Shown: piece after piece, positions 1 to 64,000 of the stretch
Layout of the letters: the number at the start of each line of letters is the position of its first letter
Numbering within the stretch: the first letter of the stretch is position 1
Assembly: GCA_947625225.1 (NCBI GenBank)
Contig: CANQNQ010000003.1
Span: forward strand, 40,068 to 104,067
Length of the DNA: 64,000 nt
From: an uncultured Clostridia bacterium
GTDB lineage: Bacteria > Bacillota > Clostridia > Christensenellales > CAG-917
Direction: 5' to 3'
Program-made: the position numbers and the translations under genes
Notes under the pieces: generated by a model
Seen by the model: the letters and a program-made list of their open reading frames with translations, nothing else
What the model was told of the DNA's origin: nothing
The model's database searches: none

Positions 1-169
1 GCTTTGCCTTTTCGGCGTCAATGACTATCTGCTTTGGCACGCTGATGGGATTGTAGTAACCGATCTGATCGATGTACTGTCCGTCGCGCGCCTTGCGGGA
101 GTCGATTGCGACGATGCGATAGAAAGGAGCTTTCTTTGCGCCCATTCTTGTAAGTCTGAGTTTTACCAT
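1..169 (-). CDS. rpsP: 30S ribosomal protein S16, first 56 codons (gene runs off the left edge)
   Basis: Reverse-strand translation from the ATG at 169 gives [42 protein letters not shown], the canonical S16 N-terminus. It lies downstream of ffh, as is usual in Firmicutes. Confidence 0.9.
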
Positions 170-213
170 TGTTTTATCCTCCTATAAGGAATAAGTATTT
201 TTTGTTTTGTTTT

Positions 214-1545
214 TCAGAACAGACCCTTCAGGCCCTTCAAGCCTCTGAGGCCTCCGCGCTGCATGCGGGACATCATTTCCTTCATCATGTCAAATTGTTT
301 GAGCAATTGATTGACTTCCTGTATGCTGGTGCCGCTTCCGCGCGCGATGCGCTTGCGACGTGAAGCCTTGATGATGTCGGGATTGCGCCTCTCCTGCGGG
401 GTCATTGACAGGATGATGGCCTTTGTGTGCGCCAATTGCTTTTCGTCTATCTGCACATTGCCCTTCATCTTGCCCGCAAGCCCGGGGATCATGGACATCA
501 TATCGTTGATGTTGCCCATCTTTTTCATATTGTTGAGCTGATCTAGGTAGTCCTCCAATGTGAAGGAGTTTTCCTTCAGCTTCTTTTGCATCTTGAGCGC
601 CTCTTCCTGCGAGAACGCGTTCTGCGCCTTCTCTATAAGCGTCAGCACGTCACCCATGCCCAATATGCGCGAAGCCATGCGCTCGGGATGGAAAGGCTCC
701 AGATCTTCGGGTTTTTCGCCCGTGCCGCTGAATTTTATCGGCTTGCCCGTGACCGCCTTTATGGACAGTGCCGCGCCGCCGCGGGTGTCGCCGTCAAGTT
801 TGGTCATTATGACGCCCGTCACGTCCAGGGTCTTGTTGAAGGTGTCCGCAACGGTCACCGCGTCCTGACCCGTCATGCTGTCCACGACAAGCAATATCTC
901 GGTGGGTTTTATCTCCTTTTTGACGCGCACAAGCTCGTCCATCAGCTTTTCGTCTATATGCAGACGGCCGGCGGTGTCAAGTATAACTGTGTCGTAGCCG
1001 TTTTTAAGCGCATAGTCAATTGCGCCCTTGGCTATCTTGACGGGATCGATCTGCCCCATCTCAAAACACTCCGTCTGCGCGTTTTTTGCGACCACTTTAA
1101 GTTGCTGTATCGCGGCGGGTCTATAAATATCTCCCGCAGCAAGCAGTACCTTTTTGCCCTGTTTTTTGAGGTAGACGGCAAGCTTTCCGCACATCGTTGT
1201 CTTGCCCGCGCCCTGCAGACCGCACATCATGTAAACCGTGGGCGGCCTGTCGGATACGGCAAGCTTTTGATGAGTGGAGCCCATCAGCGCCACCAGCTCG
1301 TCGTTGACGATCTTGACTATCTGCTGCGCGGGGGTAAGGGACTTCAATATATCCTCGCCCAGCGCTTTTTCGCTTACTTTGGCGGTAAAATCTTTAACGA
1401 CGTTGTAGTTTACGTCGGCCTCCAGCAAAGCAACGCGGATCTCACGCATCGCCTGCTTTATCTCCAACTCCGTCAATTTGCCCTTGTTGCGGAGTTTGGA
1501 AAAGATATGATTCATTCTGTCGGACAGACTTTCAAACAGCGCCAT
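214..1545 (-). CDS. ffh: signal recognition particle protein Ffh
   Basis: 443 aa. SRP GTPase motifs GLQGAGKTT and DTAGR are present, plus a Met-rich M domain (MGNINDMMSMIPG). It lies in ylxM-ffh-rpsP synteny. Confidence 0.97.
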   Translation of the reverse strand: MALFESLSDRMNHIFSKLRNKGKLTELEIKQAMREIRVALLEADVNYNVVKDFTAKVSEKALGEDILKSLTPAQQIVKIVNDELVALMGSTHQKLAVSDRPPTVYMMCGLQGAGKTTMCGKLAVYLKKQGKKVLLAAGDIYRPAAIQQLKVVAKNAQTECFEMGQIDPVKIAKGAIDYALKNGYDTVILDTAGRLHIDEKLMDELVRVKKEIKPTEILLVVDSMTGQDAVTVADTFNKTLDVTGVIMTKLDGDTRGGAALSIKAVTGKPIKFSGTGEKPEDLEPFHPERMASRILGMGDVLTLIEKAQNAFSQEEALKMQKKLKENSFTLEDYLDQLNNMKKMGNINDMMSMIPGLAGKMKGNVQIDEKQLAHTKAIILSMTPQERRNPDIIKASRRKRIARGSGTSIQEVNQLLKQFDMMKEMMSRMQRGGLRGLKGLKGLF

Positions 1546-1548
1546 ATC

Positions 1549-1875
1549 TCATTCCTCCATAATTTTTTTGATTTCGTTGACCGCAGCAAGCGCGTCACTG
1601 TCGCCTGTTTGCTCGGCGCGGACGCGTATTTGTTCAAGCAAAGCGGCTATTTTGGCGTCACGCTCCAAAAGTCCCAGCGCCCCGTCTATCTTTTGCAGGT
1701 GCTTTTCGCCCTTGGTGACCGCGTCCAGCACGGTCTGACGTGACACGCCCAGCGCCTCGGCGATCTCGCCAAAGGACATATCCTCGTCATAACGCATACG
1801 CAGCATGTCGTCCTGCTTGTTGGTGAGCAGCGCGCCATAGTAACTTCTCAAATCGGAAATTTCAAACCTGTCCAT
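1549..1875 (-). CDS. ylxM: YlxM/p13-like putative DNA-binding protein (UPF0122)
   Basis: HTH-like core LTNKQDDMLRMRYDEDMSFGEIAEALGVSRQTV directly upstream of ffh. The start was moved to the internal ATG (MDRFEI) because the predicted promoter at 1913..1941 lies inside the longer ORF. Confidence 0.8.
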   Translation of the reverse strand: MDRFEISDLRSYYGALLTNKQDDMLRMRYDEDMSFGEIAEALGVSRQTVLDAVTKGEKHLQKIDGALGLLERDAKIAALLEQIRVRAEQTGDSDALAAVNEIKKIMEE

Positions 1876-1912
1876 ACCGCATATCCGCCGTAAAGCCTTT
1901 TTACTTGACACA

Positions 1913-1941
1913 ATGATACTATAAATTTAGATAGCTGTCAA
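1913..1941 (-). promoter_or_regulatory. sigma-70-type promoter for ylxM-ffh-rpsP
   Basis: The minus strand reads TTGACA, a 17-nt spacer, then TATCAT. Confidence 0.5.
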
Positions 1942-1988
1942 GCAATTTTGCCTTACAGTCAAAAAATTATCACAGAAATTTTTGCATA

Positions 1989-2015
1989 CAAAAAAAAGCG
2001 GTCGTCTGACCGCTT
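1989..2015 (-). terminator. intrinsic terminator after ftsY
   Basis: Hairpin GCGGTC-loop-GACCGC followed by a T-run on the minus strand, directly downstream of the ftsY stop. Confidence 0.7.
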
Positions 2016-2037
2016 AAATTTTATTTAGATTGTTTAT

Positions 2038-2931
2038 TTACAACAATGCGTTGATAAAGTCCGTCGCGTCAAACGGTATGAGGTCGTCTATCTTTTCGCC
2101 AACGCCGACGTACACAACGGGCAGTTGCAGCTCCTCGGAAATGGCAAGCACTACGCCGCCCTTTGCCGTGCCGTCCAGCTTGGTGAGGATTATGCCGTCC
2201 GTGTCGATGTCCTCGCTGAATATTTTTGCCTGCGAAACCGCGTTTTGCCCCGTGGTCGCGTCCAGCACCAAAAACTTCCTGAAATCTGCGTCGGGCAATT
2301 CTCTGCCAACGACTCTGCATATCTTTTGCAGCTCTGCCATGAGATTCTTTTTGTTGTGAAGTCTGCCCGCCGTATCCACAAGTATGACGTCGTTGCCCTT
2401 TGCCTTTGCTGAGGAGATGGCGTCAAACACCACCGCCGCGGGATCCGCGCCCTCGCTGTGGCGTATCACTCTGACGCCGGCGCGCTCGCCCCACACTTCA
2501 AGCTGCTCGCTTGCCGCCGCTCTGAAGGTATCGCCGGCCGCAATGACTACTGATTTGCCCATATCCTTGAACATGTGCGCAAGTTTGCCAATGGCGGTAG
2601 TCTTGCCCACGCCGTTTACGCCTGAGAGCAATATCACCAGCGGATACTCATACTGCGGCACATCATAGTCGATGTCCTCTATCATAAGTTGGCGAAGGAC
2701 ATCCCTTGCGTCCTCGGGCTTTTTTATCTTGCGGGCGAAGCACTCGTTTTTGAGCTCTTCAATTAGGTTTTCCGTCGCGGTGATGCCCACGTCCGCAGTC
2801 AGCAAAGCCTCCTCAAGATTGTCATAGAATTCGTCATCCAGCGCCCTTGCCGAAAAGGCGAAGAACAGCTTTTTTGAAAAAGCGTCCTTTGTCTTTTTTA
2901 TCCCCTGCGCGATCTTCTGAAAAATGTTCAT
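2038..2931 (-). CDS. ftsY: signal recognition particle receptor FtsY
   Basis: 297 aa with motifs GVNGVGKTT, DTAGRLH and TKLDGTAKGG. Confidence 0.95.
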   Translation of the reverse strand: MNIFQKIAQGIKKTKDAFSKKLFFAFSARALDDEFYDNLEEALLTADVGITATENLIEELKNECFARKIKKPEDARDVLRQLMIEDIDYDVPQYEYPLVILLSGVNGVGKTTAIGKLAHMFKDMGKSVVIAAGDTFRAAASEQLEVWGERAGVRVIRHSEGADPAAVVFDAISSAKAKGNDVILVDTAGRLHNKKNLMAELQKICRVVGRELPDADFRKFLVLDATTGQNAVSQAKIFSEDIDTDGIILTKLDGTAKGGVVLAISEELQLPVVYVGVGEKIDDLIPFDATDFINALL

Positions 2932-2942
2932 AAAATCCTCCG

Positions 2943-5900
2943 TCAGTTGGCGTGTTTCACCGCTTCCTCAAACTCGATGGAAACTATCTTTGTTACGCCC
3001 TTTTCCTCCATAGTCACGCCGAATATCGTGTCGGCATGGCGCATGGTTGGCTTGCGGTGCGTGATGACGATAAACTGCGTATAGTCGCTGAACTTTTTGA
3101 GGAATTCCGCAAACAGGTTGACGTTTGCGTCGTCCAGCGCCGCCTCTATCTCGTCCAGCACACAGAAAGGCATGGGCTTAAGTTTGAGGATGGCGAACAA
3201 TATGGATATTGCCGTAAGCGCCTGTTCGCCGCCGCTGAGCAGGCTGATGTTCTGCAAGCGCTTTCCGGGAGGCTGAGCGAATATATCTATGCCCGCTTCA
3301 AGCACGTTGTCGGTGTCGTTGAAGTTGAGCCTCAGCTCCCCCTTGCCACCGCCGAACAGCTGGGAGAATACAACTTTGAAGTTTTCGTTGATGGCGTCAA
3401 ACGCGGCGGAGAACTTCTCCTGCATCTTCTCTATAAGGATATTCCTTGTAAGCACGATGTCGTCGTACGCCTTTTGCACGTCGTCGCGGTTGAGCACCTG
3501 ATGTTCCAACCTCTCCTGCGTCTCCTGCAAGGTCTGCAGAGCCAGCGGGTTGACGTTGCCAAGCAGGTTGATGGAGCGCTTGACGTCCGCTATATCGCCT
3601 ATCGCGCCGTGCGCCTTGAACTCCTCGTCCTTGAATTGCAGCGCGCTGTCGTAGGTCAGGTCGTACTCCTCCAGTATATGCTGTTGCATGTTGCGTATCT
3701 CGATATCCACGTTTTCAAGCATATTTTCGTCGCGGATGATCTTCTCGCTGATTGTGGTACGCTCGTCGTATAGGGACGTCTTTTTCGCGTCCAGCGCCTT
3801 GATCTCGTCGGAGATGGTACGCTTGCGCTCGGACAGCGCCGCTATTTCCTCTTCGAGTTGGGTTATGCGCGCGGCGTCCTTGTCGGACAGCACCGCTTTT
3901 TTGGGCGCGCTGGAGATGTTGTTAAGGTTTTGTTTTTGAGTTTTCAGAGCGGCAATTATGTCAAGCTTGTCCTCTTCGAGCTGACTGCGCTCCCTGCCAA
4001 GACGGAAGATTTCGCCATCCCAGGTGTCAAGTTCGCTCTTGCGCTCGGCAAGGTCAACGCGCATACGCGTCACGCGCTCGCTCAGTTCGTCGCGCTCAGA
4101 ACGTTGCTTGGTGTTGGACGTCTTGGAATTTTCAAGGATAAAGGTCATCTCCTCCTTCTTTTCCGCAACTGTCTTTTCAAGCGCGTCGATGCCGTTGAGC
4201 TGTTGGTCTATATTGTCAATTGCGGCTTTTATCTTTTCGGTCTCCTCGGCGTCCGAGCTTATTTCGCGCTGAAGTCTTTGCACTATCTCGCCGCTCTGCT
4301 TCGCCTTGTCCTCGTTGAGTCCGATCTCTATGCGCAGATTGGACAGCTGTTCGGAATATTTGGTGATAAGACTGTCGCACTCGGCGATCTCCATCTGCGT
4401 GTCGGCGTACTGCTGCTTGAGCAAGGCGATATTGCGCTTGTAATCCTCTATCAGCTGGGTAAACTTTTTTATATCCCTGTTGGTGTTGAAAAGATCCATG
4501 CCCGCTTGCTTTGCGCCGCCGGTGATCTCGCCGTTGCGGGTGAACACGTCGCCGTCGAGGGTGACTATCTTGACCTTTTGGCTGTACTTGTTGTAAAGCG
4601 CCAACGCGTTTGTGATGTTGTTGACTACTACCGTGTTGCCAAGCAACGTATCCACGATGGGCAGATACTTCGATTCAAATTTGACAAGATCGCTCGCCAT
4701 GCCGTAGCAGCCCGGCTCTGTCAGTATGCCCCTGCACTCGAATGGCATCACCCTTGGACGACAGGCGTTGAGCGGGCGGAAGGTTATGCGCCCGATGCCG
4801 TTTCCTTTCATAAAGTCGATGAGATCGCGTGCGTCGGTCTTGGTCTCCACGACCACGTTTTGCATTGCGCCGCCCACCGCATACTCGATTGCGGATTGAA
4901 ACTCTTCGGGCACGTCGATTATCTGCGCGAACACGCCCAACACCCTTGAGGATACAAAGGGATTGGTCTTGTACAATGTCATCAGCTTCTTGACGCTGTC
5001 GTAGTAGCCTTCGTAGTTGTTTTTGACTGAGTTTGCCATCTGCAGTTTGGACTGTGTTGCGCTCAGCTTGTTGTTGAGGTTGATTATGTCCTCGTTGAGC
5101 GCGATCAGAGCCTTTGAAGCGTCCTGTTTGCGCTGCAGCGTTTCGTTGTATGCCGAAACCGTCTGACGTGTCTTTTCCTTTGCCGCCTTAACGCTGCCGT
5201 CGTAGGTGGCGAGGTTTGTCAGCTCTGCGTCAAGGGTCTTTTTCTTTTCGACAAGCAGTTCGCGGATATTTTTGAGCCTCTCCTCGTTTATTGCCTTTTC
5301 GGACATCAACCCGGTGAGGTTGGTCTTCATCTCGCCAAGCTGTTCGATGAGGCGCACGTACTCCGTATTGCGGGTCTCGATATCCGTTTCGTTGCCCTCA
5401 AGCGTGCGGATAAACACGTCGTAGGACTTTTTCAATTCCTCATACTGCTTTGATATCTCGATATATTCCGCCAGCTTCTGCTCCTTGTTGCGCTGCGCGT
5501 TGTCTATCTGCTGAGATGACACAACAAGTTGCGCGTCCACGGACTGCAGATCATCGCTCAGGCGCGTTATCTCGCCCTGTATGTGGGATATCTTTTCTTT
5601 GATGACGCCCTGTTCGCCCTCTATACGCGCCGCGTCCACCTTAAGAGACAGCAATTCCGCATTATTGTCGTCGTACTTGCGGTCTATCTCGGAGGATGCA
5701 AGGATGCTTTCGTCATACTTAAGACAGCAGACGCGATACTCATCGTCCTTCTTTTTGAGCGCCGCGTCGGATTCCTTTAGCCTGTCGCTTATCTTTTGCT
5801 TTATGGAGCGGTTGTTTTCGTAGTTGTATATGTACAGATTTACCTCAAGCAGCTTCAGCTTTTCCTTCAGTGCGAAGTACTTTTCCGCGGTCTCAGCCTG

Positions 5901-6530
5901 CTTGCGCAAGGGGTTTATCTGTTTTTCTATCTCCGCGATCAGCTCGTTTGCGGTCTGCAAGTTCATCGCAGTCCTTTCAAGGTCGCGATTTGCCTTGTTG
6001 AGGTCGTCCCTCATGCCCGCGATCTCCGCCGCTTCCTCAAATATGAGACGTCTGTCCTCGGGCTTTGCGGACATGATCTCCGCCACCTTGCCCTGACCGA
6101 TGAGTGTGTAGCCGTCCTTGCCTATGCCCGTGTCGTGCAGCAGGTTGCGTATATCAGTCAGCCTTATGCGGTTGCGGTTTATGTAGTACTCGCTCTGTCC
6201 GCTGCGGTCCAGCTTGCGGGTGATGATGACCTCGTCATAGGGCATATTGGGGAAAATGTGACTGTTTTCGTTGTTGAAATACAGCGACACCTCGCAATAG
6301 GACATGCTCTTTCTGCGTTCTGTACCCGCAAAAATGACGTCCTGCATGCTCTTGCCGCGCAAGCTTTTTGCGCTCTTTTCGCCCAGCGTCCATCTTATAG
6401 CGTCCGCGACATTGGACTTGCCGCAACCGTTTGGTCCGATTATGGCGGTGACGCCCTCCTTGAAGGGTATCTCGACCTTGTCGGCGAAGGACTTGAAGCC
6501 TCTGAGTTCGATTTTTACAAGATTAAGCAA
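2943..6530 (-). CDS. smc: chromosome segregation protein SMC
   Basis: 1195 aa. Has an N-terminal Walker A (GPNGCGKSN), long coiled coils, a central hinge, a C-terminal LSGGE signature and Walker B (VLDEIEAALD). Confidence 0.97.
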   Translation of the reverse strand: MLNLVKIELRGFKSFADKVEIPFKEGVTAIIGPNGCGKSNVADAIRWTLGEKSAKSLRGKSMQDVIFAGTERRKSMSYCEVSLYFNNENSHIFPNMPYDEVIITRKLDRSGQSEYYINRNRIRLTDIRNLLHDTGIGKDGYTLIGQGKVAEIMSAKPEDRRLIFEEAAEIAGMRDDLNKANRDLERTAMNLQTANELIAEIEKQINPLRKQAETAEKYFALKEKLKLLEVNLYIYNYENNRSIKQKISDRLKESDAALKKKDDEYRVCCLKYDESILASSEIDRKYDDNNAELLSLKVDAARIEGEQGVIKEKISHIQGEITRLSDDLQSVDAQLVVSSQQIDNAQRNKEQKLAEYIEISKQYEELKKSYDVFIRTLEGNETDIETRNTEYVRLIEQLGEMKTNLTGLMSEKAINEERLKNIRELLVEKKKTLDAELTNLATYDGSVKAAKEKTRQTVSAYNETLQRKQDASKALIALNEDIINLNNKLSATQSKLQMANSVKNNYEGYYDSVKKLMTLYKTNPFVSSRVLGVFAQIIDVPEEFQSAIEYAVGGAMQNVVVETKTDARDLIDFMKGNGIGRITFRPLNACRPRVMPFECRGILTEPGCYGMASDLVKFESKYLPIVDTLLGNTVVVNNITNALALYNKYSQKVKIVTLDGDVFTRNGEITGGAKQAGMDLFNTNRDIKKFTQLIEDYKRNIALLKQQYADTQMEIAECDSLITKYSEQLSNLRIEIGLNEDKAKQSGEIVQRLQREISSDAEETEKIKAAIDNIDQQLNGIDALEKTVAEKKEEMTFILENSKTSNTKQRSERDELSERVTRMRVDLAERKSELDTWDGEIFRLGRERSQLEEDKLDIIAALKTQKQNLNNISSAPKKAVLSDKDAARITQLEEEIAALSERKRTISDEIKALDAKKTSLYDERTTISEKIIRDENMLENVDIEIRNMQQHILEEYDLTYDSALQFKDEEFKAHGAIGDIADVKRSINLLGNVNPLALQTLQETQERLEHQVLNRDDVQKAYDDIVLTRNILIEKMQEKFSAAFDAINENFKVVFSQLFGGGKGELRLNFNDTDNVLEAGIDIFAQPPGKRLQNISLLSGGEQALTAISILFAILKLKPMPFCVLDEIEAALDDANVNLFAEFLKKFSDYTQFIVITHRKPTMRHADTIFGVTMEEKGVTKIVSIEFEEAVKHAN

Positions 6531-6698
6531 AATGTTACTCCTTTGTCATCCCGCGCAGCGCGCGCGGGCAAATGTATATCTTTACCTATCTATTATAAAG
6601 GAACACGACCGATTTGGCAAGAAAATAACGAAATTAAAAGAAAATGTTTCACAAATTTTGTGAAACACTACTAAACAGTGGACATCTTACATATCACA

Positions 6699-7391
6699 TC
6701 ACGTACGAACGCCCTCTATGTGTCTTAGCGCGCGCTCAGCGGCCTCCTGCTCTGCCGCTTTTTTGCTCTTGCCCCTGCCTCTGCCCGCCGCTACGCCGTC
6801 TATAAATACGTCCACAGTGAAGGTTGGGTCGTGGGGTTGACCCGCCTGCTCCACCGTGCGATACTCCACCTCCAGCCTGTGGCGAGAGGCAAACTCGTTA
6901 AGCTCGGACTTGAAATCCGTGCAGTTCTCGTGCTTTACGGAGCCGTCGAAGTGGGACTTGAGCGCCTCGAACACAAACTTTTCCGCGCATTCAAGACTGC
7001 CGCTGTCAAGATATATCGCGCCCACCACCGCTTCAAACAGATTGGAGCGCACCTTTGTGTTGCAGGTAATGTGTTGCGCGGTTTCGCCCTTGCCTACAAT
7101 GAGGTATTTGTCTATGCCAAGCTGCGTGACTGCGTTTTCAAGAGGAGTTTGCGACACTATCTCCGCGCGACGATGGGTAAGCGCGCCCTCATGAGCGTCG
7201 GGATTTTCCTTAAGCAGACGTTTTGCCACCGCGAAGCCCAATATGCTGTCTCCCAAGAATTCCAGCGACTCGTAATTTTTTGTGGCGTCGCCGGTCACCG
7301 AGCTGTGAGTAAAGGCGCGCTGTACCAGCGCCTTATCTTTGAAGACGTAACCTATCCTCTTTTCAATTTCTTTGATGATCTTTGCGTCCAT
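6699..7391 (-). CDS. rnc: ribonuclease III
   Basis: RNase III signature ESLEFLGDS and a C-terminal dsRNA-binding domain. The start is set at MDAKIIKEIEKRIGY; the Arg-rich extension of the 394-aa ORF overlaps plsX and is not credible. Confidence 0.93.
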   Translation of the reverse strand: MDAKIIKEIEKRIGYVFKDKALVQRAFTHSSVTGDATKNYESLEFLGDSILGFAVAKRLLKENPDAHEGALTHRRAEIVSQTPLENAVTQLGIDKYLIVGKGETAQHITCNTKVRSNLFEAVVGAIYLDSGSLECAEKFVFEALKSHFDGSVKHENCTDFKSELNEFASRHRLEVEYRTVEQAGQPHDPTFTVDVFIDGVAAGRGRGKSKKAAEQEAAERALRHIEGVRT

Positions 7392-7474
7392 ATCGGTTGG
7401 TAAAGTATTACAATTTTCGGCGTATTTTGTAACACTCGTTTGCAATTTATCGTGATTTTTGCAGTGTTTTGCCG

Positions 7475-8515
7475 TCATTGGTCGCTGCCCGCGACAGCGT
7501 CGGCAGTTTCGGTATATTTTGAGATGTCCTCGCTTATCTTTTTGCAGATGTCCTTTTGGGCAAGCTCTTGCGCCTGCAAAATGCTTGCGCATATGGACTT
7601 GCGCTTGGACGCGCCGTGCGACTTGACGATGACCTTGCCAACGCCGAGGAAGCACGCTCCCCCGTTGGAGTTGTAGTCCATCTTGTGCTTGACATCTGCA
7701 AAAACGCCCTTGAGCATAAGCGCGCCTATCTTGGATTTCAGCCCGCCCGAATACACGCCGTCTTTGATGAGTTTCAGCATCGCCTCCGCGGTGCCCTCTG
7801 CGGATTTGAGCGCTATGTTTCCGTTGAAGCCGTCCGCGACAACCACATCGAAGTTGCCGCTGAGTATATCCCTTGCCTCGCAATTTCCCACAAAGTTGAT
7901 GGCGTCGGAGCCGCTGAGCAGTTCAAACGCCTGTTTGGTCTGCTCGTTGCCCTTATGCTCCTCCACGCCGTTGTTGAGCAGTCCGACTCTTGGATTTTGT
8001 ATGCCGAACATCAGTTGCGCGTAACCGGACGCCATGATTGCAAAGTGCATGAGGTACAACGGCTTGCAATCCACATTTGCGCCGCAATCGCACAGCACGA
8101 CGCCGTGCTCCTTAAGCGTGGGCAGTATAGGGGCAAGCGCGGGTCTGGATACGCCTTTTATTCGGCGTACTTTCATCACCGATCCCGCCAGCACCGCTCC
8201 CGTGGAGCCTGCCGACACCATCGCCGCCGCGTCCTCGTCATGCATGAGGATGTCGAACGCCTTTACAAGCGAGCTTTCCTTTTTGGTCTTTATCGCCATG
8301 GTGGGGCTGTCGTCGTTGGTTATCACGTCCGCCGCGTCGACGACGCTAAGCCCGTCGGCGCTGCAGCCGTTTGCCTTGATGACGTCCTCAATGCGTTCCT
8401 TTGCGCCCACCAGCACAATTTCAAGCGAATTGTCCGCCTTGACGGCGTCCGCCGCGCCCAATACGATCTGCTCGGGTGCAAGATCTCCGCCCATAGCGTC
8501 CACAACAATCTTCAT
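7475..8515 (-). CDS. plsX: phosphate acyltransferase PlsX
   Basis: 346 aa with N-terminus MKIVVDAMGGDLAP, typical of PlsX. Confidence 0.95.
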   Translation of the reverse strand: MKIVVDAMGGDLAPEQIVLGAADAVKADNSLEIVLVGAKERIEDVIKANGCSADGLSVVDAADVITNDDSPTMAIKTKKESSLVKAFDILMHDEDAAAMVSAGSTGAVLAGSVMKVRRIKGVSRPALAPILPTLKEHGVVLCDCGANVDCKPLYLMHFAIMASGYAQLMFGIQNPRVGLLNNGVEEHKGNEQTKQAFELLSGSDAINFVGNCEARDILSGNFDVVVADGFNGNIALKSAEGTAEAMLKLIKDGVYSGGLKSKIGALMLKGVFADVKHKMDYNSNGGACFLGVGKVIVKSHGASKRKSICASILQAQELAQKDICKKISEDISKYTETADAVAGSDQ

Positions 8516-8565
8516 ATCCGCCTCTTTCTATAAAAAAAGAGTGTCGCCACTCTTTTGCAACAAGG

Positions 8566-8757
8566 TTACTTCTTCTCGGCTTTTTGTACGTCGATGACCT
8601 GCTCTCCCTTGTAGTAGCCACACTTGGGACATGCGTGATGATCCTTCACCATTTCGTGGCAATTGGGGCACTCGACCAGATTGGGAGCGGAGAGCTTCCA
8701 GTTTGCAAAACGGGAATTGGTTTTGGATTTGGATACCTTATTCTTTGGAACTGCCAT
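8566..8757 (-). CDS. rpmF: 50S ribosomal protein L32
   Basis: 63 aa. Begins MAVPKNKVSKSK and has the CPNC...CPKCG zinc ribbon. Confidence 0.95.
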   Translation of the reverse strand: MAVPKNKVSKSKTNSRFANWKLSAPNLVECPNCHEMVKDHHACPKCGYYKGEQVIDVQKAEKK

Positions 8758-8903
8758 TTTATGTTACCTCCGACGATATGACGTTATCTGAATTTTAACA
8801 GCCCTCTAAGTATATATAATAAATACACGCTTGTCAAACGCTTTTTTGAAATTGTATATACTTGAGGGCAATTTTTTGCATATTTTGCCGCTGCGCGCAC
8901 TTT

Positions 8904-10103
8904 TCAGCGCTCTGCGCACACAAGCTGTTTGGTTTCGCGGGCGATGGACAACTCCTCGTTGGTGGGCAGGATGATCACCTTGACCTTGCTGCCCGCTTTG
9001 GATATTTCCCTTACGCCGTCGATGTTCTGCTCGTTGGCGTCAAAGTCGAAGTCCACGCCGAGATAGTCCATATCGCTCATCACAAGCCTGCGCATATACG
9101 CGCTGTGCTCGCCGATGCCGCCCGTAAACACTATCGCGTCCACGCCGTTGAGGGTCGCCGCGTAACTACCTATGTACTTCTTTATGCGATACGCCGCGAC
9201 TTCCACCGCAAGCTCCGCCTTTTTGTCGCCCGCTTTTACTGCGCTCTCCAAGTCGCGCATGTCTGAGCTGAGCTCGCTTACGCCGCGCATGCCGCAGTTT
9301 TTGTTGAGGTACTGCACGACGTCCTCGGCGGTCATACCCAGCTTTTTGCGGATAAATTCCACCGCGGCGGGGTCTATGTCGCCGCTTCTTGTGCCCATCA
9401 CCAGTCCTTCAAGAGGCGTGAATCCCATGGAGGTATCCATGCACTTGCCGTCCTTGACAGCGGAAATGCTGGAGCCGTTGCCCAAATGGCAGACGATTAT
9501 CTTGCTCTGCTTTTTGCCAAGCAGTTTTATGGTCTCCTCGCTGACGAACTTGTGGGACGTGCCGTGAAAGCCGTACTTGCGCACCTTGTAGGTTTCGTAC
9601 ACGCTGTACGGGATGCCGTACATATACGCCTTTGCGGGCATAGTGCTGTGGAATGTGGTGTCAAACACCGCCACCATGGGCACGTTGGGCATGACCTCGC
9701 GGCAACTCTTGATGCAAGCTATATTTCCGGGCATGTGCAGAGGTCCAAGCTCCGCATTCTTCTCGCAGATGGCGATGACCTCGTCGTCGATGACAACGGA
9801 AGATGTGAAGTCCTCGCCGCTGTGAAGCACGCGATGTCCCACTGCGGAGATCTCGTCGGTGGACTTTATCGCGCCCGCCTCGCTGTCGGTCAGCGCCTTA
9901 AGCACCAACTCTATGGCTTCCTTATGGTCGCTCATATTCTGTTTAATGTTCAGCTTTCTGCCGTCCGCGGTCTTCTGAGACAGCTCGCCGCCCTCCATCG
10001 TGATGCGCTCGCACAGACCCTTGAGGATGGCTTCCTCGGTGTCCATATCTATCAATTGATACTTCAAAGACGAACTGCCTGCGTTGATAACAAGTATTTT
10101 CAT
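8904..10103 (-). CDS. ackA: acetate kinase
   Basis: 399 aa. Begins MKILVINAGSSSLKYQL and is adjacent to pta. Confidence 0.97.
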   Translation of the reverse strand: MKILVINAGSSSLKYQLIDMDTEEAILKGLCERITMEGGELSQKTADGRKLNIKQNMSDHKEAIELVLKALTDSEAGAIKSTDEISAVGHRVLHSGEDFTSSVVIDDEVIAICEKNAELGPLHMPGNIACIKSCREVMPNVPMVAVFDTTFHSTMPAKAYMYGIPYSVYETYKVRKYGFHGTSHKFVSEETIKLLGKKQSKIIVCHLGNGSSISAVKDGKCMDTSMGFTPLEGLVMGTRSGDIDPAAVEFIRKKLGMTAEDVVQYLNKNCGMRGVSELSSDMRDLESAVKAGDKKAELAVEVAAYRIKKYIGSYAATLNGVDAIVFTGGIGEHSAYMRRLVMSDMDYLGVDFDFDANEQNIDGVREISKAGSKVKVIILPTNEELSIARETKQLVCAER

Positions 10104-10145
10104 GTTGACTCCGTTTATATTTATTTGCGCAATGCGCTCAAATTG

Positions 10146-11147
10146 TCAGTCCTTTACGGATTGCAGTGCCGTGATGGCGGCAACTGCGGCGATGTCCTCC
10201 GCAACGCAGCCGCGGCTGAGGTCGTTTACGGGAAGCGCCAGACCCTGCATAATGGGGCCTATCGCCATGCAACCGCCAAAGCGCTGGGCTATCTTGTAGC
10301 CTATGTTGCCCGCGTCGAGGTTGGGGAACACAAGCACGTTAGCCTTGCCCGCCACCGTGCTGCCGGGAGCCTTTTGCGCCGCAACGCTGTCAACTATGGA
10401 AGCGTCAAGTTGCATCTCGCCGTCCACGTCTATCTCGGGATGCGCCGCCTTGACCTTCTCGTACGCCGCGCGCACTTTGTCGATGGATTCGTGCTTTGCG
10501 CTGCCCTTGGTGGAGAAGGAAAGCATGGCTATCTTTGGCTCGATATGGCAAATCTTCTTTGCGCTGTCTGCCGCCGCGACGACTATGTCCGCCAGCTGAT
10601 CTTCGGTGGGATAAGGGATGACCGCGCAATCCGCAAATATATATGCGGGATATTTGCCGTACTTGAACTCCGCGGGAGGCACCATAACAAAGCAGCTGGA
10701 CACCGAACCGATGCCGGGCGCCGCCTTGATCACCTGGAACGCCGCGCGGGAAACGTCCGCGGAGCTGAACACCGCGCCGCCAACGACGCCATCCACGTCG
10801 CCGCACTTGAGCGCCACGCAGGCGTAGAACATATTGTTGGACTCAACAAGCGCCTCCGCCTGTTCGATGGTCATGCCCTTTGCTTTGCGCAGCTCGTACA
10901 GCACCTCTGCATAATGCTTGGTGTGAGCGCTTGTCTTGGGATCGTCAAATGTCACACCCGTGAAGTCCACGTCCGCAAACTGTTTTTTTGCCTCCGCTTC
11001 GTTGCCGATAAGCACTACTTTGCACACGCCCTTTTTGGTGAGTATCTCCGCTGCCTTTGCGGCGCGTGCGTCAAAGCCCTCCGCAAGCGCGATAGTCTTG
11101 CCCAGTTTGCCTGCTCTTGCCATCAAATCTTCAACAAATTGTGTCAT
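10146..11147 (-). CDS. pta: phosphate acetyltransferase
   Basis: 333 aa, short Pta form (catalytic domain only), upstream of ackA. Confidence 0.95.
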   Translation of the reverse strand: MTQFVEDLMARAGKLGKTIALAEGFDARAAKAAEILTKKGVCKVVLIGNEAEAKKQFADVDFTGVTFDDPKTSAHTKHYAEVLYELRKAKGMTIEQAEALVESNNMFYACVALKCGDVDGVVGGAVFSSADVSRAAFQVIKAAPGIGSVSSCFVMVPPAEFKYGKYPAYIFADCAVIPYPTEDQLADIVVAAADSAKKICHIEPKIAMLSFSTKGSAKHESIDKVRAAYEKVKAAHPEIDVDGEMQLDASIVDSVAAQKAPGSTVAGKANVLVFPNLDAGNIGYKIAQRFGGCMAIGPIMQGLALPVNDLSRGCVAEDIAAVAAITALQSVKD

Positions 11148-11246
11148 AAATTCTCCTGCGTCACATATAGTGATTGATTTTTTGTTTGAAACAATATATA
11201 ATTATAATTACATTGACGGCAAAAATCAACAAAATGAGGGCGTATT

Positions 11247-12344
11247 TTGAAAATTACGGCGGTAATAGCGGAATATAATCCTTTCCACAACGGACATCTC
11301 AAGCAGCTTAAAACTGCCAAACGCGAAACGCAGGCAAACGCGCTGGTGGTCGTGATGAGCGGCTCCTTCACTCAACACGGCGATATCGCAGTCGCAAGTC
11401 GCGAGCAGCGCGCGGCGTGGGCTATGGAAGCGGGCGCGGATATGGTGCTGGAATTGCCCACAGTATACTCGCTTTCAACGGCAAAAGGCTTTGCGGAGGG
11501 CGCGCTGAAGACTCTGAGTTTGCTTGGCGAATACACGCTGTCCTTCGGCATAGAACACGACGAGCTGGAAGAGCTCAGCCTTGCGGCGGAGTTTGTCAAC
11601 AGCGAGTCAAAGGATATGTCCCGCCTGCTAAAGGGTTATCTCAGCGAGGGCTACTCGGTGGCAAAATCGCGCACGATGGCGCTGGATATGCTCCGCCCGG
11701 ACTTTGCAGAGCTGCTGCGCCAACCCAACAACATTTTAGCGGTCGAGTATATAAAGGCGGGCAATGCATACGGCGGCAAAGTGCAGTATCACGCCGTCAA
11801 CCGCAAACCCGACGACGGCAAAAAATATCTGGGCTCCACCGCCCTGCGCGCGATGCTGGCAAACGGCGAGGATATAGGCGCGTTTGTGCCCGAATTTGTC
11901 AAACTTGAGGGCATGACGAGCGTGGCAAAATACAACACAATATCCACTTACGCACTCAAATCCTCCTCAGCCGAACAACTTGGCGAGCTTGCCAACATAA
12001 GCGAGGGCATGGAAAACAGGATCGCCAAATCCGAATTCAACAACATGGATGAGTACCTGGACCTCACCACCAAACGCTATACCCGCTCTACGATAAAACG
12101 TATTGCGGCAAGCGCCACAGTGGGGCTGACAAAGGATCTTGTGCAGCTGGCGGCCGACGAAAAGCCGTATTGCACAGTGCTCGCGGTAAGACCCTCCAAG
12201 AAGAAAGCTCTGCTGTCTCTTTTGGCGCAGGGGGACGGATACTACTTTTTCAAACACAGCGATTGTGAAAAGGATTGCCCCGTCTATCCCCTCGTACAGC
12301 TGGACGAAAAGGCGGCGAAGATACGCAAGCTCTGCGAGCAGTAA
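11247..12344 (+). CDS. tmcAL: tRNA(Met) cytidine acetate ligase (UPF0348/YlbM family nucleotidyltransferase)
   Basis: N-terminus KITAVIAEYNPFHNGHLKQL (HxGH nucleotidyltransferase motif). TTG start. Confidence 0.8.
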   Translation: MKITAVIAEYNPFHNGHLKQLKTAKRETQANALVVVMSGSFTQHGDIAVASREQRAAWAMEAGADMVLELPTVYSLSTAKGFAEGALKTLSLLGEYTLSFGIEHDELEELSLAAEFVNSESKDMSRLLKGYLSEGYSVAKSRTMALDMLRPDFAELLRQPNNILAVEYIKAGNAYGGKVQYHAVNRKPDDGKKYLGSTALRAMLANGEDIGAFVPEFVKLEGMTSVAKYNTISTYALKSSSAEQLGELANISEGMENRIAKSEFNNMDEYLDLTTKRYTRSTIKRIAASATVGLTKDLVQLAADEKPYCTVLAVRPSKKKALLSLLAQGDGYYFFKHSDCEKDCPVYPLVQLDEKAAKIRKLCEQ

Positions 12345-12400
12345 AACCGTATATCAAAAATGATATAAATATGCATTTAGTGCAACAATGGGAGAAAATT

Positions 12401-12994
12401 ATGTTCACATCCAAACACAAGATCAGATCCGCTCTCTTTGCGCTTTCTCTTGCGCTGATAGTGTTGGGCTTGCTGTTCCTTGTCAACGCAATGGGCGCGG
12501 CAAGGATATTCCCCGCCTTCTACGACATTGAAAACGTGTTGGCAAAGTACATAGTTGTCATCGTTACAATGGCGTGCGGCATAATGCTGTTTTCAAACCT
12601 CGCGACGCTTGTCGAGGAAAAGAAACTGCGCAACGGGCTGACCATAGGGATCACAACATTTTCCACGGTGCTCACTGTGCCGCTGGTGTACGTGTTTATC
12701 GCCATATTCCCCGCCAAATTCAACGGCGCGATAGGCCCCGTGGGCAAGATAATGACGATCGACAAGATAATTGACGGCTTTGTAGCGTGGTTTGGCAACG
12801 GCGCGTTCCTTACGGTGGTGTTGGTGTTTATGCTTATATTGTCCATAGTTTTCATCGCCTTCCCGCTGGTCACGGGAGTGCTTGCGGTCAAGGGCAAAAC
12901 CATAAAGGTGGGCAAGCGTCCCGACAGCGGCAAATTCGGCATATATCTTGCTCCTCTGCCCGTCATCGCAAAGCAGGAGGCGGAAAACAAATAA
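12401..12994 (+). CDS. hypothetical multi-pass membrane protein
   Basis: ATG preceded by GGAGA. 197 aa with about five hydrophobic segments and no recognisable family. Confidence 0.6.
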   Translation: MFTSKHKIRSALFALSLALIVLGLLFLVNAMGAARIFPAFYDIENVLAKYIVVIVTMACGIMLFSNLATLVEEKKLRNGLTIGITTFSTVLTVPLVYVFIAIFPAKFNGAIGPVGKIMTIDKIIDGFVAWFGNGAFLTVVLVFMLILSIVFIAFPLVTGVLAVKGKTIKVGKRPDSGKFGIYLAPLPVIAKQEAENK

Positions 12995-13038
12995 CCGCCC
13001 TCATATTTGCAAAACGTTATAATAATGGGTTTTAAGAA

Positions 13039-13068
13039 GCGGTCTGACTTTTGTCGGATCGTTTTTTT
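13039..13068 (+). terminator. intrinsic terminator
   Basis: 9-bp hairpin CGGTCTGAC/GTCGGATCG followed by T8. Confidence 0.7.
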
Positions 13069-13100
13069 TGCGACATATAAAAAATCCGCGTTGAATATGC

Positions 13101-14072
13101 TTGAATATGGCTGTAAAAGGGGCGCGCATAGGCAAGATAATCGCTGCGGCAGGCGTGGCGGCGTTTATGGTGATGATGCTTGCAGCGCCCTCATTTTATC
13201 TGGATTCCGCGCGCAGGGGGCTCAGCCTGTACGCGACAAGCGTGCTGCCCTCGCTGTTTCCGTTCTATTTTTGCTCGCTGCTTTTGACCTACATAGGCGC
13301 CGCAAAGACGGTATCGGGACTGCTTGGCAAACCGATGCAACTGCTCTACCGCGCGCCCAAAGTCAGCGCATACGTGCTGGCGCTCAGCATGCTGTCGGGC
13401 TACCCAGTGGGCGCAAGCATGACGGCGGAGCTGTACGCCGCGGGCGTGATAGACAGCAAGGAGGCAAAATGTATAGCCTCCTTTGCTTCCACCTCAGGTC
13501 CCATTTTTATGCTGGGTACGGTGGGCAGCGCGATATTCGGCGACATGCGCGTGGGCGCAGTTGTGCTTGCCGCACACTATATCTCCGCCCTGCTAAACGG
13601 GCTTATATACCGCATGCGCAAAGGCGGCGAGAATACAAAAACCTTTGTCCCGCCGCAGGAATATGACGACCTGCTTTCAAAAACCATATCCACATCCACG
13701 CTGAACATGTTGTACGTGGGCGGCTACATCGTGCTGTGCGGCATGCTGGTGGACACGCTCTCCCTGGTCGGGCTTAACAATGTTATATCCGCTCATCTTG
13801 GCGACGCCGCGGAATCTATGCAAGCGCTGATATGCGGCGCAATCGAGATGACGCGCGGATGTCTTGCCGCGGCTGAGTGCACCTATCGTCCGCTTGCCGT
13901 AGCGCTGGCGGCGGGGATAGTGTCGCTTGGCGGATTGTCGGTGACTTTGCAGAATTTCACCTTTTTGTCAAAGTGCGGCATGAAGGCATACGAAGTGGCA
14001 ATACGAAAAACAACTCAATGCATATTGGCATTTGTTGTTGCATTTCTGCTTGCGCTGGTGTGTAAACTGTGA
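13101..14072 (+). CDS. ylbJ: sporulation integral membrane protein YlbJ-like (nucleoside-recognition domain family)
   Basis: Motif SVLPSLFPFYFCSLLL and a polytopic profile. The start is ambiguous between the TTG at 13101 and the ATG at 13107. Confidence 0.75.
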   Translation: MNMAVKGARIGKIIAAAGVAAFMVMMLAAPSFYLDSARRGLSLYATSVLPSLFPFYFCSLLLTYIGAAKTVSGLLGKPMQLLYRAPKVSAYVLALSMLSGYPVGASMTAELYAAGVIDSKEAKCIASFASTSGPIFMLGTVGSAIFGDMRVGAVVLAAHYISALLNGLIYRMRKGGENTKTFVPPQEYDDLLSKTISTSTLNMLYVGGYIVLCGMLVDTLSLVGLNNVISAHLGDAAESMQALICGAIEMTRGCLAAAECTYRPLAVALAAGIVSLGGLSVTLQNFTFLSKCGMKAYEVAIRKTTQCILAFVVAFLLALVCKL

Positions 14073-14188
14073 TAAAATGCAACAAAAGCGCGCTTTTGAC
14101 GTAAATTGTGTGACATAAAATCTTGACTTTTGCGGATCTCACTATATATAGTGTAGGCAGAAAGTTTTTCAATATTTCAGGAGGAACT

Positions 14189-14677
14189 ATGAATAAAAGT
14201 TGGAGCAACACTGCGCTGGTTGCTTATTCTTTGCTACCAAAAATAGTAAATGAGCTTGATTTTAGGGTGAATTCGCGCGTAAATTCGTCATTTCAGAGCC
14301 GCCACCTGAAAATCGGTTTGAGCAACGAACAACTAATTGGTGAAATTGTTGAACTGATCGACGAAAAACGCAAGATGGTAAACTTGCGCTTCATTGTGTC
14401 CACAACGCTTGAGAAACTTGAGCCGCGAGACAGGGATATATTGACCAAACGCATGATCAAAAAACAGACATTTATTGATATTGCCGAAGAGGAAAACGTC
14501 ACGCTGCGCACCGTTTTCAGACGCTTTGCCGTAGCGCAAGTCGCGTTTTCAAAACAGATGAGCAAACAAGGCTTTACCGAAAAATGGTTTGAGTCGGAAT
14601 ACGGCGAGGATAAATATATCAGACCTATATTCGAGCGTATCAACGATGACGCCTACTTCATTGCAAAAAGCATGTGA
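14189..14677 (+). CDS. small sigma-70 region-4-like HTH protein
   Basis: GGAGG then ATG. 162 aa. The segment LEPRDRDILTKRMIKKQTFIDIAEEENVTLRTVFRR resembles a sigma region 4 / LuxR-type HTH. Confidence 0.5.
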   Translation: MNKSWSNTALVAYSLLPKIVNELDFRVNSRVNSSFQSRHLKIGLSNEQLIGEIVELIDEKRKMVNLRFIVSTTLEKLEPRDRDILTKRMIKKQTFIDIAEEENVTLRTVFRRFAVAQVAFSKQMSKQGFTEKWFESEYGEDKYIRPIFERINDDAYFIAKSM

Positions 14678-14696
14678 CCGCCTGCTTGCTTATTTT

Positions 14697-14722
14697 ACGG
14701 ACGGCTTGTGCCGCCCGTTTTT
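14697..14722 (+). terminator. intrinsic terminator
   Basis: GC-rich hairpin ACGGACGGC/GCCGCCCGT followed by a T-run. Confidence 0.65.
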
Positions 14723-14852
14723 ATAAACGCGCGAATTTTTGAAAAATATCGCCTGTTATGCAAAATTATATTCCTTTAGAATACCTATATTCAAACTGAA
14801 ATTTATAAAAAATCACCCGTTCGAAATGTGCGCGGATGATTCTTTTATGTCT

Positions 14853-15686
14853 TTATTCTTCCTTATCGTCCTCGACAAGGTCAAGGTCAAGGTCTCCTAT
14901 CTTTTGCAAGGATACGCTTGCTTTGTCCTCACTGCTCTGCCAATAGCTGTTGTTAATGTTGATCTTCAGCAGCGAATCTATATCGAATTGAGTCCACGGC
15001 TCGATCTCCGGCGGATATGCCCTGAACACCATTGGTTGTTTGGATACCGGTTGAAGCAAGCGCAATTGCATTGCCCACAGCGCAAGGTTTTTGGTCATAT
15101 CATCCTTTTTTCCGTTGGGCTTACCATATTTGACGTCTCCTACGATGGGATTGCCCATGGTGGCAAGCTGAACGCGTATCTGATGCGTCCTGCCCGTCTG
15201 CAGATCCACCTGCAACAAACTGCGTTTGCGGTCGGCAGTTACAGCCAAAACTTTGTAGTCGAGCTCGGCATATTTTGCGTCCTCGCTGAGGGCGGGCACG
15301 ACGCGCACGATGTTGTCCGGGAATTTCTTGAGGTAGTTTATCAGCTTTTTACTGCTGTCGCGCGGGACGCCCTCCACCACCGCAAGATATCTCTTTTCAA
15401 ATTCGCCGCCTTTTATTTGTTCGCATATTTTTTGGGAAGCCTTAGAGGTCTTGGCAAAAGCCATCACGCCGCCGGTAGGTCTGTCCAGTCTGTGCACAAG
15501 CCCAAGATACGCCTCGCCGGGCTTTTTGCAGGACTCAACAAGATATCGCTTGAGGATGTTTAGTAAGTCCTTGTCGCCCGACGCGTCCGCCTGCACGGGC
15601 AGGTTTGCGGGCTTCTCGACGATCAACAGATGATTGTCCTCATATATAATGTTGATGCCCATGTAATTGGTAGTATCGTAGATCAT
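14853..15686 (-). CDS. RluA-family pseudouridine synthase
   Basis: Catalytic motif HRLDRPTGGVM, plus IIYEDNHLLIVEKPA and HQIRVQLA. Confidence 0.85.
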   Translation of the reverse strand: MIYDTTNYMGINIIYEDNHLLIVEKPANLPVQADASGDKDLLNILKRYLVESCKKPGEAYLGLVHRLDRPTGGVMAFAKTSKASQKICEQIKGGEFEKRYLAVVEGVPRDSSKKLINYLKKFPDNIVRVVPALSEDAKYAELDYKVLAVTADRKRSLLQVDLQTGRTHQIRVQLATMGNPIVGDVKYGKPNGKKDDMTKNLALWAMQLRLLQPVSKQPMVFRAYPPEIEPWTQFDIDSLLKININNSYWQSSEDKASVSLQKIGDLDLDLVEDDKEE

Positions 15687-15761
15687 AGTGTTACAAATTC
15701 CGCCGTTTTATAGAATAGTTATATTTTATTTTACTTTGTTTTATTGTGCACACATAGCGCT

Positions 15762-16619
15762 TCAATCAAACTCCGCAAAGGCGGTACAGCCCTGCGGCAG
15801 CACCAGCCCCTCCTCCGTCGCAAGGCCTATCTCGTCTGCGTCGATACGCGCCCCGCTGCCAAGCGAAAGCTTGAGGATATTGCTCATCACAGTGGGTTGC
15901 AGCCCGGTTGTGTAGCTGTTGAGGCACACAAACAGCGGGCTGTCGTCAAGCAGCTGCGCCACCACATCGGCAAGCTCCGATATGCCTTCCTCTATCTTCC
16001 ACTTTTCGCCGTTGGGACCTCTGCCGAAGCTGGGCGGGTCAAGGATGACCGCGTCGTAACGCCTACCGCGCTTTATCTCGCGCTTGCAGAACTTGAAGCA
16101 ATCGTCGATTATATATCTCATTCCGTCGCCGTCAAGTCCGCTGAGCCTGACGTTGTCGCCTGCGCGTTCAACCATAGCCTTTGCGCCGTCCACGTGGCAC
16201 ACGTTTGCACCCGCTTTGAGACATGCAACGGAAGCCGCGCCCGTGTAGCCAAATAAGTTGAGCACGCTGACGCCCTGCCCTCGTGCCGATATCAGCTTCA
16301 TCATTCTGTCCCAATTGACGGCTTGCTCGGGAAACAAGCCCGTGTGCTTGAAGCCCATAAGTTTGAGGGAAAATCTGAGGTCGCGCCAACCAACGGTAAA
16401 CTCGGAAGGGACACTGTGGATATACTCCCAATGTCCTCCGCCCGTGGAGCTGCGCTCGTAAACAGCGTCTATGCCGTCGTAGCTCCTCAACGGTTTTGCG
16501 GCGCGCCATATGACCTGCGGATCGGGACGCAACAGCACATATTTGCCCCAACGCTCCAGCTTTTCGCCGTCGCCGGTGGCGATGACGCTGTAATCTTTCC
16601 AATCGGGAGCTATCCTCAT
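15762..16619 (-). CDS. class I SAM-dependent methyltransferase (RlmI/RlmK-like rRNA methyltransferase family)
   Basis: SAM-binding motifs LNLFGYTGAAS and ILDPPSFGRG. Its ATG overlaps the ileS stop as ATGA, suggesting translational coupling. Confidence 0.75.
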   Translation of the reverse strand: MRIAPDWKDYSVIATGDGEKLERWGKYVLLRPDPQVIWRAAKPLRSYDGIDAVYERSSTGGGHWEYIHSVPSEFTVGWRDLRFSLKLMGFKHTGLFPEQAVNWDRMMKLISARGQGVSVLNLFGYTGAASVACLKAGANVCHVDGAKAMVERAGDNVRLSGLDGDGMRYIIDDCFKFCKREIKRGRRYDAVILDPPSFGRGPNGEKWKIEEGISELADVVAQLLDDSPLFVCLNSYTTGLQPTVMSNILKLSLGSGARIDADEIGLATEEGLVLPQGCTAFAEFD

Positions 16620-19600
16620 TTGTCCACTCTCTTCACGGTAAACGTTACCTTTTGACCGTTGATGTCCACTTCCTTGGTGAAGCCGCCCGCTTCCTCGACA
16701 ATGCCGTCGCACAGCACGTCCGCAAAGAACTTTGCGTCGTCAAGCACCTGCTTTGCGATGCCTTCCGCGGCGTAACCCACAAGTATGTGGTCGGTGACCT
16801 CGAAGCCCGCTTCCTTGCGCATATTTTGCAACTTGCTGACTATCTCGCGTTGGATGCCCTCAAGCACAAGGTCGTCGGTGAGCGCGGTGTCAAGCACGAC
16901 GGTGGTCTCGCCGTCGGATTCTGAGGAGAAACCCTCTTTATTTTTGACGGTTATAAGCAGATCCTCCTCGCTGAGGACTATCTGTTTGCCGTCTATTTCG
17001 CACACAAATTGGCTCTTGACGTCCTCGTCTGTGCCACGCTTCTCGCGATATTCGGACTTGATATCGTCAAGCGCCTTCCTTCTGCGCACGGCCTCGACGA
17101 TATCTTTTGGTTTTTCAGCCATCAACGCCCTTATCTTTCCAAGCAATGGGCCGTATTTTGGGCCCAGAGTCCTCAGCTGCGGCTTTACCTCATAGCTGAC
17201 AAATTCCTCCGCGTCCTCGCCGGAAGCCTCCACGCTCTTGACGTTCAACTCGTCCTCGACAAGCGCTTTGAGGTCCTGCTCCAGCTCATATTTGCCGTTG
17301 TAAAGCAGGCGCGACAGCGGCTGGCGGTTTTTGAGATTGGACTTGTTGCGCGCTGAGCGTCCCAGCACAACCAGTTTGAGCACATTGTCCATGCCCGCCT
17401 CAAGTTTTTTATCCACGCGTGCGGCATCGACAACGGGAAACGCGGTCAGATGAACGCTTTCCGGCGCGTCCGCAAAGAAGTTGCGCACCAGATTCTGATA
17501 CATGCTCTCCGCCATAAACGGGACATATGGCGCGATAAGTTTGCAGAGTGTGGACAGCACGGTGTACAGCGTCATATACGCGGCTTCCTTGCTCTTGTCC
17601 ATGCCGTTGCCCCAGAAGCGGTCGCGGGAGCGGCGCACATACCAGTTGGACAGATTGTCGGTAAACTGCTCGATCGCGCGCGCAGTCTCAAATATCTTGT
17701 ATTGCTCAAGCCCCTTGTCAACGGTGTCTATAAGCGTGTTGAGTCCGGACAGTATCCACCTGTCCATGACGTTAAGCTCGCAATCCTCAAGTTTGTGTTG
17801 AGAGGGGTCGAATTTGTCTATCTCAGCATAGAGCACGTAGAACGCATAGGTGTTCCACAGCGTGCCCAAAAACTTTCGCTGTGATTCACTCACGTTTTCA
17901 GCGGCAAATCTGGACGGCAGCCACGGAGCGGACGCGGTATAGAAGTACCACCTTGTGGCGTCCGCGCCCTGCTTGTCCAGCACCGTCCACGGATCGACGA
18001 CGTTGCCCTTGTGTTTGGACATCTTTATTCCGTCTTTGTCGTTGACGTGTCCAAGAACAATACAATTTTTGAAAGGCGCGCGGCCAAACAGCATCGTGTT
18101 GATGGCAAGCAGCGTATAAAACCAACCTCTCGTCTGATCGACGGCTTCCGAAATAAAGTCGGCGGGGAAAACCTTTTCAAACAATTCCTTGTTTTCAAAG
18201 GGATAATGCCACTGCGCAAAGGGCATGGAGCCGCTGTCGAACCAGCAGTCCAACACCTCGGGCGTGCGTTCCATCGTGCCGCCGCATTCGCACTGCCACT
18301 TCACGGCGTCGATGTAGGGACGGTGCAGTTCTATATCCTTGTCGAGGTGCCCCATGCGCCTCAGCTCCTCCTTGGAGCCGATGACGTGTACCTTTCCGCA
18401 CTTGTTACAAACCCATATAGGCAGAGGCGTGCCCCAATATCTCTCGCGGGAAATGCCCCAATCTATGACGTTTTCAAGGAAGTTGCCCATCCTGCCCGTC
18501 TTGATGGTATCGGGCATCCAATTGACCGAATCGTTGGAAGCAAGCAGTTGATCGCGCACCGCGGTCACCTTGATGAACCACGTGCTTCTTGCGTAGTAGA
18601 TAAGCGGCGTATCGCAGCGCCAGCAGAAGGGATAACTGTGCGTAAAGCGCATTGTTTTGAACAGCTTGCCCTCCATTTTGAGCTTTTCGATTATGTGCTT
18701 ATCGCCGTCCTTGCAAAATACGCCCTTGAGGTCGTCCACTTCGTCCTTGAACAAGCCGCGTTCGTTGACCATCTGCACAAAGGGCAGTCCGTACTTTCTG
18801 CCCACGCGGCTGTCGTCGTCGCCGAATGCGGGCGCGATATGCACCACGCCCGTGCCGTCCGTCAATGTGACGTAATCGTCATTGGTGACAAAGTACGCTT
18901 TTTCGGCAAAATCGTATTTGTAATCGAACAAAGGCTCATACTCGCAACGCTCGTATTCGCGGCCCTTCTTCGTGGATATCCTGGTGTACGGCATATCCTT
19001 GAACACGCTGTCGATGAGCGCGTCGGCAAGGATGTACCTCTCGCCCTCGCACTCTATCTCGGTGTAGTCCTCGTGCCCGTTCATGCACAGGGCAACGTTG
19101 GAAGGCAGCGTCCAGGGCGTCGTCGTCCAGGCAAGAAAATAGGTGTTGCCCCTGCCCTTGACCTTGAACTTGACAAACACGGAGGTCTCCTCCACATCCT
19201 TGTAGCCCTGCGCGACCTCGTGGGAGCTGAGCGCCGTCCCGCAGCGGGGGCAATACGGCACGCACTTGTAACCCTTGTAAAGCAAGCCCTTGTCCGCGAT
19301 GGTCTTCAGCGCCCACCACACGGACTCGATGTAGTTGTCCGAATAGGTGATGTAAGGATTTTTCATATCCGCCCAGTAGCCTATGCGGTCTGACATCTTC
19401 TGCCACTCGTCGGTATACTTAAAGACGGACTCCTTGCACTTTTTGACAAAAGGCTCTATGCCGTACTTTTCTATCTCCTTTTTGCCGTCTATGCCCAGAG
19501 ACTTTTCAACTTCCAGCTCCACGGGCAGACCGTGCGTATCCCAGCCCGCCTTGCGCAAAACGTGGTAGCCCTTCATGGTCTTGTAGCGCGGAATTATATC

Positions 19601-19795
19601 CTTCATAACGCGCGTCAGGATGTGCCCGATGTGCGGCTTGCCGTTGGCGGTGGGAGGGCCGTCATAAAAGCTGAATTCCGGCGCGCCTTCGTTTTTTGCA
19701 ACGCTCTTTTCAAAGATGTTGTTCTGCTTCCAAAATTCTAGTATCTCTTTTTCTCTTTCGACAAAATTGAGATTAGAGTCAACCGGTTTGTACAT
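16616..19795 (-). CDS. ileS: isoleucine--tRNA ligase, type 2
   Basis: 1059 aa with HIGH motif PPTANGKPHIGH and KMSKS motif IKMSKHKGN. The N-terminus (FSFYDGPPTANG) and the lack of a C-terminal Zn finger fit the type 2 form. Confidence 0.96.
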   Translation of the reverse strand: MYKPVDSNLNFVEREKEILEFWKQNNIFEKSVAKNEGAPEFSFYDGPPTANGKPHIGHILTRVMKDIIPRYKTMKGYHVLRKAGWDTHGLPVELEVEKSLGIDGKKEIEKYGIEPFVKKCKESVFKYTDEWQKMSDRIGYWADMKNPYITYSDNYIESVWWALKTIADKGLLYKGYKCVPYCPRCGTALSSHEVAQGYKDVEETSVFVKFKVKGRGNTYFLAWTTTPWTLPSNVALCMNGHEDYTEIECEGERYILADALIDSVFKDMPYTRISTKKGREYERCEYEPLFDYKYDFAEKAYFVTNDDYVTLTDGTGVVHIAPAFGDDDSRVGRKYGLPFVQMVNERGLFKDEVDDLKGVFCKDGDKHIIEKLKMEGKLFKTMRFTHSYPFCWRCDTPLIYYARSTWFIKVTAVRDQLLASNDSVNWMPDTIKTGRMGNFLENVIDWGISRERYWGTPLPIWVCNKCGKVHVIGSKEELRRMGHLDKDIELHRPYIDAVKWQCECGGTMERTPEVLDCWFDSGSMPFAQWHYPFENKELFEKVFPADFISEAVDQTRGWFYTLLAINTMLFGRAPFKNCIVLGHVNDKDGIKMSKHKGNVVDPWTVLDKQGADATRWYFYTASAPWLPSRFAAENVSESQRKFLGTLWNTYAFYVLYAEIDKFDPSQHKLEDCELNVMDRWILSGLNTLIDTVDKGLEQYKIFETARAIEQFTDNLSNWYVRRSRDRFWGNGMDKSKEAAYMTLYTVLSTLCKLIAPYVPFMAESMYQNLVRNFFADAPESVHLTAFPVVDAARVDKKLEAGMDNVLKLVVLGRSARNKSNLKNRQPLSRLLYNGKYELEQDLKALVEDELNVKSVEASGEDAEEFVSYEVKPQLRTLGPKYGPLLGKIRALMAEKPKDIVEAVRRRKALDDIKSEYREKRGTDEDVKSQFVCEIDGKQIVLSEEDLLITVKNKEGFSSESDGETTVVLDTALTDDLVLEGIQREIVSKLQNMRKEAGFEVTDHILVGYAAEGIAKQVLDDAKFFADVLCDGIVEEAGGFTKEVDINGQKVTFTVKRVDK

Positions 19796-19885
19796 TTTTT
19801 ACCTATCCAAATATTTTTAGATTATAATATTATAACTGTATAGCACAAAAAACGCAAGAATTTTGTTTGCGTTGCTCAAATACAT

Positions 19886-19913
19886 TTGACAAAAGCCGCA
19901 ATTTGTATATAAT
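19886..19913 (+). promoter_or_regulatory. sigma-70-type promoter for tRNA-Gly
   Basis: TTGACA, 16-nt spacer, TATAAT, ending 10 nt upstream of the tRNA 5' end. Confidence 0.55.
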
Positions 19914-19923
19914 TGAATTGTTT

Positions 19924-19997
19924 GCAGGCGTAGTTTAATGGCAAAACGAGAGCTTCCCAAGCTTTAGTCGTGAGTTCGATTCTCATCGCCTGCTCCA
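19924..19997 (+). tRNA. tRNA-Gly (anticodon CCC), CCA encoded
   Basis: The cloverleaf was folded by hand. Acceptor GCAGGCG/CGCCTGC, D stem GTTT/AAAC, anticodon loop TTCCCAA, T arm GTGAG-TTCGATT-CTCAT, then T-CCA. Confidence 0.9.
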
Positions 19998-20003
19998 GAC
20001 CAA

Positions 20004-20030
20004 AAAAGCGCATTGACCTGATGCGCTTTT
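20004..20030 (+). terminator. intrinsic terminator after tRNA-Gly
   Basis: Hairpin AAAAGCGCAT-loop-ATGCGCTTTT. Confidence 0.8.
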
Positions 20031-20036
20031 ACTTTA

Positions 20037-20545
20037 GCAAAAGCGCAATAAAGGTCATACGCTTTTTTGGTCTTATACCGCACACAAAAATCTTAACGGC
20101 TCATGATATCTGTATCCACAGATATAACTCACCTAATTTTTGTGTTAGGTTTGCGCCTGCGGCGCTTATAGGTTGGCACGTCAAGACACGACGTGCTTTT
20201 GTTATCTCAAAAGCACCAAAAGGTCACATGCCTTTTTGATGTTCTACCGCACATAAAAATCTTAACGCTGCGTAGATATGCGCCTCCGCGCATATGACTC
20301 CGCTAATTTTTATGCTTGGTGTTGCGCCTACGGCGCTTATCGTTTGCACATCGACATGATGTGCTTTTGTTATCTCAAAAGCACCAAAAGGTCACATGCC
20401 TTTTTGATGTTCTACCGCGCATAAAAATCTTAACAGCTCATGATATCTGTATCCACAGATATAACTCACCTAATTTTTGTGTTTGGTTTACGCCTGCGAC
20501 ACTTATCGTTTGCACGTCAAGACACGTGCTTTTTGTATGCAAAAA
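20037..20545. repeat. three tandem ~168-bp structured repeat units (period 168-169 bp)
   Basis: The marker TCTTAAC recurs at 20091, 20260 and 20428. Each unit holds a ~64-nt long hairpin, a GCGCC-N3-GGCGC hairpin and a terminator-like hairpin plus T-run (see findings). Confidence 0.85.
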
Positions 20546-20831
20546 GTACGCTGAAAATTCACACATAGATCATATATGAATGTATCACTTCGATTTGATT
20601 TATAAAATACACAATTTGTGTATTAAGGTCATACTTACGATTACAAATTGATTTAACAATTATTACAGACACACAAGATATTGTTTGTTTTTATAAGGAT
20701 TCTAAATTTATAAAAACACATTGCGTGTTTATGCACAATTTTTAAAACACGTATCGCATATTAAAATTCAAGGTGCCGGAAAGAAAATGCTTAACTTGCT
20801 TTTAATCAAATTTGCCAATTCAAATTTATGT

Positions 20832-20859
20832 TTGAAAATATGTATTCGTATGTTATAAT
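20832..20859 (+). promoter_or_regulatory. sigma-70-type promoter for the ABC transporter genes
   Basis: TTGAAA, 16-nt spacer, TATAAT, 15 nt upstream of the ATG at 20875. Confidence 0.55.
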
Positions 20860-20874
20860 TTGTTTGAGGTAAAT

Positions 20875-21783
20875 ATGGACGCAATAAGAACATATGACAT
20901 ATCAAAGACTTATCGCGACAAGCAGGTATTGGACGGCGTCAGCATAACCGTGCGCCAAGGCGACATATATGGACTTGTGGGCAGCAACGGCGCCGGCAAG
21001 ACCACCCTTATGCGCATTATTTTGGGTATTGCCGCGCCCACGGATGGCAAAGTCGAAATATTCGAAAGCGACGATCTGCCCAATGAGAGGCGCAAGATCG
21101 GCGCGCTGGTGGAGGCTCCCGCCATAAACAAACGCATGACGGCGTTTGAAAATATGAAGGTAGCCGCCGAGGCGCTAGGCGTACGCAACGACGCTCAACT
21201 GAAACGCCTGCTTCAGCATATGAATTTGGAGCCTGAAAATCCCAAAAAAGTCGCCAACTTCTCACTTGGCATGAAGCAAAGGCTGGGCTTGGCAATGGCG
21301 ATGATAGGCAATCCGCAGATACTTATACTTGACGAGCCCACCAACGGGCTGGACCCGACCGGCATTGTCGAGATACGCGATCTCATACGTCAGCTGAACG
21401 AATCGTACGGCGTGACGGTGCTGATATCCTCGCATTTGCTGTCCGAACTTGGCAAGCTGGCGACTGTCTACGGCATACTCAAGGACGGCAAACTCATCAA
21501 AGAGCTGCGCGAGGAGGACATTGCTCTGCTGGCTAAGCCCTACATCAAGCTGACTGTCACGGACTGCCCTCGCACTATGTCGCTGCTTAAGGACAACGGC
21601 TACGAGGCGATGGCGCATTCACTGAACACCGTACACGTAACGACGGACAGCGCGCACATTGCAGAGGTCATCAATATGCTGTCCTCAAACGGTGTGGGTA
21701 TACTTGGCGTAGAACAACGCGAGGGTGACCTCGAAAGCGAGTTTATAGGACTTATGGGAGGTGTTCCGCATGAAAAAATTTGA
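20875..21783 (+). CDS. ABC transporter ATP-binding protein (ABC-2 / BcrA-like subfamily)
   Basis: Walker A GSNGAGKTT, signature FSLGMKQRL, Walker B ILILDEP. The ATG is preceded by GAGGT. Confidence 0.9.
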   Translation: MDAIRTYDISKTYRDKQVLDGVSITVRQGDIYGLVGSNGAGKTTLMRIILGIAAPTDGKVEIFESDDLPNERRKIGALVEAPAINKRMTAFENMKVAAEALGVRNDAQLKRLLQHMNLEPENPKKVANFSLGMKQRLGLAMAMIGNPQILILDEPTNGLDPTGIVEIRDLIRQLNESYGVTVLISSHLLSELGKLATVYGILKDGKLIKELREEDIALLAKPYIKLTVTDCPRTMSLLKDNGYEAMAHSLNTVHVTTDSAHIAEVINMLSSNGVGILGVEQREGDLESEFIGLMGGVPHEKI

Positions 21784-22603
21784 TGTAAACCTCCTGCGCG
21801 CGGATCTATATCGTCTGCGCAAGCAAAAGAGCGTTTGGATAGCGCTTGGCGTGATGGCAGGCGTGGCGCTGCTTTTGTCCGCCATCTTCGCGATCGGACT
21901 TGCCGCTCTCTCCGCCCTGCCGCAGGACGACGTCGCCGCAAGCCAAATAGAGATGGAGATGATGCGGGATTCCTTCTATATGTTGTACAAACAACTGCTG
22001 TTCGGCTTTTCAGATACTGCTTTGGTCACAACGATGCTTATAATCGTCATCAGCTTGTTTGTCGGCAGCGACTTTGCCACCCGTCGCATAACTATGTTGG
22101 TCGGGCGCGGCGCGGACAGAACGCATATATATATCTCGCACAGCATTGTCATCGTCATCGTGACCGCCGCGTACACGATGTTTGCGCTGCTGATCGGCGG
22201 GATATGCTTCGCAATATTCGGCAGCGGAAACATATCCTTCGACGCACACGACTTTGGCATACTCATGCGCGACTTTGCCCTGCAATTGCTGTCAAACATT
22301 TCCTATGCGTCCATCACGCTTATGCTGGTCTATCTGCTGCGTTCATCGGGCGGCGCGCTTGGCGCCATGCTGGGCATCACTTACGGACTAAGCATGATAT
22401 TCAGCATTGTGTTTATGTTTGCAAGCAGAAATATAAATACCGATTGGATCATGTATATGCCGCTACAGCAGACTGACGTTGCCGCTGTCGGCACAAAAAT
22501 GTCAGACCTGCAAATTTGCGCCGCGACGATAATGCCCGTGTTCTACACCGCTCTTTCAACATTTGTGGGAATGTTCACTTTTGCAAAACGTGACCTGAAA
22601 TAA
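21770..22603 (+). CDS. ABC-2 family transporter permease
   Basis: 277 aa with about six hydrophobic helices. Its start overlaps the end of the ATPase gene by 14 nt, with GGGAGG upstream. Confidence 0.8.
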   Translation: MKKFDVNLLRADLYRLRKQKSVWIALGVMAGVALLLSAIFAIGLAALSALPQDDVAASQIEMEMMRDSFYMLYKQLLFGFSDTALVTTMLIIVISLFVGSDFATRRITMLVGRGADRTHIYISHSIVIVIVTAAYTMFALLIGGICFAIFGSGNISFDAHDFGILMRDFALQLLSNISYASITLMLVYLLRSSGGALGAMLGITYGLSMIFSIVFMFASRNINTDWIMYMPLQQTDVAAVGTKMSDLQICAATIMPVFYTALSTFVGMFTFAKRDLK

Positions 22604-22788
22604 ATTTCTCAAATATATCCAAATTCGTAGTTTAGATTATAAATTATGTTATGTAAACTTCGGATTTTAATATTTAACGATATTATAAACAACCATATCA
22701 TTCGCAGCAGCACACCGTTGCCGCCTACGAACTTATATATGTTGTATGAGTAAAATAAAAAACAGCCCTGTGAGCTGTTCTTTATTTT

Positions 22789-22864
22789 ACTGTGCGCCAT
22801 CTTTGACATACGCTACCGAAGCGGAAACAGCGTAGGCGGCTCCTTCAAAGTTTCCCCGTGGCAC
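22789..22864 (-). pseudogene. duplicate of the 3'-terminal 76 nt of the SRP RNA (copy A), with its own terminator
   Basis: Identical to 23383..23458. The sequence diverges immediately after CCCCGTGGCAC. Confidence 0.85.
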
Positions 22865-23086
22865 GTGGCAACTTAGTCATAAAAAGCGGTATGCCACAAA
22901 CAAATTTTATACAAAACGTCAATATCCTATCCAATTATCCTCTATTCCGACCGCAAACACCATATCACTTTGTGTTTTATGGCTGTCCGTCAGGCATTCC
23001 GCAGCAGCACTAAGCGTTTGCCGCCTACACATATATAGACATTCAAAAGTAAAAGGAACAGCAGTACTTCGACTGCTGTTCCTTTT

Positions 23087-23162
23087 ACTGTGCGCCATCT
23101 TTGACATACGCTACCGAAGCGGAAACAACGTAGGCGGCTCCTTCAAAGTTTCCCCGTGGCAC
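23087..23162 (-). pseudogene. duplicate of the 3'-terminal 76 nt of the SRP RNA (copy B), with a different terminator
   Basis: One mismatch against 23383..23458. It is followed on the minus strand by an 11-bp-stem hairpin, AGGAACAGCAG/CTGCTGTTCCT. Confidence 0.85.
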
Positions 23163-23345
23163 GTGGCAACTTAGTCATAAAAGCGGTATGCCCAAAACAG
23201 ATTTATGCAAAACGTCAATATCCTTTCCTGCTATCATTTTATTCCAACTAAGAACAACGTCTCACTTTTGGTTTTATGGCTCTCCGTCAGGCATTCCGCA
23301 GCAGCACACCGTTGCCGCCTACGAACTTGTATATGTTGTATGAGT

Positions 23346-23382
23346 AAAATAAAAAACAGCCCTGTGAGCTGTTCTTTATTTT
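23346..23382 (-). terminator. intrinsic terminator of the SRP RNA gene (bidirectional shape)
   Basis: Hairpin AACAGC-N7-GCTGTT flanked by A and T runs. Confidence 0.7.
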
Positions 23383-23647
23383 ACTGTGCGCCATCTTTGA
23401 CATACGCTACCGAAGCGGAAACAGCGTAGGCGGCTCCTTCAAAGTTTCCCCGTGGCACACGCCGGTTCTGCTTAGTGCTGCTGCGGTCAAGCTCTGACAC
23501 GGTTCACAGTAAGACATTGCACGGGACCTTGCTATCAACGCTCCTTGCGCTGTGCGGCCAACCATAACATAAGCCTGGGATGGTGTTCGGCACTGCTATT
23601 GCGGATTGCAGTTTACAGGGCACCGCAAGCTCCCCGTCTAGCACAGT
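23383..23647 (-). ncRNA. ffs: signal recognition particle RNA, long (Alu-domain-containing, Bacillus scRNA-like) form, ~265 nt
   Basis: The minus strand reads GCGGUGCCCUGUAAACUGCAAUCCGCAAUAGCAG, matching from memory the Alu-domain motifs of B. subtilis scRNA. The domain IV strands are GAACCGUGUCAG...GCAGCAGCACUAAG...GUGUGCC. The 5' ACUGUGC pairs with the 3' GCACAGU. Confidence 0.8.
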
Positions 23648-23653
23648 GTACAA

Positions 23654-23682
23654 AGTATATCATCAATTGGCGAATTTGGCAA
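23654..23682 (-). promoter_or_regulatory. sigma-70-type promoter of the SRP RNA gene
   Basis: The minus strand reads TTGCCA, 17-nt spacer, TATACT, then 6 nt to the predicted 5' end. Confidence 0.6.
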
Positions 23683-23694
23683 GCACAATTTGAA

Positions 23695-24765
23695 CTATTG
23701 CAACGCATGCTCGCAATACAGACATTTTTCGACGCCGTCTGCGCTCACAGTAGATTTGCGGACAAAACCGTTTTCGTTGTTGGTTATGCACTTGCTGTTG
23801 TGGCAAACTTTGTCCGTACGTTCGCCTGTTGGCAATGTTGCGGGAGCGCTGAGATACTCGTCGCTTGTCAGTGTAAGCAGCAGCGCCATCCTCATCAGTT
23901 TGCCGTTGAGGGTCTGACGGAAGTACGCGGCGCGCGGGTCGTCGTCCACATCTTTGGCGATCTCGTTGACTCTTGGAAGCGGATGGAGTACGCGCATCGT
24001 GGCCTTTGCGCGTTGCATAATATCGCAGGTCAGAACATAACAATCCTTCACGCGCTTGTATGCCTCCACGGACGGAAATCTTTCGCGTTGAACGCGCGTC
24101 ATATACAGCACATCCAGTGAAGCCACGCTGTCCTCAAGCGACGTGGTTTCTATATAGTCCGCACCCGCCTCGGTCAGCGCGCGCTTGGTATATGCGGGCA
24201 GCTTAAGCTCCTCGGGCGAAATGAGTACGTAGCTTATCCCCTTGTATCTGAGCATCGCGTTTATCAGCGAATGCACCGTTCTGCCGTACAGCAGATCGCC
24301 GCAAAGTCCTATCTTAAGGTTGTCCAGCCTGCCCAACTCGCGGTGAATGGTCAGCAGATCCGCCAGAGTCTGCGTGGGATGGCAGTGACCGCCGTCGCCC
24401 GCATTGATGATGGGCACGCCCGACTTTTCGGCAGCGGCAAGCGCGGCGCCCTCGATGGGATGGCGCATTGCGATGATGTCCGCGTAGTTGCTTACCACTC
24501 GCACTGTATCGCTCACGCATTCGCCCTTTGCCGCGGACGAGGAGGAAGCCTCCGAAAAGCCCAACACGCTGCCGCCAAGCTCCAGCATAGCTGCCTCGAA
24601 GGACAGGCGCGTGCGCGTGGACGGCTCGAAAAACAGCGTCGCCAGCTTTTTGCCGCTGAGCGCATGCGCATATTTGTCGCCATGCGCGGCGATGTCCTCG
24701 GCGGTATATATCAATTTATACAGCTCCTCAACACTGAGGTCGCATACGTCAAGCAAATGTCTCAT
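23695..24765 (-). CDS. pyrB: aspartate carbamoyltransferase catalytic chain fused to a PyrI-type zinc domain
   Basis: STRTRLSFE and HPTQ motifs, plus a ~55-aa C-terminal extension with CHNSKCIT...CLYCE. The ATG overlaps the pyrE stop as ATGA. Confidence 0.9.
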
Positions 24766-25403
24766 TTTTTTATCCACCCCTCGTCGGACGGATCGTCGCG
24801 GAACGCCATCAGGCGCGCCACGTCCGTCGTTGATATATAGCCTTCCTCTGCGGCGACTTCGGCAAGCGCGTCAAGGTCGCAAAGGCTGTAGTTGACTACA
24901 TCAGACTCTTTGAGTCTGTCCTTGCCCTTTTGCATGCCGTAGGTGAATATGGATACGACGCCAAGCACGTCGGCGCCCTCTTCCCTCAGTGCCTCGACCA
25001 CCTCAATGACGGAGCCGCCCGTGGAGATAAGGTCTTCGACCACCACGACTTTTTGACCGGGGAGCAGTTTACCCTCTATGCGGTTGCCTCTGCCGTGGTC
25101 TTTGGCGCCTCCGCGCACATATCCCATGGGCAGATCGCACAGCCAGCCGACTATTGCGGCATGCGCTATACCCGCCGTACTTGTGCCCATAAGGACTTCA
25201 ACCTCTTTGAAATGCGTTTTTATGAGAGCCATCAGGCCCTCCTCCACGTGGCGGCGCACCTGAGGCGCAGAGAGCGTGAGGCGGTTGTCGCAATAAATGG
25301 GGCTTTTGATGCCGCTTGCCCAGGTGAAGGGCTGATCGGGGCGCAGGAACACCGCGCCGATGGAAAGCAGATCCTTTGCAATAGTCCTCTTCAAATCTTC
25401 CAT
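24762..25403 (-). CDS. pyrE: orotate phosphoribosyltransferase
   Basis: PRPP-binding motif [13 protein letters not shown]. The start is set at MEDLKR, with GAGGG 5 nt upstream. Confidence 0.9.
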
Positions 25404-25418
25404 ATATACCCTCAATAA

Positions 25419-26117
25419 TTATTTTTCCAAAAATTCGCTTACGGCGCGCCTGTATGCGGCGACGGGATCCTCAGCTGCGGTGATGGGTCTGCCCATCACA
25501 ATGTAGTCCGAGCCGAGTCTTGCAGCCTCTGCGGGAGTGGTGACTCTGGACTGATCTCCGACCTCTCCGCCCGCAAAGCGCACTCCGGGCGTGACGGTCA
25601 AAAACTCCATTCCGCACGCCTCATGCACCTTGCCCGCTTCAAGCGGAGAACACACTACGCCATCCAATCCGCAAGCCGCGGCATTGCGGGCATAGGACAT
25701 CACAACTTCATCGATCGGCAGTTTAATAAGCAATTCCTGTTCCATCAACTGCTGATTTGTGCTGGTAAGCTGCGTCACGGCGATAAGCAACGGACGCGTC
25801 CCGTCCGCCCTTGTCAAGCCATCAAGCGCCGCTTTCATCATGGCGCTGCCGCCCGCGGCGTGCAAGTTGACCATATCGACGTCCAGCCCCGAAAGCACGT
25901 TCATTGCGCGCTTGACGGTGTTGGGAATGTCATGCAATTTGAGGTCGAGAAAAATTTTGTGTCCGCGCGCTTTTATGCGCTCCACAATGGAAGGCCCTGC
26001 CGAATAGAAAAGTTCCATGCCGATTTTGACAAATAGCTTTTCCTCTTTGAACATGTCAAGAAAGCTCAGTGTTTTTTCCGCGGTGGGAAAATCCAGCGCG
26101 ACGATGACGTCCTTCAT
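25419..26117 (-). CDS. pyrF: orotidine 5'-phosphate decarboxylase
   Basis: Motifs ALDF and [11 protein letters not shown]. The ATG overlaps the pyrD stop as ATGA. Confidence 0.93.
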
Positions 26118-27028
26118 CTGTGCGCACCTCCTATGATATCTTTAAGGCTGTTTATGCCGTATTTTTCCATAACTTTTGGCAAATCGTTGATTATGTCGCG
26201 ACAGGCGTAAGGATTGACAAGATTTTCCGCGCCTATCTCCACAGCGGTGGCGCCCGCAAGCATCATCTCGATGACATCCTCTGCCGACGATATGCCGCCC
26301 ATACCGATGATGGGCAGTTTGACGGTTTCGTACACGTCGTACACCATCCTCAGCGCGACGGGCAATATAGCTCTGCCCGAAAAGCCGCCCGCCTTGTTGG
26401 CTATGACGGGTCTGCGCGTTTTGAGATCTATGCGCATGCCGAGCAGCGTGTTGATCAGACTTATGCCGTCCGCGCCGCCGTCCTCGCAAGCGCGCGCGAT
26501 AGCTTTGATGTCCGTGACGTTGGGGGTCAGCTTCATGTAGACGGGCTTTTTGCAGACCGCCTTGACCGCATTGGTCACCTCGTACACGCATTTGGGGTCG
26601 GTGCCGAAGCTCATTCCGCCGTCGTGCACATTGGGACAACTTACATTTATCTCAAGTATGCCTATCTGTTCCTCGTCGTCCAGCTTGCGCGCGGTAGAGG
26701 CGTATTCTTCCACCGAAAAACCCGACACATTGGCGATCGCTTTTTTACCAAAAACCTTTTTCAGCTTTGGCAATTCCTCCGCGATAACTCTGTCCACGCC
26801 GGGATTTTGCAGCCCGACGCTGTTGATAAGCCCCTGCGTGCACTCCGCGATGCGAGGCAGCGGATTGCCGTAGCGCGCCTGGGCGGTGGTGCCCTTAAGC
26901 GCGATGGAACCGAGAATGTTTATATCGTAAAAATCGGCGAATTCATAACCGAATCCGAATGTTCCCGATGCGGGTATGATGGGATTGTCCAACTCCAAGC
27001 CCGAAAGCGAAATCTCTACATATGCCAT
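26114..27028 (-). CDS. pyrD: dihydroorotate dehydrogenase B, catalytic subunit
   Basis: Begins [25 protein letters not shown] after GGAGGAGG. The longer 337-aa ORF start was rejected. Confidence 0.93.
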
Positions 27029-27747
27029 ATTACCTCCTCCGCGTCGAACACGGGGCCTTCCTTGCACACGCGCTTTACGCCGTTTTTGGTGATTATACTG
27101 CAGCCCATGCACGCGCCGAAGCCGCACCCCATCCTCTCCTCAATGGAGACAGAGCCGCCCACGCCTTCCAGCTTTTTTGCGAGCGCGCGCAGCATGGCGT
27201 ATGGTCCGCACGCGTACCAATGGGTAATGTCGCCATCTACAGCGTCGGTTACGAAGCCCTTTTTGCCGTAGCTGCCGTCGACGGTGACCACCGTTACATC
27301 AGCGCCAAGCTTTGCAAACTCTTCTTCGTAGAAAACCTCGTCCGCACTGTTGAAGCCCAGCACGACTTTGCACTTTCCGCCCAGACGTTTTGCCAGCAGA
27401 TAGAGAGGCGGAACGCCCACGCCACCGCCCACAAGCAGCGGTCTTTCACCCGCGAGGGAGAGGCCGTAGCCGTTGCCAAGTCCCGTCAACAAATTGAGCG
27501 TCGCGCCGCTTTTAAGCTCCGACATGGCGTCCGTGCCCTTGCCCACCGTCTTATATATAAGCGTCAGCTCGTCGCCGTCTACGTCGCAAACGGATATGGG
27601 ACGACGCAGGAAAAGTCCGTCGATTCTGACGTTGACAAACTCCCCCGCATTGACTATGGCGGAGGTATCGCCGACAAGTTTCATCTGAAAAACGCGCTTG
27701 GCGATCTGCATGTTGGAACTTACTGTAAAATCACATATTCGTTGCAT
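27016..27747 (-). CDS. pyrK: dihydroorotate dehydrogenase electron-transfer subunit
   Basis: 243 aa. FAD/NAD-binding fold with the C-terminal 2Fe-2S motif CGFGACMGC. Confidence 0.9.
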   Translation of the reverse strand: MQRICDFTVSSNMQIAKRVFQMKLVGDTSAIVNAGEFVNVRIDGLFLRRPISVCDVDGDELTLIYKTVGKGTDAMSELKSGATLNLLTGLGNGYGLSLAGERPLLVGGGVGVPPLYLLAKRLGGKCKVVLGFNSADEVFYEEEFAKLGADVTVVTVDGSYGKKGFVTDAVDGDITHWYACGPYAMLRALAKKLEGVGGSVSIEERMGCGFGACMGCSIITKNGVKRVCKEGPVFDAEEVIWHM

Positions 27748-27768
27748 AAAGTACCTATTTTATATGTT

Positions 27769-30700
27769 TTAAGCGTCGATTGTGGAAATTGTGATGGTTA
27801 TCTCCTCCAGCACGTCCAGCAACACCTTGACGGTGTCCAGCGCGGAGAACATTGTCACATTGTTTTCCACAGCGCATCTGCGGATGAGGTAGCCGTCCGA
27901 CTCCTGCGAGATGGAATCTATGTCGCGAGTGCTTATCACGTAGTTGACGTAGCCCTTGCGGATGGAGTCCAGAATGTCGTTGGAGCCTTCGCTTATCTTC
28001 TTTTTCATCCTTGTACGGATACCATGCTGCTTAAGATAGTTAGCGGTACCGTGAGTAGCCTCTATGTTGAAACCGAGGTTGTAGAACCTGCGTATCAGCG
28101 GCAGTGCCTCCTCCTTATCCTTATCCGCAACTGACACGAATATGGTTCCGTAGTTTGCAACGTTCATACCGCTTGCCTGCAGCGCTTTGTACAGCGCGCG
28201 GGTGAGGCTCTTGTCGTAGCCTATCGCCTCGCCCGTGGACTTCATTTCGGGGGACAAATACGCGTCCAATCCCGCTATCTTGGAGAATGAAAACGCAGGC
28301 ACCTTGACGTACCACTTTTTCTTTTCGGGCGGATAAAGCTCCGTGATGCCCTGCTCCTTAAGCGATTTGCCCAAAATGACGCGCGTGCCAATGTCCGCAA
28401 GGCTCCAGCCCGTAGATTTTGACAGGAAAGGCACCGTGCGCGAGGAGCGCGGATTGACCTCTATCACGTACACTTTGTCGTCCTTGTCGACGATGAACTG
28501 TATGTTGTAAAGTCCCACAATGCCTATGCCCAGCCCCAGCTTTTTGGTGTATTCCAATATGGTCTGTTTCACTTGTTGCGACACCTGGAAGGTGGGATAT
28601 ACGCTTATCGAGTCGCCGGAGTGGATGCCCGTCTTTTCAACAAGCTCCATTATGCCCGGGACAAACACGTCCTTTCCGTCGCAAACGGCGTCCACTTCAA
28701 GCTCCTTACCGGTTATGTACTTGTCCACCAGCACGGGCTGTTTTTCGTCTATCTTGACGGCGGAGTCGAGGTAGATGCGCAGCGCCTTTTCGCTGCCTAC
28801 TATCTGCATCGCCCTGCCACCCAGCACGTAGCTTGGTCTCACCAGCACGGGATAGCCTATCTCAGCCGCCACCCTGACACCGTCCTCGACGTTGGTGACC
28901 GCCATGCCGCGCGGCTGAGGAATGTGGAGGGATTCCATCACCTTTTCAAACGCGTCCCTGTTTTCGGCGCGCTCTATTGCAGCGCAGTCGGTGCCTATTA
29001 TCTTCACGCCGTGCTCGTGTAGCCCCGCCGCGAGGTTTATTGCGGTCTGCCCGCCAAGTGAGGCGATTACGCCCTCCGGCTTTTCGAGCATCAGCACATT
29101 CATCACGTCCTCGACGGTTAACGGCTCGAAGTACAGTTTGTCCGAGCAAGTGTAGTCGGTGGACACGGTTTCGGGATTGTTGTTGATGATTATAGCCTCA
29201 AAACCACTCTCCTTTATCGTCTTGACCGCGTGCACAGTGGAGTAGTCAAACTCCACGCCCTGCCCTATGCGAATTGGGCCGGAACCAAGCACGACTATCT
29301 TGCGACGGTCGGACACTATGGACTCGTTTTCGCTCTCGTAAGTGGAGTAAAAATACGGCACGTAGCTTTTGAACTCGCTGGCGCAGGTGTCTATCATCTT
29401 GTATACGGGCATTATGCCGGCCTTTATGCGCGCCTCAAAAATGTCCTTTTCCTCTACATTCCAAAGTTTTGCGATATAGGCGTCCGAAAAGCCCATGCGC
29501 TTTGCCCTGAACAGTTGCCGCATATCGTTTGGCGCGGCGGCGAGAGCGCGCTCCATATCCACGATGTTCTTCATCTTTTGGAGGAAGAGCGCGTCTATCT
29601 TGGTGATAGCAGCCACCTGTTCCACAGTCACGTCGCGGCGTAGCAACTCCGCAATGGCGTACAGTCTGTCGTCGCGGCCCTCTCTGATATATTCCTCAAT
29701 CTTGTCTGAAGGAAGCGCGTCGAATTTGGGAGAGTACAGGTGCACAACGCCCACTTCCAGCGAGCGCACGGCTTTAAGCAGACTCTCCTCTATAGTCCTG
29801 CCCACGCTCATCACCTCGCCCGTCGCCTTCATTTGAGTGGACAGGCGGTTTGACACGGTGTTGAACTTGTCAAATGGGAAGCGCGCTATCTTTGTCACCA
29901 CATAGTCCAGCGTAGGCTCGAAGCACGCGGGCGTATTGGCAAGTTGAATCTCGTCAAGCGTCATGCCTACGGCGATCTTTGCCGAAACGCGCGCAATGGG
30001 ATAGCCGCTCGCCTTCGACGCCAACGCGGAGCTGCGGGACACGCGCGGGTTGACCTCAATGAGGAAGTAGTCGAATGACTGGGGATCAAGCGCAAATTGC
30101 ACGTTGCAGCCGCCCTCTATGCCAAGCGCGCGGATTATCTTCAGCGCCGAGTCGCGCAGCATATGATATTCGCGGTTGGTCAGCGTCTGGCTTGGCGCAA
30201 CCACCACAGAATCGCCCGTATGTATGCCAACGGGGTCGATGTTTTCCATATTACACACGGTGATGGCGGTGTCGTTTGAGTCGCGCATCACCTCGTATTC
30301 TATCTCCTTGAAGCCGCGGATGGACTTTTCCACCAGCACCTGATGCACGGGCGAAAGCATAAGAGCGTTTTTCATTATCTCCCTCAGTTCCTGCTCGTTG
30401 TCGGCAAAGCCTCCTCCGGTGCCGCCAAGCGTGAACGCCGGGCGCAGCACCACGGGATAGCCTATGCCCTTTGCCGCCGCGACGCCCTCGTCCATGGTGT
30501 GCGCAATTATGGATGGAAGCACGGGCTCGCCAAGGCGCATGCACAGCTCCTTGAACTTCTCTCTGTCCTCCGCCATCTCAATGGATTCGGGACTTGTGCC
30601 AAGCAGTTCCACAGAGCATTCGTCCAAAACACCCTTTTTATACAGCTGAACAGCAAGATTAAGTCCCGTTTGGCCGCCTATGCCGGGAACGATGGCGTCC

Positions 30701-30948
30701 GGGCGTTCGTAGCGAAGTATCTTTGCAAGGTACTCAAGCGTAAGCGGTTCCATATACACTTTGTCCGCGACGGAGGTGTCCGTCATTATCGTTGCGGGGT
30801 TGGAGTTTGCCAACACCACCTCGTATCCCTCCTCCTTGAGGGCGAGGCAAGCCTGCGTGCCCGCGTAGTCAAATTCGGCGGCCTGGCCTATGACGATTGG
30901 ACCGGAGCCTATGACAAGTATCTTTTTTATATCAGTTCTCTTGGGCAT
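27769..30948 (-). CDS. carB: carbamoyl-phosphate synthase large subunit
   Basis: 1059 aa. Begins [30 protein letters not shown], with duplicated ATP-grasp halves and an MGS-like C-terminus. Confidence 0.97.
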
Positions 30949-32038
30949 CTTTGTTCACCTCCATCAAGCGGATAAATGCGTCAAACAGGTAACCCGAATC
31001 CTGCGGACCGGGCGCGCTTTCGGGATGATACTGCACCGAAAACACCTTGTGCGCGACGTCCTCCATGCCTTCCACCGTGCCGTCAAGCAGATTTACGTGC
31101 GTGACCTTCAGCGACGTGCCATCAAGACTGGACGGCACAACGGCGTAGCTGTGGTTTTGCGAAGTCATCTCTATCTTACCTGTCGCAAGGTTTTTCACGG
31201 GGTGATTGCCTCCCCTGTGGCCGAATTTCAGCTTGTAGGTATGCCCTCCTTGCGACAGCGCGATAAGCTGGTGTCCCAGACATATGCCGAACATGGGATA
31301 TTTGCCGTACAGCGCCTTGACCGTCGCGATGGTCTTTGTCACGTCCTCGGGGTCGCCGGGGCCGTTGGAGAGGAATATTCCGTCAGGACGCGCCTTTTCT
31401 ATCTCCTTAACGTCGGTATCGAAAGGCACCACCGTCACGTCGCAGCCCCTTGCGTTGAGATTGCGCACAATGTTCAGCTTCATTCCGCAGTCTATCGCTA
31501 CAACGTTAAAGCGCGCGTGCGGAGCGCGGCTGTACCACTTCTTTTTGCTGCTTACGCGTTTTACGGCGTCGTGCGGCACGGGAGTTTCCTCTATGAGGTG
31601 CAAGCCCTCCTCGACCGAAGTGTTTACGTCGCAAATGACGACTCTGCGGGAGCCGACGTCCCTTATAGAGCGGGTCAGCATGCGCGTATCCACCTCAGAC
31701 ACGCCGGGTATGCCGTACTCGTCAAGCAGCTCGGACAGCGTCTGTGCGCTGCGGAAGTTGGAGGGGCTGTCGTTGTAGTCCCTCACTATCAATGCGCCTA
31801 TGGTGGGCGTCTTTGTCTCGAAGTCGCCGTCCGCTATGCCGTAGTTGCCTATCACCGGATAGGTCATGACCACCGCCTGATCGGTGTATGAGGGGTCGGA
31901 AACTATCTCCTGATAGCCGACGACGGAGGTGTTGAACACTATCTCGCACACTCTGGGCAGTTTGTCCGCGCCAAAGCCCTTGCCAAAGTAGACGGTGCCG
32001 TCCTCCAAAATCAATTTTCTGTCGTAAGATTCGTCCAT
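30932..32038 (-). CDS. carA: carbamoyl-phosphate synthase small subunit
   Basis: Glutamine amidotransferase motif GICLGHQL. The start is set at MDESYDRK, with GGGAGG 7 nt upstream. Confidence 0.9.
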
Positions 32039-33201
32039 ACGGGCCTCCCTGATAAAGTCGTTTTCAAGCATCTGCCGTAAACCTGCATGCCGTCAAAGGG
32101 CGTCGCTCTGCCCTTGGACATGAATTTGTTTGGATCTATTGTATATTGCGCGCCAAGATCCCACTCGCACTCCCCCTCGACGGGGATGCCAAAGCGCTTT
32201 GAGGGCGCATAGCACATCAGCTCCGTCAGCCTCTCGAGCGTTATTACGCCGCCCTTTACGAGCGTTGTGTACAGCACGGGGAAGGCGACTTCCAGTCCCA
32301 CCACGCCCATAAGGCTGCTTTTAAGTCCGCGTGACTTCTCATCGGTGGAATGCGGCGCGTGGTCGGTGGCGACAATGTCTATAGTGCCGTCCTTTATGCC
32401 ATCTATAAGCGCTTCGCGGTCGCGCGCTGAGCGGATAGGGGGATTCATCTTGAACGCGCCGCTCTCCTTAAGCATGCTGTCGTCAAGCGCAAGATAGTGC
32501 GGAGCCGTCTCACAGCTGACGTCCACTCCCCTCGCCTTTGCCTCGCGTATAAGCTGCACGCTCTCTGCGGTGGATATGTGGCAGACGTGATATTTTGCGC
32601 CCGTGCGCTCGGCAAGCTTCAGATCCCGCTCTATCTGCCGCCACTCGCTCTCGGAGGAGATGCCGACATGCCCGTGTGCGCGCGCATACTCGCCGTCGTG
32701 TATATAGCCGCCGTGAAGCAGACTGTTGTCCTCGCAGTGCGCGACGATCATCACGCCGTTTTGCTTGGCAAGACGCATTGCCTCAAGCATCATATCCTCG
32801 CTCTGCACGCCCTTGCCGTCGTCGGAAAACGCGATAGCGCCCTCCGCTTTGAGCGCGGCGAAGTCGGTAAGACGCTCGCCCTTTTCGCCAACTGTTATCG
32901 TTGCGTATGGGTAAACTCTGACGTTTGCCGTGCGACGGATGATGTTGTTGAGATTTTTGAGGTTTTGCACGCTGTCCGTGGCGGGAGAGAGATTGGGCAT
33001 ACAGCAGACCGCCGTATAGCCGCCCGCCGCTGCCGCCGCAGTACCGCTTGCCACCGTCTCTTTATAAGAAAAACCCGGTTCTCTCAAATGCACATGCACA
33101 TCGATAAAACCGGGCAATTTGACAACACTGCTGTCATAAACGGGAGAATACGGCGCCTCTGCGCCTCTGCTGTTATAAAGCTGCTTAGCCGCTCGTTGCA
33201 A
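32011..33201 (-). CDS. pyrC: dihydroorotase
   Basis: Metal-binding motif PGFIDVHVHLREPG, later HVCHIST and ATDHAPH. TTG start after GGAGGTG. The N-terminal segment is shorter than usual. Confidence 0.88.
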   Translation of the reverse strand: MQRAAKQLYNSRGAEAPYSPVYDSSVVKLPGFIDVHVHLREPGFSYKETVASGTAAAAAGGYTAVCCMPNLSPATDSVQNLKNLNNIIRRTANVRVYPYATITVGEKGERLTDFAALKAEGAIAFSDDGKGVQSEDMMLEAMRLAKQNGVMIVAHCEDNSLLHGGYIHDGEYARAHGHVGISSESEWRQIERDLKLAERTGAKYHVCHISTAESVQLIREAKARGVDVSCETAPHYLALDDSMLKESGAFKMNPPIRSARDREALIDGIKDGTIDIVATDHAPHSTDEKSRGLKSSLMGVVGLEVAFPVLYTTLVKGGVITLERLTELMCYAPSKRFGIPVEGECEWDLGAQYTIDPNKFMSKGRATPFDGMQVYGRCLKTTLSGRPVWTNLTTEN

Positions 33202-33212
33202 ACCGCACCTCC

Positions 33213-33238
33213 AAAATAAGACCGCCCTGAGGCGGCGC
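33213..33238 (-). promoter_or_regulatory. terminator-like hairpin in the pyr operon leader (candidate attenuator)
   Basis: The minus strand reads GCGCCGCC-UCAG-GGCGGU followed by CUUAUUUU, running straight into the GGAGGTG Shine-Dalgarno sequence of pyrC. Confidence 0.5.
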
Positions 33239-33292
33239 TATTTGCATACATCGCGCGCGGCGTAACGCGCTCCCGCACGATATATTGATAAT

Positions 33293-33321
33293 GTTATAAT
33301 ATAATAATTCAACAAAGTCAA
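33293..33321 (-). promoter_or_regulatory. sigma-70-type promoter of the pyr operon
   Basis: The minus strand reads TTGACT, 17-nt spacer, TATAAC. Confidence 0.55.
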
Positions 33322-33339
33322 CTGTTTGAGGCATTTTGC

Positions 33340-33374
33340 AAAAAAATATCGGACCCGCTTTCAAAGCGGATCCG
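33340..33374 (-). terminator. intrinsic terminator after the EF-G paralogue
   Basis: Hairpin CGGATCCGCTT-loop-AAGCGGGTCCG followed by T7 on the minus strand. Confidence 0.75.
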
Positions 33375-33398
33375 ACAAAACATACATTGCGTTTGAAA

Positions 33399-35462
33399 TT
33401 ACTTCTTTGCCGCCTCTTCCTCACGCTTCTTGGCGTCGGCGATGATCTTGTCGTTGTAGTTGGAAGGCACTTCCTCGTATCTGACAAGATGCATATCAAA
33501 CTTGCCTCTGCCCTGCGTCATGCTGCGCAGATCCGTCGCGTAGCGGAACATCTCCGCCTGAGGCACTTCGACGGTGATGATCTGCTTGCCGTTTGCCATA
33601 TCCGTGCCGAGTATGCGACCGCGGCGCTTGTTCATGTCGCCCAGAATGTCGCCGAGGTAGTCATCGGGGACGGTGATATGTGCTTCCATGATAGGCTCCA
33701 GGAAGCAAGGAGAAGCGTCTGCGATACCTGCGTCATACGCCAGCTTTGCGGCGGTGATGAACGCGATCTCCTTACTGTCGACGGGGTGATATTTGCCGTC
33801 GTCCAGCGTCGCCTTGAGGTTGACAAGAGGATAGCCCGCCAGCACGCCGTGCTTTATAGCCTCGCGCAAGCCCTTTTCAACCGCGGGGATAAATTGACGC
33901 GGGACTGCGCCGCCCACGACTGCGTCCACAAACTCAAACTCGCCGTCTTCCGCGCCAGGCTCAAACTTGATCCACACGTCGCCGTACTGTCCTGCGCCGC
34001 CGGATTGCTTCTTATGCTTGCCTTCCTTGCGGGAGGACTTGCGGATGGTCTCGCGGTATGCGACTCTGGGCTCCTGCCAGCTGATGTCGATGCCAAGCTT
34101 TGCCTTGACGCGCTTGCACATGATGTCAAGCTGCGCCTCGCCAAGACCGCTGATGAGCACGTCGCCGGTCTCGATGTTCTTTTCCACCTTGAAGGTGGCG
34201 TCCTCTTCCTGCATCTTGATGAGGCCCTGTATAGCCTTTTCCTCGTCCTTCACGGCCTTAACCGCGTAGGAGATGACGGGTGCGGGGAAATCTATCTTTT
34301 CATATTCCAGCTTGTTGTCGGGAGCGGCAAGCGTGTCGTTGGTGTTGGAGTACACAAGCTTTGCCACGGCGCCTATATCGCCCGCCATGAGACCGTCGAC
34401 AGGCTCCTGCTTCTTGCCCTTGAGCACATACAGCGCGCCCATCTTTTCGGGCTTACCGACGGAGGTGTTGAACACCTGATCGCCGCTGGAGAGCTTGCCT
34501 TGATTGACTTTGAATATCAACAGTTTGCCCACGTACGGGTCAACGATGGACTTGAACACCTGCGCGCTGAATGGTGCGGACGCGTCCACTGCGATCTCCT
34601 TCTCCTCGCCGCCGACGATCGCGTGCGGTTTGTGAGCGCGGCCGGGATGAGGCATAAGGTCCACAAGGTTGTCCATCAATCTCTTGACGCCCTTGCTGGT
34701 CAGCGCGTTGCCCGCCATAAGAGGGATAAATATGTCGTCCGCAATTGCGGCGTGCAGACCCTTTTGTATCTCTTCTTCGGTGAACTTTTCGCCGTCGAAG
34801 AACTTCATCATCAGGTCCTCGTCCGTCTCGGCGATCATTTCCATCAACTTGCCGTTGTAGTTTTCAAGATCTGCGCTGAGCGCTGCGGGAGCGGCGATCT
34901 CCTTGCCGTTGAGGTCATAAGCCTTGCCGCCCAGCACGTCAACATAGCCGACCATTTTGCCGCCTTCCATGATGGGCAGCTCGATGGGCACGACGTTGTG
35001 GTATTTTGCCATTATGGCCTCCGCCGTCGCCTTGAAGTCGGAGTTTTCTTTGTCTACGGCGTTGATAAATATAAAAGCGGGGGTACGCTTTGCCGTGCAC
35101 ATTTCAAGCGCTTTTTCCGTGCCGACGGTCACCGAACCGCTTGCAGAAGTAACCACAACCGCGCTGTCCGCCGCATGCAGAGCGGCCGCCATCTCGCCCT
35201 CGAAGTCGAAGAAGCCGGGGACGTCAAGGATGTTGATCTTGGTGTTGCGGTGTATCGCATAACCAAGGGAGAGGGAGATGGATATCTTGCGCTTGATCTC
35301 CTCGTCGTCAAAATCCATTGTGGACGTGCCGTCGTCGACCTTTCCGAGGCGGTCGATCGTCTGAGTGGCGTACATCATGGCCTCGGCGAGAGAGGTCTTG
35401 CCTTCGCCGGAGTGCCCTATCAGTGCGACATTGCGGATAAATTCTGTGTTAAAAGTTTTCAT
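33399..35462 (-). CDS. elongation factor G paralogue (EF-G2-like translational GTPase)
   Basis: G1 motif GHSGEGKTS and G3 motif DVPG, with five-domain EF-G length (687 aa). The ATG has GAGG 6 nt upstream. Confidence 0.88.
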   Translation of the reverse strand: MKTFNTEFIRNVALIGHSGEGKTSLAEAMMYATQTIDRLGKVDDGTSTMDFDDEEIKRKISISLSLGYAIHRNTKINILDVPGFFDFEGEMAAALHAADSAVVVTSASGSVTVGTEKALEMCTAKRTPAFIFINAVDKENSDFKATAEAIMAKYHNVVPIELPIMEGGKMVGYVDVLGGKAYDLNGKEIAAPAALSADLENYNGKLMEMIAETDEDLMMKFFDGEKFTEEEIQKGLHAAIADDIFIPLMAGNALTSKGVKRLMDNLVDLMPHPGRAHKPHAIVGGEEKEIAVDASAPFSAQVFKSIVDPYVGKLLIFKVNQGKLSSGDQVFNTSVGKPEKMGALYVLKGKKQEPVDGLMAGDIGAVAKLVYSNTNDTLAAPDNKLEYEKIDFPAPVISYAVKAVKDEEKAIQGLIKMQEEDATFKVEKNIETGDVLISGLGEAQLDIMCKRVKAKLGIDISWQEPRVAYRETIRKSSRKEGKHKKQSGGAGQYGDVWIKFEPGAEDGEFEFVDAVVGGAVPRQFIPAVEKGLREAIKHGVLAGYPLVNLKATLDDGKYHPVDSKEIAFITAAKLAYDAGIADASPCFLEPIMEAHITVPDDYLGDILGDMNKRRGRILGTDMANGKQIITVEVPQAEMFRYATDLRSMTQGRGKFDMHLVRYEEVPSNYNDKIIADAKKREEEAAKK

Positions 35463-35635
35463 AAAGAACCTCAAATTTGGTGATATTAAAATTCTATAAT
35501 ATATTCAAACAAATTTCAACTGTTTTGCCCATGTTTTGGATATGAATTTTTTTAAGTCCCCGATTTTTTGCCGAAAATCGCACCCGCCATGCCGTATGTA
35601 GGCGCACTTTTCCCGAAAAAATCATATCATTTGGT

Positions 35636-36343
35636 ATGAGTATCATAGGCGTATACGACAGCGGCATAGGCGGACTTACGACCGCGGCGCAAATACTGAC
35701 GCAATTTTCAGGCAACGAGATCCGCTATCTCGCGGACAACCTCAACCACCCCTTGGGCAACAGAACGAGGGAGCAGATAATAAGTTGCGTCATGCCTGCG
35801 ATCGCATATCTCAAACGTAGTTGCGACGTTGTAGTTGTGGCGTGCAATACGGCGTCCTCCGCCATACCCGATGACATTGACGTTGTAAAATTGTTGCCTC
35901 CAACAGACTTTGACGACGGCATACCCACCCTGCTTATGGCGACGGAAGGCACTCTTGCCGCCTTGCGAAATATGGGAGCGCTGAGCGAAAACAATATTGC
36001 GATCGCTCATACGCCAAAGTTGGCTACTCTGATAGAGCAATGCGCCGATGGTATGGATTTTGACAAGACGCTGCCCTATCTCAAGAGGCAGTTGACCACG
36101 TTCCGCGGCGTAAAGCGCGTGGTGCTTGGGTGCAGTCACTACCTATATTGCAAGCGGCAACTACGCGATATATTGGGCGACGTGGACTTTGCGGACGGCA
36201 ACGATATAGTGTTACAAAAGCTCGGCGAACGCATATCACCCTCTGCTCAAAACACCAATAAAATCGGGTTTATGTTCACGGGCGAAGCGCAGTGCAAAAA
36301 GTACCGTTCGCTTATAAAAAAGTTGATAAACGAAAATATTTAA
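35636..36343 (+). CDS. murI: glutamate racemase
   Basis: Motifs DSGIGGL, ACNTAS and GCSHY. At 235 aa it is somewhat short. Confidence 0.85.
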   Translation: MSIIGVYDSGIGGLTTAAQILTQFSGNEIRYLADNLNHPLGNRTREQIISCVMPAIAYLKRSCDVVVVACNTASSAIPDDIDVVKLLPPTDFDDGIPTLLMATEGTLAALRNMGALSENNIAIAHTPKLATLIEQCADGMDFDKTLPYLKRQLTTFRGVKRVVLGCSHYLYCKRQLRDILGDVDFADGNDIVLQKLGERISPSAQNTNKIGFMFTGEAQCKKYRSLIKKLINENI

Positions 36344-36355
36344 TTTACATAAACG

Positions 36356-37210
36356 CTACTTTATCATACTGTTTATGGCGTTTGAAATGACGTTTGTGCA
36401 ATTTTTGACAAGATAGTCGATGTCCTTTGGCGTCACTTGCAGCGAGGACAAATTGTGTTCCAGAAGCTCGCTGCGCAGCCTGTACTCGTCAATATCATCG
36501 TCCGAAAAACAGTCTTTTACAAAGGAGTATATCGCCGTACGAAGGGACAGCATCAGTGGCACGCCGATGGCGATCGTGGGCGCCTTGAGCACGCTTTTGT
36601 CTATCCTTTCCTTGTCCTGTCCGACGCCGCTTCCGGGCGATATGCCCGCGGTGGATATCTGATAGGACGCGCCTATGCGTGAGGGCGTGCCGGTGGCAAG
36701 GCTGTCGATCAATATGACCGCGCAGGGCCGTATTCTCTCAGTAAGCGCGCTAAGCACCGTTGCCGTCTGCATGCCCGTCTGTCCAAGCACGCCGGGGCGG
36801 AACGCGCACACGCATTGCGAATAGCTGTCGCGCATATCCTGTTTGGAAATTTGCACTTTTTCCACCACCGCGCCTCCCAATGCGTCAGCGGATATTGATG
36901 AGTTGCCAAGCCCCACGACCAGCAGAGGGCTGCTGCGCTTCAGCGTGCCAAGCATGCGGGACAGCGTATGGGAGATATAACCCTCCAACGCGCGCCCGGC
37001 TCTGTCGTAGTCCGCCATATTTTGCGGGCAATCGTAGGTGACATACACCCCTCGCGGTCTCCCTATGCGCTTTGCAAGTTGCTCGTCTTTGATGTTCAGA
37101 GTCCTCTCCACAATGCCATAACTCAGCGATTTTGAGATCGCAAGCTCTCCCGCGCCGCAGTTTGAAGCCGCCTCTACAGCCATATCCGTGACGAAATGTG
37201 CATTTTTCAT
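36356..37210 (-). CDS. gpr: GPR endopeptidase (spore germination protease)
   Basis: Motifs VVGLGNSSISADALG and ILIDSLATGTPSRIGASYQISTAGISPGSGVG. Confidence 0.88.
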   Translation of the reverse strand: MKNAHFVTDMAVEAASNCGAGELAISKSLSYGIVERTLNIKDEQLAKRIGRPRGVYVTYDCPQNMADYDRAGRALEGYISHTLSRMLGTLKRSSPLLVVGLGNSSISADALGGAVVEKVQISKQDMRDSYSQCVCAFRPGVLGQTGMQTATVLSALTERIRPCAVILIDSLATGTPSRIGASYQISTAGISPGSGVGQDKERIDKSVLKAPTIAIGVPLMLSLRTAIYSFVKDCFSDDDIDEYRLRSELLEHNLSSLQVTPKDIDYLVKNCTNVISNAINSMIK

Positions 37211-37322
37211 ACGTTTATTATGAGAGTCAACAAAAAATCAATGCGAAAACGGTTGCAAGTTTTTTCAGATTATGCTAAGATATCTAAGATATTGAGACAG
37301 AACATAATACGAGGAGAAAAAT

Positions 37323-37595
37323 ATGCCTAATATTAAGTCAGCAAAAAAGAGAGTCGTCACCTCTGAAAAGAGAAACGAGATCAACACCGCCAAAAAGTCA
37401 CGCGTCAAGACCGCCATCAAAAAGTACAATGCCGCAATAGAGGCAAATGACGTTGCGCTTGCCGAAAAGCTGTTGCCAGAGACTATGTCCGTGATAGACT
37501 GCGCATTCAAAGACGGTCTGTACAAGGCAAACACCGCCGCAAGGAAAAAGGCGACACTTTGCCGCTCCTTGGACAGGATCAAAGCAGCAAAATGA
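37323..37595 (+). CDS. rpsT: 30S ribosomal protein S20
   Basis: Begins MPNIKSAKKRVVTSEKRN. 90 aa. Confidence 0.95.
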   Translation: MPNIKSAKKRVVTSEKRNEINTAKKSRVKTAIKKYNAAIEANDVALAEKLLPETMSVIDCAFKDGLYKANTAARKKATLCRSLDRIKAAK

Positions 37596-37614
37596 TTTTT
37601 ACAGCAACGTGTTG

Positions 37615-37640
37615 AGGACTGCTCGACGCAGTCCTTTTTT
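37615..37640 (+). terminator. intrinsic terminator after rpsT
   Basis: Hairpin AGGACTGC-loop-GCAGTCCT followed by T6. Confidence 0.8.
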
Positions 37641-37659
37641 GATATATAAATATAAGATT

Positions 37660-37983
37660 ATGGCTATAACAGTAAATATATATTATACCGGCAAGGATAG
37701 CGCCGCAAAAAAGTTTGCCGAGGAAATGCTATCAAGCGGCATTGTCGGGCAGATACGCGCCGAAGAAGGCAATTTGCGTTATGAGTACTTTCTCCCCGTC
37801 GACGATGACAACACCGTCCTGCTTATCGACAGCTGGCAGGACCAACGAGCTTTGGACATCCACCACGCCTCACCCATGATGGATCGCGTCGCAGCGCTTC
37901 GCGACAAGTACGACCTGCACATGCGAGTGGAGAGATATGTCTCGGACGAATCGCCAAACGACAGTAAATTTATCCGAAAATAG
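37660..37983 (+). CDS. antibiotic biosynthesis monooxygenase (ABM) family protein
   Basis: 107 aa ferredoxin-like fold pattern: ITVNIYY...EGNLRYEYF...LLIDSWQDQRALDIH. Confidence 0.7.
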   Translation: MAITVNIYYTGKDSAAKKFAEEMLSSGIVGQIRAEEGNLRYEYFLPVDDDNTVLLIDSWQDQRALDIHHASPMMDRVAALRDKYDLHMRVERYVSDESPNDSKFIRK

Positions 37984-37992
37984 TCAAAAAAA

Positions 37993-38019
37993 GATATCGC
38001 GCTGCGGTATCTTTTTTTT
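37993..38019. terminator. bidirectional terminator between convergent genes
   Basis: Hairpin GATATCGC-GCT-GCGGTATC flanked by an A-run and a T-run. Confidence 0.6.
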
Positions 38020-38066
38020 ACAATTTGATATTTTATATACACAAACTTACAACTTAAACGACTTTT

Positions 38067-39935
38067 TCAACGCATACGGCGTCTGCGCACCACGATTGCC
38101 ACGACAACGGATATCACCGTAACCAACAAGCTGACCGCCGTGCCCACCGACGACCAAAGGATTATCGTTTTTGACTCGTCCTGCGCCTCTTTGACGGTGA
38201 GGGTAAACTTTTGCGTGGTGTAACTGCCCACCTTTACGCTGATCGTGTACGTCCCCGCCTCGGTTGGCGTGAAGATAAATTCCCTGCCCGCGTGCGTCAG
38301 CGTGCCGTCCACGTACCAACGCATATTTGTCGCAACGGTGTCCGCACACTGCTCGCAGCGGGACAGCGTGAAGCGATAGCTTTCGCCCGCATACAAATTT
38401 CCGCCCACTTTGCCGCCGTTTTGGGAATACACCAACTCCATTGACTCAACAAATTCTTGCGTGGGCGGCTGCGGCGCAACGGTGACGACCACGTCTGAGG
38501 TGATCAACTTGTCATCCTCGCCGTCGATGGTGAACGACCATTCCGCGCTTATGCGCGTTTCGCCCAGCTCCGCCTTTGGCACGTACTCAAAACTGAACCC
38601 CTCGGCGGCCTGTACGTCGTCGACAAACCACTTTACGCTGCCGCGCTCCTTCATCTGTTCGGGTACGATTTTAAGCGTAAAGCGAACGGGCGTCTTGTCG
38701 CCCAGATTGCGGGTGAGATCGGAATCGGAATCGATGTACGCGTACGCGACGTCCTCGCCCGCGGCAAGCATATTGATATCGAACACCGGAAGATCGCTTA
38801 TGCCGGTCTCTATGGAGGAGCTGTAGGAATTTTTGACGATCTCCGTGATTTCACCGACGGACTTCGCGCGGCCGACTTTAGCGCCTATCGCCCTGTACTT
38901 CAACAGCGCCAACGCCGAGCCGAACGCCACAACGGGCGACGCCATGGAAGTGCCGTTGAGGGTCTGATAACCGTCCGCGCCTTTATATGAGCTGACTATC
39001 GCCCCGCCCGGCGCGCAAAGCTGATACGCGCTGCCGTAGTTAGAGCCTTTACCGTTGGCTCTGTTGCGATAAAGTTCGGGCGTGCCCATGTCGGACTTGG
39101 CGTAGTTCATCACGCCTATGCAGTACTGCCCCGCCGCGGGATAGCATTTGCCGCCGAGCGAGCCGGACTCATCGCTGTCCCAACCTTCGTTGCCCGCCGC
39201 TGCGACAAAGATAGCCTTGCTTGCCATATCCTTTGTAACTATGTCAAAGTTTGTATCGTTCTTTTTGGAGGAAATGGACATATTTACCACGTCTGCACCG
39301 TTGTCCAGCGCAAATTGCACCGCCGTCTTGACGTCGCCAAGGTCAAACGTTGAGCTGTCGTCCTTGGGATAACCCGCCTTGATGGGCATTATCTTTATAT
39401 ACTTTTCGAGATCAAGCCTGTGGATGAGCGCGGCAATTATGCCCGCGACGTGGGTGCCGTGCATGTTTTTGGAGTCGTCCACCACCTTATAGTCGGGCGC
39501 GTAATTCTTTTTTGTTACGGTATTTTTGCAAACGACGGAGCCGTTTTTGCGATACAGCACGTCGTAGTCCCCTACAAGATTGTTGCCGACGCTTTTTCCG
39601 TCGTCGTCATACTTGCCCAAAAACAGCGAGTGCTCCGGATTGATGCCGCTGTCTATCACCGCCACCACAATGGGGTCGCGCTCCATCGCCGCCATATCGT
39701 ACTGCTCCATATCAAACCAACTGTCCACCGTCTTTTCAAGACGCGTGAGGTTGAGGAAGTTTTCTTCCGACCACCAATCCAGCCCTTTGGACGTGACTTC
39801 CCTGACGTAACTTTCGGGCAAAACGGCGTTGGCAACGGGGAGCGAACAGGCAAAAGCAGCCCAAAAAACGACAAACAGGACTGCCGCCAATATTGCAAAC
39901 TTAAAAATTGGGAGCGTCCTGTTTTTACTTTCCAT
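38067..39935 (-). CDS. S8 (subtilisin-like) serine peptidase with signal peptide, Ig-like C-terminal repeats and a C-terminal TM anchor
   Basis: Catalytic triad contexts VAVIDSGI, HGTHVAG and GTSMASP. The C-terminal hydrophobic stretch is followed by RRRRMR. Confidence 0.88.
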   Translation of the reverse strand: MESKNRTLPIFKFAILAAVLFVVFWAAFACSLPVANAVLPESYVREVTSKGLDWWSEENFLNLTRLEKTVDSWFDMEQYDMAAMERDPIVVAVIDSGINPEHSLFLGKYDDDGKSVGNNLVGDYDVLYRKNGSVVCKNTVTKKNYAPDYKVVDDSKNMHGTHVAGIIAALIHRLDLEKYIKIMPIKAGYPKDDSSTFDLGDVKTAVQFALDNGADVVNMSISSKKNDTNFDIVTKDMASKAIFVAAAGNEGWDSDESGSLGGKCYPAAGQYCIGVMNYAKSDMGTPELYRNRANGKGSNYGSAYQLCAPGGAIVSSYKGADGYQTLNGTSMASPVVAFGSALALLKYRAIGAKVGRAKSVGEITEIVKNSYSSSIETGISDLPVFDINMLAAGEDVAYAYIDSDSDLTRNLGDKTPVRFTLKIVPEQMKERGSVKWFVDDVQAAEGFSFEYVPKAELGETRISAEWSFTIDGEDDKLITSDVVVTVAPQPPTQEFVESMELVYSQNGGKVGGNLYAGESYRFTLSRCEQCADTVATNMRWYVDGTLTHAGREFIFTPTEAGTYTISVKVGSYTTQKFTLTVKEAQDESKTIILWSSVGTAVSLLVTVISVVVAIVVRRRRMR

Positions 39936-40042
39936 ATGTCACCTTATTATAAGATAGTATCCTTGCTATACTCATTCGGCTATCTAAATAATAATACTTA
40001 TCATTTGATTTGTACAGCTTTTTTAACAAATTGTGCGTAGGC

Positions 40043-40936
40043 TTATATCCAGGACAGCGTGCCGTCCTTGGAAAGAGTCGCCCACTTGCCGGCTTTTTTG
40101 ACCTTTGCCTCGCCGTCCTCAAACGCGGTGGCAGCGTCGTATTCGTAGGGGAAAACCAGCTCGTTCTGTTTGTTGATATATCCGCATTTGTCCCCCTTGA
40201 CCACCATGGCAAGCCCTTCTGAAAAGCTCATCGCGGTGTCGTACTCAAAAGGTATCACAATGTTGTTGGAGCTGTCGATGTAACCGCACTTTCCGTCCTT
40301 TTCCACGGAGGCAAGTCCTTCCTTGAAACAGAACACTTCATCGTACATCGGTACGATTACCGTGCGGATCCCGTCGTTAAACCCCCATTTTCCGCCTTTA
40401 AGCACCTTGTGCCACTCCTCTTCGGGCAAAGGCTTGTCAAGCTTTGGACGCTCGGGAGGCATGGGGACAGCGGCGCCCTTTTGCTGTTGAGCGTTCTGCT
40501 TCTTGCCGAGCTTTTGTCTTTCGGGCGCACTCATTTCACCTTTAGCGGGCTTTGCCCTGTCAGCAAGTCCGAACTTGCCGCCTCTTGCGGATTTTTCCTC
40601 GGTCTTTTGAGGATCCTCCGCCTTGCGCTGAGCGACGTCCTCCACAAGCGACATGTTGTGCGCCTTGAGCGCCGCTTTCACCTCGCCAAGCACGCGCTTG
40701 TTGAGACCCTGCACCCTGTACATATCCTTTTCGGTGCGTACCACGAGATCGGCAGCCGTCGATATCTTGTTGTCGACAAGCAGCTTGCATATATCCTCGC
40801 CAAGCCCCAACTGCCCGACCGTAAGCTCAAGCTGTGCGCCGTCATAGCGCGCGAGGACTTCCGCACGGATAGCGGCGCGGGCGTCTTCCTTGGGGGACTT
40901 TGACTTGTTGCGATAGTAAAACCTTTTGTTTGCCAT
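40043..40936 (-). CDS. WG-repeat (KWG-type) protein with an N-terminal RpoA-CTD-like helix-hairpin-helix domain
   Basis: Three or four repeats of the type G.a.V..dGK.GYI...n..viPf.YD.a..F.eG. The N-terminus LTVGQLGLGEDICKLLVDNKISTAADLVVRTEKDMYRVQGLNKRVLGEV resembles the RNA polymerase alpha CTD. Confidence 0.7.
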   Translation of the reverse strand: MANKRFYYRNKSKSPKEDARAAIRAEVLARYDGAQLELTVGQLGLGEDICKLLVDNKISTAADLVVRTEKDMYRVQGLNKRVLGEVKAALKAHNMSLVEDVAQRKAEDPQKTEEKSARGGKFGLADRAKPAKGEMSAPERQKLGKKQNAQQQKGAAVPMPPERPKLDKPLPEEEWHKVLKGGKWGFNDGIRTVIVPMYDEVFCFKEGLASVEKDGKCGYIDSSNNIVIPFEYDTAMSFSEGLAMVVKGDKCGYINKQNELVFPYEYDAATAFEDGEAKVKKAGKWATLSKDGTLSWI

Positions 40937-41073
40937 GATTGCATCATAGCACATTTGTCGGGATTTTTCAAGCGATATGCCAATATTTGGCCGTTAAGAC
41001 AAAATAAATGATATTTATACAATAAAATCATATAATGTTGACAATTATTTTGTTGAAGTTTATACTTAAAAAT

Positions 41074-43518
41074 ATGAAAAAGGCACACAAAGGACTGTTT
41101 TCAATTCTTTTGATATTTGTCGCCGTCGTCGCGCTTGCGGCGGGCGCGTCCTACGTATATTCGGTCGCTTATGCGGAGGCTCATGCCGAGGCGGACACCT
41201 TCGAGGTGATATTCCCGCACGACAGCTACTTCCAATCGGAACATCCCTCTCTTGTCGCGGCAAACGACGAATATCTGGCGATGTACGACGACGCGCTGAG
41301 CAAGTTGTTTGTCTCAAGCGGCGACACGTCGTACAACTACTCGCTATCGCTTGAAAATGTCAGCGGACTGTACGCAGTGGGCGCGTCGGCATTCATAATT
41401 GCCGACGGCAAATACTACACCCTGGACCTGTCCTCAAGAGAGGCGACTCCCGTACTGAGAGACGTAACGTCTCCCGCCAGAGTAAACTACTTCAACTCAA
41501 ACGGCAGCATTTTGATAGCAAAGGCGCCAACGGGCGACATAACCGTGTATGACGGCGCGCTGCAAGAACAAAAGGAAATTTACAACGAATACATAACCAA
41601 CGACGTCTACGCCACGGGCGACGGCGTCAACTTCTACGCCTACACCTTCCCGGGCGGCAAACCCCACTACGACGTGATAGACAGCGAGGGCAACTCCACC
41701 CTGCACACCGAGATAAGTTATAACGTGCGCGACTATATGTACGTGGGCGACGTGCTGTACGTCAACGTCTATTCGGAGATAACCGACGAGCACGGCACCG
41801 TCACCGAGCGCACCAATATCGCGCTGGCAAACAAGTCCACAGGCGAGCTGATAAGCGTGACCGACCTCTGCCCCGACTACTTCTACGCATACGGCAGGAC
41901 GCTGTACGCCATAGAGGACAAGGGCGGCAAGTCTATCGTCAAGGTGTACTCCCTCAACAAGACCAACGACGGTCTGGAGCAGACCGCTACCATCAGCATG
42001 GCGGGCGACGACGCGCAGCACCTCAACGGGCCGACGGACGTGGTGAAATTTGGCGAAAACACAGTGATCGCCGACAGGCTTAACAGTAGGCTGGCGTTTA
42101 TAGGCAACGACGGAGTTATGCAGCGCATCAGCGTCCCCTCCGCTCCCGTAAGACTCGCGGCGGACGACAAGGGAGTCTACATACTTTCGGAGGACGGCGG
42201 AATACGCTATGTAACAAACGGCGAATGCCGCACCGAAGTCGTCAAAGCCGAAGGTTCCATAAGCGACATAGTTTGCCTGAGCGGCATGCTATACGCGCTG
42301 ACGGACGGTGGACTGTACGCAAAGATCGGCGCCTCACTTGTGGAAGTGGCAGGCGGCATACGCGGCAGACGCATCGCCACCGCAAAGGACGGCAACAACC
42401 TCTACATCCTCGCGGACGACGGATTGACCATCGCGGACTCCAAGGGCAACACAGTCAGCCGCATCGCTGGCGAATTTGCGGACGTAAAGGACATAATGAT
42501 AGACTACGCGGGCGACGTATTCGCGCTGTACGCGGACAGGATAGAAAAATACAAAAACAACCTGAGTTCGCTGGAGCTAATAAGCTCGACAGAACTTAAA
42601 AACGCCACCGTGGACGCCACTGCGAATTCAGCATATCTGGACGACGAAGAGGTCACCTTCACTGCGGAAGAATGCTTCGCGGGCAGGCTGAGCGTGGACG
42701 CGGCAGACGAAAAAGATTTTTCAAACGAACGACCGACGCTAAGCGCGGGCGAATACAGCTTTGCAAGGCTTTCTTCAAGCGGTCACTACCTGCCCTACAA
42801 CTGCCGTCCCGAAGAAGCACACGCGCCCATCAACGACGTGTTGCTGGTGCTTGAAAACGCCGCGCCGATGGACGGATACAAATACGCATTGCTTGGCAGC
42901 GAATTGATAGTTGTGCCCGAAAACGCACTTAACGGCGTCCAACCTACCACTTTAACGGGCAGATATGACGTTATAGAGGCATGCACGCTTTACACACTGC
43001 CCTACTTTGAGGACGGCAGGATAGCGCTTGGCGCGGGCGCCACTCTCACCGTTTTGTCCGACTGCGCGGGCTATGACGGAAACGTTTGGGACATTGTGCA
43101 ATATGATGGGAAAAAGTACTTTGTAAGCGCGGCGAACCTCAAAGAACACGTGCAGATAAATCCTCCATCCGAGGACAAGTCGCAGGTGTTCGGCAGGGCC
43201 AACGCAGGCAGAGTCGGCGGACTTGTAGGCATATATTCCGACGACGCTCTGTCAAACATGACTGTCGAGATAGTGGACGGCACAAAGGTGGAAGTCATCT
43301 CGCAATACGAGGATTGTTATCTTGTCAAATACGGCGACGTCATAGGCTATATGCGTAGCGACGAACTCAAGATAAACGGGCTTACCACCGTGCAGATAGT
43401 ATCTATCGTACTCTCTATAGTGGTGTTGCTTGCGGGGAGCGGCATATTCATCGCGATATACCTCACAAAACAGGAGCTTGCAAAACGCGATAACATAGAC
43501 TACAATCCCGAAGATTGA
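41074..43518 (+). CDS. large envelope protein: N-terminal signal/anchor, beta-propeller-like repeats, two SH3b-like domains, C-terminal TM helix
   Basis: 814 aa. Begins MKKAHKGLFSILLIFVAVVALAAG. Repeated motifs of the type LY(A/I)L.DGG. The C-terminus is TTVQIVSIVLSIVVLLAGSGIFIAIYL. Confidence 0.65.
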   Translation: MKKAHKGLFSILLIFVAVVALAAGASYVYSVAYAEAHAEADTFEVIFPHDSYFQSEHPSLVAANDEYLAMYDDALSKLFVSSGDTSYNYSLSLENVSGLYAVGASAFIIADGKYYTLDLSSREATPVLRDVTSPARVNYFNSNGSILIAKAPTGDITVYDGALQEQKEIYNEYITNDVYATGDGVNFYAYTFPGGKPHYDVIDSEGNSTLHTEISYNVRDYMYVGDVLYVNVYSEITDEHGTVTERTNIALANKSTGELISVTDLCPDYFYAYGRTLYAIEDKGGKSIVKVYSLNKTNDGLEQTATISMAGDDAQHLNGPTDVVKFGENTVIADRLNSRLAFIGNDGVMQRISVPSAPVRLAADDKGVYILSEDGGIRYVTNGECRTEVVKAEGSISDIVCLSGMLYALTDGGLYAKIGASLVEVAGGIRGRRIATAKDGNNLYILADDGLTIADSKGNTVSRIAGEFADVKDIMIDYAGDVFALYADRIEKYKNNLSSLELISSTELKNATVDATANSAYLDDEEVTFTAEECFAGRLSVDAADEKDFSNERPTLSAGEYSFARLSSSGHYLPYNCRPEEAHAPINDVLLVLENAAPMDGYKYALLGSELIVVPENALNGVQPTTLTGRYDVIEACTLYTLPYFEDGRIALGAGATLTVLSDCAGYDGNVWDIVQYDGKKYFVSAANLKEHVQINPPSEDKSQVFGRANAGRVGGLVGIYSDDALSNMTVEIVDGTKVEVISQYEDCYLVKYGDVIGYMRSDELKINGLTTVQIVSIVLSIVVLLAGSGIFIAIYLTKQELAKRDNIDYNPED

Positions 43519-43723
43519 CAAATTGCATAATCAAAATTATCCTTCGCCGAGGCGGAGGATTTTTATATTCCGCCCTCTTGCGCCATTTTGGGCGCGAGAA
43601 ATAAAATAACCGCAATATATGGTAATTTCTTGTTGTAAATATTTTGAAAATATGCTAATATACTTGTTGGTAAAACCAAATTTTCAAGGAGGGCTTTTCC
43701 GCCTCGTTGCGGAAACAAAAACT

Positions 43724-44425
43724 ATGCAATATTCACGCGAAGTTGAACAAATGTGCTGCATTGCAAAGGGACCAAACCACGGTCCGGCTCCCATCCCCGA
43801 GGAAGGGAAATGGGTACAAGCCAAGGAAATCAAGGACATCAGCGGTTTTTCACACGGTATTGGCTGGTGCGCTCCTCAACAGGGCGCGTGCAAACTCAGC
43901 CTCAACGTCAAAAACGGCGTGATCCAGGAAGCGCTGGTAGAGACCATCGGCTGCTCGGGCATGACGCACTCCGCCGCTATGGCTGCAGAGATCCTCGCCG
44001 GCAAGACCATACTTGAGGCGCTCAACACCGACCTCGTCTGCGACGCCATCAACACCGCTATGCGCGAGCTGTTTTTGCAGATCGTGTACGGCAGGACGCA
44101 ATCCGCTTTTTCCGAGGACGGACTTGTCATCGGCGCGGGCCTGGAAGACTTGGGCAAAGGCCATCGCAGCCAAGTGGGCACAATGTACTCTACCGTCGCA
44201 AAAGGTCCCCGCTATCTGGAGATGGCAGAGGGTTATGTTACAAAGCTCGCCCTGGACGCCAACAATGAGATAATCGGCTATCAATTCTGCCGTCTGGGAC
44301 AGTTTATGGACGCCGTCAAGAAGGGCGTGGACGCCAATCAGGCGCTTAAGGACAACACCAAGACCTACGGCAGGTTCAACAAAGAGGACGGAGCCGTCAA
44401 ATGGATAGATCCCCGTCAGGAGTAA
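43724..44425 (+). CDS. NifU/IscU-like domain protein, conserved partner of GGGtGRT proteins
   Basis: Motif GCSGMTHSAAMAAEILAGKTILEAL. The next gene starts 13 nt downstream. Confidence 0.78.
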   Translation: MQYSREVEQMCCIAKGPNHGPAPIPEEGKWVQAKEIKDISGFSHGIGWCAPQQGACKLSLNVKNGVIQEALVETIGCSGMTHSAAMAAEILAGKTILEALNTDLVCDAINTAMRELFLQIVYGRTQSAFSEDGLVIGAGLEDLGKGHRSQVGTMYSTVAKGPRYLEMAEGYVTKLALDANNEIIGYQFCRLGQFMDAVKKGVDANQALKDNTKTYGRFNKEDGAVKWIDPRQE

Positions 44426-44437
44426 AGGAGGCAGAAT

Positions 44438-45442
44438 ATGAGCGTAACATTTGAAGGCTATGAAAGACGTATAGACAAGATCAACGCCACGCTTAAAAAC
44501 TACGGCATAAAGGATCTTGAGCAAGCAAGGCAGATCTGCCTCGACCACGGCGTAGATTGCGAAGCCATCGTAAAGGGCGTGCAACCCATCGCGTTTGAAA
44601 ATGCGGTGTGGGCATACACGGTGGGCTGTGCCATCGCCATCAAGAAAAACTGCAAGGAGGCCGCCGACGCCGCAGAAGCCATAGGCGAAGGTCTGCAATC
44701 CTTCTGCATCCCGGGCTCCGTTGCCGAACAGCGCAAAGTGGGTCTGGGTCACGGCAACCTTGCCGCAATGCTGCTTAGGGAAAGCACGAAGTGCTTTGCA
44801 TTCCTTGCCGGTCACGAATCGTTCGCGGCGGCTGAGGGCGCAATAGGCATCGCAAAAACCGCAAACAAAGTGAGAAAGACTCCCCTCAAGGTCATCCTCA
44901 ACGGCCTTGGCAAGGACGCGGCGTTCATCATATCGCGCATAAACGGTTTCACCTATGTGCAGACCAAGATGGACTACTTCACCGGCGAAGTCAAAGTGAT
45001 CAAAGAGACCGCCTACAGCAACGGCGAACGCGCGGCTGTCAGAGTGTACGGCGCCGACGACGTCACCGAGGGCGTCGCTATAATGCGCCTCGAGGACGTG
45101 GACGTGTCCATCACGGGCAACTCCACCAACCCCACACGCTTCCAGCATCCCGTCGCGGGCACCTACAAAAAATGGTGCTGGGACAACGGCAAAAAGTACT
45201 TCTCCGTCGCGTCCGGCGGTGGCACGGGCAGAACGCTGCATCCCGACAATATGGCTGCAGGTCCCGCAAGCTACGGCATGACGGATACGATGGGCAGGAT
45301 GCACTCCGACGCGCAATTTGCGGGCAGCAGCTCCGTCCCCGCCCATGTTGAGATGATGGGCCTCATCGGCATGGGCAACAACCCGATGGTTGGTGCATCA
45401 GTCGCTTGCGCGGTCGCCGTGCAGGAAGCACTGGCGAAGTAA
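44438..45442 (+). CDS. GGGtGRT family protein (function unknown)
   Basis: Contains the eponymous motif SGGGTGRTLHPD. 334 aa. Confidence 0.85.
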   Translation: MSVTFEGYERRIDKINATLKNYGIKDLEQARQICLDHGVDCEAIVKGVQPIAFENAVWAYTVGCAIAIKKNCKEAADAAEAIGEGLQSFCIPGSVAEQRKVGLGHGNLAAMLLRESTKCFAFLAGHESFAAAEGAIGIAKTANKVRKTPLKVILNGLGKDAAFIISRINGFTYVQTKMDYFTGEVKVIKETAYSNGERAAVRVYGADDVTEGVAIMRLEDVDVSITGNSTNPTRFQHPVAGTYKKWCWDNGKKYFSVASGGGTGRTLHPDNMAAGPASYGMTDTMGRMHSDAQFAGSSSVPAHVEMMGLIGMGNNPMVGASVACAVAVQEALAK

Positions 45443-45631
45443 AAAAACCTACTGTTTAGTAGCGCTATAGCAATATTGGAACAGCTCCCGATTTTTGGGG
45501 GCTGTTTACTTGTTAACCAAAAATGTATAGAAAATGTATAAATTGTTTACCGTTTGTTTACCAAAATTATAGACGTTACAACCCGATGAGTGTCATCATC
45601 TATTTTTTATTCCGATGACTGTCATCGGCAT
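45369..45631 (+). repeat. direct repeat, left copy (attL-like): last 74 nt of the GGGtGRT gene plus 189 nt downstream
   Basis: Aligns with 48438..48699. The coding part has 7 mismatches and the non-coding part is nearly identical. Confidence 0.9.
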
Positions 45632-45743
45632 GATGGTATAATTATGCAAAATAGATGCAAACAAAAAAAATTCAAGAAACACGATTTTTTGATTCTTTAC
45701 AACAAATAGTGAGTATGCTAAAATGTTTTTCGGAGGGCAACTT

Positions 45744-46439
45744 ATGGCAACGCTTACACACGAACAAATGAACAAGATAAGAAACTTTTTGTTTGCTGAC
45801 CCGATTTCTATAGAAGCATTCAAGAGGCTATATTATTTTCTGAACAAATCCGTCGATGGCGTCAGGCTCGACTATCGCACGAACAAAAACGATATGATTT
45901 TGGGCGTAAAACGAGATGGCGAGCGCTTAAGATTTTATCTTATCAGACAATATAATGACAGAATAATTTCAATAAGATTTGTCGACCCCGAAATATCCCC
46001 CGAAGTTTTCAATCCTCTTAAGTTGGACGAATATAAAGCCAATCTTATCTCAATTTCTGACAAAATTAAAGCTGGCACATTGGACTTGAAAATCAAAACG
46101 TCACACGCGCACGGCGGCAAATATGAAACGCCAAAATCCGATGAAAGCAAGGCGCTTGCGCAAAAGAGCACGTCTACTCCGCACGTCAAATACAACTTAA
46201 GACCGAGGAGTAAAACCATCAGTGGACACTATCATCCAGACAAAGAAAACGTACCAAAAAACTTTGAGTTTATCAAAAAAGAGGTAGGCACTCTATCCGA
46301 CAATGCAAACGATGTGCAAGTTACAATAAAAATCAAAATCAGCGATATAGAGCAACTCAATACAGACGCGATAAGCAAACTATTGATAAAAGGTGCTGAA
46401 CTTAACAGCATAGACTTCTGTCAAAAGAAAAAGAATTGA
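45744..46439 (+). CDS. hypothetical protein (231 aa, no recognisable domain)
   Basis: ATG preceded by GGAGGG, with its own promoter-like TTTACA, 17-nt spacer, TAAAAT, and a terminator at about 46463..46490. AT-rich codon usage unlike the core genes. Confidence 0.65.
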   Translation: MATLTHEQMNKIRNFLFADPISIEAFKRLYYFLNKSVDGVRLDYRTNKNDMILGVKRDGERLRFYLIRQYNDRIISIRFVDPEISPEVFNPLKLDEYKANLISISDKIKAGTLDLKIKTSHAHGGKYETPKSDESKALAQKSTSTPHVKYNLRPRSKTISGHYHPDKENVPKNFEFIKKEVGTLSDNANDVQVTIKIKISDIEQLNTDAISKLLIKGAELNSIDFCQKKKN

Positions 46440-46716
46440 ATTGTTTATTCCGATCGCACAAAGTAAAAGCGCCCTAGTGGGCGCTTTTGAATACGTTCAA
46501 CTGCCAAGCGTAAAAACATTATAGACAATAAAAAGTATGAGGCCGGACTACATCTGTCCGGCCATTCAACAAATTACACAACACCACTTTAGTGCAATCT
46601 ACTCAAAAATTTTCACCAAAGAGACAGCGAGCCCAGGCTGCAATATCAACAAAGGCCGCGCTTTAGGCCCTTTGTCAACAAATTTGTGTCAAACCAAGCG
46701 GTATACACTACCCATT

Positions 46717-47112
46717 TCAAACGATTTCACTGCTTATGCCCCAGTTTTTGAGGTCATAAATCGTGGACTCGATCATGTCCCCAATCCACGCCTCAATATC
46801 CCCGAAACTGTTGGCTATGTAATCCTTAGTATCCTGGGACAGCTGAGATAATGCCATCTCCTTTGCTTGAGATAAGGCCTGCATCTGCGCATCCTTGTCA
46901 AACAGGTTTTGGTCCTTTAAGCTTTGAACATAGGTCTGATATGTCACCTTGACCGCCCGGCTGATAATCTCAACGGCGTCCGTCAGGTACTTCGCATTCT
47001 TTGTGTTGGATATCTTGCTGTTGATCCAGACCACAAGTCTTTGGGTAAGCCAAGACACAAGCGCCGTCAGAACAACGCTAACAACCGACAATATAATTTC
47101 CTGCCAATCCAT
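46717..47112 (-). CDS. phage holin, LL-H family
   Basis: 131 aa. An N-terminal TM segment (IILSVVSVVLTALVSWL) is followed by a long amphipathic helical region with the ...AKYLTDAVEIISRAVKVTYQTYVQSLK... pattern typical of this family. No endolysin gene follows. Confidence 0.75.
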   Translation of the reverse strand: MDWQEIILSVVSVVLTALVSWLTQRLVVWINSKISNTKNAKYLTDAVEIISRAVKVTYQTYVQSLKDQNLFDKDAQMQALSQAKEMALSQLSQDTKDYIANSFGDIEAWIGDMIESTIYDLKNWGISSEIV

Positions 47113-47288
47113 AAAATTCTCCTTTTACAAAGCGAGCGCCATAATAGACGCTCGCTGTTCCTTTATATTCCTTAAATAAACACAGCAAATTATTTTTCAA
47201 TAAAATACACATTTGATGGAACCAAAAAAATAAGGCGACCACGGAACTTAATCCATTGGTCGCCTAATTTTTATTATCATCTTACCAT

Positions 47289-47810
47289 CTATATCTCCCA
47301 TCCGCGCTCGCTGCAATAAAAACGCAAATTTTGCTCATCAAGAGTAAAATTGCAGCACCGCGCAATAAGTTGAGGGTATCCTCTTCCCGTCGTAATTCTA
47401 GTATAAAGTTTCTGTGCCTTATCCAGAATTTCCGTTCGATGAGCATTGCACCATGTCAACTGATTGGCAAGCAGGGCTTTGTACGCTACATCCGCTGCAC
47501 TGTCGCCGGACTGGACAACGGGGTTAACGGCTGTAATGGAGTTCTTATGTACTGGTATCATGTTGTTCAGGTTGATGACCCCATAATTCCCATTGTCGAT
47601 CTTGATGAAGTCAACTTGGTTCTTCATAGATTGATGCTTGGGCTTCGGAGAACTTAACGGCGCATAATACTCCGCTCCATTGACTTCAAGCAAAATCCCG
47701 ACAAACGGGCGGTTCGCCTTCTTGTCCATGTTATACGGAACACACGGATCCCACTTGCGCAAAAAATCACAGTAGGCGGTATCAATTACATAAAACGAAA
47801 GCCTTGCCAT
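47289..47810 (-). CDS. toxN: type III toxin-antitoxin system toxin, ToxN/AbiQ family endoribonuclease
   Basis: 173 aa. Motifs FYVIDTAYCDFLRKWDPCVP, RPFVGILLEVNGAEYYAPLSSPKPKH, INLNNMIPV and CNFTLDE align by eye with ToxN and AbiQ. Confidence 0.85.
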   Translation of the reverse strand: MARLSFYVIDTAYCDFLRKWDPCVPYNMDKKANRPFVGILLEVNGAEYYAPLSSPKPKHQSMKNQVDFIKIDNGNYGVINLNNMIPVHKNSITAVNPVVQSGDSAADVAYKALLANQLTWCNAHRTEILDKAQKLYTRITTGRGYPQLIARCCNFTLDEQNLRFYCSERGWEI

Positions 47811-47820
47811 ATTCTACCCC

Positions 47821-47860
47821 AAAAAAGGTGAGGTCGAGTTGCCCCGACCTCACCTTTTTT
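47821..47860 (-). terminator. intrinsic terminator between the antitoxin repeats and toxN
   Basis: 10-bp stem GGTGAGGTCG/CGACCTCACC flanked by A6 and T6. Confidence 0.8.
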
Positions 47861-47964
47861 CACTCCCACTCATGGTAGGGTACACCGCTTTTTTCATTCC
47901 CACTCTACGGTAGGGTACACCGCTTTTTTCATTCCCACTCTACGGTAGGGTACACCGCTTTTTT
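47861..47964 (-). ncRNA. toxI: ToxI/antiQ-like antitoxin RNA: three tandem 35-nt repeats
   Basis: 47930..47964 and 47895..47929 are identical 35-mers. 47861..47894 is a 34-nt variant. Position and architecture match type III TA loci. Confidence 0.8.
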
Positions 47965-47973
47965 GACGCTTAT

Positions 47974-48002
47974 ATTATAACACGGGTTCTATCCGCTGGC
48001 AA
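47974..48002 (-). promoter_or_regulatory. sigma-70-type promoter of the type III TA locus
   Basis: The minus strand reads TTGCCA, 17-nt spacer, TATAAT, about 9 nt upstream of the first repeat. Confidence 0.6.
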
Positions 48003-48437
48003 GTGGTTTGTGCCAACTTTTTTCGAAATATAAGCGTCACTATATAATATGCCGATTTTTCTTGGAAATTATAATGCCCCGCTCACACGAGGGCACCATC
48101 TTCGTTCAAGATTTATTTGGCGAGGATAGCCCCCGCCGCGGTGGGCCTTGGGAATTTCAACCCAGCCCAAATCTATTTAAAAGGCAAAAATGCCTGGATT
48201 TTTATGCATTATCTCCTAAAATTGGAAAAATGCATAATTGCATAAAACTCAATATAATTTTGACAATTTGTTTACCGTTTGTTTACCACCTGAGAAAATG
48301 ATACCAAATGAAACCAAATGAGAGGTAGTGAAACGTAGGTTATGACATACCTCAAAAAAGTCCAAAATTGTCACTAAATACTAATGAAACGTAGTGACAC
48401 TAAGTGATAATAAATGAGAGCTAAAAACCCGTACCAA

Positions 48438-48511
48438 GCATGGGCAACAACCCAATGGTTGGTGCATCAGTCGCTTGCGCGGTGGCAGTGCAAGAAGCTC
48501 TCGCCAAGTAA
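48438..48511 (+). pseudogene. orphan duplicate of the last 23 codons plus stop of the GGGtGRT gene
   Basis: Encodes the same peptide tail (...MGNNPMVGASVACAVAVQEALAK) as 45369..45442, using 7 different synonymous codons. There is no upstream reading frame. Confidence 0.85.
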
Positions 48512-48699
48512 AAAAACCTACTGTTTAGTAGCGCTATAGCAATATTGGAACAGCTCCCGATTTTGGGGACTGTTTACTTGTTAACCAAAAATGTATAGAA
48601 AATGTATAAATTGTTTACCGTTTGTTTACCAAAATTATAGACGTTACAACCCGATGAGTGTCATCATCTATTTTTTATTCCGATGACTGTCATCGGCAT
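48438..48699 (+). repeat. direct repeat, right copy (attR-like)
   Basis: See 45369..45631. Confidence 0.9.
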
Positions 48700-48934
48700 T
48701 TATCATAAATTATATCAAGGCATTTAAAAGCATTAAACAATGGGTCAATGACAATCCCGACGAAGCGGTTAAGCTTGTGCCTCCCGGAACATTGCTTACC
48801 ATGGACGCATATTTAAATGTATATTATGACACTCATTCAAAATCGGAATAGAATCATCCAAAAGTAAAATCCAAATTAAGTAAAAGCGCTCCGAGAGGGG
48901 CGCTTTTGGATATCTAATTGGTTTTTTTGGCTAA

Positions 48935-49492
48935 TTATCTTATACCGGCGAAGGAGGAGGTGTACTGCCCTATATACTTTTCAAGCACGGCGATGGCTTC
49001 CTGCGCGTTGGCGACGCCGAAAATTCTGTCCTCGGGGATTTCCTCATAGCGAACGCGACCGTCAAGACGAGTATCCGCCACTTTGCTGCTCCAGCCCGCT
49101 CCTCTGTCGTACGCCAATATAAGCCTCTTAAGCGTCCAGGCGGAGGAGATCTCCGCAAGCGTGCCCGATCCACCGCCCACTGCGACCACCGCGTCGGAAT
49201 TGGCGACGATCACATTGCGATATATATCCAGCCCCGTTGCGATGGTTATGTCCGCAAACTTGTTGCCGGCCTTGCGGTCGAACATGGGAAGTATAGCGAT
49301 GGTGTCGCCCTCTGTATAGCATTCGGACGCCTTTGCGCCCTCAAAAGCAGCCTGCATAACGCCGCCCATGCCGCCGGACACCACTCTGTAGCCGTTGTCC
49401 ACAAGCGCTTTGCCCAGTTCGTAGGCAAACGTCAATCTGCTGTCGCCCTCGGGGACGGAGCTGTCGCCTATAATGGAAACCATCTTCTTCAT
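48935..49492 (-). CDS. TIGR00725-type LOG/lysine-decarboxylase-like Rossmann protein
   Basis: Motifs VVSGGMGGVMQAAFEGA and AVGGGSGTLAEIS. Confidence 0.75.
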   Translation of the reverse strand: MKKMVSIIGDSSVPEGDSRLTFAYELGKALVDNGYRVVSGGMGGVMQAAFEGAKASECYTEGDTIAILPMFDRKAGNKFADITIATGLDIYRNVIVANSDAVVAVGGGSGTLAEISSAWTLKRLILAYDRGAGWSSKVADTRLDGRVRYEEIPEDRIFGVANAQEAIAVLEKYIGQYTSSFAGIR

Positions 49493-49646
49493 ATAATAAA
49501 CCTCGCTTTACCGCGTCATAGATGGCACGATAGGATTCTTTATATATATTGTACACACAAAATGCAAAAGTTGCAAAAGTTTTTATGGAATATTTTCAAA
49601 TGTGATGTTAATATTATATTGTCAACAATTTGCAGCGAGGTGCTAT

Positions 49647-50840
49647 ATGGACATATCAAGCAAACTCAATCCCGTGGCGCGCGCGCTCAAGCCGTCCGGG
49701 ATACGCGAATTTTTCGGCATAGCGGCAAGTCGCAAGGGCTGTCTGTCGCTCGGCGTGGGCGAGCCGGACTTTTCCACGCCCTCCGTGTTCAGCCAAGCGG
49801 GGATCAACAGCATATACGCGGGACTTACCGGCTACACCGCCAACGCGGGGCTCATAGAGTTGAGGCAGGCGATCGCGCGCTACACGCGGCGTTTCATCGG
49901 CGTTGAATACGACCCCGAAAGCGAGATAATCATCACGGTGGGCGCGTCGGAAGGCATAGACATCGCTTTGCGCGCGCTGTGCGCTCCCGGCGACGAGATA
50001 CTTGTGCCCGAACCATGCTTTGTTTGCTACGAGCCGCTTGTCAGCCTGTGCGGAGGGACGCCCGTACCCATTCAGACGCGCATAGATGAGGAGTTTCGCC
50101 TCACGCCGGAAGCTCTTGAAGCCAAGATAACGCCGCATACAAAGCTGCTTATACTCGCCTATCCCAATAACCCCACGGGCGGCATAATGGAAAAGAGCGA
50201 CCTTGAGGCGCTGCTGCCCATCATCAAAAAGCACGATCTGCTTGTACTCAGCGACGAGATATACGGCGAGCTGATATACGGCGGCGCAAAATTCTGCTCC
50301 ATAGCGTCCTTCGAGGGTATGCGGGAGCGCACGGTGGTGGTCAGCGGATTTTCCAAATACTTCGCTATGACCGGTTGGAGACTTGGCTATGTGTGCGCGC
50401 CAAAGCAGATAAGCGACGTGATATTCAAGATACATCAATACGCTATAATGTGCGCGTCCACGTCCGCCCAATATGTGGCGCTTGCCGCGCTGGATGCCTC
50501 TTTCCGCAACAACTTCAAGGAAGTGGGACAGATGAGGCAAACATACGACACACGCCGCAAATATCTTGTGGAGAGGCTAAACTCCATGGGTCTGGACTGC
50601 TTCGAGCCGCGCGGCGCGTTCTACGCCTTCCCCAGCGTAAAGATAACGGGTATGGACGGCGAAAAGTTTGCCTACGCACTGCTGGACGCCAAAAATGTCG
50701 CGGTGGTCCCGGGCAACGCGTTTGGCAAGAGCGGCAAGGATTTTATACGCATAAGTTACGCATATTCCATGGATATAATCGTGCGCGCGCTCAATCTCAT
50801 AGAGGAATTCCTGAAAGGATCGGGCTGCTACAATAAATAA
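49647..50840 (+). CDS. class I/II pyridoxal-phosphate-dependent aminotransferase (aspartate aminotransferase-like)
   Basis: Motifs NPTGG and SGFSKYFAMTGWRLGY (PLP lysine motif). The start is set at MDISSKLNP. Confidence 0.88.
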   Translation: MDISSKLNPVARALKPSGIREFFGIAASRKGCLSLGVGEPDFSTPSVFSQAGINSIYAGLTGYTANAGLIELRQAIARYTRRFIGVEYDPESEIIITVGASEGIDIALRALCAPGDEILVPEPCFVCYEPLVSLCGGTPVPIQTRIDEEFRLTPEALEAKITPHTKLLILAYPNNPTGGIMEKSDLEALLPIIKKHDLLVLSDEIYGELIYGGAKFCSIASFEGMRERTVVVSGFSKYFAMTGWRLGYVCAPKQISDVIFKIHQYAIMCASTSAQYVALAALDASFRNNFKEVGQMRQTYDTRRKYLVERLNSMGLDCFEPRGAFYAFPSVKITGMDGEKFAYALLDAKNVAVVPGNAFGKSGKDFIRISYAYSMDIIVRALNLIEEFLKGSGCYNK

Positions 50841-50915
50841 AATTTTACAAAATAATGACTTTACATAAACAAAAACGCGTGATAAACACGCGTTTTTGTT
50901 ATATTCTCAAAATTC

Positions 50916-53018
50916 TTACAGTTTGTGAACGGCAACGTCGTAAGCCTCGGCGGTGGCGTTTGCAATGCGCCCTATCTTGGCTGCGTCGCCTATCACGTAC
51001 ATATTTTCAAACTTACCCTCAAGCTCCTTTGCAAGCTCGTTGCAAGGATGTGAGCCAAGCGACAACACTACCGCGTCGCAGTCGATATGCTCCTCCGCGC
51101 CCTTCACCGTCACCTTGTGTTTCTTGTTTATCTTGACGGGCACGACCACCACGCCGCTGTCGTCAATACGCACAAGTTTGCGGCGCAACATATATTTTGC
51201 CGTTTCGCCCAAACGCGCCTTTGCGTCGTCCACATGCTGGAACCAGGTGCCGGGAGCGACCGTATCCGCCATCTCCACAATTGTCAGATGATTGCCGCAC
51301 TCTTTAAGCAACTCGGCGGTTTCAAGTCCCGTCATACCGGAGCCGATTATCGCGACGTTCTTGCCGTACAGTTTGACTGTGCCGTCTATAATTTCCGTAG
51401 TGGTATACACGTTGTCGCGGTCGGCGCCCTCTATACTCTTTGGCTTGAACGCCTTTGCGCCGGTTGCGATTATCACCGCATATGGGTCATACGCCGCTAT
51501 CTTTTCATAGTCCGCCTTGACGCCGCACACTATCTCCGCGCCTTGCTTGACCGCATTGGTGTACATATCCTCTATGCACCAGCCCAGTTTGCTCTTTCTG
51601 GGAGGACGGGTGGCGAGGTTGATCTGTCCGCCGACCTTCTCTTCCGCCTCGAGCACCACGACCTTAAAGCCGCGCCTTGCCGCCATTTCCGCCGCGGTAA
51701 GTCCGCCTACGCCGGCGCCGACGACGACTACCGTCCTGCCATTGCCGTCCTTCTTGAGCTCGTTGAATTCGCGCTCGCTGCCCACGGTGGGGTTGACGGA
51801 GCAATAGCCGTGATCGCCCACGTACGCGTTCTCCTGCATACTCTCTATGCAATTGAGGCAGCATATGCAGCGCTTGATCTCGCTCTCTCTGCCCTCAAGG
51901 GTCTTGTTTGCCCAATGGGGGTCTGCTATGTGGGGACGCCCAAGCGACACAAAGTCTTGCGTGCCCTCCTCGAGCTGCTGTTCCGCCTGCTCAGGAGTGC
52001 GGATGAGGTTTGCGGCAAGCACGGGGATCTTGACCTCTTTTTTGACGCCCGCGGCGAGGTATTTGCGCCAGCCGGGTTCGAAACTTGTTGGCTCCAACCA
52101 ATAGTTAAACGTGTCATATGCAGCGGATGAAACGTCGATTGCGTCGGCTCCAAAGGCTTCAACCATCTTGGCGTACTTCAATCCTTCCTCAAAGTCATAC
52201 CCCTTTCCGGGCTTGCCGATCTTGTCGTAGAACTCGTCCAGAGTGAGCCTGACGATGATGGGATAATCTCCGCATTTTTCGCGGATGCCCTCTATGATCT
52301 CTTTGAGGAAACGCAGCCTGTTTTCAAAACTGCCGCCGTACTCGTCCTTGCGCTGATTGGTGTTGCGGCTCAAAAATTGCTGTATGAGGTAGCCGTGCGT
52401 GCCGTGAAGTTCCACGCCGTCCACGCCCGCCTTTTGGCAGCGCACCGCGCCGTCCACAAATTGTTGGACGAGCTGTTTTATCTCGGAGTGCCTCAGCGCT
52501 CTCACCCTGCCGCCCGCAAAATATGACGGCTCGCACGCGGAGGGTGCAACCGAACGCAGGGTCAAGTTTTTGTCGCACAGCGTCTTGCCAAGTTTGGGCG
52601 CAACTTTGAACAGCAATTTGGGAAAGCTTTTGCACACCCTTGTAGCCGCAATGCACATGGGCACGGTGCCCACGGCAAGTCCCACATTCTGTCTGCCGGG
52701 ATGGTGCAACTGCACAAACAGTTTTGCGCCGTGCTTGTGTATGCGCTCGGCAAACTCTTTAAGTCCGTCTATCTGATAGTCATGGCTGACGCCCAACTGA
52801 GCGAACGCCGCCGCGCCGTGTTTGTCGTTGACGCGCGTGATCTCTGTGATGATGAGACCCGTGCCGCCCTTTGCGCGCTCCTCATAGTAGTCCATCAACT
52901 TTTGGGTAACGCAGCCGTCCAGCTGTCCGAATCCCATAAGCATCGGCGACATAACTATGCGGTTTTTGATCTCGCAATTGCCTATTTTCATAGGCGTAAA
53001 CAACATTTTGTAATCCAT
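50916..53018 (-). CDS. Old Yellow Enzyme-family NADH:flavin oxidoreductase fused to an FAD/NAD(P)-binding domain (2,4-dienoyl-CoA/enoate reductase-like)
   Basis: N-terminal TIM-barrel OYE motifs, a Cys cluster CICCLNCIE...C, and the dinucleotide folds VVVVGAGVGG and VAIIGSGMTG. Confidence 0.88.
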   Translation of the reverse strand: MDYKMLFTPMKIGNCEIKNRIVMSPMLMGFGQLDGCVTQKLMDYYEERAKGGTGLIITEITRVNDKHGAAAFAQLGVSHDYQIDGLKEFAERIHKHGAKLFVQLHHPGRQNVGLAVGTVPMCIAATRVCKSFPKLLFKVAPKLGKTLCDKNLTLRSVAPSACEPSYFAGGRVRALRHSEIKQLVQQFVDGAVRCQKAGVDGVELHGTHGYLIQQFLSRNTNQRKDEYGGSFENRLRFLKEIIEGIREKCGDYPIIVRLTLDEFYDKIGKPGKGYDFEEGLKYAKMVEAFGADAIDVSSAAYDTFNYWLEPTSFEPGWRKYLAAGVKKEVKIPVLAANLIRTPEQAEQQLEEGTQDFVSLGRPHIADPHWANKTLEGRESEIKRCICCLNCIESMQENAYVGDHGYCSVNPTVGSEREFNELKKDGNGRTVVVVGAGVGGLTAAEMAARRGFKVVVLEAEEKVGGQINLATRPPRKSKLGWCIEDMYTNAVKQGAEIVCGVKADYEKIAAYDPYAVIIATGAKAFKPKSIEGADRDNVYTTTEIIDGTVKLYGKNVAIIGSGMTGLETAELLKECGNHLTIVEMADTVAPGTWFQHVDDAKARLGETAKYMLRRKLVRIDDSGVVVVPVKINKKHKVTVKGAEEHIDCDAVVLSLGSHPCNELAKELEGKFENMYVIGDAAKIGRIANATAEAYDVAVHKL

Positions 53019-53103
53019 CTCTCTATCCTTTTTTATGCGCCTCACAGCGCATTTACGATCGTATTATAACATAAACATACAAATTGTTCAAGATTTTGCG
53101 CTA

Positions 53104-53946
53104 TTATTTTTGTTTAAAACAAGCAATATAGGCATTCAGAGTATTTTTTATGAGCATAGTGACCGTCATAGGCCCCACGCCGCCGGGCACGGGAGTGATA
53201 AAACTGCACTTGGGCGCGACCTCTGCAAAGTCCACATCGCCGCACAGCTTGCCGTTTTCGTCCCTGTCCATGCCTACGTCTACGACCATGGCGCCCTCCT
53301 TGACCATATCCGCTTTCAAAAACTTCGCCTTGCCTATCGCGACGCACACTATGTCCGCCGAGCGGGTGATCTCGCCAAGGTCTCGCGTGCGGGAGTGGCA
53401 CACCGTCACCGTACAATTGGCATTCATCAGCAGTTGCGCCAGCGGCTTGCCCACAAGATTGGAGCGTCCTATCACCACAGCACGCTTTCCTTCAAGCGAT
53501 ATATCGTAGTGTTTAAGCAGCTCCATCACGCCGTAAGGAGTGCAAGCGACCAGGCTGTCCCTGCCCGTCCAAAGCCTGCCCTTTTGCAGCGCGGTGCAAC
53601 CGTCCACGTCCTTTTCGGGGCTGATGAGATCGATAAGCGCGTTCTCGTCAAGATGCTTCGGCAGCGGCAATTGCACAATGATACCGTGCACGTCCGCGTT
53701 GGCGTTGAGCTGACCGATCGCATTTGCCACCTTCTGAAAACTGCTGTCCGCCTCCAGTCGCACAAGGAAAGACTTCATCCCCACCTCTTCGCACGCCTTA
53801 AGTTTGTTGCGCACGTACACTTCGCTTGCGGGGTCGTTGCCCACCAGCACCACAGCAAGTCCGGGCTGAGAGCCGAGCTTTGCGACCTGCTGTTTTATCT
53901 CGCCGCGCAATTTTGCCGCGACCGCTTTGCCGTCTATAATTTGCAT
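53104..53946 (-). CDS. folD: bifunctional methylenetetrahydrofolate dehydrogenase/cyclohydrolase
   Basis: 280 aa. Begins MQIIDGKAVAAKLR, with VIGRSNLVGKP and PVPGGVGPMT. Confidence 0.95.
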   Translation of the reverse strand: MQIIDGKAVAAKLRGEIKQQVAKLGSQPGLAVVLVGNDPASEVYVRNKLKACEEVGMKSFLVRLEADSSFQKVANAIGQLNANADVHGIIVQLPLPKHLDENALIDLISPEKDVDGCTALQKGRLWTGRDSLVACTPYGVMELLKHYDISLEGKRAVVIGRSNLVGKPLAQLLMNANCTVTVCHSRTRDLGEITRSADIVCVAIGKAKFLKADMVKEGAMVVDVGMDRDENGKLCGDVDFAEVAPKCSFITPVPGGVGPMTVTMLIKNTLNAYIACFKQK

Positions 53947-54174
53947 ATTTCACCTCACAAATACTATAATACGGACGGCGAAAAAAATCAATAATATTTG
54001 TACTATATATATTGCTTTACGAAAAAATCCCAAACAATATGTTGTGATTTTTGGCTTTAATACTTGACAATTGTATTCGGCGGTTTTAGAATGTTACCGA
54101 ACGTATCCCGAAATATGTCGAACAAAACAATTGAATAAAACATACCATTACAAATACGACAAGGAGAACCGCAA

Positions 54175-55356
54175 TTGAAACTTTACGATATCGTCAAGTG
54201 GGATCCCGAAGGACCCGACGCAAAAGAAATTTTGGTTTATAAGCATGAGGCGGAAGATTTCAACACGCACACTCAGCTTATCGTTCACTCTTCACAGGAA
54301 GCCATACTTTATAAAGACGGAATTGACCTGGACGTGTTTGACGCAGGACGTCACACGCTGTCCACAAACAACATTCCCCTTTTGCGCAAGCTGGTCAACA
54401 TCCCCACAGGCGGCGAATCGCCCTTCCATTGCGAAGTTTACTTTATCAACAAGATACATCTTCAGGACCTCAAATGGGGCACTACGGAGCCCATCCTGGT
54501 TGAGGACCCCATTGAAAACGTCAACGTGCATCTGCGCGCAAACGGCTATATAGGCGCCACCATCACGGACGGCAGAAAGTTTATGCGCAAGGTCGTTGGC
54601 ACTCGCGGCGCCTACACCCGCACGGAATTTGCCGACTATCTGCGCGCAAAGCTGATAGAGCGCGTCAAGGGCACGCTGGGCGAGGTGCTGGTGGCAAAGA
54701 AGATAGGCGTGCTCAACATAAGCGCACTGATGACTCCCCTCTCCGACGAATTGAAGGCGCAGATGACTCCCTTCTTTGCGGATTACGGCATAGAGCTTGT
54801 CAACTTTTCATTCAACTCCATAATGCCCCTCGAAGAGGATCTGCGCATGGTCAACGAGGCGAAGATAGCCGCCAAACGCGCTGACCTCGAATCCGCGGCG
54901 CGCGCAAGGATGCGTGAACGCGAGGGCTACACCTATCAACAAGAGCACAGCTTCGACGTGCTCAAGACCGCAGCTAAAAACGAGGGCATGGCGGGCTCGA
55001 TGATGGGCACCGGAATGGGACTCGGTATGGGCTTCGGCATAGGCGGCGCGTTCGGCGCGGGCATGGGCACCATGGGTCAGCAGATCGACGTATCCAACAC
55101 GCAAAGACCAAAGACCGTCGCTTGTTCCAACTGCGGCAATCCCGTTGCGGAGGGCGCGAAGTTCTGCCCCAACTGCGGCAAACCCGTGCCGGCTCCCGGC
55201 ACAATACTGTGCCCCAAGTGCTCCGCCGTGCTGCCCGAAGGCGCAAAATTCTGCTCAAACTGCGGCGCGAAGCTTAGCAACACATGCGTAAAATGCGGTA
55301 AGGAACTGCCCGTCGGCGCAAAATTCTGCGACGGATGCGGCGCCCCGCAGATGTAA
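54175..55356 (+). CDS. SPFH/Band-7 domain protein of the YdjI type with C-terminal Gly/Met-rich linker and four tandem zinc ribbons
   Basis: TTG start 8 nt after AAGGAG. The N-terminus IVKWDPEG...LIVHSSQEAILYKDG...DAGRHTLSTNNIPLL matches the YdjI-type family annotated as putative virion core protein. The C-terminus carries four CxxC-(9-14 aa)-CxxC pairs. Confidence 0.85.
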   Translation: MKLYDIVKWDPEGPDAKEILVYKHEAEDFNTHTQLIVHSSQEAILYKDGIDLDVFDAGRHTLSTNNIPLLRKLVNIPTGGESPFHCEVYFINKIHLQDLKWGTTEPILVEDPIENVNVHLRANGYIGATITDGRKFMRKVVGTRGAYTRTEFADYLRAKLIERVKGTLGEVLVAKKIGVLNISALMTPLSDELKAQMTPFFADYGIELVNFSFNSIMPLEEDLRMVNEAKIAAKRADLESAARARMREREGYTYQQEHSFDVLKTAAKNEGMAGSMMGTGMGLGMGFGIGGAFGAGMGTMGQQIDVSNTQRPKTVACSNCGNPVAEGAKFCPNCGKPVPAPGTILCPKCSAVLPEGAKFCSNCGAKLSNTCVKCGKELPVGAKFCDGCGAPQM

Positions 55357-55366
55357 GGAGGATGTC

Positions 55367-56065
55367 ATGAAAAACTTTTTTAAGCGTTACTATGCTCTGA
55401 TCATCGGAGCCATAATGTTTGTAATATTCAACATACTTGCGCTCACGCTGACCGACCTCAAGGCGGCAAAGACATTCTTCTGGGTGGGATATTCCTTCAC
55501 GCTGGTCACCTTTATCGCAGTGACGGTCGCGCTGGTGTTTATAAGGACCAACAAACACGTCAACGTCAACGCGGTGTTCCCCGCATACATTGTCAGCGGC
55601 GTATACTTTGCGCTGTCGCTGATCATCAACATAATCTACATGGCAATGCCCACCAAGGACGACGCCAAAGCCAGCATCATCCCCAACGTCATCCTGTTGC
55701 TGCTGTACGCGGCGGCATTGATAGTGGCGCTGAGGGCGCTCAGCCACATTGCGGACTCCAACAAGGAAGTCACCGAGAAGGTCACCTCTCTGCGCCAGAC
55801 CGCAATAGAAATCAACTCCATAAGCAATCTTTGCGACAACGCCGAGGTCAAGTCTGCCCTGGCGAAGCTCAAAGAAGAAGTCGAGTACAGCGATCCCATG
55901 GGCGTGGAAGGCTCTCAAGAGTCCGAGGAAAACTTCAAGAAGTCCCTCGCTGCCATCAGAGTGCTCGTTGAGGACGGCGAGGACGCGGAGATGATACTCA
56001 AAAAGATAAGAGTCGCCTCCAACCGTCTTGAGGAGCGCAACGCATTGCTTAGAACACTTAAGTAA
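55367..56065 (+). CDS. hypothetical membrane protein (four TM helices plus a cytoplasmic helical domain)
   Basis: ATG after AAGGAGGA, 10 nt after the previous stop. No family recognised. Confidence 0.7.
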   Translation: MKNFFKRYYALIIGAIMFVIFNILALTLTDLKAAKTFFWVGYSFTLVTFIAVTVALVFIRTNKHVNVNAVFPAYIVSGVYFALSLIINIIYMAMPTKDDAKASIIPNVILLLLYAAALIVALRALSHIADSNKEVTEKVTSLRQTAIEINSISNLCDNAEVKSALAKLKEEVEYSDPMGVEGSQESEENFKKSLAAIRVLVEDGEDAEMILKKIRVASNRLEERNALLRTLK

Positions 56066-56136
56066 ATTTGTCTGCCCGTTCAAACGAATGGGCAGATATC
56101 ATATATGCGACATACGATATAAAAAAACGAGGAACA

Positions 56137-56949
56137 ATGGACGCTTTAGTTTTCTATTGCACATCATGCGGCGCGCCCGTAGACATAGACTATGATACCC
56201 GCAAGGGGCATTGCGAATTTTGCAACAGCATTGTCACCTTCCCGCGCAAGAGCTTCAACAGCGACGAAAAGGTGCAAAACGAGATAGAGCTTTGCACCCG
56301 TTACTTCACCGAAAAACGCTTCGACCTCGCCAAGGCGCACGCCCTTGACGTGCTTTCCGTCGCCATTGACAACGCGCCCGCAATGTTTATGTTGGCATAT
56401 TACGACGCGTTTGCCGCGCCCGTGCGTCATTCGGAGCGCATAGACCAATTTTTTGCCCAAATAAAAAACATAGATCTTGATTACGAGGAGATCGACGCCC
56501 TCAAAGTTATGTTCCTGTCCTGCATAAACAGGCTTGTGGACTGCGAATATGAGGCGCTGGATCTTATGTCGCAATACCTCGGCGGCAAATCGTTGTGCGA
56601 TTTTGCGGACGCATTCAGTCCCCTCATCATCAACTCCCGCCAGAATATAGACTTTTTCACGCCGGATATGGCGGCGCTGTACAAGAGGATAGCCGCAAGC
56701 GCCTCCGCGCCAAAGATGTGCTACGCGCTGTTACAGGCGATAAAGACCAATCCGGACTCCCCGTTTGTCAACAACAAATTTTTCCTAAAAACAAAGACCG
56801 CGCGCTTTTTGAACGAGTTTGTGGAGCCTGTGGGAGAAATAATTTCATCTATGAATAACGCGGAATTGAAAAACAAATTTTTCCGTGCTTATATAAACAC
56901 CAAGGAGGTTTACAAAAACAAAATGGAAGGAGGATCAAACAATGGCTGA
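56137..56949 (+). CDS. hypothetical protein with an N-terminal zinc ribbon
   Basis: Begins MDALVFYCTSCGAPV...CEFCNS. 270 aa. No family recognised. Confidence 0.65.
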   Translation: MDALVFYCTSCGAPVDIDYDTRKGHCEFCNSIVTFPRKSFNSDEKVQNEIELCTRYFTEKRFDLAKAHALDVLSVAIDNAPAMFMLAYYDAFAAPVRHSERIDQFFAQIKNIDLDYEEIDALKVMFLSCINRLVDCEYEALDLMSQYLGGKSLCDFADAFSPLIINSRQNIDFFTPDMAALYKRIAASASAPKMCYALLQAIKTNPDSPFVNNKFFLKTKTARFLNEFVEPVGEIISSMNNAELKNKFFRAYINTKEVYKNKMEGGSNNG

Positions 56950-58615
56950 CGGATATGTATCAATTGACTTCAGTCCAATCATCAGAGCCGTAAACAACGT
57001 CGGCAATGCCGTCCAACATGTGGACAACAGAGTGAGCGCACTCGACAACCACATGGACTCGGTAGACAAAGAACTTGAGGCGATCAAACGCGAACTGCTT
57101 GACCTCAAGGATCAGAGCGTGCGTCAGGCCGCTTTGCAGCGCGCACTCACCGAGATCATCCGCGTGCGTCAGGAGCTGGAGCGCGACTATGGCAACTACA
57201 AACTTGTCAGACAGACCATGCTCGGCATTCTGGAGGCTACGGATCTCAGCCTTGTCAGGGAAACGACCATCGCGACCTGCACGGAAGAACTTATGCTCTC
57301 CACCCCCAAATATTGGCTGGCGCCCGTGCTCATCGCGCTTGCCGGTTGGATCGCCGACAACAGACCGCTTGCAGAGCGCGCTTTGAAAGAGGCTCTGCGC
57401 CGCGACGATGAAAAGACGTCGCTGACCTTCGCGCTCATTTGCCGCCGTAACGGCAGACAGCAAGCGAGCTTCCAGTGGCTGGCACGCTACTTCTCCAAGC
57501 AAAACGCCAACGACATGAAGGAAAGCATAATCGCTTACATTGACGCGTACACCAACGGCGTGTTCGGCGAAGATCGCGACAATCTGTGCGAGGAATACAT
57601 CCAACATTGGATGGACGAATTGCAGCAGACCAACGCCAACTTCATCGAGGATCAGAAAAAGTATTGGAGAGGCATATATCTCAGCATGTGCCACGACGTC
57701 AAGGCGCAGTATCCGCAACTTGCGCAATGCGCTCCCGACGAGTTTGCCAAGATGGACGCTTATGTTGAGCGCATCAACGCGTCCGCGGGCATACTCTCCT
57801 TCTTCTCCAACATAATGAACGCCGAAGTCGATCAAGACGAATTGAAGATAGCCATCGACAAGGAACTTATCAAATTGGTCACCAACTACGACGAGGCGGA
57901 AGCTCCTCTGCGTGAGGAGGAAGCATACCTCACCGACATCAAGGACAACAACGGCGACGAAAAAGTTGCAAAGATGCGCCGCGCCCTTCGCGCACGCAAC
58001 AGACTGGACAACAAGGTCAACCTCGCTTCACGTCTGTCCGAGGCTATCACCAGCAACGGCAATCAGAACATCTCCGCAAAGAAGACCGCTATCCGCTTCG
58101 TTGGCGACTTCATCAAGGACGCTTTCAAGGACTTCATCACCGAGAAGGCGGACGACTATCCCGAGGAAGTCACCCTCACCACCTTCGGCTGGAGCGGCAA
58201 GACCAAGGACGGCTCCAACAAGAAACAACTGCTTGACAACTATAAGGCATATATCGAAGGCAAGCGCGACGAAGAGCTGAAGAAGGTCAAACCCACCGCA
58301 ATGATAGCTTTCTGGTGCGTCGCCGCAGTCATGCTTATCCTCACCATAGTCGGCTTTGCTGTCGGCGGCAGCCTCATCGCACTGGGTGTGGTAGGCATCA
58401 TCGGCACATTGGCATTCCTGGTGCTTGGCGCCATCTTCACAAACAAGCTCAAGAAAAAGAAATCCGCTATCATCGCGGAATACGCCAAACAGCTTGAAAC
58501 AGGCACCACCACACTGGACAAGGCTGTGCAGCAACTTATCGCAATCAACGGCGTGGCGCTGTCCTTCAACGCAGTGCAAAGCTGTGAAAAACTTTTATTG
58601 ACGGAGGCAAAGTAA
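56942..58615 (+). CDS. hypothetical 557-aa protein: N-terminal coiled coil, central helical domain, two C-terminal TM helices
   Basis: Overlaps the previous gene by 8 nt. TM region IAFWCVAAVMLILTIVGFAVGGSLIALGVVGIIGTLAFLVLGAIF. No family recognised. Confidence 0.72.
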   Translation: MADGYVSIDFSPIIRAVNNVGNAVQHVDNRVSALDNHMDSVDKELEAIKRELLDLKDQSVRQAALQRALTEIIRVRQELERDYGNYKLVRQTMLGILEATDLSLVRETTIATCTEELMLSTPKYWLAPVLIALAGWIADNRPLAERALKEALRRDDEKTSLTFALICRRNGRQQASFQWLARYFSKQNANDMKESIIAYIDAYTNGVFGEDRDNLCEEYIQHWMDELQQTNANFIEDQKKYWRGIYLSMCHDVKAQYPQLAQCAPDEFAKMDAYVERINASAGILSFFSNIMNAEVDQDELKIAIDKELIKLVTNYDEAEAPLREEEAYLTDIKDNNGDEKVAKMRRALRARNRLDNKVNLASRLSEAITSNGNQNISAKKTAIRFVGDFIKDAFKDFITEKADDYPEEVTLTTFGWSGKTKDGSNKKQLLDNYKAYIEGKRDEELKKVKPTAMIAFWCVAAVMLILTIVGFAVGGSLIALGVVGIIGTLAFLVLGAIFTNKLKKKKSAIIAEYAKQLETGTTTLDKAVQQLIAINGVALSFNAVQSCEKLLLTEAK

Positions 58616-58616
58616 T

Positions 58617-58826
58617 ATGGCCAACTACAACGAAGATATCGAAAACAACGATGAACTGAACGACGATCTCTCCGAGTTCTCCACCGCCGACAACGACGAC
58701 GATTTGGCAGAGTTTGCCACCGGCTCCCACGCCGACGCGCAAGCCGCATTTGAAGGCGTTGTCCTCACCGAGGATCTCGACGGATTTGCAAAAGGCTTCC
58801 CCGATTGGGATCTGCTGCCTCTGTGA
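58617..58826 (+). CDS. small highly acidic protein (69 aa)
   Basis: The ATG lies 1 nt after the upstream stop, with GGAGGC upstream. About a third of residues are D or E. Ends in FPDWDLLPL. Confidence 0.6.
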   Translation: MANYNEDIENNDELNDDLSEFSTADNDDDLAEFATGSHADAQAAFEGVVLTEDLDGFAKGFPDWDLLPL

Positions 58827-58839
58827 TCTGTAACTTGCA

Positions 58840-58869
58840 AAAAGCGGACGCCGCGCGCCCGCTTTTTTT
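58840..58869 (+). terminator. intrinsic terminator ending the SPFH operon
   Basis: GC-rich hairpin AAAGCGG...CCGCTTT followed by T7. Confidence 0.7.
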
Positions 58870-59030
58870 ATACGATTTTTTCAAAAATGGCAAACAACAA
58901 TGAGCATAACTTATATGCTTATCATTTCAATATGTCAATACAGGTTGTCAATTCGCCAAAGAATTGTCATCACAAAGCAACAAAAATGCGCGTAACTTTG
59001 ACGCGCACAATTGTAAGTCAATACGATTGG

Positions 59031-59363
59031 TCAACCCTCGGGGGAATTGTCATCGCAAAGCAACAATATCCCGGCGATCAGGCTGCAAAACAGCAATGTG
59101 CATACCTTCAGACCAGTCCCGATCGGCTCGTGATTATCCAATCGGCGGCAGACAGTCACCGTCATTGGGATCGTCCAGGCAAGCGGCAACAAAAAGCCGA
59201 AGCCCGAAAAGACGCAACCGATTATCATAAATATCTTTATGATCATATCCTTTCCATCCGATTTGGACGAGCGCGCCTTGTACCCATCCGTTGGGCACCC
59301 GCAAGTGGGGCACACCACCGCTTCATCATACAGTTCTGCTCCGCATTTTGTACAATACTTCAT
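59031..59363 (-). CDS. zinc-ribbon membrane protein
   Basis: Begins MKYCTKCGAELYDEAVVCPTCGCP, followed by two or three TM helices. Confidence 0.7.
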   Translation of the reverse strand: MKYCTKCGAELYDEAVVCPTCGCPTDGYKARSSKSDGKDMIIKIFMIIGCVFSGFGFLLPLAWTIPMTVTVCRRLDNHEPIGTGLKVCTLLFCSLIAGILLLCDDNSPEG

Positions 59364-59397
59364 ATTTTTTCTCCTAATTAAAATTTATTGTTTTTCA

Positions 59398-59784
59398 TTA
59401 AGCTAGCCACAGGCTCAACAATGAGCCCCACGTTCCACCGCCTGATATGAATTTAATCCACGCAAAAAGTCCGATAACTCCGAAAATCGCGCCGACAACA
59501 ATACCCGCAATTGCAAAACCCTTCCCGCGCTGGTTCTTTTTGGTGCAATTCACAAGTCCTATCACAGAATTGACAAAACCCGCAATAGCAAGTAGACCGA
59601 GAATGTTAAAAATTGATATGATTGATGCCAAAGAAAGAATAAATCCCACAAGGGCGCAGACACTGATACGACCGGAAAGTTCCCCCGCTTTCTGCAGTTT
59701 CTCATTTCTTACAGCACATCCACATTTAGGGCAAATAACCGCTTCGTCAAAAAGCTCATTGCCACATTTCTCACAATATTTCAC
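59398..59784 (-). CDS. zinc-ribbon membrane protein (paralogue of 59031..59363)
   Basis: Begins MKYCEKCGNELFDEAVICPKCGCA, followed by TM helices and a DUF4190-like GxxxG-rich region. Confidence 0.75.
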   Translation of the reverse strand: MKYCEKCGNELFDEAVICPKCGCAVRNEKLQKAGELSGRISVCALVGFILSLASIISIFNILGLLAIAGFVNSVIGLVNCTKKNQRGKGFAIAGIVVGAIFGVIGLFAWIKFISGGGTWGSLLSLWLA

Positions 59785-60372
59785 TATGTTCTCCCAACAT
59801 TATGCAATATTCAAATTCAGTAGATTGCAAATGCACGAATGACAATAGTCATTTTTGTACTTCTGTAAAATTATTATAACATATTATCACATATTGTCAA
59901 TAGTAAGAGACTTGACGTGCAACATAAGATCCAAAGGCAATTAACGAGCTGATGCGGGTCGTTAAGGGAAGAAGGTTGATAAGCTCATGGGGCGAGCTTT
60001 ATCGCTTGTCCAAAGAGGTTGACGAGCTTCTGAACGAAACGACCGAGGAACAGCTTAAACACTTCGTGTGCGAGGTGTGTGGGTGTACCGAGTATCAGTT
60101 TGACAACTTGCTGACAGATACACAAAACAGTTCAACAAAATCGCTGCCCTGTCAGCATTGCTGACGTTCATATATTTCTCCTTTTGTGGAAAGAGGTGCT
60201 TGAAAAAGTGCCTCTTTTCATATCTCCTCGCGCGCATACGCGCGCCCATTCCGCCCGCGCGCGCTAGTTAGTACTAGCTTTAGCTAGTATATTCTGTTTT
60301 AATAATACATAAACAAGTGGGGTAAAATTCGAGGAAAAAAGGGCAAAGAAAAAGCCCCCGAAATGGGAGCTT

Positions 60373-60393
60373 TGGAGCTGGTGGGCGGACTCG
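60373..60393 (-). repeat. 21-nt duplicate of the 3' end of tRNA-Thr
   Basis: TGGAGCTGGTGGGCGGACTCG is identical to 60510..60530. Including the flanking TTT the match is 24 nt. Confidence 0.85.
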
Positions 60394-60486
60394 CCTTACA
60401 GCGATTGCTAGCCACAGGCTCAATCTCGTGCAGGCCGAGCGGATTGCGTAGCAAGACGCAGTCGGCGGTGAGAGTCCGCTTTAACA

Positions 60487-60509
60487 AAAAACCCGTCGCT
60501 AGACGGGTT
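60487..60509 (-). terminator. intrinsic terminator after tRNA-Thr
   Basis: The minus strand reads AAACCCGTC-TAGC-GACGGGTTTTTT. Confidence 0.75.
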
Positions 60510-60585
60510 TGGAGCTGGTGGGCGGACTCGAACCGCCGACCTGCTGATTACGAATCAGCTGCTCTACCGACTGAGCCACACCAGC
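60510..60585 (-). tRNA. tRNA-Thr (anticodon CGU), CCA encoded
   Basis: Hand-folded sequence GCTGGTG-TG-GCTC-AGTCGGT-AGAGC-A-GCTGA-TTCGTAA-TCAGC-AGGTC-GGCGG-TTCGAGT-CCGCC-CACCAGC-T-CCA. Confidence 0.92.
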
Positions 60586-60604
60586 AATTTATCTTTGCCG
60601 TATG

Positions 60605-60633
60605 ATTATAGCAAAGGTTGACGCAAAATGCAA
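60605..60633 (-). promoter_or_regulatory. sigma-70-type promoter for tRNA-Thr
   Basis: The minus strand reads TTGCAT, 17-nt spacer, TATAAT, 19 nt upstream of the tRNA 5' end. Confidence 0.55.
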
Positions 60634-60732
60634 TGATTTTGCGCTAAGTTGTTAAAACAAGTACGCAAAAGGCGCCCCGACTGCCCTTTCCGCCACTTGC
60701 GGAGCGCGCGGGACGCCTTTGACAACATCAAT

Positions 60733-63700
60733 TTATGCGGGCTGTTCCACCTCGGTGATGGTGACGGTGCTTTCGCCACCGTCCTCTCCCGCCGTGATTT
60801 TTGCGGTATATTCGGCTTTCTCGCCGTTTCTGAGCGAGACCGTCAAAGTGTAGGTATCGCTGTCGGCGTTGTACGTGCAGCTGTCGGCGACGTAGATAAC
60901 TCTGCCATAGCAGAACATGCCTATCTTCTTTCCCGCCGTATCATAATCGACCCATTGCGAGCCGTCCTCGGAGTACACCACCTCATAATCCTCCACGCCC
61001 TCAAAAGTCGATTGCGCGTTGTCGTAGGCGGGCACATTATACTTAGAGCCGTCCGCGAACGTGCCCTGCACCAGCTTGAACTTGAAGTACTTGGCGGAGG
61101 TTTCGTGTTCGACGCCGTCCGCCGTCAGCCTCACGACGTATGTGGTGTAAGTTGTGCCCTCCACCTCGTCGTTGAAGCTGTATGAGGGCTGGTATTCCTG
61201 CCCGCCGTATGTTATGGACCAATCGTAAACGGCGCCCTGCGCAATGCCGTATGCGGCGAAGCTTTCATCACCCCATATGACTGTTTCTATGCTGAGTTGG
61301 CAATCGCTCGGCGCGGCGAAAGTCAGTACCTGCGTGCGGGTTATCATCGCGACAACGTAGCCGACGGACACCGTCATGCTGCCCATCAGCGTCACGTTTT
61401 GCGGCGAGAAGTACAGCGTGTAGGTCACATTGTCCGTACCAGTCACTGTGACGGCGTAGCAAGGTATGCTGTAGAATCCCACTCTGACGTTGACCTGCTC
61501 GTACTCGCAGTCGGACAGATCGAACTTCTGTCCCAAGTCGTCCGTCCAATCGCTGTCCTCGCCGAATGTGCCGTAGAACTTATCCTCTGCCTCGATAATT
61601 TTGCCCTGCGCGTCGTAAGGCGTCTCCACCTTTATGCTGCCCAGCGTGTTTTCAAGTCTGTTGGCATACGACGCACCGTACATCAGCGCGAGCATCCAAT
61701 ATGCGTACTCGTAGTCCCACGCGTTGAGCTCCACCACGTGCTTGAGTCCGGTGATGGTAAATGTGTTATTGCTGCCGCCGTAGTTGACCGTTATGTCAAA
61801 TCTGAAATAGCCGTAACCGCCGTCGTCAATGGCGATGTAGGTTTCGAACTCTCCGCCGTCCACGGCGCGCCTGACTATCGTGCAGCGATATGAGGTCTCA
61901 TCGTTTTTGAACCTGACGGTGCCGCTGACGGAGAAGTTTGCGCTCTCTGTGGAAGAATAGGTGGGCGTGAAGTAAATGTCCGTCACGGGATTTTTCACTT
62001 CCGCGTTGTCCTTGCTGTAAGCAAAGGGATATTCGCTCACATTGCCGGAGCGGCTGAAGTGGATGTCAAAGCCCTCCTCTACGTTGTAGAAGTAGGTCTT
62101 GCTGTCAAAATTCTTTTCCTGGCCTTGAGCAAACGTTCCGAAGCTGTTGTCCTTTATAAAGCCGTACTCGCTTGCGCCCGCGGCGTCGCTCTCGCGGTAG
62201 ATGGTGACGTTGCCGGCCTTGTCCATCACGTAGAACGCAAGTTCCGCGCCTATGTACACGCAGCCCGTCCTTGTAAACAGCATGGAATCAAGATTTTGCG
62301 TATAGTAACTGTACGGTCTGCTGTACGTCACGGGAGTGACCGTAAGCGCCGTCATATCAAGAATAAACAGACCAGCTTCCTTGCTTGTGTTGGTGGAACC
62401 GGAATTCACGCCCGTGAAGAATATCAGTACGTTGCCGTCGGACATCTGCGCGTCCACCACCTGATACATCGCGCGATACGCCAAGCCCATCTTGTTGATG
62501 AACACCGCGTTGCCGAAGCGGTCGAGACTGAGCACCGTGAAGTCGTCGGTGACCACGTATGTGCCCTCGAAACTGCTGTCATGCTCGATGAGCAGCGCCT
62601 CCACTCTGACTCCGCCGATGGTGACGGTGCCCAACTGTCCCTTCAAGGTCTTTTGCGCGCCGTCCGCCGTGAGCTTGTATGTAAATGTAGCGGCGTTGGT
62701 CTGCCTGTCAAGCGTATATGTGCCCGCGCCTATCTTGTCGCCCGTCTCGCCGTCCAGCACGGTAAGATTGCCGTAGCCGTCCAGCGTAAACGAATACTCA
62801 AGATCCAGCGTGGAGTTGTCGTACAGCAGGCACAGGGTCGTGTACTCCTGCCCGCGCTCCGTGTATTTGTTGTCGCCCTTCAAGTCGAAGTACGCATAGA
62901 ATGTGCCGCTTGTCGTGGACAGCTCCAGCCTTACGACGTTAGTTTGAACGTAGGAGTACGGCACGTCGATATGCTCGTCCGCGTTGCTGACGTCGGGCGT
63001 ATATCTCGCGATGAAGTAGCCGTCCAGCTCAAGCGAAGAGGTCTGCTCAAGCGTTTCGCCCGCGGCAGCTATCTGCGTAAATTTGCCGTATGCCTCCGCG
63101 TTGTAGCGCACGAAGTACACATAGTTGCCGCTCCTCATAAATACGTAATTGAACTGCGTGTCGTTGTCGTTTGAGGTGAAGGTCATGAAGTGTATCTCAA
63201 GGTCCGCAAACAGCGTATAGTCCTCGCTCTCCGCAAACGTGCCGACGATCTCGCTTTCGCCCTCGTGCAGAGTTGCGCCGCCCTTGCCGTCAAAGGTGAG
63301 GTAGTTGTCGCTTATCAGTTGTCCGCCCGCGTATTCCGGGAATCTGCCCAGCGGCAGGGACAACTGTTCATATGTGCCGTCAACGTCGTTGATCTCCAGA
63401 TACAGCGTACGATTGATCTGCTCGTCGTCGGTGTAGGTGAGGATAAATATGGAATCCTGCACCCGGTAGTTGCCGCTGAACACGCCGCTGTCGTCTTTGA
63501 GGGTGGCGAAGCCCGCGGTCTCGGTGCCTATGATGGTCAGCGTTTCGTCGCCCGAAGCGCTATGATACACATGGTCGAAGCGCACCGCCTCGCCGTCCGC
63601 GGGTTTGTACGCGACGTAATAGAACAGCTGCCTGCCCGACGAGCTTGCCATGCCGAACTCGAAGTAGTCAAGTTGATCGAAATCCAAGCCCAGCCCGGAC

Positions 63701-64000
63701 GCCTTTGACACTTCCTCCTCAAACGTGGATTGGTCAATTGTAAACCTGTATGTACTGTTGTCCTCGTTTTCCAAAACATATGTCCCGTCGACGACTTTTT
63801 TCACGTCGATCACATATCCCAAAAGCGTCGAAACTGCATAAATCGAGGCTTCATGGTCGTTTTTCAACACGATTATCAGGTCGTTTGTGATATTACCCGT
63901 CTGACTGTCAAGCCTGGTCAGCTCCGCATATTGCTTGTCGAGATCGCGGTAGAAGTACTCCGTGACCGCGTCCTCGCCCTCGCCCGTGGTGACCGAGTAT
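60733..64000 (-). CDS. very large hypothetical protein, C-terminal 1088+ aa (the N-terminus lies beyond the right window edge)
   Basis: The frame stays open from 64000 (…YSVTTGEGEDAVTEYFYRDLDKQYAELTRLD…) through the GTG listed as the ORF start. Composition is rich in T, Y, D, G and V, suggesting a beta-rich fold. No motif recognised. Confidence 0.75.
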   Translation of the reverse strand, partial: YSVTTGEGEDAVTEYFYRDLDKQYAELTRLDSQTGNITNDLIIVLKNDHEASIYAVSTLLGYVIDVKKVVDGTYVLENEDNSTYRFTIDQSTFEEEVSKASGLGLDFDQLDYFEFGMASSSGRQLFYYVAYKPADGEAVRFDHVYHSASGDETLTIIGTETAGFATLKDDSGVFSGNYRVQDSIFILTYTDDEQINRTLYLEINDVDGTYEQLSLPLGRFPEYAGGQLISDNYLTFDGKGGATLHEGESEIVGTFAESEDYTLFADLEIHFMTFTSNDNDTQFNYVFMRSGNYVYFVRYNAEAYGKFTQIAAAGETLEQTSSLELDGYFIARYTPDVSNADEHIDVPYSYVQTNVVRLELSTTSGTFYAYFDLKGDNKYTERGQEYTTLCLLYDNSTLDLEYSFTLDGYGNLTVLDGETGDKIGAGTYTLDRQTNAATFTYKLTADGAQKTLKGQLGTVTIGGVRVEALLIEHDSSFEGTYVVTDDFTVLSLDRFGNAVFINKMGLAYRAMYQVVDAQMSDGNVLIFFTGVNSGSTNTSKEAGLFILDMTALTVTPVTYSRPYSYYTQNLDSMLFTRTGCVYIGAELAFYVMDKAGNVTIYRESDAAGASEYGFIKDNSFGTFAQGQEKNFDSKTYFYNVEEGFDIHFSRSGNVSEYPFAYSKDNAEVKNPVTDIYFTPTYSSTESANFSVSGTVRFKNDETSYRCTIVRRAVDGGEFETYIAIDDGGYGYFRFDITVNYGGSNNTFTITGLKHVVELNAWDYEYAYWMLALMYGASYANRLENTLGSIKVETPYDAQGKIIEAEDKFYGTFGEDSDWTDDLGQKFDLSDCEYEQVNVRVGFYSIPCYAVTVTGTDNVTYTLYFSPQNVTLMGSMTVSVGYVVAMITRTQVLTFAAPSDCQLSIETVIWGDESFAAYGIAQGAVYDWSITYGGQEYQPSYSFNDEVEGTTYTTYVVRLTADGVEHETSAKYFKFKLVQGTFADGSKYNVPAYDNAQSTFEGVEDYEVVYSEDGSQWVDYDTAGKKIGMFCYGRVIYVADSCTYNADSDTYTLTVSLRNGEKAEYTAKITAGEDGGESTVTITEVEQPA

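Follow-up and report, generated by a model that had tools for sequence, protein, structure and literature searches.

The closest precedents for the locus described here are the defective prophage e14 in icd of E. coli and the accretion of CIMEs. The e14 prophage resides in the 3' end of a protein-coding gene, and the two copies of the gene end (icd and icdC) differ mostly by synonymous changes. It is about 15 kb in size, has kept its integrase and is excised upon SOS induction. According to the part of PMC13626634 that cites Hill et al. (1989), this excision yields a chimeric gene end. CIMEs have lost the integration and transfer genes and kept both att sites; in the ICESt1 family of Streptococcus thermophilus such decayed conjugative elements (ICEs or IMEs) occur in tandem accretion (PMC5704250).

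In the window, i.e. the whole stretch of 64 kb that was analysed, an AT-rich islet of about 2.8 kb lies behind a gene of the GGGtGRT family (44438..45442, plus strand; Pfam PF14057, E 7e-197). Genes of this family are widespread, highly expressed and uncharacterised. The islet is probably a decayed temperate-phage remnant without an integrase that arose by two events at the end of the GGGtGRT gene. Like e14, it is a defective prophage that occupies the end of a protein gene, and its gene-end copies differ in a similar way. However, another gene is targeted in a host of another phylum, the islet is much smaller and has no integrase, and its right site is attP-like (P - tail - P') and points to two events. 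Like the CIMEs, it lacks an integrase and retains both att sites, and a related element in a more advanced state of decay adjoins it in tandem at the end of the GGGtGRT gene. A relative that is still functional could conceivably mobilise it in cis or in trans. In contrast to the conjugative origin of CIMEs, the islet is phage-derived, with a holin and phage att arms, and no conjugation or relaxase genes were present in it.

Two further systems were compared. Long arms flanking a short exchange region, with motifs shared by both arms, are also found in attP of the lambda type; the present locus has such candidate arm sites, and an integrase with an arm-binding domain was encoded at the same gene end in another genome (L078). 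The identity block, with about 74 to 80 nt, is far longer than the 15-bp core of lambda. Phage satellites (PICI, PLE, P4-like) carry their own integrase, replication genes and genes for helper hijacking or packaging, whereas the islet has none of these and comprises only three ORFs. The islet is a known type of structure, its target is newly seen, and no new mechanism is revealed.

Direct repeats and attachment arms

The islet is bracketed by direct repeats at 45369..45631 (263 nt) and 48438..48699 (262 nt). The first 74 nt of each repeat correspond to the end of the GGGtGRT gene (last 23 codons plus stop codon). The left tail copy (45369..45442, plus strand) is part of the gene itself and represents the core region of attL; the right tail copy (48438..48511, plus strand) has no start codon and is preceded by the P arm. 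Seven coding differences were present between the copies (positions 45385, 45415, 45418, 45424, 45430, 45433 and 45436). All of them were third-codon, synonymous changes (P, V, A, Q, A, L, A), and the peptide encoded up to the stop codon is MGNNPMVGASVACAVAVQEALAK in either case. For random substitutions, the probability of seven out of seven being synonymous is 6e-5. The non-coding part of the repeat (189 nt) differed by one indel (an additional T at 45492) and one substitution (G/A at 45501), both located in a hairpin. The G+C content of the enclosed DNA was 33-47%, and that of the flanks 55-61%. Alignment of the two copies and the composition profile thus bore out the original prediction with regard to the repeats and their few differences. 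The content of the islet also agreed with it: a ToxN toxin, a holin without an endolysin and an orphan ORF were present, and an integrase was absent.

The short-read contigs L084-L086 and L089 end inside the repeat, as would be expected if the duplication were an artefact of assembly. However, an independent ENA assembly from another sample (L081, 6643 nt, 99.97% identity) contained both repeats on one contig, parts of the islet were present on three further contigs, and the two copies differed at nine positions in a biologically coherent pattern. The duplication was thereby upheld, and an artefact has next to no probability.

A related intact element was found at the GGGtGRT gene of the MAG Lapin-001__bin50 (contig CANQBO010000001.1). 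At about 9.6 kb of this contig (attL side, L104), the gene and its tail were followed by a block homologous to the P' arm. At about 102.4 kb (attR side, L102, identical with L094), a block homologous to the P arm was followed by an identical tail copy. These two blocks therefore define a prophage of about 93 kb. The host gene TyrS lies to the right of its attR without a P' block, and the host DNA there is unrelated. The first copy of the P' arm in the window (45443..45631, plus strand) showed 80% identity over 162 nt to the block behind the gene at attL of this prophage. The P arm (48185..48437, plus strand) had its homologue at attR, immediately before the orphan tail copy on the left; identity was 74% over 48268..48516 and, for the arm alone, 69% over 153 nt. 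P' of the window matched only attL and its P arm only attR. The right tail copy and that of the prophage shared their first base (after ...CAA, at GCATGGGCAAC).

Because only attL of the intact lysogen has the 189-nt non-coding block, this block is phage-borne and represents the P' arm; the view that it is duplicated host DNA did not hold. The second copy of the P' arm (48512..48699, plus strand) forms an attP-like junction together with 48185..48511. As the right repeat thus stands in the arrangement P arm, tail and P' arm, the locus records two events, either accretion or a tandem lysogen, and the simple pair of attL and attR that had been proposed was not supported. A long "target duplication" may, as a caution for similar cases, be phage arm DNA that is present twice.

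A repeat search revealed short motifs on the plus strand of both arms. Copy 1 of the P' arm contained the motif CTACTGTTTAGTAG (45449..45462), the hairpin (45482..45504), 1.9 copies of AAAATGTATAG (45520..45540), GTTTACC-N4-GTTTACC (45545..45562) and CCGATGAGTGTCATCAT (45583..45599). The P arm contained 3.2 copies of AATTGCAT (48220..48245), GTTTACC-N4-GTTTACC (48270..48287), 2.6 copies of AAATGAAACC (48296..48321) and AATGAAACGTAGTGAC (48383..48398). The pair of GTTTACC motifs with a spacing of 11 nt was common to both arms, and CTACTAAACAGTA was inverted between P and P'. The similarity of the arms to those of the 93-kb prophage was moderate (69-80%), and this was counted against the preferred explanation.

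Islet-free alleles and the probable point of exchange

The original prediction had suggested a search for alleles that lack the islet and have the repeat once, and one was found in a strain with only 96.5% identity (L084). Its contig comprises just 8 nt of gene context, a single tail, a single P' arm, a remnant of 179 nt and the SLOG flank. The distance of this strain and the little gene context counted against the preferred explanation. At the seven coding variant sites, the first four bases were those of the left copy and the last three those of the right copy (LLLLRRR; P about 0.05). Since this allele is a mosaic of both repeat copies, the exchange was placed at 45425..45429, and strand exchange probably occurred there, within the final six GGGtGRT codons. 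In a further allele (L086), 46 unrelated nucleotides stand in place of 45568..45631 plus 48700..48878 of the window. The presence of the islet was thus polymorphic among the contigs compared.

The remnant (48700..48878, 179 nt, plus strand), which was present in the islet-free L084 and absent in L086, belongs to a second element, either older or in tandem, and lies beyond the coordinates of the original prediction. It overlaps a 54-codon C-terminal ORF fragment (48687..48851) without a match to any family, and an inverted copy of the motif ATGAGTGTCAT was located at about 48826.

The palindrome CCGATGAC-T-GTCATCGG (45612..45628 and 48680..48696) lies within the copies of the P' arm. As a candidate for the core or crossover site it was rejected, as the motif CCGATGAsTGTCAT is repeated in degenerate form in the P' arm of the phage and the palindrome is one of its several copies, and the mosaic of L084 puts the exchange in the tail.

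These alleles also bear on the original model of a single integration, in which the element brought the 262-nt repeat as host DNA (gene end plus downstream region) and the palindrome is the core or crossover site. This model would account for the end of the repeat homology only 3 nt past the palindrome. It is nevertheless highly improbable, considering that the intact lysogen has the non-coding block at attL only and unrelated host DNA to the right of attR, that the palindrome is a repeated arm motif and its segment is missing from the allele L086, and that the exchange took place in the tail according to L084.

The GGGtGRT gene end was also occupied in other Clostridia. Integrases were encoded about 100 nt past the stop codon of the gene in L004, L036, L061 and L078, and a prophage remnant was located directly behind the gene in L066. 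Stacked copies of the last codons were present in L005, L086 and L101. Together with the homologous arms and the same tail start of the 93-kb prophage and with the islet-free L084, these integrases and prophage remnants supported the claim of an integrative element that inserts at the end of this gene and brings its own copy of the tail. The recombinase is probably of the tyrosine type. The 3' end of the GGGtGRT gene is thus a recurrent attachment site of phages and islands in gut Clostridia, and it may serve as an anchor to find prophages and defence islets in the poorly studied genomes of Christensenellales.

No site-specific recombinase would be needed if circular DNA had been inserted in a RecA-dependent, Campbell-type manner through a shared stretch of about 262 nt, or if an insertion had come after a duplication at the locus. 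The repeat is long enough for homologous recombination, and the same topology and SNP mosaic would be expected. However, the carried gene fragment has an identical left boundary in an unrelated lysogen, both arms contain conserved phased short repeats that are typical of sites for recombinases and accessory proteins, and integrases occur at the same gene end in other genomes. A source of the 262-nt homology would, moreover, still need to be the attP of a phage. This route is very unlikely.

Origin of the islet

Gene-end direct repeats with a preserved protein, a related intact element, an islet-free allele and a phage gene were all found, as in the e14/icd type of locus. An integrase or other recombinase was detected neither in the islet nor among the low-GC ORFs of the 64-kb window, nor in those ends of the 93-kb prophage that were sampled (up to 6.3 kb from attL and 12 kb from attR). 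Because the cognate integrase was not found, the islet is termed a remnant. A free attP was not present in the viral and metagenome collections searched.

The source phage would be a member of a family of large phages of Christensenellales (about 93 kb), or a mosaic that shares parts with it, and these phages probably insert into the last GGGtGRT codons by site-specific recombination. Their attP would contain a 74-nt copy of the last 23 codons of the gene between P and P' arms rich in short phased repeats, and upon integration the host gene would be completed by codons supplied by the phage. The restriction of the tail copy to synonymous changes would follow from this completion. The two events may have been the integration of a phage into the attL scar of an earlier related element or the formation of a tandem double lysogen, and the outcome would be gene - tail - P' - element 1 - P - tail - P' - element 2. 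Later deletions would have reduced element 1 to 2.8 kb with the orphan gene, the holin and ToxIN, and element 2 to 179 nt. Integration and decay probably proceeded in this order. Layered att scars of this kind can be read from the extent of the carried tail, the arm motifs on both sides and the SNP mosaic that locates the exchange.

The original prediction had offered two options, a decayed prophage end or a minimal cassette mobilised in trans. The decayed prophage without an integrase was retained as the better option, and the trans-mobilised cassette was less favoured. In the latter case, the islet would be an active mini-element without an integrase, comparable to a CIME but of phage type, or to a minimal satellite. 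Int and Xis supplied in trans by a phage of the 93-kb family, either co-resident or infecting, would excise and re-integrate it, and it would spread ToxIN from strain to strain. All elements required in cis are kept; recombination between the two tails would yield a circle with P - tail - P' and leave exactly the allele of L084. The polymorphism of the islet, the nearly identical P' copies (two differences in 189 nt) and the joint occurrence of the P' arm and the orphan gene in a second species are in line with such activity. However, all five islet-bearing contigs were collinear with the window, and no circular junction, second insertion site or other context was detected. L084 may never have gained the islet, the islet has no replication or packaging functions, and its gene order seems scrambled in comparison with the phages. 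An active mini-element is accordingly unlikely.

Orphan gene, holin and ToxIN cassette

The three ORFs of the islet encode the orphan protein, the holin and ToxN. The orphan gene (45744..46439, plus strand, 231 aa) had no match in Pfam, PHROG or PADLOC and no counterpart in the 93-kb prophage as far as its ends were sampled, and the AF2 model of the protein was unusable (pLDDT 46). It is preceded by the junction and a putative promoter (45632..45743, plus strand), for which a consensus scan placed the -35 region in the palindrome and the -10 region (TATAAT) in islet-specific DNA. This region was partly kept upstream of the only homologue of the orphan gene (64-65% identity; L096-L099), which again adjoins the gene tail and a P' block in the second species.

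The holin gene (46717..47112, minus strand, 131 aa) is of full length and has no adjacent endolysin gene (PHROG 13712 "holin", E 5e-25; weak Pfam Holin_LLH). Its product was 70-78% identical to holins encoded behind the tail-fibre genes of related phages and the prophage. The terminator hairpin between ToxN and the holin (47226..47272, minus strand, inverted repeat I11) was homologous to the terminator behind the lysis or moron genes of L091, L094 and L109. Compared with the related phages, the block of holin and terminator is inverted relative to the P arm, and ToxIN is located upstream of the holin instead of downstream. The present order could therefore not be obtained by a simple internal deletion. 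The ends of the 93-kb prophage were syntenic with the uninterrupted phage contigs L109 and L091, which places attP in the slot behind the lysis genes. In the relatives this slot was occupied by ToxN or HicAB, the latter in the phage genome L109.

Behind the GGGtGRT gene, the cargo consisted of ToxIN in the islet, AbiE in L001 and an Mrr-type nuclease in L005; this slot gathers defence genes. It is doubtful that P' - orphan - holin - ToxIN - P is a functional "hitchhiker", a minimal attP cassette without an integrase that phages of the 93-kb family excise, transport and insert again in trans at the GGGtGRT gene end. If it were, the gene end would serve Christensenellales and other Clostridia as a slot in which defence cargo can be exchanged. 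For the decayed remnant, the present function is most likely phage defence and self-stabilisation by the predicted ToxIN/AbiQ cassette.

The toxin gene (47289..47810, minus strand) encodes a member of the ToxN/AbiQ family, a family of type III toxin-antitoxin endoribonucleases (PF13958, E 1e-47; PADLOC AbiQ, E 2e-34; PDB 4ATO ToxN, E 8e-22), and the relatives with solved structures are 4ATO, 2XD0 and 4GLK. The identity to ToxN of the related phage L091 was only 39%. Ahead of the toxin gene lies a ToxI-like antitoxin RNA locus (47821..48002, minus strand) with the promoter TTGCCA-17-TGnTATAAT (48002..47974), an array in which a 35-nt repeat occurs 3.2 times (47964..47854) and, between array and toxin gene, a hairpin of 16 bp (47860..47821). 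By this anatomy, the predicted cassette is a complete type III toxin-antitoxin system of the ToxIN/AbiQ type, and the islet yields a candidate ToxIN system that is probably active. The order of promoter, short tandem array, terminator hairpin and toxin on one strand is the same as in ToxIN and AbiQ-antiQ. In these abortive-infection systems, the toxin cleaves the repeat RNA and is in turn neutralised by it. The arrays there are likewise short, with 2.8 repeats of 35 nt in antiQ and 5.5 repeats of 36 nt in ToxI. The repeats of the islet had no match among the Rfam families. In the assembly L083, the array was shorter by exactly one repeat (47874..47908).

Direct repeats and genes of the islet

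The two direct repeats (45369..45631 and 48438..48699) were aligned, and seven substitutions were found, all within the first 74 nt. Across the remaining 189 nt the copies differ by a 1-nt indel at 45492 and a substitution at 45501. In the left repeat the first 74 nt (45369..45442) are the 3' end of the GGGtGRT-family gene (44438..45442; PF14057, E 7e-197), i.e. its last 23 codons and the stop, hereafter the tail; the second tail copy occupies 48438..48511. As the original prediction had it, all seven substitutions are synonymous third-position changes, and both copies encode MGNNPMVGASVACAVAVQEALAK*. With a synonymous share of 25% among the possible single substitutions in the tail codons, seven of seven has a probability of P = 6e-5. 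The tail part was more diverged than the non-coding part (7/74 vs 2/189, Fisher p = 0.002), whereas neutral divergence of a single duplicated segment would give the reverse.

The enclosed DNA, the largest AT-rich block of the window, has a G+C content of 33-47%, while that of its flanks is 55-61%. Both repeats are contained in an independent ENA assembly (L081, 6643 nt, 99.97% identical), and parts of the islet are also carried by L082, L083 and L089. The duplication is therefore real, and an assembly artefact as its source was ruled out.

The first gene of the islet, an orphan (45744..46439, + strand), had no family match and one homologue with 64-65% identity; a structure prediction from the two-sequence alignment gave an unusable model (pLDDT 45.8). 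A 131-aa holin (46717..47112, - strand; PHROG 13712 'holin', E 5e-25) follows, and no endolysin was found adjoining it. On the same strand lies a ToxN/AbiQ-family toxin gene (47289..47810; PF13958 E 1e-47, PADLOC AbiQ E 2e-34, PDB 4ATO E 8e-22), preceded upstream by a ToxI-like region in which a near-consensus promoter lies at 48002..47974, a 35-nt repeat is present in 3.2 copies at 47854..47964 and a 16-bp hairpin spans 47821..47860. Judged from sequence, promoter, repeats, hairpin and toxin gene form the standard type III toxin-antitoxin layout, and the predicted ToxIN cassette is complete in its anatomy and agrees with the sequence-level criteria for such systems. Family searches of the islet ORFs revealed no recombinase, nor was one present among the other low-GC ORFs of the window. 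The gene content originally predicted, a holin without an endolysin, a type III system and no integrase, was thus recovered.

The number of ToxI-like repeats differed by assembly, as L083 lacks exactly one unit (47874..47908) and has 2.2 instead of 3.2 copies. An Rfam scan of 43000..51000 gave only sub-threshold matches at chance level and nothing for the ToxI-like repeats. One of these matches, to the DUF3800-XI RNA motif (48122..48169, - strand; 25.7 bits vs a gathering score of 37.8, E 0.015), sits in a G+C-rich hairpin that has the ToxI promoter on one side and the P arm on the other. Another island with an integrase, BrnTA and HicB (L090:10001-11470) carries a holin 78% identical to that of the islet; the promoter and repeats behind it share 84-87% identity with the ToxI region of the window. 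There, a 117-aa ORF without a family match occupies the place of ToxN, followed by the shared terminator and a C-terminal holin fragment, and an 18-aa C-terminal ToxN remnant is present at L090:8803-8856. This may be a type III-like cassette with a swapped toxin.

Phage relatives and origin of the repeats

Relatives of the islet holin were found directly 3' of tail-fibre genes in phage-like contigs. The gene order in L091 and L109-L111 was tail fibres, holin, a 140-aa gene and a variable slot, which contained ToxN in L091 and HicAB in L109; converging dUTPase, NrdG, NrdD and PolIII-alpha genes lie 3' of the slot. In L094 the same lysis genes are located at a prophage end and are followed by a stretch 74% identical to window 48268..48516, within which the GGGtGRT tail recurs as an orphan copy (23/23 aa); the host TyrS gene comes next. 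This phage-borne tail and the right repeat of the window begin at the same base (after ...CAA, with GCATGGGCAAC following).

The prophage end was placed by pattern scans on contig CANQBO010000001.1 of MAG Lapin-001__bin50 (L102, identical to L094). A large protein search for the GGGtGRT copy of this contig was of no use, as the protein is too conserved to tell hosts apart, and the attL of the lysogen (L104) was reached by a DNA pattern scan. It holds a complete GGGtGRT gene 93 kb from the L102 end, with a tail identical to the copy at the other prophage end. The block 3' of this gene matches the 189-nt segment of the window in parts and order: CTACTGTTTAGTAG, hairpin, ATGTATA twice, GTTTACC-N4-GTTTACC and AACCCAATGAGTGTCATCATCTATT. 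The 189 nt of the window matched only the attL of the lysogen (80% over 162 nt), while 48185..48437 matched only its attR (69% over 153 nt). The left-end genes of the prophage are syntenic with the converging module of L109; the prophage is therefore a genome of the L109 type, opened at the slot 3' of its lysis genes. No recombinase was found in the 6.3 kb next to attL or the 12 kb next to attR.

The prophage and its relatives are a large temperate phage family, which was absent from IMG/VR by the probes used. Scans of viral contigs with a degenerate gene-tail pattern, for relatives of the holin, orphan and ToxN, and with a P-arm/tail junction probe gave nothing. JGI metagenomes yielded zero matches to the P' block pattern and zero to the junction probe, and in GTDB genomes the junction probe matched only the Lapin-001 lysogen. 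No free attP was found in the viral-contig, JGI metagenome or GTDB scans. The prophage, at about 9.7-102.4 kb of the contig in this rabbit-gut Clostridia MAG, is apparently intact and encodes NrdD/NrdG; in its relatives there are also genes for dUTPase, a nucleotide kinase, PolIII-alpha and a DnaB-primase. IS200/IS605-type elements occur in structural/tail regions of the phage relatives, with TnpA and TnpB about 7 kb upstream of the holin in L105 (1477-2996) and TnpB directly upstream of it in L107 (935-2029). The stretch just upstream of the holin is variable in other phage relatives too.

Judged by these matches, the 189-nt non-coding part of each repeat corresponds to the phage P' arm and 48185..48437 to the P arm. 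The repeat had been taken for a simple attL/attR duplication, which does not agree with a 189-nt segment matching the lysogen attL only. Of the predicted pair, the left repeat stood as a normal attL, made up of host gene, tail and P'; with the P arm that precedes it, the right repeat forms instead an attP-like P - tail - P' junction. Such a junction cannot be produced by a single integration into a virgin site. It follows either from accretion, in which the phage would have integrated into an attL scar that an earlier related element had left, as described at att sites for CIMEs (PMC5704250), or from a tandem double lysogen. Two integration events, then deletions, would have led to the present state, and all that is left of the second element is P' and 179 nt (48700..48878). 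The remnant includes a 54-codon fragment of an ORF C-terminus, without Pfam or PHROG match and with its sole relative among the fetched loci in L084, and another inverted copy of the ATGAGTGTCAT motif. The islet itself may persist through ToxIN, which would be addictive and may also protect against phages. With the P arm as reference, the holin and terminator block has the opposite orientation to that in the phages, and ToxIN is placed upstream of the holin; the model does not explain this arrangement, and L090 shows a related scrambled one.

The closest precedent for the islet as a defective prophage in a gene 3' end is e14 in E. coli icd, for which PMC13626634 describes an icdC pseudogene with synonymous differences. 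The closest precedents for its integrase-less, tandem state are CIMEs and accretion (PMC5704250), although the islet differs from a CIME in origin, as it derives from a phage and a CIME from an ICE or IME. Nor did it belong with the phage satellites. The islet is a further case of a known kind of element, with a new target gene.

Islet-free alleles and the probable exchange point

The empty site sought since the original prediction was found in L084, whose strain shares 96.5% identity in the flank. Its sequence runs from 8 nt of gene context (TCTCATCG, vs CGTACCAA of the islet) through a single tail and a single P' into the 179-nt remnant and the SLOG gene; the islet is absent and the older scar is kept. 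In the L084 tail, positions 45385, 45415, 45418 and 45424 agree with the left copy, and positions 45430, 45433 and 45436 with the right copy. This mosaic would be expected if the alleles were related by one exchange in 45425..45429, by integration or excision; a clean left-to-right switch has a chance of about 0.05. The two non-coding variants are uninformative, as they vary from one assembly to another and short-read assemblers may collapse a segment of this length.

L086 represents a third state (99.1% identical in the SLOG flank): the tail is followed by a terminator insert of 62 nt and a partial tail copy, P' extends no further than the GTTTACC motif and is joined to the SLOG terminator, and neither the palindrome segment nor the 179-nt remnant is present. 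In L096/L097, from a sister species of the lysogen, gene and tail are followed by P' as far as the GTTTACC motif and then by the orphan homologue and TyrS, and a second tail is absent; P' arm and orphan gene therefore travel together.

From the mosaic we infer strand exchange within the last six codons. The palindrome CCGATGAC-T-GTCATCGG, previously proposed as core or crossover site, was rejected in this role. It is one copy of a degenerate motif. Each repeat has a further copy 29 nt upstream, an inverted one lies at about 48826, and the P' arm of the prophage contains several. Homology of the copies ends there because the islet adjoins the left copy and the older remnant the right one, not because of exchange. 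Recombination would have been carried out by a tyrosine-type integrase with arm binding, since phased short repeats are present on both the P and P' arms (periods of 11, 11, 10 and 8 nt) and integrases occur at this site elsewhere. A promoter-like site (45615..45642, + strand) spans the junction of left repeat and islet upstream of the orphan gene, with its -35 (ATGACT) in the palindrome and an extended -10 (TGnTATAAT) in islet-specific DNA; the palindrome of the right repeat lacks a -10. Given this use as a -35, the motif may be a regulatory or accessory-protein site.

The GGGtGRT 3' end as attachment site

In a survey of 80 GTDB loci around GGGtGRT genes, tyrosine integrases were located about 100 nt 3' of the stop codon in L004 (a fragment), L036, L061 and L078, the last containing an arm-DNA-binding domain. 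A second tail copy was present 10 kb downstream of the gene in L061, enclosing an integrase/agr island, and 7.5 kb downstream in L066, enclosing a prophage remnant. Extra copies of the last 13-14 codons, each bearing its own terminator, form stacks of two to three in L005 (11000-11400) and L101 (11000-11290), and one occurs in L086 (1-190 in window orientation); L101 has two identical 140-nt tandem units and a third, diverged copy of the gene end. These stacks look like scars of another element family carrying a shorter tail. Cargo 3' of the gene varies by lineage, e.g. AbiE in L001 and a Mrr-type nuclease in L005. The GGGtGRT gene end is a recurrent attachment site and a hot-spot across Clostridia. 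Papers mentioning GGGtGRT were proteome or omics-type listings, and among the papers listed none deals with integration. The new target gene, its hot-spot behaviour across Clostridia and a long repeat that is mostly phage arm DNA present twice are the additions made here.

A NifU-like gene (weak NifU_N match) lies directly 5' of GGGtGRT in the window (pair 43619..45442), and a gene alike in size and position alone is found there in L100, L101 and L104. This hints at a conserved two-gene unit and an iron-sulfur-related role for the GGGtGRT protein. Upstream of the pair, an 827-aa ORF without a Pfam match (41035..43518, + strand) carries hydrophobic stretches at its two termini, suggestive of a product that is secreted or anchored in the membrane.

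Follow-up and report, generated by a model that had tools for sequence, protein, structure and literature searches.

What is encoded by a compact locus in which a promoter, three short tandem repeats, a GC-rich hairpin and a 173-aa ORF follow one another on one strand, and what might it do for its host? The locus lies in a 64-kb stretch of DNA from an uncultured gut Clostridia bacterium, which was analysed as a whole (the window). An earlier note had interpreted it as a complete type III toxin-antitoxin system of the ToxIN / AbiQ-antiQ kind with an RNA antitoxin. Our analysis supports this interpretation: the locus is very probably an intact type III toxin-antitoxin operon of the ToxIN family, with ToxIN of Bacillus thuringiensis pAW63 as its nearest characterised relative.

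Anatomy of the cassette

The features described in the earlier note (promoter, three units, hairpin with U-tract, and 173-aa ORF) were all found on the minus strand where it had placed them (Table 1). They form a unit that is also found in other genomes, and display all three structural hallmarks of type III loci set out by Blower et al. 2012 (PMC3401426), the 35-nt unit falling within the 31–46 nt range of ToxI repeat lengths.

Table 1 Features of the toxIN cassette and of the islet that carries it.
Feature	Position	Strand	Remarks
Whole toxIN cassette	47224..48058	-	0.84 kb; unit common to other genomes (L001 comparison)
Inverted repeat, upstream arm TGACGCTTATATT	48027..48039	-	13-bp perfect; brackets promoter; partner 47964..47976
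Sigma-70-type promoter TTGCCA, 17-nt spacer, TATAAT	47974..48002	-	11/12 positions match
Inverted repeat, downstream arm AATATAAGCGTCA	47964..47976	-	Overlaps -10 hexamer, predicted start and first A of the array
ToxI-like antitoxin unit 1, 35 nt, AAAAAAGCGGTGTACCCTACCGTAGAGTGGGAATG	47930..47964	-	Rfam ToxI 20.3 bits, whole model covered
ToxI-like antitoxin unit 2, 35 nt, identical to unit 1	47895..47929	-	Rfam ToxI 20.3 bits
ToxI-like antitoxin unit 3, 34-nt variant, AAAAAAGCGGTGTACCCTACCATGAGTGGGAGTG	47861..47894	-	Rfam ToxI 16.2 bits
Intrinsic terminator between antitoxin and toxin: A6, 10-bp GC-rich stem, 8-nt loop, T6	47821..47860	-	
Putative Shine-Dalgarno region flanking the toxN ORF (GGGG; GAGG in relatives)	47811..47820	-	Directly after terminator U-tract; read from sequence
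toxN, 173-aa ToxN/AbiQ-family endoribonuclease toxin	47289..47810	-	Pfam, PADLOC and PDB matches; predicted structure
Operon-closing terminator-like hairpin with U-tract	47226..47272	-	-26.7 kcal/mol, z = -5.7
Islet left direct repeat	45369..45631	+	3' end of GGGtGRT gene plus intergenic DNA
Islet right direct repeat	48438..48699	+	Displaced, diverged copy of GGGtGRT 3' end plus matching intergenic DNA

The promoter is near-consensus, with TTGCCA at 48002..47997 and TATAAT at 47979..47974; no other site in the 3.5 kb scanned resembles a promoter as closely. A TG at 47982-47981 gives it an extended -10 element. The promoter ends ~10 nt upstream of the repeat array and is predicted to start transcription at ~47968-47966; since unit 1 begins at or within a few nt of this position, its 5' A-tract may be incomplete in the transcript. 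Relatives carry TTGACA-17-TATAAT in the same place; the position of the promoter is conserved. The 13-bp inverted repeat that brackets it is present only in the window and in a rabbit-gut Clostridia MAG (L001), which rules it out as a general ToxIN feature. Both arms are altered together in L001 (TGACGCTCACATT / AATGTGAGCGTCA).

The array consists of two identical 35-mers and a 34-nt variant, arranged head to tail as had been claimed. The variant, a type that also occurs in L001, differs from units 1 and 2 by G22A, a loop 1 nt shorter and a different 3' tail. TRF placed the array at 47854..47964 (score 201, period 35, 3.2 copies, 96% matches). Only two other arrays in the 64-kb window scored >100, and neither has this period. 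In the operon, runs of at least five A are confined to the four unit boundaries and the 3' terminator, a distribution that matches the A/AAAA cleavage specificity of ToxN_Bt (PMC5086642). The toxN coding sequence has no A5 run; this was considered as a sign of self-avoidance and set aside as not meaningful, with ~1 such run expected by chance on a rough estimate.

The hairpin that follows the array has perfectly complementary 16-nt arms, bearing out the earlier description of a 10-bp GC-rich stem flanked by A6 and T6. It has a folding energy of -30.5 kcal/mol (z = -7.2), and 0 of 200 shuffles were equally stable. A simple terminator scan did not list this hairpin, apparently because the A6/T6 pairs were absorbed into the stem and left no T-tail. 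Its A6 doubles as the fourth A-tract, closing unit 3, and the hairpin and T6 end 10 nt before the toxN ATG.

This layout goes beyond chance: the order of promoter, array, hairpin and ORF recurs in 86 of 97 related loci, whose upstream arrays contain 2-5 units of 34-40 nt. Of 54 distinct related loci, 48 have a hairpin and T-run separating the array from the ATG.

The repeat RNA and the toxin

We compared the repeat units with the Rfam ToxI family (RF02519) and with known ToxI sequences. The full 34-nt Rfam model aligned end to end and in register with each unit, at scores (Table 1) that fall far short of the gathering score of 50. That score is a curated threshold and not a biological defining feature. 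Matches of Rfam microRNA families to the terminator hairpin and of PrrB/RsmZ (14.7 bits), obtained with permissive thresholds, were put down to generic hairpin or repeat similarity and discounted. The units share 25-26 of 36 aligned positions with those of B. thuringiensis pAW63 ToxI, 29 of 37 with a Fusobacterium plasmid ToxI, and 24 of 37 with a P. atrosepticum plasmid ToxI variant. Judged by these alignments, the repeat unit is homologous to B. thuringiensis pAW63 ToxI, which has been characterised by experiment. With a score of ~20 bits where 50 are required, routine annotation would name the toxin, miss the antitoxin and leave an apparent orphan toxin. The 97-locus comparative set, a broad one, belongs to one ToxI clade and could serve for retraining the RNA model.

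The earlier note had asked for a pseudoknot prediction for the 35-mer, and the published ToxI template can be fitted computationally, with covariation. Stem 1 is GGUG/UACC (G9-G12 with U18-C21), extended here by two outer pairs that reach G7-U23, and stem 2 is CCC/GGG (C15-C17 with G29-G31). The loops measure 2, 0 and 7 nt with the four-pair stem 1 core, or 2, 0 and 5 nt with all six pairs. Pseudoknot-free folding of a single unit gave a stability not above that of shuffles (z about -0.7 to -0.8), and since such folding is undistinctive, pseudoknots were enumerated explicitly. Only partial folding has been reported for ToxI without ToxN (PMC5772629).

The two-stem template fits 42 of the 44 distinct units in the 97-locus set, most of them with the loop pattern of Blower 2012 (PMC3401426). 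A MAFFT alignment of the 44 units moved divergent phage-borne units by one column, and covariation was therefore assessed by anchored stem extraction rather than by formal pair counting. Among 48 distinct units, compensatory changes were found in both stems. Stem 1 appears as GGUG/UACC, GGCG/UGCC, GGUG/CACC, GGU/GCC or GGU/ACC, and stem 2 as CCC/GGG, CCUC/GAGG, CCUCA/UGAGG, UGCUC/GAGCA, CCCC/GGGG, CCCA/UGGG, GCCU/AGGC or ACUC/GAGU. The third pair of stem 1 is broken in 7 of the 48 units compared (GGAG types), none of them from this window. The 97-locus set shows clear stem covariation around a near-invariant core, and varies mostly in the 1b-2b loop and the 3' tail. The core, GCGGUGUACCCUACC...AGUGGGA, is nearly invariant though the toxins are only 50-60% identical.

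These data bear on whether the repeats could be something other than an RNA antitoxin, such as iterons or operators, a riboswitch-like leader or a degenerate CRISPR-like array, with the protein partner of the ORF encoded elsewhere. The sub-threshold Rfam score and the thermodynamically undistinctive isolated unit would be in keeping with such a role. Against it, the units are homologous position by position to the crystallised ToxI_Bt, and the array in related loci always lies between promoter and terminator on the strand of the toxin. The ORF list contains no protein antitoxin candidate adjoining the toxin, and two nested stems with base-pair covariation are explained only by RNA structure. 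We regard a role other than RNA antitoxin as extremely improbable.

The ORF carries the ToxN/AbiQ motifs that had been quoted for it. The earlier note had proposed profile searches as a check and held that the lack of a significant ToxN/AbiQ match would refute its reading; the outcome is decisively in favour of the assignment. The ORF matches Pfam PF13958 (ToxN_toxin) with an E-value of 1.4e-47 (162 bits, cut-off 25; profile positions 1-157 of 159 are covered) and PADLOC AbiQ with 2.3e-34. PF13958 was likewise detected in 120 of 120 homologues among the matches listed, and RefSeq names relatives 'type III toxin-antitoxin system ToxN/AbiQ family toxin'. An NCBIfam search gave no match, even for ToxN. 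Sequence matches in the PDB were ToxN_Bt (4ATO, 7e-22), ToxN_Pa (2XD0, 4e-16), ToxN_Ec (7D8O, 7.5e-16) and AbiQ (4GLK, 4e-5). The AlphaFold model (pLDDT 91.8) was superimposed by Foldseek onto 4ATO, 2XD0, 7D8O and 4GLK with TM scores of 0.74, 0.75, 0.78 and 0.79, respectively, each at a probability of 1.00. Thus, as modelled, the toxin has the ToxN fold, with a beta core surrounded by helices.

The active site can be followed residue by residue. In the alignment, the catalytic T52/S53/P54/K55 of ToxN_Pa/Ec correspond to S53/S54/P55/K56 of this toxin, and their Y110 and Q117 to Tyr and Gln at the same numbers (residue roles from PMC8860590). Across 32 relatives, S54, P55, K56, Y110 and Q117 are invariant and position 53, the equivalent of the essential Ser51 of AbiQ (PMC5086642), varies only between Ser and Thr. 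The alignment has a 2-residue gap at Lys33 of ToxN_Pa/Ec, so the equivalence of R34 is only presumed, and Trp57 of ToxN_Pa is replaced by Lys58.

These two differences, together with the variant unit 3 and the small, possibly decaying islet described below, might be taken to indicate an inactive relic, that is, an unexpressed locus or a catalytically dead toxin despite an intact-looking sequence. However, R34 and K58 are themselves invariant in 32 of 32 sequences of the toxin's own clade, the ORF is full length, and the promoter is close to consensus. Four independent metagenome contigs encode an identical toxin protein; the nearest database protein outside the lineage, among the matches listed, is 80% identical. 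In L001, an 837-nt stretch is 91% identical to the cassette while the flanking DNA is unrelated. A 9% divergence in DNA that retains every element, with paired changes in the repeats and hairpins, indicates purifying selection. We therefore consider a dead locus very unlikely.

For an intact ToxIN operon, we propose the following mechanism, modelled on the characterised members of the family. The single promoter would give a transcript with three tandem ToxI-like units (35, 35 and 34 nt) at its 5' end. Most transcripts would end at the hairpin and U-tract after the array, leaving antitoxin RNA in excess, and those that read through would bear the Shine-Dalgarno sequence and toxN, immediately 3' of the U-tract. 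ToxN would cut its own precursor at some position inside the four A6 tracts that delimit the units, and each freed unit would fold into an H-type pseudoknot from the two stems above. The single-stranded A-rich tails of the units would fill the active sites of neighbouring ToxN monomers, resulting in a closed, inactive ToxN3:ToxI3 complex. Were transcription of the locus to stop, because a phage took over the cell or the element was lost, the RNA, being short-lived, would decay, and free ToxN would cleave A-rich sites in cellular and phage RNAs, leading to growth arrest or death. The 'leaky' terminator, the cleavage in A-tracts and the anti-phage function that the earlier note proposed are likewise drawn by us from the family.

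The islet and the biological role

The cassette resides inside a 3,068-bp insertion of low GC content, with a 262-nt direct repeat at either end. The sequence of the exact GGGtGRT protein has no database record and so gave no route to the empty site, which was found instead through a SLOG-family neighbour (LDcluster4 gene, 48935..49492). The islet is absent from the related strains L100 and L102, and at the same insertion site a related strain carries a second, independent small duplication and insertion. Direct repeats, the drop in GC and insertion-free sites agree with the earlier description of a horizontally acquired islet.

The next gene downstream of toxN (47112..46717) encodes a protein of a phage holin family (PHROG 13712, 4.8e-25), 46% identical to an Anaeroplasmataceae phage holin. 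A 238-aa islet ORF had no match in Pfam, PHROGs, NCBIfam, PADLOC or the PDB, and besides the holin-type gene the islet has neither phage genes nor an integrase. Given the holin gene, the cassette may as plausibly derive from a decayed prophage or serve in addiction as be dedicated defence cargo. The neighbouring ORFs of L001 had no Pfam match except an EamA transporter, so its context is uninformative.

Phage resistance, through the death or arrest of infected cells, is the role suggested by family membership and by the PADLOC AbiQ match. The same ToxIN machinery could instead serve mainly in addiction, stabilising the integrase-less 3-kb islet or a larger source element through the death of cells that have lost it. 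Homologous recombination between the 262-nt direct repeats could readily delete the insertion, islet-free sites are seen in related strains, ToxIN loci stabilise plasmids by post-segregational killing (PMC5772629), and relatives occur in 210 plasmid records. On the other hand, the characterised ToxIN_Pa and AbiQ give strong abortive infection (PMC5086642, PMC5772629), and the two roles are not exclusive, nor does the sequence separate them. Addiction as the main role thus seems possible, if somewhat unlikely.

A prophage-derived cargo would place the cassette in superinfection exclusion by a now decayed prophage, or make it a phage-borne copy whose ToxI-like array would act in counter-defence, through antitoxin mimicry. 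Such an origin is suggested by the holin-type gene and by relatives in phages: they occur on 12 IMG/VR viral contigs, with arrays in most, and in Clostridium, Clostridioides and Fusobacterium phages, and one homologue (57% identity) is labelled Caudoviricetes. Phages that acquired ToxI repeats are also documented (PMC5086642). However, the islet lacks the other phage genes and the integrase, the closest relative, L001, lies in an unrelated context, and pure mimicry fits poorly with a full toxin gene and intact active site. We consider a prophage-derived cargo unlikely.

Could the cassette be more than one further ToxIN? An islet retention module, the promoter inverted repeat and the near-invariant ToxI core would together lie outside described ToxIN biology. 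The islet and the second insertion at its site suggest a cis-mobilisable or recombination-driven element that persists through toxIN, the joint change of the inverted-repeat arms in the two closest lineages might point to added control of transcription, and the core could mean that gut Clostridia ToxIN systems cross-neutralise, or that they share a pressure from phage mimicry. ToxIN_Pa and ToxIN_Bt show strict cognate selectivity, which is contrary to cross-neutralisation. We find this broader reading rather improbable. The 97-locus set could help to ask which nucleotides set toxin-antitoxin selectivity. The cassette leaves the understanding of type III systems unchanged. It enlarges the mobile gene pool of gut Clostridia by one defence or addiction module, which is clearly polymorphic for presence or absence.

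Comparison with known systems

We compared the cassette with the other type III families and with the characterised ToxIN and AbiQ systems. CptIN and TenpIN share its operon logic of repeat RNA, terminator and endoribonuclease and the same core fold, but their antitoxin units are longer (PMC3401426). Neither CptN nor TenpN families appeared among the Pfam and PDB sequence matches at E <= 1, ToxN_toxin was the only Pfam match above threshold, and the fold match to CptN (4RMO) was weaker, with a TM score of 0.54. The locus belongs to neither CptIN nor TenpIN.

The label ToxIN / AbiQ-antiQ-like holds for ToxIN and more loosely for AbiQ: with PDB E-values of 7e-22 for ToxN_Bt and 4e-5 for AbiQ, the nearest characterised relative is ToxIN_Bt and not AbiQ. 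The antiQ RNA of Lactococcus lactis pSRQ900 (35 nt x 2.8, as the earlier note had correctly given) nearly equals the array in unit length and copy number, AbiQ and the window toxin share Ser, not Thr, at the Ser51-equivalent position, and both the PADLOC profile and the fold agree. AbiQ, which cleaves at A/AAA (PMC5086642), is nevertheless much more distant in sequence than the ToxN proteins, at 22% identity.

ToxIN_Pa (P. atrosepticum pECA1039; 2XD0/2XDB/2XDD) and ToxIN_Ec (7D8O) belong to the same Pfam family and fold, with the T/S-S-P-K motif, Y110 and Q117 conserved, and P. atrosepticum ToxI has the core GGUG...CUACC...AAGUG in common with the units here. Their arrays are different, being 36 nt x 5.5 in ToxIN_Pa, a figure also quoted correctly beforehand, and 37 nt x 13.1 in pPA21A, whereas the window has 35 nt x 3. 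The two toxins cleave at AA/AU or GAAAU, whereas the window unit has no AAAU site, and their Lys33 and Trp57 are not conserved in position in the window toxin.

ToxIN_Bt (pAW63, 4ATO) is the best solved protein match and has the same order of promoter, ~3 units of 34 nt, hairpin terminator and toxin. Its units share the A6 tract, GGUGUA, CUACCGUAG and the position of stem 2 with those of the window, and its cleavage specificity suits the A6 junctions of this array. The proteins are ~29-37% identical over their aligned parts, stem 2 is CCC/GGG here and GCCU/AGGC or ACUC/GAGU there, and the window unit has a 1b-2b loop 2 nt longer and a 3' tail of AAUG in place of CGCU. ToxIN_Bt comes from a conjugative Bacillus plasmid, whereas the present locus is in a chromosomal islet of an uncultured gut Clostridia bacterium and is known from its sequence alone.

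By setting, the closest counterparts are the toxIN loci catalogued in 2012 in gut Clostridiales, namely Roseburia, Ruminococcus torques, Eubacterium rectale, Coprococcus and Lachnospiraceae spp. (PMC3401426), which share its family, its phylogenetic and ecological setting and the criteria by which they were detected. With the four-pair stem 1 core, the 7-nt 1b-2b loop of the window unit assigns it to Group I of that study (<=7 nt; Blower 2012, PMC3401426). Set among these systems, the cassette is a clear and intact but ordinary addition to the well-studied ToxIN/AbiQ family.

Architecture of the toxIN operon

The earlier note had described a promoter, three repeats, a hairpin, and a 173-aa ORF, and each of these elements was found at its claimed coordinates on the minus strand. 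The promoter is the top promoter-like site in a scan of 3.5 kb, and TRF reported the array with a period of 35, 3.2 copies, 96% matches and a score of 201. Four A6 tracts (47964-59, 47929-24, 47894-89 and 47860-55) bound exactly three units, the fourth also serving as the 5' arm of the terminator. The only other A-run of at least 5 in the operon, at 47272..47268, lies inside the 3' terminator.

Features of the toxIN operon and of the islet that carries it
Feature	Position	Strand	Remarks
Promoter -35, TTGCCA	48002..47997	minus	17-nt spacer to -10
Promoter -10, TATAAT with TG upstream	47979..47974	minus	11/12 positions matched
Repeat unit 1, 35-mer	47964..47930	minus	identical to unit 2
Repeat unit 2, 35-mer	47929..47895	minus	identical to unit 1
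Repeat unit 3, 34-nt variant	47894..47861	minus	
Hairpin between array and ORF	47860..47821	minus	16-nt arms, perfectly complementary
toxN ORF, 173 aa	47810..47289	minus	starts 10 bases past the hairpin
Second hairpin with U-tract, operon end	47272..47226	minus	3' of toxN
Left direct repeat of islet	45369-45631		262-263 nt; GGGtGRT gene 3' end and intergenic DNA
Right direct repeat of islet	48438-48699		262-263 nt; GGGtGRT gene-end copy and intergenic DNA
Islet interior	45632-48437		between the direct repeats

The first hairpin is ordered as A6, a 10-bp GC-rich stem, an 8-nt loop, the returning stem and T6, and folds with an energy of -30.5 kcal/mol (z = -7.2). It was not listed by a simple terminator scan, apparently because the A/T arms are absorbed into the stem and leave no T-tail. 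The toxin Shine-Dalgarno sequence adjoins the U-tract directly, thus toxN translation should depend on terminator read-through.

Around the promoter, on the minus strand, lies an inverted repeat with perfect 13-bp arms, TGACGCTTATATT at 48039..48027 and AATATAAGCGTCA at 47976..47964. The arms enclose the -35 and the spacer, and the downstream one overlaps both the -10 and the predicted start site. In L001, the closest relative cassette, from a rabbit-gut Clostridia MAG, the repeat reads TGACGCTCACATT / AATGTGAGCGTCA, with two paired changes that alter both arms, and it is missing from the related locus L002 and more distant loci. The element appears operator-like. Many distant toxIN loci (L011, L018, L021, L027, L030, L034, L037, L049, L050, L057, L058, L070 and L094) have in their leader, downstream of the -10 and immediately ahead of the first A-tract, a small covarying hairpin (GAGUAgcgAUACUC, GGGUAgcaAUACCC, UCGGAagagaUUCCGA, GAUAGGuuuCCUAUC), with a possible role in protecting or processing the 5' end; this leader hairpin is not present in the window. 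Two large tandem repeats elsewhere in the window, at 20038-20533 (168 nt x 3.0, 80% matches) and 22699-23458 (296 nt x 2.6, 82%), are unrelated to the toxIN locus.

The toxin and its antitoxin RNA

The ToxN/AbiQ assignment proposed from sequence motifs held up in profile searches, with the ORF covering essentially the whole of Pfam ToxN_toxin (PF13958, E 1.4e-47) and matching the PADLOC AbiQ model at 2.3e-34. Among solved structures the best sequence match was B. thuringiensis ToxN (4ATO, 7e-22), followed by P. atrosepticum ToxN (2XD0, 4e-16) and E. coli ToxN (7D8O, 7.5e-16), with AbiQ much more distant (4GLK, 4e-5). A confident AlphaFold model, built with 32 relatives (pLDDT 91.8, pTM 0.87), superimposes on these four structures with TM 0.74-0.79. 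The locus belongs to neither the CptIN nor the TenpIN family: both were missing from the Pfam and PDB sequence hits at E <= 1, and the fold match to CptN reached only TM 0.54; that to MazF was TM ~0.3.

The catalytic site of E. coli ToxIN comprises Lys33, Thr52, Ser53 and Lys55, and RNA is held by Trp57, Phe88, Tyr110 and Gln117 (PMC8860590). Alignment to the solved structures places S53, S54, K56, Y110 and Q117 of the query at equivalent sites. The last four are invariant in the 32 relatives and position 53 is Ser (23) or Thr (9); in AbiQ the Ser at this position is essential and its replacement by Thr is tolerated (PMC5086642). At Lys33 there is a 2-residue alignment gap adjoining the invariant R34, and Trp57 is replaced in the query clade by an invariant Lys58. 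Both are traits of the whole clade and do not indicate decay.

The Rfam ToxI model aligned end to end and in register with each of the three units, its consensus AAAUUGGUGUAgCCUUACCGUAG..UAGGcACuAAA being aligned to AAAGCGGUGUA-CCCUACCGUAGagUGGGAAUGAAA, but the units scored only 20.3, 20.3 and 16.2 bits where the gathering score is 50. We compared the unit directly with loci of experimentally characterized systems, including pAW63 toxIN, in which a 34-nt unit (3.1 copies) is followed by a hairpin terminator and then the toxin. Identity was 25-26/36 aligned positions with the pAW63 units, 29/37 with a Fusobacterium plasmid ToxI and 24/37 with a P. atrosepticum plasmid ToxI, and all share a core of A-tract, GGUG, CUACC and AGUG in that order. 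ToxI, as described by Blower et al. (PMC3401426), has two nested 3-4-bp stems, and of its loops 2a-1b is short and 1b-2b variable. The 35-mer, for which the earlier note had suggested a pseudoknot prediction, fits this template: stem 1 pairs G9-C21, G10-C20, U11-A19 and G12-U18, extended in the window genome by C8-G22 and G7-U23; stem 2 pairs C15-G31, C16-G30 and C17-G29; and the loops of 2, 0 and 5-7 nt correspond to Group I of Blower et al.

The window/L001 lineage has two unit types, of 35 nt (...ACCGUAGAGUGGGAAU.) and 34 nt (...ACCAUGAGUGGGAG.G). Their order is 35-35-34 in the window (47964-47861) and 34-35-34 in L001 (4849-4957), implying that arrays have undergone internal shuffling of units or gene conversion.

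The database holds 771 toxin homologues at E <= 1e-5, every listed one with PF13958, and the nearest outside the lineage is 80% identical. We examined 97 regions: the window and 96 collected loci (4 from genomes of rabbit-gut Clostridia MAGs, 80 metagenomic and 12 IMG/VR viral). In 86/97 the toxin is preceded by a tandem array (34-40 nt x 2-5) whose end lies 34-116 nt from the toxin start, the exceptions being mostly contigs cut off upstream. Three is the commonest copy number (37/54 distinct loci). A hairpin and then a T-run occur in 48 of the 54 distinct array-to-ATG segments, and the remaining 6 still have a GC-rich hairpin. The pseudoknot template was fitted by 42/44 distinct consensus units, and at least 7 bp was reached by 91% of units versus 29% of shuffled units, a contrast that is only indicative since the units are related. 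We consider the compensatory stem changes more telling. Stem 2 occurs as CCC/GGG, CCUC/GAGG, CCUCA/UGAGG, UGCUC/GAGCA, UCCUC/GAGGA, CCCC/GGGG and CCCA/UGGG, and in reference ToxI units as GCCU/AGGC, ACUC/GAGU, CUC/GAG and UUCGC/GCGGG; stem 1 occurs as GGUG/UACC, GGCG/UGCC, GGUG/CACC, GGU/GCC and GGU/ACC, its third pair being broken in 7 GGAG-type units, none from the window.

Across the metagenome loci L003-L084 the ToxI core GCGGUGUACCCUACC...AGUGGGA is near-invariant, with variation mostly in the 1b-2b loop and last 3-4 nt, and the toxins are only 50-61% identical to that of the window. This raises the question of cross-neutralization between systems. Among plasmid loci, the array of P. atrosepticum 21A pPA21A (L103, 181-656) repeats a 37-nt ToxI unit 13.1 times, far above the 5.5 of the classical pECA1039 locus. 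In a Fusobacterium polymorphum plasmid (L104, 692-1564) the annotated ToxN/AbiQ CDS has 290 aa and matches ToxN over only its first ~160 residues, pointing to an extension or fusion at the C-terminus; the CDS is followed by an HNH endonuclease gene.

The islet carrying the cassette

Over its 837 nt (47224..48058) the cassette shares 91% identity with L001, and the DNA flanking it in L001 is unrelated. Its setting in the window is an insertion of 3,068 bp that separates a GGGtGRT-family gene from a SLOG/LDcluster4 gene and has a GC content of 0.35-0.47 against 0.53-0.60 in the flanking genes. Between the two direct repeats there are 2 differences in the non-coding part and 8 in the stretch that corresponds to the final 74 nt of the GGGtGRT gene; thus, the right-hand repeat carries a gene end that has been displaced and has diverged. 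The same islet is found on three contigs (L097-L099), while in L100 the SLOG side runs straight into the GGGtGRT gene. The direct repeats, the GC drop and the related contigs without the islet support the earlier proposal of horizontal acquisition. L102, from a related strain whose LDcluster4 protein is identical, also lacks the islet; at the same site (1100-1478, reverse complement) it has an insert of its own, of ~75 nt with a hairpin in it, and after this a second 45-nt duplicate of the GGGtGRT 3' end. The site (window 45369-45631) has apparently attracted insertions and duplications more than once.

Just downstream of toxN, a holin-like ORF of 131 aa (46717-47112, minus strand) matches PHROG 13712 at 4.8e-25 and is 46% identical to the holin of an Anaeroplasmataceae phage; its match to Pfam Phage_holin_6_1 is below threshold. 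Its presence hints at the islet being what remains of a prophage. A 238-aa ORF (45723-46439, plus strand), called as a 231-aa gene on L097 and L098, had no match in Pfam, PHROGs, NCBIfam, PADLOC or PDB sequences, and no integrase or recombinase gene lies inside the islet. A sub-threshold Rfam DUF3800-XI RNA match (48122-48169, minus; 25.7 bits versus gathering 37.8; E 0.0086 in a 4.5-kb search) sits in a ~380-nt non-coding stretch upstream of toxIN, outside the L001-shared part. The cassette may be defence cargo, an islet addiction module or a prophage leftover.

Proposed mechanism and relation to known systems

In this family antitoxin and toxin share a single promoter; a terminator ahead of the toxin gene leaves the antitoxin RNA in excess; and the toxin cuts the repeat precursor into single units, with which it forms a closed 3:3 complex whose active sites are blocked. 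Release of the toxin follows once transcription stops, since the RNA has a short lifetime. Cleavage sites are A-rich: AA/AU for ToxN_Pa, A/AAAA for ToxN_Bt and A/AAA for AbiQ (PMC5086642, PMC5772629, PMC8860590).

The anatomy of the window cassette fits every one of these steps. By analogy, we infer its transcription, read-through, cut position, assembly, toxicity and phage phenotype. One promoter would drive the array and leaky read-through into toxN, the terminator keeping antitoxin RNA in excess; the toxin would cut the precursor into units and assemble with them into a closed 3:3 complex; and, freed when transcription stops and the RNA decays, it would cut A-rich sites. The ToxN match, the ToxI-like units and the conserved layout support the original type III toxin-antitoxin reading, and the locus is very probably an intact ToxIN-family operon working as described.

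Since toxIN loci were catalogued in 2012 in many gut Clostridiales (Roseburia, Ruminococcus, Eubacterium, Coprococcus and Lachnospiraceae; PMC3401426) and RefSeq names toxN relatives routinely, this kind of system is already known. The only points beyond that picture are side observations: an integrase-less islet at a site of recurrent rearrangement, a covarying promoter inverted repeat, and a near-invariant ToxI core among toxins only 50-60% identical. ToxIN_Bt is the closest known system, and the window locus is recognized by exactly the same criteria as the loci catalogued in 2012.
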